From the human T2T-CHM13v2.0 reference genome, Homo sapiens: a DNA stretch of 64,000 bases. The notes below the pieces were generated by a model. It did no database searches, was not told the origin of the DNA, and saw only the letters and a list, made by a program, of their open reading frames with translations. The position numbers and the translations under genes were made by a program. Location: the NCBI RefSeq assembly GCF_009914755.1, contig NC_060934.1; one strand, written 5' to 3'. Positions 1-64,000 of the stretch are shown here, one piece after another (the stretch's first letter is position 1; every line of letters starts with the position of its first letter).

Positions 1-223
1 ACCATCCTTGCTAACATGGTGAAGCCTCGTCTGTACTAAAAATACCAAAAAAAAAAATTAGCCGGGTGTGGTGGCGGGTGCCTGTAGTCCTAGCTACTCA
101 GGAGGCTGAGGCAGGAGAATGGCGTGAACCCAGGAGACGGAGCTTGCAGTGAGCCGAGATCGCGCCACTGCACTACAGCCTGGGCGACAGAGCGAGACTC
201 CACCTCAAAAAAAAAAAAAAAAA
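1..223 (+). mobile_element. AluY-like element, cut by the window edge
   Basis: Diagnostic ggagaatggcgtgaacc and gagcttgcagtgagccgagatcgcgcc; A tail. Confidence 0.9.
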
Positions 224-659
224 ACACAAAACCTGACGCTGGGGACCCAATCTCGTCCACCTGAGGTGACGGGCTTGGCTCAGTGGTTGGTCATCAAGAC
301 CCCTTCAATGCTCCAAGTCTGATCCATTATCTCGGTTTTGCAGCTTTCCGGAACAACTCAGAGTAGAGAAGCAGATAAACCTGTGTGCAGTCACAGCCCT
401 GCATAAGGGCAGGGGAGGACCCAAAATCCCAGTCACCTGGTCCCGTGGACAGCGTCTGTCTCCCCCAAGAAAAGTCCACATAAGGGGGGTGCTGAAGTTG
501 GCATCAGGAGACCTGGGGAAGAGATGGGAAAGTGTGGCTCCCTGGCAAGCACAGCGCTGCCAAACGACCTGGGACACAGCAAGACGAGAGCCACCCCTCT
601 CCATCCACACAGGATGCGCCCATCTTGGTGTTTCTGCCCCATAAGAAAAGAGTCGTGTG

Positions 660-2570
660 AACACAGGGATGCACTTTATTCCGCCACTTTTATTGAGCAA
701 CAGCCGTGGGGACCTGATTCTGCACTAAGTGCTCTACTGTGAGACATCACAGGTTGTCATTGCTAGAGGCAAGAATCTCTTACAAAGATGAAAGGGCAGA
801 ACCCAGTGCTTTTTTTAATGGTTGTTATTCCATGCAGAAACACTGACTGATCCAGAACTGGTAACTAAGGCGGTGATCAAACAGGAATGCTTTTCTTCTC
901 AGTTTAGGACGAAGACCCGCCATGACAATGGCGGGAACGCTGGAGTAAAACCTCACGGCGGCCAGCATGAAGTTTTTCGCCAGATTTGTGGCCCCACCCC
1001 CAAGTACCCACGCGGAGAGGCCTCCAGTCATACAGCACAAAGGGCATCGCCTTGGGCAGCTCAGGCTCACTCTGTTCCACACTGTCTGCGGTGGGAGGCT
1101 CGGGCCGGCCTGGGTGCATCCAGTGAGTACCACGTTCCCTTTTCCCGGCACACTGTCTCCAGGACAGGCGTGACCTGTTCTCCAGAACGGGTAGAGATGG
1201 GGTTTCATCAAGTTGGCCAGGCTGGTTTCGAACTCCTGACCTCAGATGCCCCAGAAACCACTCATCCCTGAACTAATCATGCAAAGTCCTCCAGTTTAAC
1301 TCCCTGTTGTGGGCGGGGTTCTTAAAATTTATGAAGGCAAAGACTCCTAGGCCGGCCCATGCAGTCTGAATACGCTACCGAATGCTCCACCTATGGCTTA
1401 TAATGCAGAACGACCTGTTTCTATCACTGCAGGACGGGATTGCAAGATTTTCTTATCCTGCCTTGGCTGCAGAGTCCCATTCCCGTCCAACTCAAAGCAC
1501 TGGGACAATGCTGGATGTGATAGATGGTCCATGAGTATCCGCAAAACTAAATAATAAGTGGGCGATGGTGCCCCCTGGGTGCGGGCAGCCTCTCTTACTA
1601 ATTTGATAGCTTCAAGGAGTTAGCAAACTGTAGGGTGGGTGAAGAATTCATTTGACAACCATAGAAACAGATGAAAAACAATTCCCACAGAGTCTCCAAA
1701 CAGGCCTTTGCACTGAGAATGCCGAGCCACGAGAATATACACCTTGACACACCTTCACACTGCTGTCGGTTTGAATGGCTCATTACCAAAACCTTAGTGG
1801 TACCGCCTACGTGTCCTCTAAAAGGTTTTTATCCTACATATAAACTTTTTACAAGAGTTGGAGACCTAATACTGAAGACAAATTTCCTAAGAAACTCAGT
1901 GCTACTTGTGGGGAATACAAAGCCAGGGCCTTCCCCCACAAAGACCCATAGAAAGTCCCTGAGTGACAGATGCGTGCAGGCTTGGGGCTGGGGGATGCCT
2001 TGGAAAGTGCTCCAGGAAAAGCATCCACACAGCAGCCAGCAGAGCAGCAGTCCCAGGCCACATCCCAGGCCGACCTTCCGTGGGCCCAGCCATTCCCTAT
2101 GAGCACCGAGGGCAGTCCTGGTGCCGACCCGGAGGTGGTGGCCTGCACCTGGGGCCTGTGCATCTGCGGCAGGCTGCCCCGGTGAGTGAGAATCAGCAAC
2201 AATGCCCTCAGTCCCCAGCTCTGCCAGCCTCCTCTGTGCTCCCCACGCCGTCTGTCCTGAGAGTGCCTTTGAGGATGGTCCGTAAACGAGGAAAACTGGA
2301 TGGTTGGGCCCATGCCCATTGAGAGGGTAGGTTCTGTAGAACAGCGCAGGGCCACACCCACAACTGTGACCTGAGACGCAGGCCTTCCCAACACCCTGGA
2401 AACATTATCCAGGATCCAGGAGAGAAGCCTAAACAGGATCGCAGGAAGGGACTCGAAGGAGCGTTGTTCTATCTACAGCAATCACGCTGCTTCAGAGGAA
2501 CAGGCAGAGCCCTCACCCGGGCAATGCTGGGCACAACGGGGGCAGTCACGGTCCGGACCCCACCTGCAAT
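660..2570 (-). other. ASB13: ASB13 3'UTR (~1.9 kb)
   Basis: Lies between the stop codon and the tandem poly(A) signals; the exact cleavage site is inferred. Confidence 0.8.
675..694 (-). terminator. Tandem AATAAA polyadenylation signals of ASB13
   Basis: TTTATT at 675-680 and 689-694 on +; GU/U-rich sequence follows on the minus strand (ctgtgttc...tcttttctt). Confidence 0.85.
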
Positions 2571-2698
2571 TCAGTTGTAGGAGAGGTAATCAATGAGCCG
2601 GGGCGGGATGTTTAACTTGGCAATCTTCTCCAGCCCTCGGACGCCAGTGGCCTTCCTCAAGTTCACCCTGCAGAGCTGTGACAGAGTCAGAGGTGTCT
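2571..2698 (-). CDS. ASB13: ASB13 exon 6 coding part (128 nt; SOCS box TPLTLSQLCRVNLRK...LNIPPRLIDYLSYN*)
   Basis: Acceptor tttttcAG|AG; BC-box motif LSQLCR and Cul5-box-like IPPRL; TGA at 2573-2571. Exon lengths 43+188+151+135+192+128 sum to 837 nt = 278 aa plus stop. Confidence 0.96.
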
Positions 2699-2944
2699 CT
2701 GAAAAAGGGAGCAAGGAAGGATGTGAGGTTAATTTCAGGAAGAAGCACAACACCTGCAACCGAACACAAACTCAGAGGGAATCGGAAACGCCTCCCTTTC
2801 CCCTGGAACCGGGATGTGTCCTGTAGGCCTTCTCTGGAAGGACAGCCAGGAACCCGAGGAAGGGAGCCCAGGAAATGAAGTTCGGGGCATGATGTCCACT
2901 GGGATTGCCTTTTGTGGGCTTTGGGAGTTTGTTTGGTTTTGAGG

Positions 2945-3265
<321 letters not shown>

Positions 3266-3637
3266 TTTCAAAACCATGGTTTTGGTTTTTTGAGACACGG
3301 CATTATATTTCAGCACCCAAACTTGTCATCAAACAACTAATCTGCAGCTAGGAGGCTCATCTGTCAAATGTCCAGCACAGGAGGCACAGGTCTGGTGCCC
3401 GGGCAGGTGTCGGCCACAGCTTCTGCTGCTCCACGCCACGGGCCACAGGGAACCCAGGGAGAGCTGGGGCAACAGCACAAACAGCCCCCGCAAAGTGCTT
3501 AAGGGTCTGTCCTAGCGCAGAGGACAGGAGCCAGGACTAACAGCCCAGCTCTCCGCGGAAGCCCACAGGGAGCCGGCACGTCAGGGGTCCAGGCTGAAGG
3601 CTGGAGGGGATGGGGTGCGCTCGGTGGGGTGTCTCAC

Positions 3638-3829
3638 TTTCGTAGTACTCGAAGCACTTGGCGGGAGCGCTGCTGCTCCACGTGTAGTCAGACGGCTTCT
3701 TCCCGCGGTTGTCCCGGGCGTAGATGTTGCCGCCAAACTCGATAAGCATCTCGATGAGGTCAACATTCTTGACCTTGGCCGCGTGGTGAAGGGCAGTCTC
3801 ATGAAGCTTTGCCGCATTCACGTTGGCCC
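3638..3829 (-). CDS. ASB13: ASB13 exon 5 (192 nt; ANVNAAKLHETALHHAAK...KCFEYYE)
   Basis: Acceptor ctccAG|GG; donor A|GTGAGA; ankyrin motif in ORF 3537..3821. Confidence 0.96.
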
Positions 3830-4500
3830 CTGGAGGTCAAGAGTGCAGAAGAGATTTCACCAAGAAGAGAACTTGAAGTCAGGGGGACAATCAGGTCCGT
3901 TTCGTCACACAGCACGGTGGCAGAAGCAATCCCCACCCAGAAGACAAAATCAGGACAGACTCTACCGTAGCTTTCAAAAATGTTTTTCAACATCCAAAAG
4001 CAGGAACTACTTACTGTCCCCACTCATGAGAGATAAAGGTAGGCAGCAATAATAAAGAAATAACTAGAAATAGAACCGAAAAGAAGAAAAATAAAACGAA
4101 AAATGTCCTGAGTTAAACAACCGTTCTAATGCCCTATCAATCTGCCTTCAGGGGTCCTGAGATTTCCGGAAGCTCAAACCAGAGCCACTCAAGCACTCCC
4201 GCCTGGCCTCCAGCACAGACACACACTGCTTCTTCCTCTTGCGGGCGCAGGACGGAGGCTCCAGAAATACTGGTTGAATGAAAGAATAAATGTTCCTTAA
4301 CAATGCATATTCTTTTACAAAAGGAAAACAGATAACGTACCCAAAACAGTAGGCAATTCAGAGAAGAGAGTAAGCTCTGCACTCCTCAACTTTCTCACGA
4401 TAAGAGCAGACATTCATCAAGCTGATTAAAAGTAAAGGTAAAAAAAAATTTTTTTTTAAAAAAAAGAGCAGACATTCAGAAAGATGCAAGGAATTAGTAG

Positions 4501-4839
<339 letters not shown>

Positions 4840-6079
4840 TAGGGCACAGCCATCACTGATCCGATACAATGGAATCCCCCAGGGCTTCAGAATTCTTTTG
4901 AAAGAAAATGCCATTTTATTCGAAGTCTGTTCCTCAAGTAACAAAGGAGGTTATAAGAGAAAACAAATAAAAGAGAAGTGTTTTAAAGAAGCCAAGCAAA
5001 TCGCCCAGCATCAGTAAAATAATTCGCCAAATGATAGATTCAAACCACAAACATAAAGTATTATCAAAAGTGGGATTTTAAAACAATCAGACACTAGCAT
5101 GCCATCACTTCCCGACAGTCTCAGAGGGTCAAAAGAGGAGCTGAGAGGTGGAACGCTTTTACATTTTCTAGTTCCTCTAGCTCAAAAAGCATCGGAAAAA
5201 TCCCGTTTTCTGCTTTAAAATATTTTAATCCCCTAAAAGCACATAAGAACCATGCTCATAACAGCATTCGTGGAGGGATCCTAAGAACGCCCCAGCCCTC
5301 CAAAGTGATGACATAATTTAAGAAAGTTCTTTCCACTTCCCGCAGCCAAAACTCAGAAGTCAGAACAGGAAAAGGATCTCTCAACTAGGAAAAATGCTAA
5401 CTTATCTATGTCCTGAATTTGGCAGAAATGTACTACAAAAAAATAATATTCAAAAGCAATAGATTAAAGAAATATTTCCCCACAATTCAACCTCTCTTTC
5501 ACATAAGGGGTTTTCCTCCAGTATAATGTTGCAATCATAACACGAAGTAAATTTTAACACTAAACATATGCTTGTAATGAAAAACAAATTGTACCATCCA
5601 CAGAATCTAAAGTTCAAGTAGCTTTCTCTCATGTCATTAATTCTGGCAATATTCTTGCCAATTGGGAGAGAAAGAGATGGTCTCTATTTTAACAAAAGAA
5701 GAAAAACAGAGAAAGAGGCCCAAGGGAGGCACAGCTACTCTCTCACGATCAGGGAGAAAACCATGGCTGGAAAGAGCTCTAAAAATCACGCTCCCTGCCA
5801 CGCTCCACAGACGAGGCCTTGGCCAGGGGCTCTTGCAGGGAGGCAGCCTTCCCAATGTACATCTTTTCAAAATGTGTGTTTGGCATCATTTGATTGGGTG
5901 GAAGGGAAGGAAGGTGAATAAGGAAGGAAATGAAATTGTGAATAAGGGATTGAAGGGAAACACCAGGCCAGGGGTGCAGGCAGCTACATGGATGGATCCT
6001 GAAAGTATAGCACTGAGTGAGCCAAGAAGAGAGTCAGAGATGAAACTCGATCAGCTATGTTCATTAAAAATATATGCTT

Positions 6080-6912
<833 letters not shown>

Positions 6913-9829
6913 TCAGAGAAAAGGGGTCAACACAGGCTCATTACCAAAATCCTGCTTTCAACACAAAATAGGATTAAAGTGGATTCAGAGAACCCGTGGC
7001 CAGTGACGTGACGGGACCGCCTAAGACCTTAGCACGCCAAGACTGGCACAATCCTGGAACATAAACACAAATAGCTCAATAGGTGCTTGTTACCACAAGA
7101 GAAATTGAAAAAAAAAATTAAATTTAAAAAATTATAATTAAAAAATTTTTTAAAAATTAAACAACTATTTTAAAAAAATTTTTTAAATTGTGCCAGGGCC
7201 AGTGCTAAGAACAAAGGTGGAAGCAGGACCGTCCTCAGGGAGCCGCTTCCGAACACTCCTGGCAGAGTTCAACATTCACTGTCAGTGATCAGATTAAAAA
7301 TTACTTCACCATCATAACCGGACTTTCACCCTCCCCAGCCCTCCTCCTTTGCAAATACAATCTGGTTCCTGGACTCGCCTCACTGCCTACAAAGAACAAG
7401 AACAACGGTCTCCACGTCCCCCGTGGGGTGCAACGTGGCTCTGCCTCACAGCTCAGCTCTCAAACCGCACACGAAAGCACCTGCACTCATGTGGGCCCCG
7501 ACTGGTTCAATCCCTCTCCCCTCTCCACAGTAACTGGTTCAAATGATCCAGGCTTGAGCCGATCAGAATTTGGCAAAGTTTGGGCAAAGGGACTGGGGAG
7601 GGGTGCAGGAAAAGGGACTTTCCACTCTTCTGTTTTTCTAGAGACACGGTCCCTGGCTTTCCTTTGGTTTCCCGAGGGATCTGTGACCTGACCCCAAAAG
7701 ATCAGAATCACTACTTTTTAAAAATCTGTTTGTGAGGACGTAGGGGATGCTGTTGTTTCTCTCTCCTCTGTATGTTTGAAATTTTCCGCAATGAAAAAAT
7801 GGTTTCTAAGAAGAAGATGATGATCCATCTGCTCTCACAAGGGGTACTAGAGGAGACCACCCAAGAGTAGGATGGGAACCAGGAATCCCGCGTGGAGCTG
7901 ATGGCTGGATGCTACCCACAGCATCGAGCCAACACCAACAGTCACTGTGCGGAGGCTTCCCCAAGAAAGCCACGTTCACCTCTAACTCCTCAGGGGCATG
8001 CAAACTCCCGGGGAGAGCTGTGGGAACCCCGCTTTAGGGCGACGGTGGGCCTCACAGCTGCCCCTTCCTTTCCAGCCCCCACCCCCGACTGTGCTGCCAC
8101 CTGGTAATGTGGTGGGGGCGGGAGCAGACCTGACTTCAGCTCCAGCGTGGGTCCCGCCTAGTCCAATCCCTCTCCCCTGACCACAGTAATTAGTTCTAAT
8201 GACCCAGGCTTCAGCCCATCAGAATTTGGCAAAGTTTGGGCAAAGGGACTGGGGAGGGGTGTGTGAAAAGGGATTTTCCACTCCGCTGAAAGAGCCTCCA
8301 GAAGGCTTAAAACAGGAAACGTCTGGCGTGTAGGCCTGAAGCCACTGCAGCCCCGTGACCTTGCTCAGGCAGGCCGGAGGCTTAGGATGAAGCCAATACT
8401 GAGGAAAGCAGAATCGCAACGTTCAAAGAAACTGAGGCCTGGGTGACACCACGGAACCTCCGGTCCAGCCGCCCCTAATCCTGCTCTGCGTCTCAGCCCT
8501 GAAGTCACCTGAACTAGAAATGCCCGCCATTGTTTACCAGTGGAAGTGGCTTCCTGTTACTCGCAAAGGTGTCCAACTGACATGAAGTCCTAACTGATAC
8601 AGAAAGGATGTTTGCTTTAAACACTAAGTTGATCCCTTTCCCTACAACCACACCAAACAGAACGAAGGTAAAAATGGAACTCGTGTGTACTGAGCTCATA
8701 AAGGCTTGATATGAACGCACTGCGCTGTGTTCATAGAAACGGATCCAGCTGCCAGAGGAACGGCTCGGCTGGAAACGCTTACACCTGCTTCCAATGGAGA
8801 TACTTCTAAGACAGTGTATAAAAAAATTAAAAGTACCTCAACAACTATTCCTACACAAAACGAATCTTTTCCACTAAAAAGACTGAAAAGTGGCACATGA
8901 AAGTGAGTAAGATTCTCCAATAAAAAACTACACATAACTAAGCTCAAATGGCTGTCATCAGGGGGAATTCATGATCTTCCTGTTCCTGAACAGGTTTGTT
9001 CTTGTTGTTAAGAGAAGGGGACTTGCTATGTTTCCCAGGCTGGCTGAAACTCCCGGGCTCAAGCAATCCTCCCGCCTCAGCCTCCCAAAGTGCTGAGACT
9101 ATGGCTGTGAGCCACAGTGCCCAGCCATCCTAAACAGTTTTGTTTTTATCCTACACTACACCCAGAATTTGGATAAGATGATGAAACTAAAATTTTCCCT
9201 CAACAAAACATTTAAGTTGGGTTGATAAAAACCCTGTGCTAACAGTCACTTTGGCTAAAACTTTTGGTATAGACAGGTCCTGAGCCTAATCCTCGATTGG
9301 TTGGTCTTTTTGGTTTTGATTTTTTTCCCTCTTTGGGAATCTCAATCCTGAGTCTTTTCGAACACCCGACAATGGCCTGGATTCCAAATGCTCCATATTC
9401 TCCTAAACGCTGCCAACTCCACTTCCCATTACATCCCCTTCTCTCTTGGATTCAGGCAGCAACCTCACCAGGCAGCTGTGGGCACAGTGGCCTGTGATCT
9501 CTAGAAATAATCATTGGCATCTGTTGAGTACCTACTAGGACACACCAGGCACCGGGGAAACATCCTCAGTTCTCCCAGCAACCTGCAGCATAGATTCTTC
9601 CAGTGTTACAGATATGTAAACTGAGGCCCGAGGTCTCAGCTGGCAAGTAAGAGAGCCAGCCTCCAACCCTGGTCCCTCTGACTCCTCTACCCAGCTCTCT
9701 GCTAGGCACAGTAAATACCTGTTCAGGTAAATGCTCGTGCAAGTAAACACCTGCTCAGGTGAACAGCCTTGCAAGTATATACCCATTCAGGCAAACTTCT
9801 CAGATAAATCCATAAATACACACTCTGCA

Positions 9830-10740
9830 GGCAAACACCCACTCAGGCAAACACCCACTCAGGCAAACACCCACTCAGGTAAACACCTACTCAGGCAAAC
9901 ACCCACTCAGGTAAACACCCACGCAGGCAAACACCCACGCAGGCAAACACCCACTCAGGTAAACACCCACACAGGTAAACACCCACTCAGGTAAACAACC
10001 ACGCGGGTAAACACCCACGGGGGTAAACACCCACTCAGGTAAACACCCACGCAGGCAAACACCCACTCAGGTAAACACCCACGCAGGCAAACACCCACTC
10101 AGGTAAACACCCACTCAGGTAAACACCCACGTGGGCAAACACCCACTCAGGTAAACACCCACTCAGGCAAACACCCCCTCGGGTAAACACCCACTCAGGC
10201 AAACACCCACTCAGGTAAACACCCACGCAGGCAAACACCCACTCGGGCAAACACCCACTCGGGCAAACACCCACGCGGGCAAACACCCACTCGGGTAAAC
10301 ACCCACGCGGGCAAACACCCACTCAGGTAAACACCCACTCAGGTAAACACCCACGCAGGCAAACACCCCCTCGGGTAAACACCCACGGGGGTAAACAACC
10401 ACGCAGGTAAACACCCACGCGGGCAAACACCCACTCGGGCAAACACCCCCTCGGGTAAACACCCACGCGGGCAAACACCCCCGGGGGTAAACACCCACGC
10501 AGGTAAACACCCACACGGGCAAACACCCACTCAGGCAAAAACCCACTGGGGTAAACACCCACGCGGGCAAACACCCACTCCGGTAAACACCCACGCGGGC
10601 AAACATCCACTCCGGTAAACACCCACTCGGGTAAACACCCACTCGGGCAAACACCCACTTGGGCAAACACCCACGCAGGTAAACACCCGCTCGGGCAAAC
10701 ACCCACTCAGGTAAACACCCGCTCGGGCAAACACCCACTC
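9830..10740. repeat. 16-bp minisatellite/VNTR (consensus AAACACCCACTCAGGY), about 57 copies
   Basis: The tandem units are directly visible; degenerate units extend to about 9710. Confidence 0.97.
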
Positions 10741-10742
10741 AC

Positions 10743-10877
10743 CTGCATTGAGCAGCACTTTGACACAGTCCAGATGCTCCCGGGCACAGGCAACGTGCAG
10801 AGGGGTCCCAAAATGGCAATCGTGCGCTTCCAGATTGGCCCCGACGTCAATAAGAAGCCTCACACATTCGGAACTCC
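10743..10877 (-). CDS. ASB13: ASB13 exon 4 (135 nt; SSECVRLLIDVGAN...TPLHVACAREHLDCVKVLLNA)
   Basis: Acceptor cttaAG|GG; donor CAG|GTGAGT; ankyrin motif in ORF 10531..10863. Confidence 0.96.
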
Positions 10878-11224
10878 CTTAAGATAAATGGAAAAGGGGG
10901 GGAATGTCCTTGAATACGGACACTGGAGACAACAAGCACACAGACGCGGCAGGGGCAGCAGCCTCCATCCTTGGTGCAGGGCAGGGAAGCCAGGCAGGCC
11001 TGCGTCCCAACCTAGGGAGGAGTTCATGACCCGCATGGCCCTCAGGAAGCCAGGACACGGCTCTGCGCCCCGCTGAGGACGGAGGGCTCAAGGCAGTGGG
11101 AGAAATGGGCCTGGCCGGCTTCTTGCTGTGAGAACAGAAGACATGGGGCACCACCTAGAATGGGTCAGGGAAAACTCCCCCGCTGCCCTCCTGCCCTGTG
11201 TCTACCTGCGGCTGTCAGCACTGA

Positions 11225-11632
<408 letters not shown>

Positions 11633-12979
11633 TAATGCGGATTTGGAGCGGGGTTCCAGGCCCCCGATCCTCCCGCCCCTGCACATTCCGTCTAGGCTCC
11701 AACCTTTCCGTTCACTCAATTACCTCTTCACTGTTGGCAGCTCCCTAATTTTCCCCACCAGCCTCACACCCAGCCCCAGCCCCAGAGCCATGTGCTGGCC
11801 ACCGGCCGGTGTCTCCCACTCTAGAGCCCTCTCCCTTTCCTGGGGTCCTTGCTCCTGACTCAAACCTGACTCATTTCTGACCTCTTGAGCCTCCCCTTCA
11901 TACGAAATCCTATGGATTCCTTCCCCAACCCTACTAAATGAAACCATCCCACTCCACCAGCCTACTCTGAGCACTGGGCACCTTGATCTCAGCGATGGTC
12001 CCCAACTCATCCCTCTGCTTCCAGGAGACCCCAGCCACCACTGCACCTCCGTCTATCTGCACATGGAGGACCACTAAATGAACCTTCCCCAAATTCTGTT
12101 TTCCTGACCCTCGACATCTGCTCAGAAACCTTCAAGAGCTCCCTGGAGCTGTCCCATGGCCTGCAGACATGGAAAGACCTACGAGCAGGAATCAGGGGTG
12201 AGCCACATGCAGCCATGGCCCTGCCAGCACCGTGGAAGGGCACATACCCCATACCCTGCACCCCAGATGTGCATCCAAAGACAAAGGCCATGCTGGCCGG
12301 TCAAGATATAAGCCACAGTTTGCAACCTCTGCTCGAAAGAGTAGAATCTAAACTCCTTAGTCTGTCATTTAAACATCTTCCCACCAGCTGGTCTCACCCT
12401 AAATTCCAGTCCTCTCTGCTCCACTGGGAGCTTCTGATGCAGTAAGATAGGACAAGGAATGTTCCCCATGCTCGGGGTGCCCTTTTATCTTCCCAGCATC
12501 TGCAGTCTGCCTATTCTTGGGGGGCAGATGAGGTCCCACCTGCTCCCTGAGCCTGCAGGACCAGCACTGTTTTGAGAGCACCACGCACAGCCTCCTGGCC
12601 CAGGCTGTTGGGACACGTTTCTCTGTCGTCTCCCATCTCAATCAGGGGCCTGCAGAGCAAACTGTAGCAAAGCCCAAGTGAGCCTCTGCAGAGTCCCCCA
12701 GGCCCTGCTAACGTGGAGAGGCCCAGGGAACCCTGGCTTGGACACAGAATCCTACCCTAGAGTCACCCACCCCAGCCCTGGACGAAGACCTCAAGAAGGG
12801 AAAGCTTAGAATCTCTGCAGCTGAGCCACCAGGAGCCAGAAACAGACTCAGAACTCTCCTTCACCAGCCAAGGGCTCCCAATTCTGTCTACTCTGCTTCC
12901 TTCCCTAAGTCCCTTTAATCCCAGAAAGGAGGAAACTTCCAGAGCCCAGCTGGGCCAGCCCAGCCGTCTGCCAACTCAC

Positions 12980-13130
12980 CGCTCATGCAGGCCTCGTGCA
13001 GGGGGGACGCTGTGTACAGGGGAGGGTTGACCTTGGCCCCGTAGGACAGCAAGAGCTTCACACACTCGATGCTGCCCGAGGCGCAGGCATCGCAGAGCGG
13101 GGTGCTGCCGTCGATGTTGCGAGCATCCAC
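12980..13130 (-). CDS. ASB13: ASB13 exon 3 (151 nt; VDARNIDGSTPLCDAC...SPLHEACMS)
   Basis: Pyrimidine tract then gtgAG|GTG acceptor; donor G|GTGAGT; ankyrin motifs in ORF 12915..13235; frame is continuous with exons 2 and 4. Confidence 0.96.
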
Positions 13131-13488
13131 CTCACGGGAGGAAGAAACAAGTGTCAAAGGGCAGAGAAATGCCACGCAACCCGCTTTCCCATCCTGCTGC
13201 AGGTTCATCTTTGCTAAGATGCTTCTTAGAAGCACCGGTTTGCTTTGCTATTATGTGCTAGGCAACGACACTGAAAGAGATAGCACGTGGCTGCGGAGCA
13301 CCGACGGCCTCCTGAGTAGAGAAGTCATCTCGTTCAGGATTCTTTTCTCTCAGGGCAGGATAAGCTCAGCAGCCCCCTCGCCACCCCCGCCCCAAACACC
13401 TAGTAAGCACAGAGCAGGACAGGGGAACCCTAGGCTGCAAGCTGGGAAAGGCAGGCTTTAAAAATGAGTTTTAAAAACCCTAACCTCA

Positions 13489-13788
13489 GCTGGGCACAGT
13501 GGCTCACACCTGTAACCCCAGCACTTCGGAAGTCGAGGAGGGAGGGTCACTTGAGCTCAGGAGTTCAAGACCAGCCTGGGCAACATGGCGAAACCCTGTC
13601 TCTACAAAAAATACAAAAATTAGCTGGGTTTGGTGGCATGCACCTATAGTCCCAGCTACCCAGGAGGCTGAGGTGGAAGGATCACTTGAGTCAAGGAGGA
13701 TGAGGTTGCAGTGAGCTATGATCACGCCACTGCATTCCAGCCTAGGCGACAGAGAAAGACCTTATCTCAAAAAAAAAAAAAAAAAAAA

Positions 13789-13789
<1 letters not shown>
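13489..13789 (+). mobile_element. AluJ-like
   Basis: Alu consensus match with A tail. Confidence 0.9.

Positions 13790-13822
<33 letters not shown>
13790..13822 (+). repeat. (CA)n microsatellite at an Alu tail
   Basis: Directly visible. Confidence 0.95.
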
Positions 13823-13826
<4 letters not shown>

Positions 13827-14082
13827 CTCTAACCTCAATGGAAGGAATGCCTGAGACAGCTTACCACGCCTCCCCTAGTGAGAAAGTCAGAGGCCAGGAA
13901 AAAGGCAACTCCCCAAATTGGCAAATTTTATTTAGCATTTGTCCAAATTCAAATTCTATTTGGGTACACACTGAAATCGGTTCCATTCCAACCTTTTGGG
14001 AAGAGTAAACAGTACACTGTCTTCCCTTCTTCCTCACCCCTTGAACTCTGAGACCAGGTCCCTGTGTCACTTATACATTGGC

Positions 14083-14271
14083 CAGGGGTGTGCAGGGCCA
14101 GTGTTTGCCAGCTCGGGAGAGCTGGCTGCCAATGTGCCAGGAATTCTGCTGACCAGAAACCCCCGGTGGCTTAATACTAGCCAGGGTGGGAACATTTACA
14201 CCAGGGAAAGCAGCAACACAGTTTTGTTTTTGTTCCTTTTTTCAGAGAGCTGGCTGGCCAGCATCCCACTG
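14083..14271 (+). mobile_element. Short hAT non-autonomous DNA transposon (MER63A-like)
   Basis: Termini caggggtgtgc...ccagcatcccactg resemble the recalled CAGTGGTGTGCTGG terminal inverted repeats. Confidence 0.5.
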
Positions 14272-14623
14272 AGTTATCCTAAAGCCGGAAACCTGCTCTT
14301 TGGGCCCAAGCAGCAGCTCTGCACCCAGGCCTGGCTGCCCCTGAGAGAGCCTGTGTCTAGGCTGCGGCCAGCCTGCTGGCTCCTGCCCACCACAGGGCTG
14401 GCACTCCCACCATCAATTTGCTCAGGCTGCCCTTTCTTCCACCACCGTGACCTCCTAACAGCCAGGTCCACGAGCACTTCTCAGCCATGGGCTTCCTGGT
14501 ACCTGTGTGCAGTGGACACAGTGCAGCCCCCATCCTCCCCTCTTTCCCAAGTTCTCCTGAGTCAACCTCCTCCATTCTGGCAGCTGCAGCCAGTCTGGGG
14601 GTCTGCCCTGAAGGGCCACTCAC

Positions 14624-14811
14624 CTGGGCCCCAGCCGCCAGCAGCAGCTGCACACACCGCGCCTGGCCCTGCAGACTGGCTGCGTGCAGGGGCGTGATGG
14701 AGTCCACGGTGACCTGGTTCACGCAGGCGCCGCTCTCGATCAGCTGTTGCAGCTGCAGGCTCTCACCCCGCTGGGCTGCCTCGTGCACAGGGGTCCGCTC
14801 CACCCAGAAAC
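14624..14811 (-). CDS. ASB13: ASB13 exon 2 (188 nt; ankyrin repeats, FWVERTPVHEAAQRG...LLLAAGAQ)
   Basis: Acceptor ttccAG|GT and donor CAG|GTGAGT; ankyrin motifs TPVHEAA and TPLHAAS in ORF 14357..15253. Confidence 0.97.
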
Positions 14812-15319
14812 CTGGAAAGGAAGGGGACCTCAGGCTAAGACCCTGCCACTTCCATCCAGGACAAATGAGCACACGTAAGACTCCAGGGTCCCTGATGCCA
14901 CCAAGGCACCATCCGTGATCATGCAATTGTCCCAGCACTTCTACAAAGATCCCTGAGCCACCCCCACTGCCTGACAGCTGGAGTCCAAGCTCCTGGGCAA
15001 GGCCTACAAGGGGCTCCGTCCTGTGGACCCCGCTCACCTCCACAGTCCACCTCCCACCCCTGCCCCTGCATATTCTGCAGGCACAGGTGCTCACCACTCC
15101 CCTGCAGTTGCACATCCTTCTCTGCTGACATGCCCACCTTTGCCCCCCTGCCAATTGTCCACTCTGCAATTTCCTGGTGAAACGTTTACATCCTCCAGGT
15201 GGGCCCAGGTAAAACAACTTCTCTGGGAAACACTTCCCACAATGCTCACGCACACACGCTCAGACCCCTGCATTTACAGTGTCTCCTGCACTCGAGTGCC
15301 TTGAGAATCCCTGTTTTAA

Positions 15320-15772
<453 letters not shown>

Positions 15773-16572
15773 TAGGACTTGCAGTGCAATGTGGAACAAA
15801 AGGGGTGAGAGCCAACATCCTTGTCTTGTTTCTAGTCTCGGGGGAGAGCATTTAGTCATTCACCTTTAAGGACGATGTTAACTGGGTTTTCTTCTTTTTT
15901 TCTTTTTTTTTTTTTTTTGTCTCAGTCAATCATAGGGATCCTATTTCCCATACAGCATCCAACACAACTCTAGCTAAGCAGAGGTGAGGGAGAGTCTGCG
16001 AAGAGGCCTCCAAGCTTCCACACTCTGCTCACTCCCAAGAAGGAGCTCCAGGGGAAGGCTGTCTCCCTTCCTTCCCTGGATACTGCCTGGATGTGAACTT
16101 GGACCTGCTGAGCCATCTGGCTACCTGCCTGAAGACAGGACCTACAGGAATGGCAAAGCCGGGAAAGGACTGGAACCTGGAGGACGAGTCAAGGACCATC
16201 AGGTGCCTGGAGCCAAGACAATGGCCGGGCTTAGTCATGTTTCTTTATTGTCTAAACCAGGTGCAGACAAAAGCTCACTAACTGGTACTGACCGTAAACT
16301 CCCCAGATGCAGAAACCACGCACGTGTTTTCTCAGCACCCATCTCAGACACGGAGGAGTCTTCCAGACACTTTAAAATGTCACAAATGACAACAGTGCTG
16401 GATGAAAGCTGATGACATATCCTTATTGTCAACTCTCCATCTTCGAGCAGACAAGATCACATCACACACCTCTTCTCAATCAGCAGTTTCCTCTTACTAT
16501 TCTGACATGTCCCTGAAAAACCTTCCTATCACCTGGATCTTCCCCAGATCTTACTTTTACACAGTGCATCTG

Positions 16573-16912
<340 letters not shown>

Positions 16913-17989
16913 TCATCAGTTAGTGCTGACGACTCTGCTTTTAGAGATCCCCACATTGCCACCTTCCCCCACCTCTGCCTTGGGCACTGAGTACAGGGTT
17001 AAGAGTTCCCTGGAGCCACAACTGCTCAGAACTGCTTGGTGGAAACTCAGCTCAGCCTTTTATCAGCTTACCCAAAACACAACTTCCCTGAGTGTCAGTT
17101 TCTTTACCTGTAAGTTGTGATAACAATAGTTTCTCTTCATAGGTGGACTATGAACATTCAGTGAATTGAAATAGGTAGATGCACTTAAAGGGTGGGGCCT
17201 GGCACCGAATCAGTGCTCAATAAACACTGTCTGTTTGTAGTATTTTTGCCTCCAATTGTAGCTATCTGTCTTGTCCACAGCCAAAGAGCCCGGGTGACCC
17301 TATGTCAGTGGAAGTGGGGACTAGGGAGAACTGAACCACAAAGGAAGATTCGATCCCCACAAAATGTAAAAGTCAAGCTTGTGGAACTTTCTACTCACCG
17401 TCTCCAGGTGGCCCTCAGCCCCACCAGTAGTAATGAACAGTAACCCACTGCCCTCCTGAGGTTAGTGAGAAGTGGCTTAGTGTCACTTTAAAATCAATCC
17501 GCAGGGAGCAAAATCCTAAGGGTAGAAGGAGAGGCTGCCACTTGAAAAAGAAGAGGAAGGCAGGGTAAGGCCTAGGTCTTGCAGCAAAAAAAGAAAGTGC
17601 ATCTCAGGAGGCCACCTGAGCCGGGAAGGCGCGTTCCCGACGTGCCTCCATTCACAAGACGTCCAGGTGGATTTAGCGTCTTCCGCTGCCACACGCAAAG
17701 ATGACTAAGATGCAGCAATAGGCAGCTCACAGTCAGGGACCAGGGAATAAATGCGCAGATAATTCACAACATGACAACTGCGATCATGTCTGGTGACAGG
17801 GACTCAGAATTAAGAGCCCCGGTGCCCAGGGATGGCCAGGGAAGGTCACAGAGGCCGCAGAGCTGCAGCCGGGTCTATCTCAGGCACCGCTTATTCACCT
17901 CTGTACCCCAGAACCTGGCACTGTCCAAGAAGATGCTGGTATCCACGTGGTTGCTCAGTGAGTGAGTGGATGAGTAAATGAATGGAAGG

Positions 17990-18795
<806 letters not shown>

Positions 18796-18949
18796 CTAGA
18801 CATAAAATTTTTAAAAGAAAATCTAATTTTATTTCTCTGTATCACCAGTCTACAAAGGAAATGCAACTTATTTCTAGTGAATCACATCAGCTGCTGTAGT
18901 CTTACTGCAGCAATTCAGGGCAAAAATTAGCAGCAGACATGATAAGAAA

Positions 18950-20500
18950 AAAAGAAAAAAGAAACTTCCGTGCATCAAAGGGCACAATCAGAGTGAAATG
19001 GCAACCCACAGAATGGGAGAAAATATTTGCAAGTCATATATCTGAAAAGGGGTTAGTCCAGAATATATAAAGAACTCCTGCAACTCAAAAACAAAAAAAA
19101 CAAATAACCAGGTTTAAAAATGGGCAAACGAGTTGAACAGACATTTCTCTAAACAGGATGCACACAGCCACAAACATAAAAAAAAAAGGTATTCAAGGTC
19201 ACTAATCATTAAAGAAATGCAAATCAAAACCACAATAAGATACTACCTCACACCTGTTAGGATTATCAAAAAAAACCAAATACGTGTTGGCGAGAATGTG
19301 GAGAAAGTGGTACTCTTGTGCACTGATGATGGGAATATAAAATGGTCTAGCCACTGTGGAAGACTGTATGGCAGTTCCTAAAAAATGAAACATAGGATAT
19401 CATATGATCCAGCAACTCCACTGCTGGGCATATCTCCAGAAGAATTGAAAGCAGGGTCTTGAGGAGAGATTCATTTGTACACCCACATTCATAGCAGCAT
19501 TATTCTCAACAATCCAAGTGTCCAGTGGAATATTATTCAGCGTTGGGAATGAAGGAAATCCTGTCCCATGCTACAACATGGATGAACCTTGAGGACATTA
19601 TGCTGAGTCAAACAAGCCATTTCTAGGCCAGGCACGCTGGCTCACACCTGTAATCCCAGCACTTTGGGAGGCCGAGGCGGGCAGATCACTTGAGGTTAGG
19701 AGTTCGAGACCAGCATGGCCAACATGGGGAAACCCTGTCTCTACTAAGAATACAAAAATTAGCCAGGCATGGTGGCTGTAATCCATGGTGCTTCAGTAGT
19801 GCCAGCTACTCAGAGGCTGAGGCACGAGAATCGCATGAACCCAGGAGACAGAGGTTGCAGTGAACTGAGATCACACCACTGCACTCCAGCCTGGGTGACA
19901 GAGAGAGACTCTGTCTCAAAAATAAATAAATAAATACGCTATTTCTGGCCAGGTGCAGTGGCTCAAAACTCTAATCCCAGCACTTTGGGAGGCCGAGGCA
20001 GGCAATATGGTGAAACCCCATCTCTACTAAAATTACAAAAATTAGCTGGGCATGGTGGCCCATGCCTATAATCCCAGCTACTATGGAGGCTAAGGCAGGA
20101 GAATCACTTGAACCCAGGAGGTGGAGGTTGCAGTGAGCCAAAATCGTGCCATTGCACTACGGCCTGGGTGACTTTGTCTGAAAAAAAAAAACAAAACAAA
20201 ACCAAATAAGCCATTTCTGAAAAGCCAAATACTGTATGATTCCACTTATGTGAGGTCCCTCGAGTAGTCAAATTCATGGAGATGGAAAGTAGAAAGGTAG
20301 TTGCCAGGGGCTTGGGGGAGGAGAAATGGGGAGTTAGTGTTTCATGGGGACAGAATTTCAGTTTTACAGGATGAAAAAGTTCTAGAGATCTGTTACACAA
20401 AAATGTAAATGTACTCAACCCTACTGAAGTGGACACTTGAAATGGCTAAGGTGGTAACTTTTGTGTTCTGTGCTCTCTACTACAATTAAAAATAGAAAAA
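18950..20500 (+). mobile_element. Old L1 (L1M) 3' end interrupted by two tandem Alus (19626-20205)
   Basis: ORF2 C-terminal-like translation (NRHFSK...[19 protein letters not shown]), L1 3'UTR and A-rich end. Confidence 0.85.
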
Positions 20501-23254
20501 AAAATTTTTTAAGTAACCAGAAGCTGGAGGACCTAGAGCATGGGGGGACTGTCACCCGCAGGCTGTCCTCATAGGAGATTTACAGTGGGGAAGGGAGGGA
20601 TAGAAGGCTAGAGGACAGCAGGTGCCTGGGGTGCACCTCGTCACCTTTCCTGACACCCCCAAACCACCGATGGCCCTTCCAGGGGGCGAAGAGACCCACT
20701 GTCTTCATAAAGATCAGCCCCCAGCACCCACCACCACAGAGCAATGTGACTCAGCCCTGCAATGGCAGGGTCAGTGTCCCAGGTGAAAAGAATCGGGAAG
20801 GACAGCTTATGGTCACGGACCTTAAATGGATGAGGAGTGAGCACAGGAAATGCTGTCTGTTAGTGAATGGACTGGCCAGGATGGATTGCAGGCTGCTTCC
20901 AGCCCCTGTGCCAGGCTCCCTGTGGTGGCAAGACGCCCCCCCTCCCCAATCCCTGCACCCTCTCCCTTGGCGGAGCACCGCCTTGGAAACCCGAGACTCC
21001 ATGCCGTGCTGGCGAGTTCCCTCCGGGACTCACGTTCTGCCCCTAAATCCCACCCACTGCTGCCACATAATAGGTTGCCCCCTCCCTAATGCAGATGATT
21101 GACAAGCCAGTCTGACAGGGCCTGCTCACAAGGGCTCCCTCCTCCAGGGTGGAACCCAGGCAAGGAACAAGGTCCACGACCATGCAGTCACAGGCCCTGT
21201 CCCCAGGCTCCCCGTCATGCACACAGCCGTGTCCAGTGACACCAAACTCTACCGACTCACACAGAGTCCAGTGGCTGCAAGTCCCATGCTTTGCGTATGC
21301 TGTTCCTTCCCCTGCCTGGAAAGCTCTTCTCAGCCCCATTCCCCACCTTGCTTCCGGCTGAAATTCCTCGACTGAGGGGACCCCTGCTCCTTCAGGAAGC
21401 CTCCCGAGCATGCAGCCCACCCCCCCACGCCATCTCCACACTATTGCCCCACCACCAGCTGATCAGCATTCTCCCTTCCCTGGGCCTTCCCTAAGGCCAT
21501 CCCCTGTCACCTTGGGAATAGTACCACAGCTAGCCAGCCTCCCCACACAGGCTGCTCGTGCAGGTATCTGAATGAATAAGCACTCCCCAGACGCATCTTC
21601 CCCTGCCAGACTGAACTTGGACCCCTGCCGCTAGGTTCTGTCCCCTGCTCCACTTTCCAGCCCAGGACAGTGGCCTGAGACCTAACATGATGCTTGCACA
21701 CTCTGGCCAAGCGGGGGCTCGTGCATCCATTAAATGAAGAACTTGTGTTGCAACAAGAGCCAAGGCTGCAGCCCTGGTGACTCATGACCCAGTCCTGATG
21801 GCTGGATTCTACCCACTTCCTCCTCTGCTTCAGGTCAGGGTCACGGTGTTACACACTATGGCTCCTCCTGTTTACCTGCCGCCTGCAGGCCTGAGCTCAT
21901 GAATAGCCAAGCAAAAGCCTTTGCCCTGAAAACTAGAGTTTCACAGATGTCACCTATGTATCTACTGCAGACTACGGCAGACGTCACCTTGAGAAGGAAT
22001 GACACGTGCTTCAGAATGTTCTCTCCACTCTTCCACCCACGATATGACCTTACTGACTAGGACCATGTGCCAGGTGTGGACCTTTCTGGACCCCAGCTCC
22101 TCTTCCCCTCTCTTGCCCCTTTGCTGGGGCCCCGACACCCTCCCATCTAAGGCTGTGCCCTGCCCCAGGACTGACCTGTCCTTTGAGATTAGGAAGCCCT
22201 GGCTGAACAGGTCAAGTGGCTCAGGGTCAGCCTACCCTCAGGGAGCAGACTCTACAGGGGCAAGCTGCAGGAACCACCCTGCTCGTGAGTTCAAAGCTCG
22301 TCTCACAGCTTACCCTCTCCAAACCTCGGCCTCCTCTCTCCTCAAATGGGTGCTGTGAAGACTGAAGAAAATCGTGCCTGGCCACCTGTAAATGCTGTGA
22401 GTAACAGGCACTGCCATGGCTCCAGGATCATTGCTGTCATTATTACCCTACCAGTCCTGTGGGGAGGGCAGGTGCGGGTTCTACCATCTCATCTTTGTTC
22501 CATAGCAAGCCCCCCAATCTTGCATTCCAGCTCCAGTAACTCAATCCTTACCTAAGTCGGGTGACTGATTGAGTCTCTGCCCAATTTTTCTGCTCAGTTC
22601 CCGGGCCCTCTGAGACCAGAGCCCCTCCATCGCTCCCTGCCTTGCAAGCCACCCAGCAGTGTGCCGGGCCATCTCGCCAGCTGGCTGCTGCACAGCCAGG
22701 TTCTGCTGGCCGGAGACCACCAGCAGCTTGAAAGCAGCCAGGATGTGAGTATTTAGACCAGGGAAAGCAGCAAAGCAGACTTTTATTTTTGTTTCTTTTT
22801 CTTTATTTTCCCCCTAGGCAGCTGGTTTGCCAGTATCTCCTCAGTCATCCCAGAGCCAGAGCCCCACTCGTTGGGCCCAAGTGGCAGCTCTGTGCCCAGG
22901 CCCGGCCACCCCCTAGAGAGCCTGTGTCTAGGAGGCAGCTGGCCTGCTGGCCCCTGCACACTGCAGAGCTGGGCACCTCCAGAGCCCATCCTCCACACTG
23001 CCCTGCCTGCACCCACACTGGCGGGCCTCACTTGACCCACACAGGGACTGCAACCATAAAAGCAGCAGAGCCACTTGCCCCCAACCCCGCCCCGCCGAGC
23101 CTGGGGCCTCTCCAGGGTCAGGGCCCACTCCAACAAAGAGCATTCTCAAATGCCACCAGGGACACCTTCCAGACAAAGCTGATCCAGTAGCATGCTGGCT
23201 TTGAATCCAGGTCAAATACCCAAGATGCACCTTTTTTCCTATTTTGTTTTCTTA

Positions 23255-23604
<350 letters not shown>

Positions 23605-23996
23605 TAAATCACCAAGGGGAGTCTGGGGTCCTGGCTGCAGAAATGTCATTTCTGCGTCAAAAACAACCAGCAGCCTCTGTAAGAAGCCCTCCCTGCAAAA
23701 CCCCAGTAAGCATTCTTGAAATGGTGAGGGTGGGCCCTCCACCCTGACCCACCCATAAAGCCGGGCTGGGGCGGGCGAGCACACACTTGGGGAACCCACC
23801 CTGGAAGAACCAAGGCAGGCACCGGAAGCCCCCAGGGAGGGTTTTCTGATGCTGCTCTCAATGGGCTCATCCTCAGCTCTCAGGGAAAAGTCAAGAGTCC
23901 TGAGTGACATAGCCCCCCAGGGTCCCAGAAAGCTAAGGATTCATGAACACGCGCTGACTGTCAGAACTGAAAAGGCCTTAGAAATGCTGGACGATG

Positions 23997-24288
23997 GGCT
24001 GGGCGCAGTGGCTCACGCCTGTAATCCCAGCACTTCGGGAGGCTGAGGCAGGCGGATCACCTGAGGTCAAGAGTTCGAGATCAGCCTGGCCAACATGGCA
24101 AAACCCCATCTCTACTAAAAATACAAAAATTAGCTGGGTGTGGTGGCATGCACCTGTAATCCCAGTAATAATCCCAGCTACTCAGGAGGCTGAGACAGGA
24201 GAATCGCTTGAACCAAGCAGTGGAGACTGCAGCGAGCTGAGATCGTGCCACTGCACTCCAGCCTGGGCGACAGACTGAGACTCTGTCG
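23997..24288 (+). mobile_element. AluS
   Basis: Alu consensus match. Confidence 0.9.
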
Positions 24289-24435
24289 AGAAGGGGGGGG
24301 GGAGGGGAGGGGAGGGGAGGGGAGGGGAGGGGAGAACAGAAGAGAAGAGAAGAGAAGAGAAGAGAAGAGAAGAGAAGAGAAGAGAAGAGAAGAGAAGAAA
24401 AGAGAAGAGAAGAGAAGAGAAGAGAAGAGAAGAGA
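24289..24435 (+). repeat. (GGGGA)n followed by (GAGAA)n polypurine tract at an Alu tail
   Basis: Directly visible. Confidence 0.95.
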
Positions 24436-26414
24436 TGAGATCCTGGATGATTAACACTCCCAGAAAAAGCCAAATGTAGCATCCATTCATCTCTGCCTGC
24501 TGTCCAAACCACACACAAGTGACGGTAAGGGAATAAAATGGGGGCTAAATCCACAAAGACAAAGAGACCACAGAGGAAAAGATAAATGAAGGATCTCATG
24601 GTGACAACTAAAGACAGTGTACGTGACAACCCCAGCACAAAGAGGGTGCCTAACGCATGGCACTTAACCACTATCACCAAATTTTAATAGCGCAGCTCAA
24701 ATTTCAGTTTTAGTGTCCTTGAAACCCAAGGAAAAAAAATATGGATCTTTATTTTTCTATGTAGAAACTCCCACTTACAAGTCTGGGCTCAGTGTTTTGT
24801 TGCTACAGTGATATTTTTCAACCATGTCTTTTTAAATGTTTTCATTATGAATCCCCAAAATATAGTTTGTCGGTAAACTTGAGGTCAAACAGCAGACTGA
24901 TTTTAAGATGTGTTCAATGAAGCAAAAATGCCAGTATTTGCCTTCTTAGAGGGACAAAATGGTCAAAACTCAGTAAGAGTGGAGAAAAGAAAGGGAAAGA
25001 ATAAATGAAAGCAGAAGACAAGGAGAAAAGAGGTGAAAATAGGTGGGCTAAGGAGTAAAGGAACTGGGAGAAAGGACCGAAGGTGTCAGGAGAGCTTGGT
25101 GAATAACAGGCATTTCCTTCCACCTGCAGGACGCTAAAACCACACTGGATTCGCTGCATTATCCTTCAATGTCTCCTCCCCTGACTCCCTCATCACTCAC
25201 CCAATTATCTGCTACCCCGACTCCTCCCTTGCCCCTGGTCCACCCCAAAGGCTATGGCCCAGGGAGCATGGGGAGGGTCCCCCAGTCCCACCCTCAAGGC
25301 ACTGTGGGAGCTCAGGCCCTGACTCAGGACCCCTGAGCTCTGATCCTGCATCCTCCCTGTCTCAGTTAAGGGACCTGAGGGACGCTTTTCACCCTAAATC
25401 ACCTAAGCCTCAGTTTCCTTAGGACAGCAGGTAATGTCTCCCAGGGCTGCCGTGTCGAGGAGGAGGATAGAGGTACTGTTTTGCCCATAAACATGCTTCC
25501 TAAGCCTTTGTAACTTGCTAATTTCCTCTGATACTTCCATTGGCCCTAAATAGGCTTTTCTGGTGTGTCAACAGGCCCTCTTTGAATTCCTATTTTAGGA
25601 TAAAATAGCCGCCCACTCCAAGTAACTCTCTACCCTTTAGAAATGCCCTGGACTGCTACCCTAGTGGATTCTCCCTCTCCCCGCTCTGACACTGAAATCA
25701 AGAGCGATAGAGCTGTGTTTCTGATTAAACACGGAGGATCTTCTCTGCCCCTCAGCAAAGATCTCACTCAACTGAGAGTACCTGGATGGGGAGACATAAA
25801 TCCATATAAACAAGTAGAAAACAAACAGGCTGGGGAGTGATTTCCAGACCATCGGGGGAGCTGGAGAGCAGGCTGGTGCAGTGGCTAACCAGGATACAGA
25901 AGGCGGGCTTGGCACCCGGGGTTGGGACCAGCAAAGAGCAGGGAATCTGAACTACCCCTGGGAGGGCACTGAACGCAAAGGGATGCGCAAATCCCCATAA
26001 ACAACAGGAAGACACCCCTGCCCCACCCCCACCCCGGCTTCCCAGAGCAGCAGCAGGCAGAGCTGGAAGACCCAAGGCTGCAGGGCACACGTCTCCAAAC
26101 ACTGAACCAGGAGAGAGAGAACACAGGACTCATTGCTTACCTGAGGGGCCTAAGAAGACTGTCTGGGGATAAATTAGGGATTAGGCATGGAGAACACCGA
26201 ACCCACAGGTAAACAAAAAGAACACCCGCCATGTCCAAGAAAAGCAAGACATTACACAAAAAGAGAAACATAGTCCCCACATAGCAAGTGGCTCAGCTGC
26301 AATATTCACAGTCACAATAATGTCAACACTGAAATCTGATTTAAACAAAAACAATTCTACTGGAGGACCCTGGGGGGAACGTACGGGGGAGTGGGGGAGC
26401 AGCCAGTAGGTTAG

Positions 26415-26998
<584 letters not shown>

Positions 26999-28304
26999 TG
27001 AGGTCAGAATGTTAAAATTGTCTAAAGCTCCTACGGTTCGCCTCTGGTGCTGCTGGAATGGCAGTATTGTTTTGGATCCAACACATTCAGCTTATTCATT
27101 ACACTGGGAATAAAAAACATCAGCAGAACTTATTTGGGGAGAAATATATTAAATAAAAAATGACAATGTCAAAAATACCAGTGAACCTCAAAAGTTGCGG
27201 ATTCATTAGTTTAAAATGTGCCTTTCTTCTACAGATGCATTCCATAACAAACGATGCAGAAGACATGCTCAGAAGTGATGCCATGAACAGAAATATTAAA
27301 ATATGTGTTTAAATAAGCTTCTGCCGTTAGCTATTCACTGCTTACTCAATTAAGCTAATCAAATGCAGATCACAGTGTCAGGGTCAAAGTCTTGTGCTTG
27401 CCTGGACTGGAATGCCAAGTAAAAACACATGCTTATTAGATACCTTTGATCATGTCAAAGGTGGTTATTTTGCAAAGTCAATTAAAATATCTTTGCCTTG
27501 CTATGACTGCAACTTCCTCTTCAGCTAAATTTACCCTTAAGACTTTTCCCTCTTAGGTGCACTACTGTTTTTACCAGGATGAATATGCTTTAGATTTTTT
27601 TTTTCTTTTTAGGCTTTCATAGTGCTTCCGTCGCTCATTTCAGTGACCATATTATTGCTTCATAGGCAGCAAAAAAATTTGCTTCCCCAAAGAGTGTCCT
27701 TCCCTCAAATCCATTTCATTCTTGGGCTGCTCGGATTTTGGTAAAGTAGGCTGCGAACTGGGATGGCACTTTTCGGAGTGTGCCGCGGTGCCCCAAGGCC
27801 ACCTTCACTGGAGCGGAGTCGGGGTCACGCGGACGCCTCTGCAGGATGCTCGGACACTGCGCCACGGCCTCACCCGCGCCAGTGGAGGGGGGTTTAGCTC
27901 TTACCGTGGGCTCGCGCCTGGCTTCCCCGAGAGGGAGCACCGTGGGCGTTTCCCAGGCTCTCCCCCGCCACTGGGCAACGGCCCCGCACGCGTCCCGCAC
28001 CTTCCCCAGGGCGCGCGGCGCTCGGTGGGTTTGCGGTTGCGAAACCCCACACCTGGCGAGCCGCACGGACTGCAACCCCGCAGTGCGCTGGCCTGGGACA
28101 AGGCACCAGACATGAGAGCCCGTCTGGGATGCGCGGCACCACTAGGACCCTGCTTTCACCGCGGCCCACCCCGCCAAACGCCCCCGCCCACGGAGCCAGC
28201 GCGGGGCGCGCCACCACCTCCCCGGCGCAGGCCATCGGATACGCGGCCGGCCCCAGGAGCCGGCGCCGCTGCCTCGCTCTGACCTCCGCGGCGCCCGCAC
28301 GTAC

Positions 28305-28347
28305 CCACGTCGCCCAGGAAGCAGCCGTCCGCCGCCCGGGGCTCCAT
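28305..28347 (-). CDS. ASB13: ASB13 coding exon 1 (MEPRAADGCFLGDV+G, 43 nt, phase 1)
   Basis: ATG at 28347-28345 inside a CpG island; donor G|GTACGT; splices in frame to exon 2; matches the recalled ASB13 N-terminus. Confidence 0.95.
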
Positions 28348-28464
28348 GCGGCTCACCGGCGGCCGCGCGGCGACTCTGGGCGCCGGGACCTGGGCCGGGC
28401 CGCGCGGGGCCGCTGGGCGGGGCCAGTCTGCGCTGGGCCGCGCGTCGTCCCGAGGCGACCGAGC

Positions 28465-28479
28465 CGGGAGTTGTAGTTC
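28465..28479 (-). promoter_or_regulatory. ZNF143/THAP11-type promoter motif (ACTACAACTCCCG)
   Basis: The minus strand reads GAACTACAACTCCCG, matching ACTAYRnnnCCCR, about 120 bp upstream of the ATG. Confidence 0.7.
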
Positions 28480-28599
28480 CCGCCGCCTTGGCGAGGTTCC
28501 CGGAGGCGCTGTCCCTGGGTCCGGACTCCGCTGTCGCTGCCCACCCCGCTTCGCCCGTCGCGCCGAGGAGTGTGTGTGCTTGCATCTGCAAACCGTGCG

Positions 28600-28955
28600 T
28601 CCCGTGCACAGAATACGTCCGGTGCAAAACGTGTCCTGTGCACTTGTCCTATGTAAACGTGTGTGTCCGTGTGCAAAACATGCATCCTGTGCATATGTCC
28701 TGTGCAAAACATGCGTCCGTGTGTAAACTTGTATCCATTGTAAGCATGCTTCCCTGTGTCCCTTTGCAAAGCATGGATATGTGTTTCCATGTGCAAAACA
28801 TGTGTCCTGTACAAAACATGCATCCTGTGCATGTGTCCTGTGCAAGCGTGTCCTGTGCAAGCGTGTGCAAAACATGTGTCCATGTATAAACATGTATGTA
28901 TTGCAAATGTGTCCTGTGCAAGCATGTGTCTGTGTCCACGTGCAAAGCATGCGTC
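28600..28955. repeat. Degenerate minisatellite (GTGTCCTGTGCAAAACAT-like units, 14-18 bp) upstream of ASB13
   Basis: Repeated gtgcaaaacatg and tgtcctgtgca words. Confidence 0.85.
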
Positions 28956-31429
28956 TAGCTTCCAGAGTTCACTTGCATTGTACAGATGCTGATGATGCTC
29001 CAGAGTACTCGAGTTCCCCCATGCTTTAACTTTCAAGAACCGCTTCCCACCAGAGCCGGTGTTCATAATCACTGTTTCTTTGATCTTTCAAGATAATAAT
29101 TTCAAATCGTTCAAATCAATTTCTTAATGCCTTTTCTTTACGGGTGGTTTTTAATCCAATGTTCCCCTAAGCTGCTTAGCAAATGGAAGCTGGGGCACAA
29201 CCTGGCAGAAATGAAAAACCTGTTTCCTGTTTCCGGAATAATACCCAGTCAACAATTGAGTAAGGGATTTTTATTTTATTTATTTATTTTTGCAAAGCAG
29301 CTTCCCAAGTTTAGAAGGTTTAACCTTGTGAAAGTTCACTGTAGCCCTGTCAGGAGATTCGTCACTCACCTGACCTGTACTGAACCTCCATGCAGAAGTT
29401 AGTTTGGGCTCAAAAGTAAAAGTATCAGGAATCATCCAGTCTGGAAATAGGTGAGGCCTGGCAGAGCAGCCAGTTTGATCTCTCACACTACAAAGCTTCT
29501 GGGATGACCCAGGTCTCCATCTGCAGTCCAGACCGAAGGCACTATACCTAGGGGACATTGAACCATATCTTTTGGAAAGCAGAGCCCCTGGAAATGTGGA
29601 GCCCCAGGCCTGGGAATGGAATTTCAAGCCATTTGCACTGGGCATTTAGAGCCTTTTTGCCACTTTCTACCAAAATCAGGCTCCTGCATTTTTCTTGCCG
29701 GTTTTCTGCACTTTTTACTAAATGTAACAGATTTTTGTATCGTTATATTTACCATGGATGTTATGTTTTCCCCTGTGGCAATGTCGTGTTTGTATGATTG
29801 CATTTTCTTCAATATTTCTTCCTGGACGAAGTGTCATCTAAATTTTAGTATGATCATGTAGAACATATATATATATGTGTGTGTGTATATATTCATATGT
29901 GTATGTGTGTTATCCAAGTGTTTCCTAAACATATTAATAAGCAAGTATTTGCTTATTATTTGTTTTTCCTCCATTCTGTTGCTTGACCAAAATATTAAAA
30001 GATTTCATTACAGAAAAAGCTTTGCAAAGTTTACATATATATTCAGAAATGCATTCCCTGAAAGTATTTCCTTTTTCTTCAATATTTAGAATGTATTTCC
30101 CCAGCAAGAGCCAGAAAATATAAATTATTCTGTTCTGTTCTGTTGTTGTTGCTAAGTCTTTGAGTCCCATCTGGAATTCACTGCAATGTGTAGAATGAAA
30201 ATATAGGAGCTCAGTTCATTCTTTTCTAAACTGAAATAGAGTTTTTCCAAAAATATTCATTAAATAGTAATCCACTTATCTATTTTTGTGTTAATCTCTT
30301 TTTATTGCATGTTGGTTCCAATTACCTTTTGAATCTATTGTAAGAACCTCTATGATATTGACAAAGTTTCTATTACTCATTTAGCAAATATTTGCTGATT
30401 ACCTAGCCTAAGGTCTGTGATTTTTAAACTAACTACCACATGTGGTTTTTTGTTGTTGTTGTTTTTTGAGACGGAGTCTCACTCTGTCCCCGAGGCTAGA
30501 GTGCAGTGGCACCGTGTTGTCTCACTGCCATCTCCGTCTCCTGGGTTCAAGCAATTCTCTGGCCTCAGCCTCCAGAGTAGCTGGGATTACAGGTGCCCAC
30601 CACCACACCCAGCTGGTTTTTAAAATATTTTTAGTAAAGATGGGGTTTCACCATGTTGGAAGTAAATGTCATTTTATAAGATCATAACTTTTGTATCAGC
30701 ATTTTAAAATCTGATAAGACCGCTATTTGGAAAGTGGTGTAGTTGGGGACCCCCTACACATTGTTAAATGAGATGTGTTAACCCCTGGTTTTTCTAATAA
30801 AGACAGTCTTCATACCACATTTTTAGAGTCTTCTAGGTCATAAGATACTCTTCTTTTGCCTCCAAAATAAATAGCTTGGGTGAGGACTAAATTTTTAGGA
30901 AATCCAATTCTATTTGCTTGGATAAGCCATTTTTCCTAAATTTACTAACTCGAGAAATCAAGGTTTTGTTAAACATGTATATTTCTGGGTTTCTCCTGGA
31001 GATTCTGGGCTCCAGGGAGAGACGGGGAGGCAGCCCTATAATTTTTTTTAACTATTGCTGCAAGTTTGGCAATCACTGGTATAACCCATCCTCCAAAGGC
31101 TGTGAAGAAGCATTTCATTTACAATTTATATTGACTGATTCTATTCCTAAATATAAGAGTATTGAAAAATATATAGGGTTCTTCAAGTTTTGGTTCCTCT
31201 CTCCAATCTTCCTGCCATTGTTAACTTTTCCGAGTCCTTAGGAAGTTGCTGGGTGCAGTGGCACACACCTGTAATCCCAGCTACTTGTGAAAATCGCTTA
31301 AACCCAGGAGTTTGAGACCAGCCTGGACAACAAAGTGAGTCCCCCATCTCTAAAAAAAATTAAAAAAAAAAAACAAAGCCCTTAGGAAGTTGTTTTTGGT
31401 AGCTTGTCTGGTTTTTATTTGTAGCTGTG

Positions 31430-34290
<2,861 letters not shown>

Positions 34291-34419
34291 TAAGCAGCCA
34301 TTGGCTGTCACTGGCTCCCTATTTTCAGCTTCTCAAAGTCTTAGGTGTGTGTTTGGCTCCAGGGTGAAGAACATCAGCTTTCCTGCTAGTTAGTCATGCC
34401 AGTGAGGTTGGGCATTGAT

Positions 34420-35290
34420 AAAGTGGACAAAGGCATAAATTTCCCTCTAATCACTGCTTTAGCTGCATCCCACAAGTTCAATGTTATGATTTCATTTTCA
34501 TTCGGTATAAAACATTTTCTAACATTTCTTATGATCTCTTCTTGGATCTGTGGCTTATATAGACATGTGTGTTCTAATTTCCAAGTATTTGGAAATTTTC
34601 CAGATATCATCTTGTCATTGAGTTCTAATTTAATACAGAATCTATACATAATATACTCTATAGTATTTCAATCCTTTTAAGTTTATTAAGATTTATATTA
34701 TAGTGCAGCATATGGTCTATCTTACTGAATGTTCCCTATACACACTAATAGAACATATATTTGGCAGTCAGGTGAACTGTCTATAAATTTTAGTCAGGGC
34801 AAATTGTTTGACAACGTTACTCAAGTCTTCTCTACCCTTCTGATTTTCTATATTCTTCTATAATTTCCTGAGAGACTGAGGCCAGTTTCCAACTGTGAAT
34901 CTGAATTTGTGTTTTTCTTTTTCAGTTCTGTCACATTTTTCCGTATGTTTATTGAAGCTTTTTTACTAAATTCATACACTATTAATACCGTATCTTCTTG
35001 ATAAATTGATCCTTTGATCATTACTAAATGTCCCTCTTTATCTTTTTTTAGTAATATTGCAGTAAATTTTTTAGCAAATTTTTAGTAATTTAGTAAATTT
35101 TTAGTAATTTAGTAAATTTTAGTAATTTAGTAAATTTTTAGTAATATTTAGTAAAATTTTTAGTAATATTTTTGCTAGAATGTCTACATTGTCTGATGTA
35201 AATATGGCCACTTCAGCTTTCTTACAATTAATGTTTGCATGTATGGATTTTTTCATTCTTTTGCTTCCATCCTGTGTTTTTTTATATTTA
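34420..35290 (-). mobile_element. L1 ORF2 fragment (endonuclease-proximal)
   Basis: ORF 34386..34649 contains NLWDAAKAVIRGKF, typical of L1 ORF2. Confidence 0.85.
35045..35175. repeat. AT-rich TTTAGTAA(A)T tandem repeat inside an L1 fragment
   Basis: Directly visible. Confidence 0.9.
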
Positions 35291-35474
35291 CAGCACATCC
35301 CTTCTACCTCACCTGTACTTGGAATCTGACAGTCTCCACCCTTTTTTTGTTTTTGTTTTTGTTTTTTTACAGAAAGGGTCTCCCGATGTTGCCCAGACTG
35401 GAGTTTAGTGGCTATTCATAAGCACTATCCTCCCACACTACAGCCTTGAACTCCTGGGCTCAAGCAATCCTGTT

Positions 35475-36156
<682 letters not shown>

Positions 36157-36739
36157 CCTCCTGTCTCAGCCTCCTGAGTAACAGACTACAGGCACGCACC
36201 ACTGTGCCAAACTTGTGATGTATTTTTTAAAGAAATTCTAGATTTTGCTGATTGCATCCTTGTGGTGTCATGTAACATGTTCTTCGTTCCCCGTATTTTC
36301 TGTACACTGGAAGGTGGATCTATAGTGTAGATGCTTAATTAGATCCAGGTTTTTTGGTAAGAAGACTTCATAGATTGTAAACTTCCAATTGCATTAAATC
36401 TGGAAGCCTATGATGTCTGGCTTTCCTTCTTTTTGTGATAATAAATTTGATGAGTTGGTCTAGGGATGATCAAACCGATCCATTAAAATAACACTTTTTT
36501 AACTCTTTTAACACCTCTCAGGCCATGTGCTAAGAAATTATGGTATATACATGATCACATTTGATCCTCATATTAACCCTATGAGGTAGGTCCTGTTACT
36601 ATCTCCATTTTGCAGATAACAATACTTAAGCACAGAGAGGCTAAATTACCTGCCCAAGAGCACCCAACCAGTGAGTGGCATAATTGGAATTGGAATCCAA
36701 GTGGTCTGGCTACAGAGCCTCCTTATGTTTACTGAGCCA

Positions 36740-36985
36740 TACATAATACATGATCCATGTGTATGACTGAGTTCCAATAAAACCTCATAAAAACTCGGGA
36801 GGCTGAGGCAGGAGAATGGCATGAACCCAGGAGCCGGAGCTTGCAGTGAGCCGAGATCGCGCCACTGCACTCCAGCCTGGGCAACAGAGCAAGACTCTGT
36901 CTCAAAAAAACAAACAAACAAACAAACTCATAAAAACAGGCAGCAAACCAGATTTGACCAAGGGGCACAGTGTGACAACCCTGCT
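36740..36985 (-). mobile_element. MER58-like DNA transposon with a 5'-truncated AluY (36794-36926, + strand)
   Basis: TSD ctcataaaaac on both sides of the Alu; host resembles the recalled MER58A consensus. Confidence 0.65.
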
Positions 36986-37155
36986 TTATGGCATTAATTC
37001 CACTCTTTATACATTCTATCAATGTTTTCAGTTCATCCTTAGCTCTTAAAAGTTTTGCTCTTTCTTGTAATATTACAGCACATGACCTTTTTAGGTTTTA
37101 TTTTAAATTGACACAATAATTATCTATATTTATGGTGTATGGTATGATTGTTTGA

Positions 37156-37818
<663 letters not shown>

Positions 37819-38187
37819 TTAGCTTTGTTCTTTTTGATCAAGATTGTATTGGCTATTTGTGAACTTTTGTGGTTCCATATAAATTTTAGGGTTTTTAATT
37901 CCATTTCTATGAAGAATATCATCAGTATTTTGGCACAGATTGCATTGAATCCATAGATCCCTTTGGGTAAGCATGTGCCTTTTGGCTGGAATTTCTTCTT
38001 TTGTTTTCTTTTAAATATAAAGATTAATTTCAGTACTCTTATATTAGTTTGATAGTGTTAGAGTAATGAGTGTTGAAAATTAAATAGTATCTATCATCTA
38101 ATTTTAACTGCAACACAGGTACCTGAGACACCAATAAGAAAAACCAGTTCCTGGGCCCCCACCCTTACCTAGTTAAAAAGAACTTCA

Positions 38188-40640
<2,453 letters not shown>

Positions 40641-41130
40641 TCTTTTTTTAAAAAATTTCTAAACACAGCACTTTGTATTTTTCTTACGGCATTTTTTGGA
40701 GGAAGTCCTGCAGTATTGCTAAGTTTTATAAATTGGGCAATGGGATACTCTTAAAACAGAGACATTCTTGGTTTCCTACTTATTATTACAGATGATTTAA
40801 CCCCTTTTACTCTTCCCCCATTTTTATACACACACATTTTCTCTCCCTCATACTCCTAATATAACGTGTGTATGTGTCTGTGTCTGTGTGTGTGTGGTTA
40901 AAGAACTTGGGGTGATATTTTTGATAGATACAGAGATTAAAAATGATGCAGTTGCTAATATCAAGTAAAACAAAATTTGTACAAATGTTTTTTATGGCTT
41001 AGCTGTAAACACACAATAAAAAATGATGACATGACTATATAGAAAGCATGGAGGAAAGCAAATGTACACTTGCGGGGTGTTGCCTGAAATAGCTCAGTCC
41101 TCATTAGCCATTTTAGGAAGATTTTATCTA

Positions 41131-41259
<129 letters not shown>

Positions 41260-42009
41260 CTATTTAATATAGTAATAAGAAGAATGAAATTGAGAAGTCA
41301 AGAGTGGCAGGAAAAAATAATTGAGTAAATAGCAGAAGAAACAGCTAAAAGAATTGGAAGTGCTTGTCTCCAAGGAGGAATCAGGTAGAGGACAGGACAG
41401 AGGATAGCTCCATATTATTTTGTGTCAAGCAGTCTTGTCGTTCTCTTGAACTTTTATTTCCATGTTAGTTATTAAAATTGTATACAATGGAGAATAAGAG
41501 TAGGATTGTCAGGAATTGGAGTTTTCCTCTCCGACCTTCTCATTCTGCAGATATGGAAAGCCCAGAAGAGGGAGTCTGTGTATTCAGCACATGGATTTCC
41601 ATTCTCTGAGTCACACTAAGTGATGGGAATACAGTCATGGACAATGGTTACTTTGAAATCCTTTCTGTTAGATCTGACATCTGGTCATCTTCTGGGCAGT
41701 TTCTGCTGCTTGTTTTTTTCTCATTGTATGGGTTATACTTTCCCATTTCTTTGCATGCCTTATAATTCTTGATTGGCAACTAGAGTTTAGATAATAAATT
41801 GACGCAACTCTGTGTAATATTTCCCCACACACATAGTGTTAAGCTTCTGATCGTGCTTCTCATGATGACACAACTTTAAATATGCCCACCATCACTCTGG
41901 TACGACAGTGGCATTGGTAGAACTCTCTTTCTCTGAAATAGATATTAGGTCTTTATAGGTCTATATCTACTAAAGATATAACATCCTGCACTTAAAAACC
42001 TTGCTATAA

Positions 42010-44600
<2,591 letters not shown>

Positions 44601-45094
44601 TCCACAGTCAGCCTTCTTCTGTTCTTGAATAGGTTTCATTTCACTTCTCAAGTCCTTTGCACTTGCTTTCCCTTCTGCCTGGAAAGCTCTTCCTCCACGT
44701 ATTCCAAGCTTTGGTTCTATCAGTTTTGATCTTTAGGGTTTGACCTCAGATGTGCCCATTTCAGTAAGATCTTGTAGCTCCACTACTTCTGCCCTTGGCC
44801 TCCAGCCCCCAGTCCCATCCACTAGCATTTCCAGTGAGTTTTCACAGCATGTATTGTTATCTGAGATTCTATTTTCTTGTCGTGGTGATTTACCTGTGTT
44901 TGTCACTCACCTCTGGAATAAATTCCATTATAGGCAGGGTCCTTATCTAGCTTGTTCATGATTGTAAAACCAGTGTCTATTACAGCACCTGGTTACAGTA
45001 AACAGTAAACACAATGACTGAATCTCTTGGTATTACCAGCACAGTGCTTGACTCATGATACATGTTCATTAGCACTTAATCTCTCTCATTGGTA

Positions 45095-46068
45095 CAGTCA
45101 TATGTCACTTAATGTTTCAGTTAACAACAGACCACATATCCAACAGTGATCTTATATGATTATAATAGAGCTGAAGAGTTCTATTGCCTAGTGATGTCGT
45201 AGCCATCTTAATTTCGTACAGCAACACATTACTCATGTGTTTGTGGTGATGCTGGTGTAAATGAATCTACTGCACTGCCAGTCATATAAAAGTACAGCAC
45301 ACATGGCCAGGCGCAGTGGCTCCACCGTAATCCCAGCCCCCCAGTGGGACAAAATGGAGGTGAAGACAATGATGTTGATGATCCTGACCCTGTGTAGGCC
45401 CAGGTTAATGTGTGTTTGTGTCTTAGTTTTTAACAAAAAAGTTTAAAAAGTAAATTAAAAAAATTTTTAAATAGAAAAAAACTTACAGATTAAGGATATA
45501 AAGAAAATATTTGTGTACAATGTGTTTGTTTTAAGCTAAGTGTTATTACAAAAGAGTCTTAAAAAGTTTTTTAAAAGTTTTAAAAAGTTAAAAAGTTACA
45601 GTAAGCTAAGGTTAATTATGAAAAAATTTAAAAAAATAAATTCAGTGTAGCTTAGGTGTACAGTGTTTATAAAGTCTACAAGAGTGTACAGTAATGTCCC
45701 AGACCTTCACATTCTCATTGCTCACTCACAGACTCACCCAGAGCAACTCCCAGTACTGCAAGGTCCATTCGTGAGAATGCCTTACACAGGTGTACCATTA
45801 TTTTTCATACTGTATTTTTATTGTACCTTTTCTATGTCTAGATATGCTTATACAAATACTTACCATTGTGTTATAATTGTCCACAGTATTCAGTACAATA
45901 ACATATAGCATGGGTTTGTAGCCAGGAGTAATGGGCTATGGCTTATGGTGTAAGTATGTAGTAGGTTATGCTTCTAGGTTTCTGTGATGTTCACTCAAGG
46001 ACCAAATTGCCTAATGAGGCATCTCTCTCATAAGGTGTCCCTACAGTTAAATGATGTTTGCATGACTA
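45095..46068. mobile_element. Tigger3-like (Golem) DNA transposon derivative
   Basis: Termini TA|cagtcat ... gcatgact, with internal sequence like the recalled Tigger3b. Confidence 0.75.
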
Positions 46069-46279
46069 TTTATCATGGGCAAGGGTAAACCTGAATTTAT
46101 TGATGGTCACCTTAGCTCTCTGTGCATGTGTTATAAATTTCTAGAGATGCTTTCCTAGGGGGTAACAGCCACACCTACTATATGGATTAAAACAAGGGCA
46201 AAATTTCCAAAATGTCGCATTCGGGCCAGACAAATAAACTGTTCTTGCAGCAGCACCTGGGGAATGAAACGCTGAGAAG

Positions 46280-47480
46280 GGAGAAGGCGCCCGAAGGCGA
46301 CCACGTGGGCCACAGCCACAGCACTGTAGGTCAGCCGAGAGAGCGTCTCCCGCCTCTTCCCAAGGGCATCTTCCGCCTCCTGTCAAGGGTCGGCAACGCG
46401 AGACACCACGCGCTCGTTGGGATCGGCCGCCTAATCAGGAGCGAGCTGTGGCCTTACGCCTGCGCAGAGGGGAGACGCGAGCGCCGCGTGGACGCTGACC
46501 TCGGTCCGCGCCTGCGCCTTGGTTTCTTCCCGGCGATTGGTTCCCATCTCTGAGGGAGACGCCTCACTTCAGTTTTCACTTTCTTTTTTTGCCCCCCCCC
46601 TCCCCTTTTCTTTTCCTTTGGCCGCGAGGTTTTGCTTCCGGTTGCTAGCGCCGGTCAGAGAGAAAGTCGACATGTTCTCGCAGGCTGCCGGGCGTCCCGG
46701 GGTTGCCTCTTGCCCGTGACCCTGACGGGAGACAGAGCGCGGGCGGCCGCGGCGTCCCTGTCAGCGCCCGCGGCGAGGACCCCGGGGCTGGGGCGGACGG
46801 CGTGCCCCTGAGGGGGGTCCCCGCGGGAGCGCGGAGCCGGCGACTGGTGCTTCCCACGTGCGCCGGTGTCGCGAGGGCCCGGGAGGACGCAGAGCACGGC
46901 CGGGAGAAGCATGGGAAGGAGGCCGAGCCGGGATCTCAGGTCCTCGGGGGCGGCGGCCACGCCAAGGACGGGTAAGTCCCTCCTCGGCCTGGGCGCCCGG
47001 GAACCCTGCGAGGAGGACGGCGGGTCCCCGAGGCTGAGCGCTCGGGCAGCTGCCGGGGCTTGGCTGCGAGGGTCGACGCGTTCTCCTTGCCTTTTGCCGC
47101 GCTCCGGGTGAGGGGGTGGGAGGGGTCGGCGCCTTCTAGATGACTCAACCTTCTGTCCTGCGCTACAACCTGTGGCCGCGCTCGGTGTCGCCGGCAGGGA
47201 GATCCTAACCGTGTCATCTTGCCCCTTTCTGAGGCGTTTCGTTTGCGTCGCCTGTCAGGGGACAGCTGCGTCCTCAGGGATATGCTGATAAGTTCTTGGC
47301 TGAAGTTTCCGTCTTCGGGTTTGCACCGGCTGGGAAATCATTTCCTGCGGGTTCTGCGTGAAGCCTGCTGCTACTCGAGACTTCATGGCAATGCGCCACC
47401 TTTTCTTTTTAGGGTAAAACAGGTCTCTCCGAAGGGAGGGTCATTTCAGCAGCAAGCGCAAGCCGCGTTGGGATAACTTG
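46280..47480 (+). promoter_or_regulatory. TASOR2: CpG-island promoter of a + strand gene (probably TASOR2/FAM208B)
   Basis: CpG-rich, with NRF1-like GCGCCTGCGC at 46508-46517, inverted CCAAT (ATTGG) at 46536-46540 and ETS CTTCCGG at 46635-46641. The gene name comes from recalled synteny with ASB13, not from coding sequence in this window. Confidence 0.75.
46630..46971 (+). other. TASOR2: First exon of probable TASOR2 (start approximate)
   Basis: Consensus donor CGG|GTAAGT at 46971/46972 within the CpG island, followed by a long repeat-rich intron. Confidence 0.7.
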
Positions 47481-49274
47481 GTGCGAGCAACACAGAAGTT
47501 TGTCTGAAGGCGGCGCCAAGCAGCGTTTCGTGGGAGAACTGGGTTGATGACTGAAATTTTGAGGAAGATTACTTTGGGAATTCTCAAGTTTCTCTTAGTC
47601 GCTTCTTGTCTATTTGAAATCTGTAACTTTAAACAAACCACGCTTACTCTTCCTTATTCTCCCTGTAAGGTACAATTAGAATAGAAAAGTTTATGAAAGT
47701 GTATCCAAAACTTAAATATGTGGCGTACAAGTGTATGGTATTATTGGAATGGCATTCGCGATCCTAGAGTCTACAGTGTTCCCTGAATAAAACTAGGGGT
47801 GAGCCTGGCGGTAATCCTGCCTAGGAGGTTTATAGCAAAGCAGTGTCCCCTAACGGTGCAAGAATACCCTTCTGTCGAAAAACTGCCTTATAGGAATGGG
47901 TGACTGTATGCGGTATGTCCTGTACTGTACATCAATAAATAACTAAGCCAGGCCAGAAAAAGGGTGACAAAAGGTCCACAATTATGTTAAGGAAGACCAA
48001 GACGGTATATTTGAAGTTTTGTGTATACAGAACATTTGCCCAAATGTAACTAATTTTTTTAAAGGGAGATTATAAGCATCTCCTGTGGTCCAAACATAGT
48101 TGTTAAAATGGGTTAAAATCGGTGAAGTGCCTAAGAACTTGACTGAGACATGGTGTTTGTTAAATACAGTATACTATCTATTCAGTAAAAATAGATCAAT
48201 ATGGCATGTATTTATCAAGTGAATTTCATTTTTCTGTTGGTAGACATTCAAGTTATTTTCAAGATATCCCTATAACTGACAATACTGCAGTGATTATCTC
48301 TTGCTGTTATAAACAGTGCTTCAGGTGGTCATGATAGTATTTCTGTAGAATTGACTCCTTATGAGAGTGCTGGATAACCATGTTGCTAAATTGCCCTGAA
48401 ATGATTGTACCTTTTTATGTTCACTCGCTCAAAAGATGTGTTTTTATCTCCATGCTAGCCAGCACTGGATGATAATGGTATTTTTAAAATATCTTAGCCA
48501 CCTAGTAATTGAAAGTAACATTCTGTTTTAATTTTTATCTTCCTTGGTGAATACAAAAGTTAAATCTTTTTAGGCAGGTCATATCATTTGCTGATGTTTT
48601 TATTGAGTCTGAGCTCTCTTTTCTTTCGCCCATGTAACTATTACTGTAGCATTTTAATTATCATAGTTTTATAATATATTTTGGTACTTTCTTTTGAAAA
48701 AGAGCTTTGGGTTTTTCTTTTGCATTTTTTCTTCCAGAAGAAATTAAAACTATCTTTTTAAGTCCTATAGAAAATCTTGGGATATTGTTTGTGATGGTGT
48801 TGAATATATAATCTGAGAAGAGACATTTATTTGAGTTTTTCCTTCTAAGAGAATATGTACATCTCCCTTTTCTTTAAAAATTTTTTATTGTGAAATATGT
48901 CATTAATATGTACTGACAAAGCGTATCTGTGTAATAAATATGCTTTTTGTCAGTACATGTTAATGGTATATTTCATAACAAAAATTAATAAAAGCTTTAG
49001 AAACTTTAGTTAGTTTGGAAACCTTTTGTGTGTTTCTACCCCAGGAGGAATGCGTTCCCTGCCCCCCGTTACCCTGGCCATTATTAATTTTGTGTTAATT
49101 ATTCCCTTGCCTTTTTAAACAGTTTTATCACCTATATAGATATCCTTAACTAGCATTGTTTACTCTTACCTGTTTTTGAACTTTATTTAAATAAAGTCAT
49201 TCTGTATTCTATGAGTTACTTTTGTTAAACATTGTTTCTGAGATTCACTCATGTTAAAGCACGTGCCTATAGTT

Positions 49275-50187
49275 TAGCAATTTAGAAACTTTATTCCCAG
49301 GACCCCTCTACACTTTTTAAGAACCATTGAGGGGGCCAGGTACGGTGGCCCACGCCTGTAATCCCAGCACTTTGGGAGGCCAAGGCAGGTGGATCACTTG
49401 AGGTCAGGAGTTAGGGACCAGCCTGGCCAACATGGCGAAACACCATCTCTACTAAAAATACAAAAATTAGCCGGGTGTGGTGGCAGGTGCAGGTAGTCCC
49501 AGCTACTCGGGAGGCCGAGACAAGAGAATCACTTGAACCTGGGAGACAGGTTGCAGTGAGCCAAGGTTGTGTCACTCTACGGCAGCCTGGGTGACAGAGT
49601 GAGACTCCGTCTCAAAAGACTGCTGAAGATCCCAAAGATCTTTTGTTTATTGGATTATATCAATTGATAATTACCGTATTAGATATTAAAACTGATAAAT
49701 TTGAAATGTATGTTTATTTATTGGTACCTTTAAATATAATAACCCATTACATCTTAACATATTTTATCTCCCCAAAATTAGTGACAAGAATGGGATTTTT
49801 GTACATTTTTGCAAATACGCTGAAGGTCTCCTTTAATGACTAGAGTCTCATCTGCTTTTGTATTCATTGTGTTGCCATGTATTATTTTGGTTGAAGTGCA
49901 TGAAGAAAATCCAGCGTCATTCAGCTGAGTAGTTAGAAAAGAGATGAATATTTTAATAATCTTTTCAGATGATTATGTTCTTTTTTGATACTCATCAAAA
50001 CCTAACAGTTTTGTGTTTTTGTTTCTGTTTTGTTTTTTAGGACAGTGTCTTGCTCTGTCGCCCAGGCTAGAGTGCAGTGATGTGATCATAGCTCACTACA
50101 GCCTCCAACTCCTGGGTTCAAACAATCCTGCCTCAGCCTCCTGAGTAACTAGGGCTACAGGCACACACCACCAGGCCCAGCTAATTT

Positions 50188-50218
<31 letters not shown>

Positions 50219-50520
50219 TAGAGACAGTATTGCTATGTTGCCCAAGCTAGTCTCGAACTGCTGGCCTCTAGCAGTCCCCCTGCCTCGCCTCTCAAAGCAC
50301 TGGGACTATAACATCCAGCCCCTAACAATTTGTTAAACGTTAGCTGCAGTGTAGAATTGCAAATCATATGAATGAACTTCTCATGCTCTGACATTAACAT
50401 TGGCCTACCATGCACTTTCAAGGGCTCTTTTACCTACACATGTGTCATTTGGAAAACATTGGTTCACTGAATTGTGCAGCTCTTTCACATGACACATTTC
50501 ATTATATAATTTCAGAAAAT
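49275..50520. mobile_element. hAT-Charlie-like DNA transposon interrupted by Alus (49333-49617 +, 50015-50322 -)
   Basis: caggacccct...cccaaagatcttttgttta resembles a recalled Charlie1 end. Confidence 0.55.
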
Positions 50521-50521
50521 T

Positions 50522-53965
<3,444 letters not shown>

Positions 53966-54299
53966 GCCATATTCATTATGACTTTTTAATTTTGTGACAT
54001 GTATAAATACATTTTTTATTATCTACATAGTAAATTTAAAAAGCTGCATCAAACTGTAGCCGGTGAGGCTGCATAAATGATGTGGGACGAAGAGTTATAA
54101 TAACTTGAGATCACTGTAGTGAAAAGAACGTGTATTTTAGATTAGACCTGAGATTGATAGATATCCTTACTAGGGGCTTGCGGGTAGGACACTTAAGGAA
54201 ATTGGAGCTTGGAGTGAGCTTTGTAAAATAATACTAAAACCATCCTCCTAGTGGGGTTACTGTGTGACGTCCAAGAACTCGGGGGCAGTTGGCTTGCTG

Positions 54300-54850
54300 T
54301 CCTGTGCTCCGTTCTGACGACTGAGCCCGCCCAGGTCTGCAGGGTCCTGGGGTCCTGCGGGTTCTGTAGGGTTCCCTGGTGTGTGGAGTCCCTACCCGCT
54401 ACAAGCTCCGTTGGGTCTACGGAGTGTGCGGGGATCTCCCAGCCCTGTTGGCTGTACGGGCTCAGTGGGGTTTGCAGGGATCCCCTCGTTCTGTGGGGTC
54501 CGTGGGCGCCGAGTCAGGGCCATGCCCCTGGGCTCCGCTCGCGGAGCCGGCGTCGCCCTTGTTGACTTTCAAAAGGCGCCGCCGGCCCCGCGCCCTACAC
54601 GCTCAGCACGCCCTGCGCGGAGTTCCCCGCTCTGGCGCACTGGCCTTGGCTGGCGGGAGGGGGCCGGAGGGGCTGCCGGCGGAGCAGAGACACAGCCACC
54701 CTCCCCCACACACCATGAGGTGAGTCGGGGAGGGGCCTAGGTCTCCCACATGCTGTTGTGGGAAGCTCTGACCCCCGCTGTGCCTGGGGCGGGCTCACCC
54801 ACGGAGGTGACTGTTAATACAGCGCTGAGTGCGAAGGAGACCCGAGAAAA
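54300..54850 (+). promoter_or_regulatory. Second CpG island, candidate alternative first exon ending at 54719
   Basis: Isolated CpG-rich block in an AT-rich intron with a strong donor GAG|GTGAGT at 54719/54720. Confidence 0.6.
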
Positions 54851-57800
54851 TGGGCCTATTCTGTCTAGTAACGTTTTACCTTCTGGTGAGGGTGTGGGGA
54901 GAGAAGCTTTGGCAGGGTCAGTGAGGCCCCGCAGCAGAGCCCTGGTGATGAAAGACACTTTTGTATGGTACCCGAAGGCTTAACTTCACTCCTGATTGTG
55001 AGTGGATTGTGTGTGGTAGTGGTGGAGCCCTTGCAGAACCGCCAGAGAGACGGTGCTAGTTGTGTGTGTGCCTATGTAAACCTACAATAGCTAAGGTCAT
55101 CTTTTGAAATGTAGAACAGGGATTGCACATTGACTTTGCGCTTCAAGTATTTGCAGGTTATTACCTTAGTTTTTACTCCCTTTGTGCGTGCCGTGATTAT
55201 CTTGGTTTAAACTCGTACGTGGCAAGAAATTTTTTAATGAATGTTTAAGTTTCTGTGAAAATTGTGTATTTCTCAAATTGTATTTTTTGGCTTTTAATAG
55301 GGTCACTTTGTTTTCTGGGTCTCTGTTTTGACTTACGGGAAATGCTATTTGTTTTCTCTACATTTTCTTCATTTAAAAAAAACCTGTAACTTCAGGAGTT
55401 CAAGACCAACCTGGGCAACCTCATCCCTGGAGGAGGGGGGAACCCCCACAAAACCACAACTATAACTGGCTGCTACTTAGGACTATAGGAGATCTTTTTT
55501 CCAAAGTGGAAATAGCTTTATTTCACCCAGATTATGTTTATTTAAAATTTCAGATAATATATAAAGCTGTAAAAAGTAAAGCAAAAACTACCTGTACTTG
55601 TCCCATCCAAAGATAACTTCATAGAATATTTGATTATCTACTGTGGTGCTAGGAGCTCTGTTGGACCCTGGGGACTTTGGTGAACAGACAATGCCTGCCT
55701 CTATAAACCTTACATTCTGCTGGGGAAAATAGACCTCTCCCAACCCACCAAAAAGTAAATTTATAATAATTCTATGTTCTAATGCTTTAAAGAAAACACT
55801 TGCAGCAGGGTAATCCGAGGTTTATCTGAGTGGATGACTTAAATAGATGTCACTAAAGGAACAGAAAGAGCTCAACCATGGGAGGAATGGGGAGAAAAAA
55901 AAAAGAATTCTGGTCAGAAATAACAGCATGCACAAAGGCCTTAAAAGAGGAAAAAGCTATAAAAAGAAAAATCCATGTAGCTGCCACTCAGTAGTAAGTC
56001 AGGGAAAAGTAGAGCAAGATGAGGTATAGGAAATTGGCAGGGACCAAATTTTACTTGTCCATGGCCAGGAGGGTGTGTTTTGTGTTCTGAGGGCAGTGAG
56101 AGGGTACTGAGGGGCTTTAATTAGAAATAAAGTGATCTGGAAAACTAATTGATTAATTTGTTAAGTAAATATTTATTGAAACCCTACTGTATAACAGGCA
56201 CTGTTCTGAGCACTGGCATACAACATTGAAAAGGACAAAGCCCTGTATTCATGAAACTAATCTAGTGGTTGGAGGACAATCAGATAAACAAGAAAAAATA
56301 CCAGATATTGATAAGTGTGCAGAAGATGACCATTGTTTAAATTGTGGTTTATATTCTTTAAGATATGGTATATTACACATATACTTCTTTTGGAACTTTC
56401 TCCTGAATAATTTATGGTAGGACATTTTTCACTGTTACTAAATAGTTTTCTTTGGGGGCATCTTAATTTGTTTTTGGATTAAGTATGGTAAAAAATAGCA
56501 TGCATAAATGAAGAAATACTGTGCAGCAACAAAAATTTGCATGTTACAAAGCATCTGGTGAACGTTATATAGTAACTTCCTTTTGACAGTCTGACATGTG
56601 GCTCTCCTACCCCCATCCCAGACCCCAGCTGCCCCTTTGTGGTTTTTTATTTTGACCTATTAGTATGGTTAAATTTATGGATTTACTATTTATTGAACCA
56701 TTTTTGCATCTTGGAATGAGCCCTAATTGATCTGTTATTATTTTAATGTCCTGATGGATTTACTTTGCCAATGCATATATTTAGGATTTTTATATCAATA
56801 TTCATAAGAGATCAGTCTATAGTTGTTGTTTTTTAATGTGTTTTGTCTAGTTTTGGTATTCGCATCTGATTGCTTTGTAAAAACAATTGAGAAGTTTCAT
56901 TTCTTTTTCTGAGTTTCGGAACAGATTAAATAGCCAAGTATTATTTATTCTTCAGTTACCAAATTCATATTTACTAAACACTATGTGCTAGGAATTGGAC
57001 TGGATGCTGAGTAATCAGTAGTAAACAAAACAGATATGGTTCCTGCCGTGATATTGCTTGGCTCATTAAGGAAAATGACATTAATGAAGAAACTACACAT
57101 ATGTAATTATAAATCATGCAAGAAAAGGACAGGATGCTTTGAGATAATATCATTGAAGATCTTTAGATTGTGCTTTTTATGCATTTGAGTAAATGACTAT
57201 TGAGTACATACATATACACTAATAGCTAATTATTTAAATTAGTATGTATTGATTTGGTGTGTAATTAGGGCTGTGGTGGGTGCATTAGTAAAATGAGGTC
57301 TTCATAATTACACAAAATATAAAATAATGGCAATAGTAGCTACCATTGTAGGAGGTAGCTGCATCATTTTTTAATGGTAGAAATTAAGACAGGTTAAGTA
57401 GACACTTTTAGTCTAACATGTTCAATTGTATACACTCTTTGGAAGTCTCTCTTAAGATTATAGTAAAAGAATAAGGATATAAATCCACAAAGATCAAGAG
57501 GAGGTGAGAGGAAGATATAGCTGAAATCAGTATTTGGGAAACTAGAAAGGAGATGGGCAAGTAATAAATGATTTCATGAATTAGAGAATGCTGAAAGCTG
57601 AAGAGAGGTAACCCAGCAAGGAGCAAGCAGATTCTTTCCACAGAATCTGGAAAAGTTTTAGGAATTGGGGGTATCAAGTACAGGACTTCTGAAGTCAAGA
57701 ATTACAGGATGGGGTGGGAATAGAAGGGTTGGTTGATGGTCTTTATCATTTTGATACCCTGGAACCCCTTCTCCACTCCCACACACCCAGACAACTACTC

Positions 57801-58164
57801 TCTCCTCTACCTTGACAGAAGACTGAAGGTTTATACCCAGGAGACTAGGAGGCTCCAGATGGTTAAGGTGGGGGTGAAGCACCTAAATGAAAATGAGGAT
57901 TGAGTGAAAGTCAGGTCAACATGCTGAACCTAGAGCGGTTGTCTTTTTTTGATTGGCTTCCAAACTATCAGGCTTACGTGCCCCTCAACAAAACATTAAC
58001 GGATTCTTAGCTGGGGAAACTTACCAGCCCATGGCACAGTATTTAACAGATATGAACTATGGAAATTCACCCGATTGAACAGTTGGATCCATCAGATCAC
58101 CTGGAGAGTACAGCCGCTGGTCAGGAAGCATTGTTCACGTACCACAGCTTCTAGTCAACTTTTA

Positions 58165-58456
58165 TTTCATTTTTTGAGACAGGGCCTCACTCTGTCACCC
58201 AGATTGAAGTGCAGTAGCGCCATCATAACTCACTATAGCGTTGAACTCCTGGGCTCAAGCCATCCTCCCACCTCAGCCTCCTGGGTAGCCGGGAATACAG
58301 GCGTATGCCCCCACGTCCAGCTGATATTTTTATTTTTTGTAGAGATGGGGTCTCACTATGTTGCCAGGCTGGTCTTCAACTCCTGGGCTTGTGATCTTCC
58401 TGCCTTGGCTTCCCAAAGTACTGGGATTACAGGTGTGAGCCACTGGTGCCTGGCCC
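58165..58456 (-). mobile_element. AluJ-like
   Basis: Alu consensus match. Confidence 0.88.
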
Positions 58457-60324
58457 TAGTCAGCTTTTAAATGCCTCACATTTGAGTATAAATGTACAGC
58501 CAAGGGTTGCCTGCCATAGAATGAAAGTCTCTAATGAAAAAGAGACCAAGTAGGAAATAAAAGGAGCTGAGTATAAATAGATTTACTTCAGGGAACAGAA
58601 GAAACTTCAACAAATAAAACTAGTATCTTTAAAGAGAAGATATTACATCTGTGAAAGATGAAAAAGTTTATATAAAAAAAACTGCTGCGACAGAAGAAAT
58701 TTCTTAAAAATTTAATACAAGGTTTAGATAATAAAGCTGAAGAATTCTCCCCAAAAAACCAGAAGAGCACAAGAATTAGAAAATAAGAGTGAAATGATGA
58801 GAAAATTAGAGGGCCAACCAAGGAGGTTCTTCATCTAATACAGTGGAAGGAAACTATCTGTGTCCCAGAACTGAAGAAGGTGACTTTCTAGATTGAAAGG
58901 GCCTATTAAGCGCCCTGATCAATAAAACAGAAACAAACAAAAAATAAACAAAACTTCATTGTACCGAATGTATAGTTCCAAAAGGAACAAGACCAGATTG
59001 ATTTTCTTCCTACTTCTGAAAAGAAGAATGGGGGCAGAGAACGAGGTGCTAGCTCTTAAACTGCATTTTAACAAATTCAGGGAAAAAGGAAACCTTCTTA
59101 ACTTTAAATTGTATGCAAGTGCTGTTAGGTATCCCCAGTGGGAAGTTCCAACAGTTCTGTGACAAAGATAAAGTTGCGCAGAAGAAGCATATTTCAGGTA
59201 TCTCCAGCAACTTATTCATATCCAGAATCAGCCCTATCCAAAGAGAGAAGTCTCGTATACCTGGCTAAGACTGAGGAGCCATATGGTATCAAGGAAGGAG
59301 AAAGCAGAATGAGAAAGTGCCTGGGTGGGGCATGGGGGAGGCAGAGATCTTAGTGCTAATAAAGTACTCCTAGAAATGAGTGCATAACCTTGGAAAGCAA
59401 GGGTTGTGTCTCTAAGAGGCAAGCAGAGCTGGCAATAAAGGCCCTCCTGAACCAGATTACATTTGGAGATTAGATAAGGAACAAGGCACCATATTATAAA
59501 ACAGCAGTCCTCTGATTTAGGAACAGAGGGAACCCTAAAGAAACATGACAAGTGCCCTACCCCTCCCTACACCCTGAATCTTCTGATAACAGTCCAGGAT
59601 AATTCATCTCATTCAGACATGTATAACAAAAATAGTATGTACAGCATCCATACAGTGACTGTCTGGTAGATGGTATTTTTTATGTTTTATGTTGGTTTTT
59701 TGTTCTTTTATATTATTTTTATTATTGAAGATATAATTCACATGCCATAAAATTCACCATTTTAAAGTGTACAGTTGACTGGCTTTTAATTTATTCCCAA
59801 GGTTGTGCAATGATCACCACTACCAATTGCATTATTGACCCTAGTGCTTTACTTTTCCTTATGTTCACTCCATGACCCTATGCAGTTCCTTTCATTAAAG
59901 TGACAGAGATATTTCCCTACTCCTTGACTTTGTGTTTGGCTATGTGACTTGCTAAGGTAAAAGTGATAACATATCAGTTTCAAGCCTAAGCCTTAAGAGG
60001 CCTTGGGTATTTTTATTTGTTCTCTTTCTATCTGTGCCATTTCCATGAGAAAAACATGTCTCTGCTAGCTCATTGGTTGAGGGAAGATGAGAGATAGGAG
60101 AGTGAGGGCCACCCCAGCTGAGTTAAGCTGAATTCAATGAACACTGTAGAGATGTGAGTGATAAAAAAATGATTGTGGTTGTAAGCCAGTGAACTTCAGG
60201 ATGGTCTGTTAATAAACATTAGTTAACCGAACAGTTATATGATTAAAAATAAAAAAAGAGAGAGAAAAACCACAATTTTCTACAGACGATATTTTTCAAA
60301 ACAATATTAGCAGAAAATAAATCA

Positions 60325-60530
60325 CAAGTGGTCAAGCTACTGCCTGTGGTCTTGCCTATTTTTGTAAATAAAGTTATATGGGGACATGGTCATTCCTATT
60401 TATGCATTTTCTATGGCTGTTTTTATGCTCTACCGGTAGAGATGAGTAGTTGTGACAGAGACCGTGTGGTTCATAATCCTAAAGTATTTATTTTCTGACC
60501 CTTTATGAAAAAGTTTGCTGACCTTTTGAA
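60325..60530 (+). mobile_element. MER58A-like DNA transposon
   Basis: tttgtaaataaagtt...gagtagttgtgacagagacc...aaagtttgctgacc. Confidence 0.7.
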
Positions 60531-60579
60531 GTAGATGGAAAATGTGACCTAAGGTTTTAATACAAATTTTAAAATAAAT

Positions 60580-61340
60580 TTATATACCACATCATACCCA
60601 TTAAGATAGCTGTAATCAAAAAGACAGATAATAACAAGTGTTGGTAATGCTGTGAAAAAATTGGAACCTTCTGTATACTGCTGGTGGGAATATAAAATGG
60701 TGCAGCCACTTTGAAATCAGCCTGGCAGTTTCTCAGATGAGCAGACACAGATTTACTGGAAGAGCAAGCCATTCTACTCTAAGGTATATACGTAAGAGAA
60801 ATGAAAACATGTTCACATAAAAACTTATACATGAATGCTCATAGCATAATTATTCATAATAGCCAAAATGTAGAAACAACCCAAATGTGCATCAGTTGAT
60901 GGATAAACAAAATGTAGTATATCCACAAAGTGGAATATTATTTGGCATAAAAAGGTATGAAATATTGATATATGCTTTAACATGGATGAACTTCAAAAAC
61001 AGGCTAAGTGAAAGAAGCCAATCATGAAGGACCGCGTGCTGTATGACTCTGTTTATAGGAAATGGTCTGGAATAGGCAAATCTGTAGAGACCGAAAGTAA
61101 ATTATGGTTTCCTAGGCCTAGGAACCAGTGAGGGGTGAGGAGGATAGCTAAGGGGTAGAAGGTTTCTTTGGGGATAATGAAAATACTCTAAAATTGATTG
61201 TGGTGAAGGTTGCACAATTCTGTGGATATACTAAGCACAATTCTGTGGATATACTAAAAGCAATTGAATTGTACACTTTATGTGGGTGAATTGTATGCCG
61301 TATGAATTATATCTCAACATTGTATTAGAAAATAAAATTA
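60580..61340 (+). mobile_element. L1M(B)-type 3' end
   Basis: aagacagataataacaagtgttgg...acccaaatgtgcatca..., then an A-rich end. Confidence 0.8.
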
Positions 61341-61624
61341 ATGAAGCATAGAAGTTACGGAGAACTACTGGAAAGAAGAAATACAAGAACTCAAGGAAGA
61401 GACAGCCAGACAACAGTAGAGTGTGAAATGGGAACCAGCAGAAAAAAAGAAATAGAGAAAAATGATCAAGCCATTTCAGAAGTACACAAGGGAGACTAGA
61501 CACCATGGCAAAGATCATAAAAGTAGAAATGAAATTTTATGGTAAGTATATTTTACCACAATTTTGATAATGCAAAGAAAGAAAACAAAAGATAGACAGG
61601 AGAAAAATGAGTAAAACAGGTACA

Positions 61625-64000
61625 CATTTATTTTTATTGATGCGTAATAGATGTACACAGTTTTAGGATACATGTGATAATACAGTCATATAATTTGTAG
61701 AGATCAAGTCAGTGTAGTTGGGTCATCTGTTACCTTAAATATTTCTCTTTTCTTTGTGCTAGAACCACTCAAATTCTATTCATTTTGAAATATATAATAG
61801 ATTGTAAACTACAGTCAACCTACTGATCTAACACTAGGTCTTCTATCAAACCATATATTTATACCCATTAATCAACTTCTCTTTATTCCTTCCTTCCTCC
61901 TACCCTTTCCAGCCTCTCATAACCACCAAATCTACTCTCTATTTTCATGAAATCCACTTTTGTAGCTTCCACATATGAGTGAGAGTATGTGATATTTGTC
62001 TCTGTGTGCTTGGCTTATTTCACTTAACATAAAGACCTACAGTTGCATCAGTGTTGCTGAAAATAGCAGGATTTTATTTTTTTTTTATGGCTGAATAATA
62101 TTGCATTGTGTATACTACATTTTCTTTATTCATCTGTTGATGGACACTGAGGTTGATTTTATATTTTGGCTGTTGTGAATAGTGTTGCAGTAAATACGGG
62201 AGTGCAGATGTCTTTTTGATATGTTGATTTTCTTTCTTTTGGATATATACCCAGTAGTGGAATTGCTGGATCATATGGTAGTTCTGTTTTTATTTTTTTG
62301 AGAAAGCTCTGTACTCTTTTCCATAGTGGCTATACTAACTTAAATTTCTACCAGCAGTGTATAAGGGTTCCCCCTTCTCCATATCTTCGCCGGCATTCAT
62401 TATTGCTTGTCCTTTTAGTAAAAGCCATTTTAACTGGGGCGAGATGATGTCTCGTAGTTTTGATTTGCTTTTCTCTGATCATTCATGATGTTGAGGATTT
62501 TTTCATACACCTCTTGGCCATTTTTATGTCTTCTTTTGAAAAATGTTTATTCAGATCTTTTGCCTGTTTTTTAATTGGATTATTTGTGGGGGTGTGTCTG
62601 TGTGTGTGTGTGTGTGTGTGTTTGCTTGCTTGCTTGCTTGCTTCCTTGCTGTTGAGTTGTTTGAGCTCCTTATATATTCTGGTTGTTAATCTTTTGGCGG
62701 GTGAGTAGTTTGCAAATATTTTCTCCCATTCTGTGGGTTGTCTCTTTACTTCATTGTTTCCTTTGCTGTGCAGAAGCTTTTTTTTTTAGCTTGATGTAAT
62801 CCCATTTGTCTATTTTTGCTTTGGTTGCCTGTGCCTTTGAGGCCTTAAACAAAAAAAGTTTGGCCAGACTAGTATCCTGGAGTGTTTTCCCAGTGTTTTC
62901 TTCTGGTAGTTTCATAGTTTTGGGTCTTAGATGCTTAGATGTAAGTCTTAAATCCATTTTGATTTGAATTTTGTATATGGTCAGATTGTTTTGTTCTTCT
63001 GCATGTAGTTATCCAGTTTTCCCACCACCGTTTATCAAAGAGACTGTCCTTTTCCCATTGTATGTTTTAGCTCCTTTGTCGATGATGAGTTGGCTCTATA
63101 TGGATTTACACCTGGGTTCCCTGTTCTGTTCCTTTGGTCTGTGTTTTGTTTTTATGCCAGTGCTGTAGCTTTGTAGTAAATTTTGAAGTCAGGTAGTGTG
63201 ATGCCTCCAGCTTTGTTGTTTTTGCTTAGTATTGGTTTGGCTATTCAGGATCTTTTGTGGTTCCATATACATTTTAGGATTTGTTTTCTATTTCTGTGAA
63301 GAAGAATGTCATTGGAATTTTGATAGGGATTGATTGCATTGAATCTGTAAATTGGCTTTGGGTAGTATTCAACAATATGAATTCTTCCAGTCCCTGAGCA
63401 TAGAGTATCTTTCTATTTTTTAATGTCCACTTCAATTTCTTTCATCATTGTTTTATAGTTTTTCTTGTATAGATCTTTCACTTCTTTGGCTAAATTGATT
63501 CCTAGGTATGTTATATTCTTTGTAGCTATTGTAAATGGGATTGCTTTCTTGATTTCTTTTTCAGATTGCTTGCAGTTGGTGTATACCAACGCTACCGATT
63601 TTTGTATGTTGATTTTGTATCCTGCAACTTTACTGAATTTGTTTATCAGTTCTAACAATTTTTTTGGTGGAGTCCAGGTTTTTCTAAGTATAAGATCACG
63701 TTATCTGTGAACAGGCTTATTTGACTTCTTCTTTCTGATTTGGATGCCCTCTATTTCTTTCTCTTGCCTAATTGCTCTGCCCAGTACTTCCAGTACTATA
63801 TTGAATAAAAGTGGTGAAAGTAGGCATCCTTGTCTTGTTCCATATCTTAGAGGAAGGGCTTTCAATTGTTCCTTGTTCAGGATGATGTTTGCTATTGGTT
63901 TGTCATATATGGCCTTTATTACTTGAGATACGTTCCTTCCATACCCAGTTTGATGAGGGTTTTTTAAAATCATAAACAGATGTTAAATCTTATTAAATGC
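61625..64000 (-). mobile_element. L1 (L1MA-like), 3'UTR into the ORF2 RT region, running off the window
   Basis: ORF fragments [20 protein letters not shown] and LELINKFSKVAGYKINIQKS are L1 RT; frame is broken. Confidence 0.92.

What the first reader, a model, noticed from the sequence alone, without database searches (positions are those of the whole stretch)
1191..1245. Exact 55-nt copy of the intron-5 Alu pasted into the ASB13 3'UTR
Seen: 1191-1245 (gtagagatggggtttcatcaagttggccaggctggtttcgaactcctgacctcag) is identical to 3151-3205, 1960 bp away in the same orientation. It carries that Alu's departures from consensus (catcaagtt for caccatgtt; ggtttcg for ggtctcg). It has no A tail, no Alu ends and no clean TSD, and a small hairpin (gttct-cc-agaac, 1177-1188) precedes it. 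Inference: this is a recent locally templated insertion (polymerase-theta-type repair or template switching, or possibly RNA-templated from the pre-mRNA) rather than retrotransposition. On the mRNA strand the fragment holds the Alu AGGTCA-nn-AGTTCG DR2 element and a B-box GTTCGAAAC, and it could pair with antisense-Alu RNAs.
Basis: partly seen in the sequence, partly recalled or inferred. Interest (0 to 1): 0.8.

Follow-up and report, generated by a model that had tools for sequence, protein, structure and literature searches.

The report
Local Alu-piece patch in ASB13 3'UTR
A 55-base piece of an old Alu repeat in an ASB13 intron was copied once into the gene's 3' untranslated region about 2 kb away, most likely as a repair patch at a DNA break, and it looks like a harmless scar of a known kind.

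Summary
Window 1191-1245 is identical to 3151-3205, and 57 of 58 bases match through 1248/3208. In the whole T2T genome this 55-mer occurs exactly twice, both times here. Two more sites differ by 1 mismatch and 163 by 2.

The copy lies in single-copy 3'UTR sequence. Its flanks show no Alu homology. It has no A-tail and no L1 endonuclease site. It carries three rare private variants of the donor Alu.

It is therefore a one-off copy templated by the neighbouring intron-5 Alu. It is not a retrotransposition and not a chance match.

The specific mechanism is not resolved:
- At 55 nt copied from 1,960 bp away, with 0 nt microhomology on the left and at most 2 nt on the right, it does not fit typical polymerase-theta insertions.
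- Capture or synthesis of a local filler patch sealed by end joining fits best.
- An RNA (pre-mRNA) template stays possible.

"Recent" is only loosely bounded, at under about 10-25 Myr. The empty site could not be examined because no primate or pangenome data were available. Nothing points to a function. This is a new member of a known kind, of modest interest.

The parts
1191..1245 (-). The copy: a 55-nt internal piece of the Alu left arm. It is sense on the ASB13 mRNA strand, inside the annotated last exon (3'UTR), 1326 nt from the stop codon and 521 nt from the transcript end.
   Evidence: Exact identity to 3151-3205. Only 2 exact genome hits. Corresponds to positions 60-114 of the 299-nt donor element. 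Distances. Exon span from the hub's table.
3151..3205 (-). The donor segment inside the intron-5 Alu.
   Evidence: It lies in continuous Alu context, ending in Alu-sense orientation just before the A-rich middle linker.
2966..3264 (-). The donor Alu: an old, near full-length dimeric element, sense in the ASB13 pre-mRNA.
   Evidence: Two Metazoa_SRP-like halves on the minus strand. It differs at 26 of 261 compared columns (10.0%, 14 of them at consensus CpG) from the majority of 23 other Alus in the window.
1246..1250 (.). Right junction, ATGCC. Either 3 more copied bases with one mismatch (ATG against GTG in the donor) or untemplated filler.
   Evidence: junction display.
1188..1190 (.). Left junction, CGG. 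It does not match the donor (TTA there), so it is either 0-nt microhomology or 3 filler bases.
   Evidence: junction display.
1182..1187 (.). CCAGAA, left copy of a possible 6-bp target duplication (weak).
   Evidence: The same hexamer occurs at 1251-1256. A shared 6-mer between 12-nt flanks occurs at 2.95% of random window positions, and at 4.6% for 15-nt flanks.
1251..1256 (.). CCAGAA, right copy of the possible target duplication (weak).
1173..1192 (.). Small hairpin next to the left junction: 8 bp including one G-T pair, with a 4-nt loop.
   Evidence: The region as a whole is not more stable than shuffles (73 of 200 shuffles fold at least as well).

Best explanation
This is a single locally templated patch insertion. 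A break, or a stalled fork, arose in what is now the ASB13 3'UTR. It was mended by copying about 55-58 nt from the Alu 1,960 bp away on the same chromosome, in the same orientation. The piece was sealed in by end joining with essentially no microhomology. A few untemplated bases and a 6-bp target duplication may also be part of the event. The template was most likely DNA, either a short copied or captured piece of the neighbouring Alu or a brief template switch to it.

Shown: the identity of the donor, the isolated position of the copy, and the lack of retrotransposition marks. Inferred: the break, the polymerase or ligation pathway, and the DNA nature of the template.

The fragment is now transcribed as part of the 3'UTR. 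It is most likely a neutral scar.
For: Donor identity:
- The 55-mer is exact at only two places in 3.1 Gb, both in this gene.
- The copy shares the donor's rare variants. At three of the differing columns, 22 of 23, 23 of 23 and 23 of 23 other window Alus carry the majority base instead.

Isolation:
- Flanks 1100-1190 and 1246-1340 each have one genome hit, their own place.
- Flank-to-donor alignments are at chance level: 102, 11, 43 and 176 of 300 shuffles score at least as high.
- In 264 kb around the site I examined 41 dispersed exact matches of 40 nt or more lying within 10 kb of each other. This pair is the only one with no flank homology on either side.

Not retrotransposition:
- The piece is internal to the Alu (positions 60-114 of 299).
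- There is no A-tail and no TTTT/AAAA within 15 nt of either junction.

Junction pattern: blunt junctions, 0-2 nt microhomology, 2-3 untemplated bases and occasional target duplications are the patterns described for filler DNA captured at breaks during primate evolution (PMC2567098, passages) and for class 2 templated sequence insertions (PMC5110952, parts 1-2 of the text).

Presence in mRNA: the annotated exon 670-1529 runs through the site without a gap, while a 65-bp difference in the same exon is shown as a gap. I infer from this that the reference mRNA also carries the fragment (hub's table).
Against: - The pre-insertion (empty) site was not seen. The exact limits of the insertion, any target deletion, the filler bases and the 6-bp duplication are therefore all unverified.
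- Nothing in the sequence separates a DNA template from an RNA one. Donor and target lie in one transcription unit and in the same orientation, which an RNA template from the gene's own pre-mRNA would also give.
- The left junction has no microhomology. That argues against the microhomology-primed versions (polymerase theta, MMBIR) of this same explanation.
- The background scan covered only 264 kb, so the rarity of such events is poorly measured.
Confidence: 0.6

Rival explanations
1. RNA-templated patch. The gene's own nascent pre-mRNA, which contains the intron-5 Alu in sense, or a cDNA made from it, served as the template or filler at a break in the 3'UTR. This would be an endonuclease-independent, 'non-classical Alu insertion'-like event, or RNA-templated break repair.
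For: - Donor and target lie in one transcription unit, and the copy has the orientation expected if the template-strand 3' end at the left side of the break was extended on the pre-mRNA (inference).
[quoted passage not shown] Published examples are 95 and 77 bp (PMC5402677, passages).
- Class 2 templated insertions were reported to be reduced by reverse-transcriptase inhibitors (PMC5110952).
- Transcript RNA can template break repair in human cells (PMC12065846, abstract only).
Against: - There is no complementarity between the left break end (..CGG) and the RNA just 3' of the copied stretch, and no A-run was carried over from the adjacent A-rich linker.
- There is no RNA-specific mark, such as A-to-G editing changes. 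The only nearby difference is A against G on the plus strand at 1246.
- Same orientation is expected half the time under a DNA template as well.
Confidence: 0.2
2. Canonical polymerase-theta end joining or replicative template switching (FoSTeS/MMBIR), that is, microhomology-primed copying with return to the original template.
For: - The template is nearby on the same chromosome.
- There is a possible 2-nt 'TG' microhomology next to a single mismatch at the right junction, which an error-prone polymerase could explain.
- Templated insertions from nearby sequence are a hallmark of both pathways (PMC12426944; PMC5120786).
Against: - The left junction has 0 nt microhomology.
- Polymerase-theta insertions are described as generally under 25 bp and copied from break-flanking sequence. 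This one is 55 nt from 1,960 bp away.
- No other rearrangement or copy-number change is visible around the site.
Confidence: 0.12
3. Remnant of an old independent Alu insertion in the 3'UTR, worn down by deletions to 55 nt and later made identical to the neighbouring Alu by gene conversion.
For: Alus lying close together in the same orientation can exchange short tracts (established knowledge, recalled; not looked up here).
Against: - The flanks carry no detectable Alu homology and are single-copy.
- The conversion tract would have to cover the remnant exactly end to end.
- It needs at least three events where one suffices.
Confidence: 0.04
4. Chance identity of an unrelated Alu fragment, or an assembly artefact.
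For: None found.
Against: - No other site in the genome has the exact 55-mer, and only 2 come within 1 mismatch.
- The annotated reference mRNA exon runs through the site without a gap (hub's table).
Confidence: 0.02

Closest known systems
Class 2 templated sequence insertions (TSI/TSIP; Onozawa and Aplan, PMC5110952)
   Same: A copy of an intact donor is inserted with no target-site duplication of the L1 type, no poly(A) and no polyadenylation signal. The junctions look like end joining.
   Different: - The donor here is local (1.96 kb away, same gene), not a distant region.
- At 55 nt it is shorter than the 73-414 bp reported for experimental events.
- Polymorphism was not tested.
Non-classical (endonuclease-independent) Alu insertions, as summarised in PMC5402677
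   Same: An Alu piece truncated at both ends, with no duplication, no A-tail, no L1 endonuclease site, and possible short filler bases.
   Different: That class is thought to use free Alu transcripts. Here the template is pinned to one old, neighbouring genomic Alu by its private variants, so a mobile source Alu is excluded.
Filler-DNA capture at breaks by end joining (NUMT insertions in primates, PMC2567098)
   Same: Blunt or 0-2 nt microhomology junctions, a few untemplated bases, and an occasional short target duplication.
   Different: The filler here is nuclear and local rather than mitochondrial.
Polymerase-theta templated insertions (PMC12426944)
   Same: A copied stretch of nearby DNA at a repair junction, with a possible misincorporation at the edge.
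   Different: It is much longer than the usual under-25 bp, the template is 1,960 bp away rather than in the break flanks, and there is no priming microhomology at the left junction.
Short-range template switching (four-point model, PMC7954356)
   Same: A local, replication-type copy of nearby sequence.
   Different: That model yields reverse-complement copies within tens to hundreds of nucleotides. This copy is direct and 1,960 bp away.

Membership tests
Classical Alu retrotransposition (target-primed reverse transcription) | Intact 3' end with poly(A) tail | tested here: not met
   The piece is internal, positions 60-114 of the 299-nt donor. There is no A-run at either junction.
Classical Alu retrotransposition (target-primed reverse transcription) | Direct target-site duplication abutting the element, and a TTTT/A cleavage site | tested here: not met
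   There is no TTTT/AAAA within 15 nt of either junction. The only repeat is a 6-nt CCAGAA set 3 and 5 nt away from the insert, with a background frequency of 3-5%.
Non-classical Alu insertion (endonuclease-independent) | Alu piece truncated at 5' and 3' ends, lacking duplication, A-tail and endonuclease site | tested here: met
   The feature list is taken from PMC5402677.
Non-classical Alu insertion (endonuclease-independent) | Template is Alu RNA copied by reverse transcription | not testable with these tools
   The sequence cannot tell RNA from DNA. The template sequence is that of the local old Alu, not of a source Alu.
Class 2 templated sequence insertion | Donor stays intact, and the insert lacks duplication, poly(A) and polyadenylation signal | tested here: met
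   The donor Alu is continuous. The junctions are shown.
Class 2 templated sequence insertion | Donor in a distant genomic region; insertion polymorphic in people | tested here: not met
   The donor is 1,960 bp away. Polymorphism could not be tested because no population data were available.
Polymerase-theta-mediated end joining with templated insertion | Short insert (generally under 25 bp) copied from break-flanking sequence | tested here: not met
   55 nt copied from 1,960 bp away. The criterion comes from PMC12426944.
Polymerase-theta-mediated end joining with templated insertion | Priming by microhomology at the junctions | tested here: inconclusive
   Left junction 0 nt; right junction 0 nt, or 2 nt next to a mismatch. 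Filler bases could hide it, and the empty site was not available.
FoSTeS/MMBIR template switching | Microhomology at each switch, often with other copy-number changes | tested here: inconclusive
   Junctions as above. No further rearrangement is visible in 600-4000.
Short-range template switch (four-point model) | Reverse-complement copy from within tens to hundreds of nucleotides | tested here: not met
   The copy is in direct orientation and 1,960 bp from its donor. The criterion comes from PMC7954356.
Alu-Alu gene conversion | Recipient is a pre-existing homologous Alu | tested here: not met
   The flanks show no Alu homology and are single-copy.

The most novel reading that the evidence does not exclude
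The fragment is a germline scar of RNA-templated break repair in cis. A break in the transcribed ASB13 3'UTR was patched by reverse-copying the gene's own unspliced nascent transcript at the intron-5 Alu. If so, it would be a natural, heritable example of a pathway so far shown mainly in reporters and tumours.
Probability: 0.15. Interest if true: 0.6.

Novelty: new member of a known kind. Interest (0 to 1): 0.3.

Why it matters
It is a clean case in which the donor of a short, non-retrotransposed repeat fragment can be named to the base. The donor's private variants mark the copy.

Cases like this can be used to measure how often breaks in the human germline are patched with nearby sequence, and whether DNA or RNA serves as the template.

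For ASB13 itself, the event adds 55 nt of sense Alu to the 3'UTR. No evidence of an effect was found.

Tried and rejected
- **Empty-site proxy.** I looked for a processed pseudogene or paralogue of the 3'UTR that might preserve the pre-insertion state. Both flanks have only their own genome hit, so none exists.
- **Primate or population sequences.** No tool holds them, so the empty site, the age and any polymorphism remain untested.
- **Hairpin as a cause.** The DNA fold of 1150-1290 is no more stable than shuffles (z -0.26).
- **RNA structure of the mRNA strand.** z -0.84.
- **Rfam.** The copy gives only a sub-threshold mir-1285 match (E 0.92; 21.1 bits against a gathering score of 56), which I treat as noise.
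- **Hidden Alu homology in the flanks.** None found. The best match is 1092-1109 against the reverse-complement Alu, reached by 11 of 300 shuffles among four comparisons.
- **Target-site duplication.** CCAGAA at 1182-1187 and 1251-1256 is only weakly unusual (3-5% background). I keep it as a possibility, not a finding.
- **Wider background scan.** The scan therefore covers 264 kb only. Of its 53 filtered pairs I examined 41 and dropped the 12 that lie within the tandem array at 9889-10368.
- **Literature.** A search for ASB13 + UTR + Alu found 0 papers. A search for 'Alu fragment', 'templated', 'nearby Alu' and 'insertion' listed 6 papers, none on this locus judging by title and abstract.

Full report
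**Observation**

Window 1191-1245 and 3151-3205 are identical over 55 nt in the same orientation, 1960 bp apart. The match runs to 57 of 58 nt if the next three bases are included: ATG in the copy against GTG in the donor. None of 100 dinucleotide shuffles of the window gave two matches.

**Is it more than chance among a million Alus?**

A pattern search of the whole assembly (3.1 Gb; the window is contig 10, 5,642,001-5,706,000) found 167 sites within 2 mismatches. Two are exact (both here), 2 have 1 mismatch and 163 have 2. The backwards control found none. An independent BLAST-type search gave the same ranking, with the best foreign hit at 97% over 58 nt.

Inside the window there are 22 other Alu copies of this segment. 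The best hit of 50 nt or more has 4 mismatches in 53, and one 46-nt partial hit has 2. None has CATCAAG and one has GGTTTCG.

I compared the fragment with the majority base of 23 other Alus in the window. It differs at five columns:
- Three are rare variants: 22 of 23, 23 of 23 and 23 of 23 other copies carry the majority base.
- One is a CpG decay shared with 9 of 23 copies.
- One lies in a variable column.

The copy has all of them. The 3'UTR piece was templated by this particular neighbouring Alu.

**Which is donor and which is copy**

3151-3205 sits in a continuous dimeric Alu on the minus strand. Rfam finds two SRP-like halves at 3152-3265 and 2983-3133, and one search shows the element in sense orientation with its A-rich linker and tail. 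The element is old: it differs from the window majority at 26 of 261 compared columns (10.0%, 14 at consensus CpGs; 38 gap columns were set aside).

1191-1245 is embedded in unique sequence:
- The 91 nt before it and the 95 nt after it each hit only their own place in the genome.
- Gapped local alignment of the 100-nt flanks against the donor and its 250-nt surroundings, on both strands, stays at chance level. Shuffles reach the observed score 102, 11, 43 and 176 times out of 300.

**How unusual is an isolated copy?**

The 55-mer is the longest exact non-tandem repeat in the window.

I joined the window to the next 200 kb of the chromosome, giving 264 kb. There were 60 maximal exact matches of 40 nt or more within 10 kb, and 53 after removing overlapping and low-complexity ones. 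I examined 41 of the 53, leaving out 12 that belong to the tandem array at 9889-10368. Only the ASB13 pair lacks homology in both 120-nt flanks; every other pair is part of a longer repeat-to-repeat alignment.

**Anatomy of the junctions**

- Left: ..CCAGAACGG then the insert. The donor has ..ATTTTTA before the same bases, so there is no shared base.
- Right: the insert, then ATGCCCCAGAAACC. The donor continues GTGATCTGCC. This is either 0 nt of shared sequence, or 2 nt (TG) after one mismatch.
- There is no A-run and no TTTT/AAAA within 15 nt of either junction.
- In Alu-sense orientation the piece ends exactly before the A-rich middle linker, but none of the linker's A's were carried over.

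A hexamer CCAGAA lies 3 nt before the insert (1182-1187) and 5 nt after it (1251-1256). A shared 6-mer between 12-nt flanks occurs at 2.95% of 20,000 random window positions, and at 4.6% for 15-nt flanks. This is a possible 6-bp target duplication with CGG and ATGCC as filler, but it was picked after the fact and is weak.

It extends to 8 bp in the DNA fold, yet the region is no more structured than shuffles (z -0.26).

**What kind of event**

Classical retrotransposition is excluded. The piece is internal to the Alu (positions 60-114 of 299) and has no tail, no abutting duplication and no endonuclease site.

The formal description fits two published classes of insertion attributed to double-strand-break repair:
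- Non-classical Alu insertions, with polymorphic examples of 95 and 77 bp (PMC5402677, passages).
- Class 2 templated sequence insertions (PMC5110952, first two of four parts read).

Both classes are truncated at both ends, lack duplication and A-tail, and may carry a few non-repeat bases at the edges.

The junction types seen here are blunt ends, imperfect 2-nt microhomology, 2-3 untemplated bases, and a possible short target duplication. These are also the types catalogued for mitochondrial filler DNA captured at breaks in hominoid genomes (PMC2567098, passages).

The polymerase-theta label fits less well. Those insertions are described as generally under 25 bp and copied from the sequence flanking the break, primed by minimal base pairing (PMC12426944, passages). 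Replicative template switching (FoSTeS/MMBIR) does give templated insertions from nearby sequence (PMC5120786, passages), but it also relies on microhomology, which the left junction lacks. The short-range four-point template-switch model produces reverse-complement copies within tens to hundreds of nucleotides (PMC7954356, passages), so it does not apply either.

**DNA or RNA template**

The donor Alu is sense in the ASB13 pre-mRNA and lies in the same transcription unit as the target. The copy has the orientation expected if the left break end was extended on the nascent transcript. RNA-templated break repair by transcript RNA has been reported in human cells (PMC12065846, abstract only).

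There is no RNA-specific mark, and same orientation is expected half the time with a DNA template. My odds are:
- About 0.6 for a DNA-templated patch sealed by end joining.
- About 0.2 for an RNA template.
- About 0.12 for a microhomology-primed polymerase-theta or MMBIR event.
- The rest for gene conversion of a remnant, chance, or artefact.

The umbrella claim, a one-off copy of the neighbouring Alu that is not retrotransposition, I hold at about 0.9.

**Age**

Zero differences in 55 nt across two lineages give a 95% upper bound of 22.7, 27.2 or 54.5 Myr for rates of 1.2, 1.0 or 0.5 x 10^-9 per site per year (the rates are recalled, not looked up).

A relative argument uses five donor changes before the copy and none after it in either copy. 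It puts the copy at a median 0.05-0.075 of the donor Alu's age, with a 95% upper bound of 0.22-0.30. With an Alu of this divergence being roughly 30-45 Myr old (recalled), that means under about 10-13 Myr. "Recent" is thus plausible but not shown. The event may or may not be human-specific.

**Presence in transcripts**

The hub's table shows exon 670-1529 running through the site without a gap. In the same exon a 65-bp stretch (1530-1594) is shown as an "intron" whose ends are GA..TG on the gene strand. That stretch is an alignment gap rather than a splice. I infer that the reference mRNA contains the 55 nt. This is an inference from the table, not a check of reads or cDNAs.

**Function**

On the mRNA strand the fragment does contain AGGTCA-GG-AGTTCG and GTTCGAAAC. 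These are generic Alu left-arm features (the names DR2 and B-box are recalled). The A-box part of the Alu lies outside the copied stretch. The RNA fold of the region is unremarkable (z -0.84). The mature 3'UTR holds no inverted Alu partner in 600-4000. Pairing in trans with antisense-Alu RNAs is conceivable (Staufen-type decay, recalled) but nothing here supports it. I take the fragment to be a neutral scar.

**Verdict**

The enzyme attribution, the recency and the functional hints are not. It is a tidy new example of a known class, of modest interest unless the RNA-template reading can be shown.

Noticed in passing
window 1530-1594: The 65-bp 'intron' in the annotated last exon of NM_024701.4 has GA..TG ends on the gene strand. 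It is therefore an alignment gap, meaning a 65-bp indel between this assembly and the reference mRNA. It lies 285 bp from the Alu patch. The stretch is unique in the genome and has a 2-nt 'tc' repeat at its edges.
   Followed up: partly
window 2966-3008: The donor Alu's 3' end carries about 25 extra bases compared with the other window Alus. A weak inverted repeat is present (2967-2979 against 2996-3008, 13 nt, 77%). This may be a small old template-switch scar.
   Followed up: partly
window 2950-2970 and 3277-3297: A 21-nt, 90% direct repeat of an Alu-tail-like motif (TGTCTC plus A-run on the gene strand) lies on both sides of the donor Alu (family D4). The upstream copy sits 13 nt from the Alu's 5' end, with no Alu body beside it.
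   Followed up: no
window 7562-7605 and 8218-8261: An exact 44-nt non-Alu direct repeat, 656 bp apart, in an ASB13 intron. Homology continues on the left side, so it is a local duplication.
   Followed up: no
window 9889-10368 and 24338-24398: A tandem array of a 16-nt unit (AAACACCCACTCAGGT-like), and an (AGAAG)n run.
   Followed up: no
about L033:9822-9891 and L034:604-673: Outside the window there is a 70-nt exact non-Alu direct repeat, 782 bp apart, with homology continuing on one side only.
   Followed up: no
window 1092-1109: An 18-nt stretch about 100 nt before the patch resembles the donor Alu's left arm in the opposite orientation (15 of 18 bases). Eleven of 300 shuffles reach its score, so it is probably chance.
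   Followed up: partly
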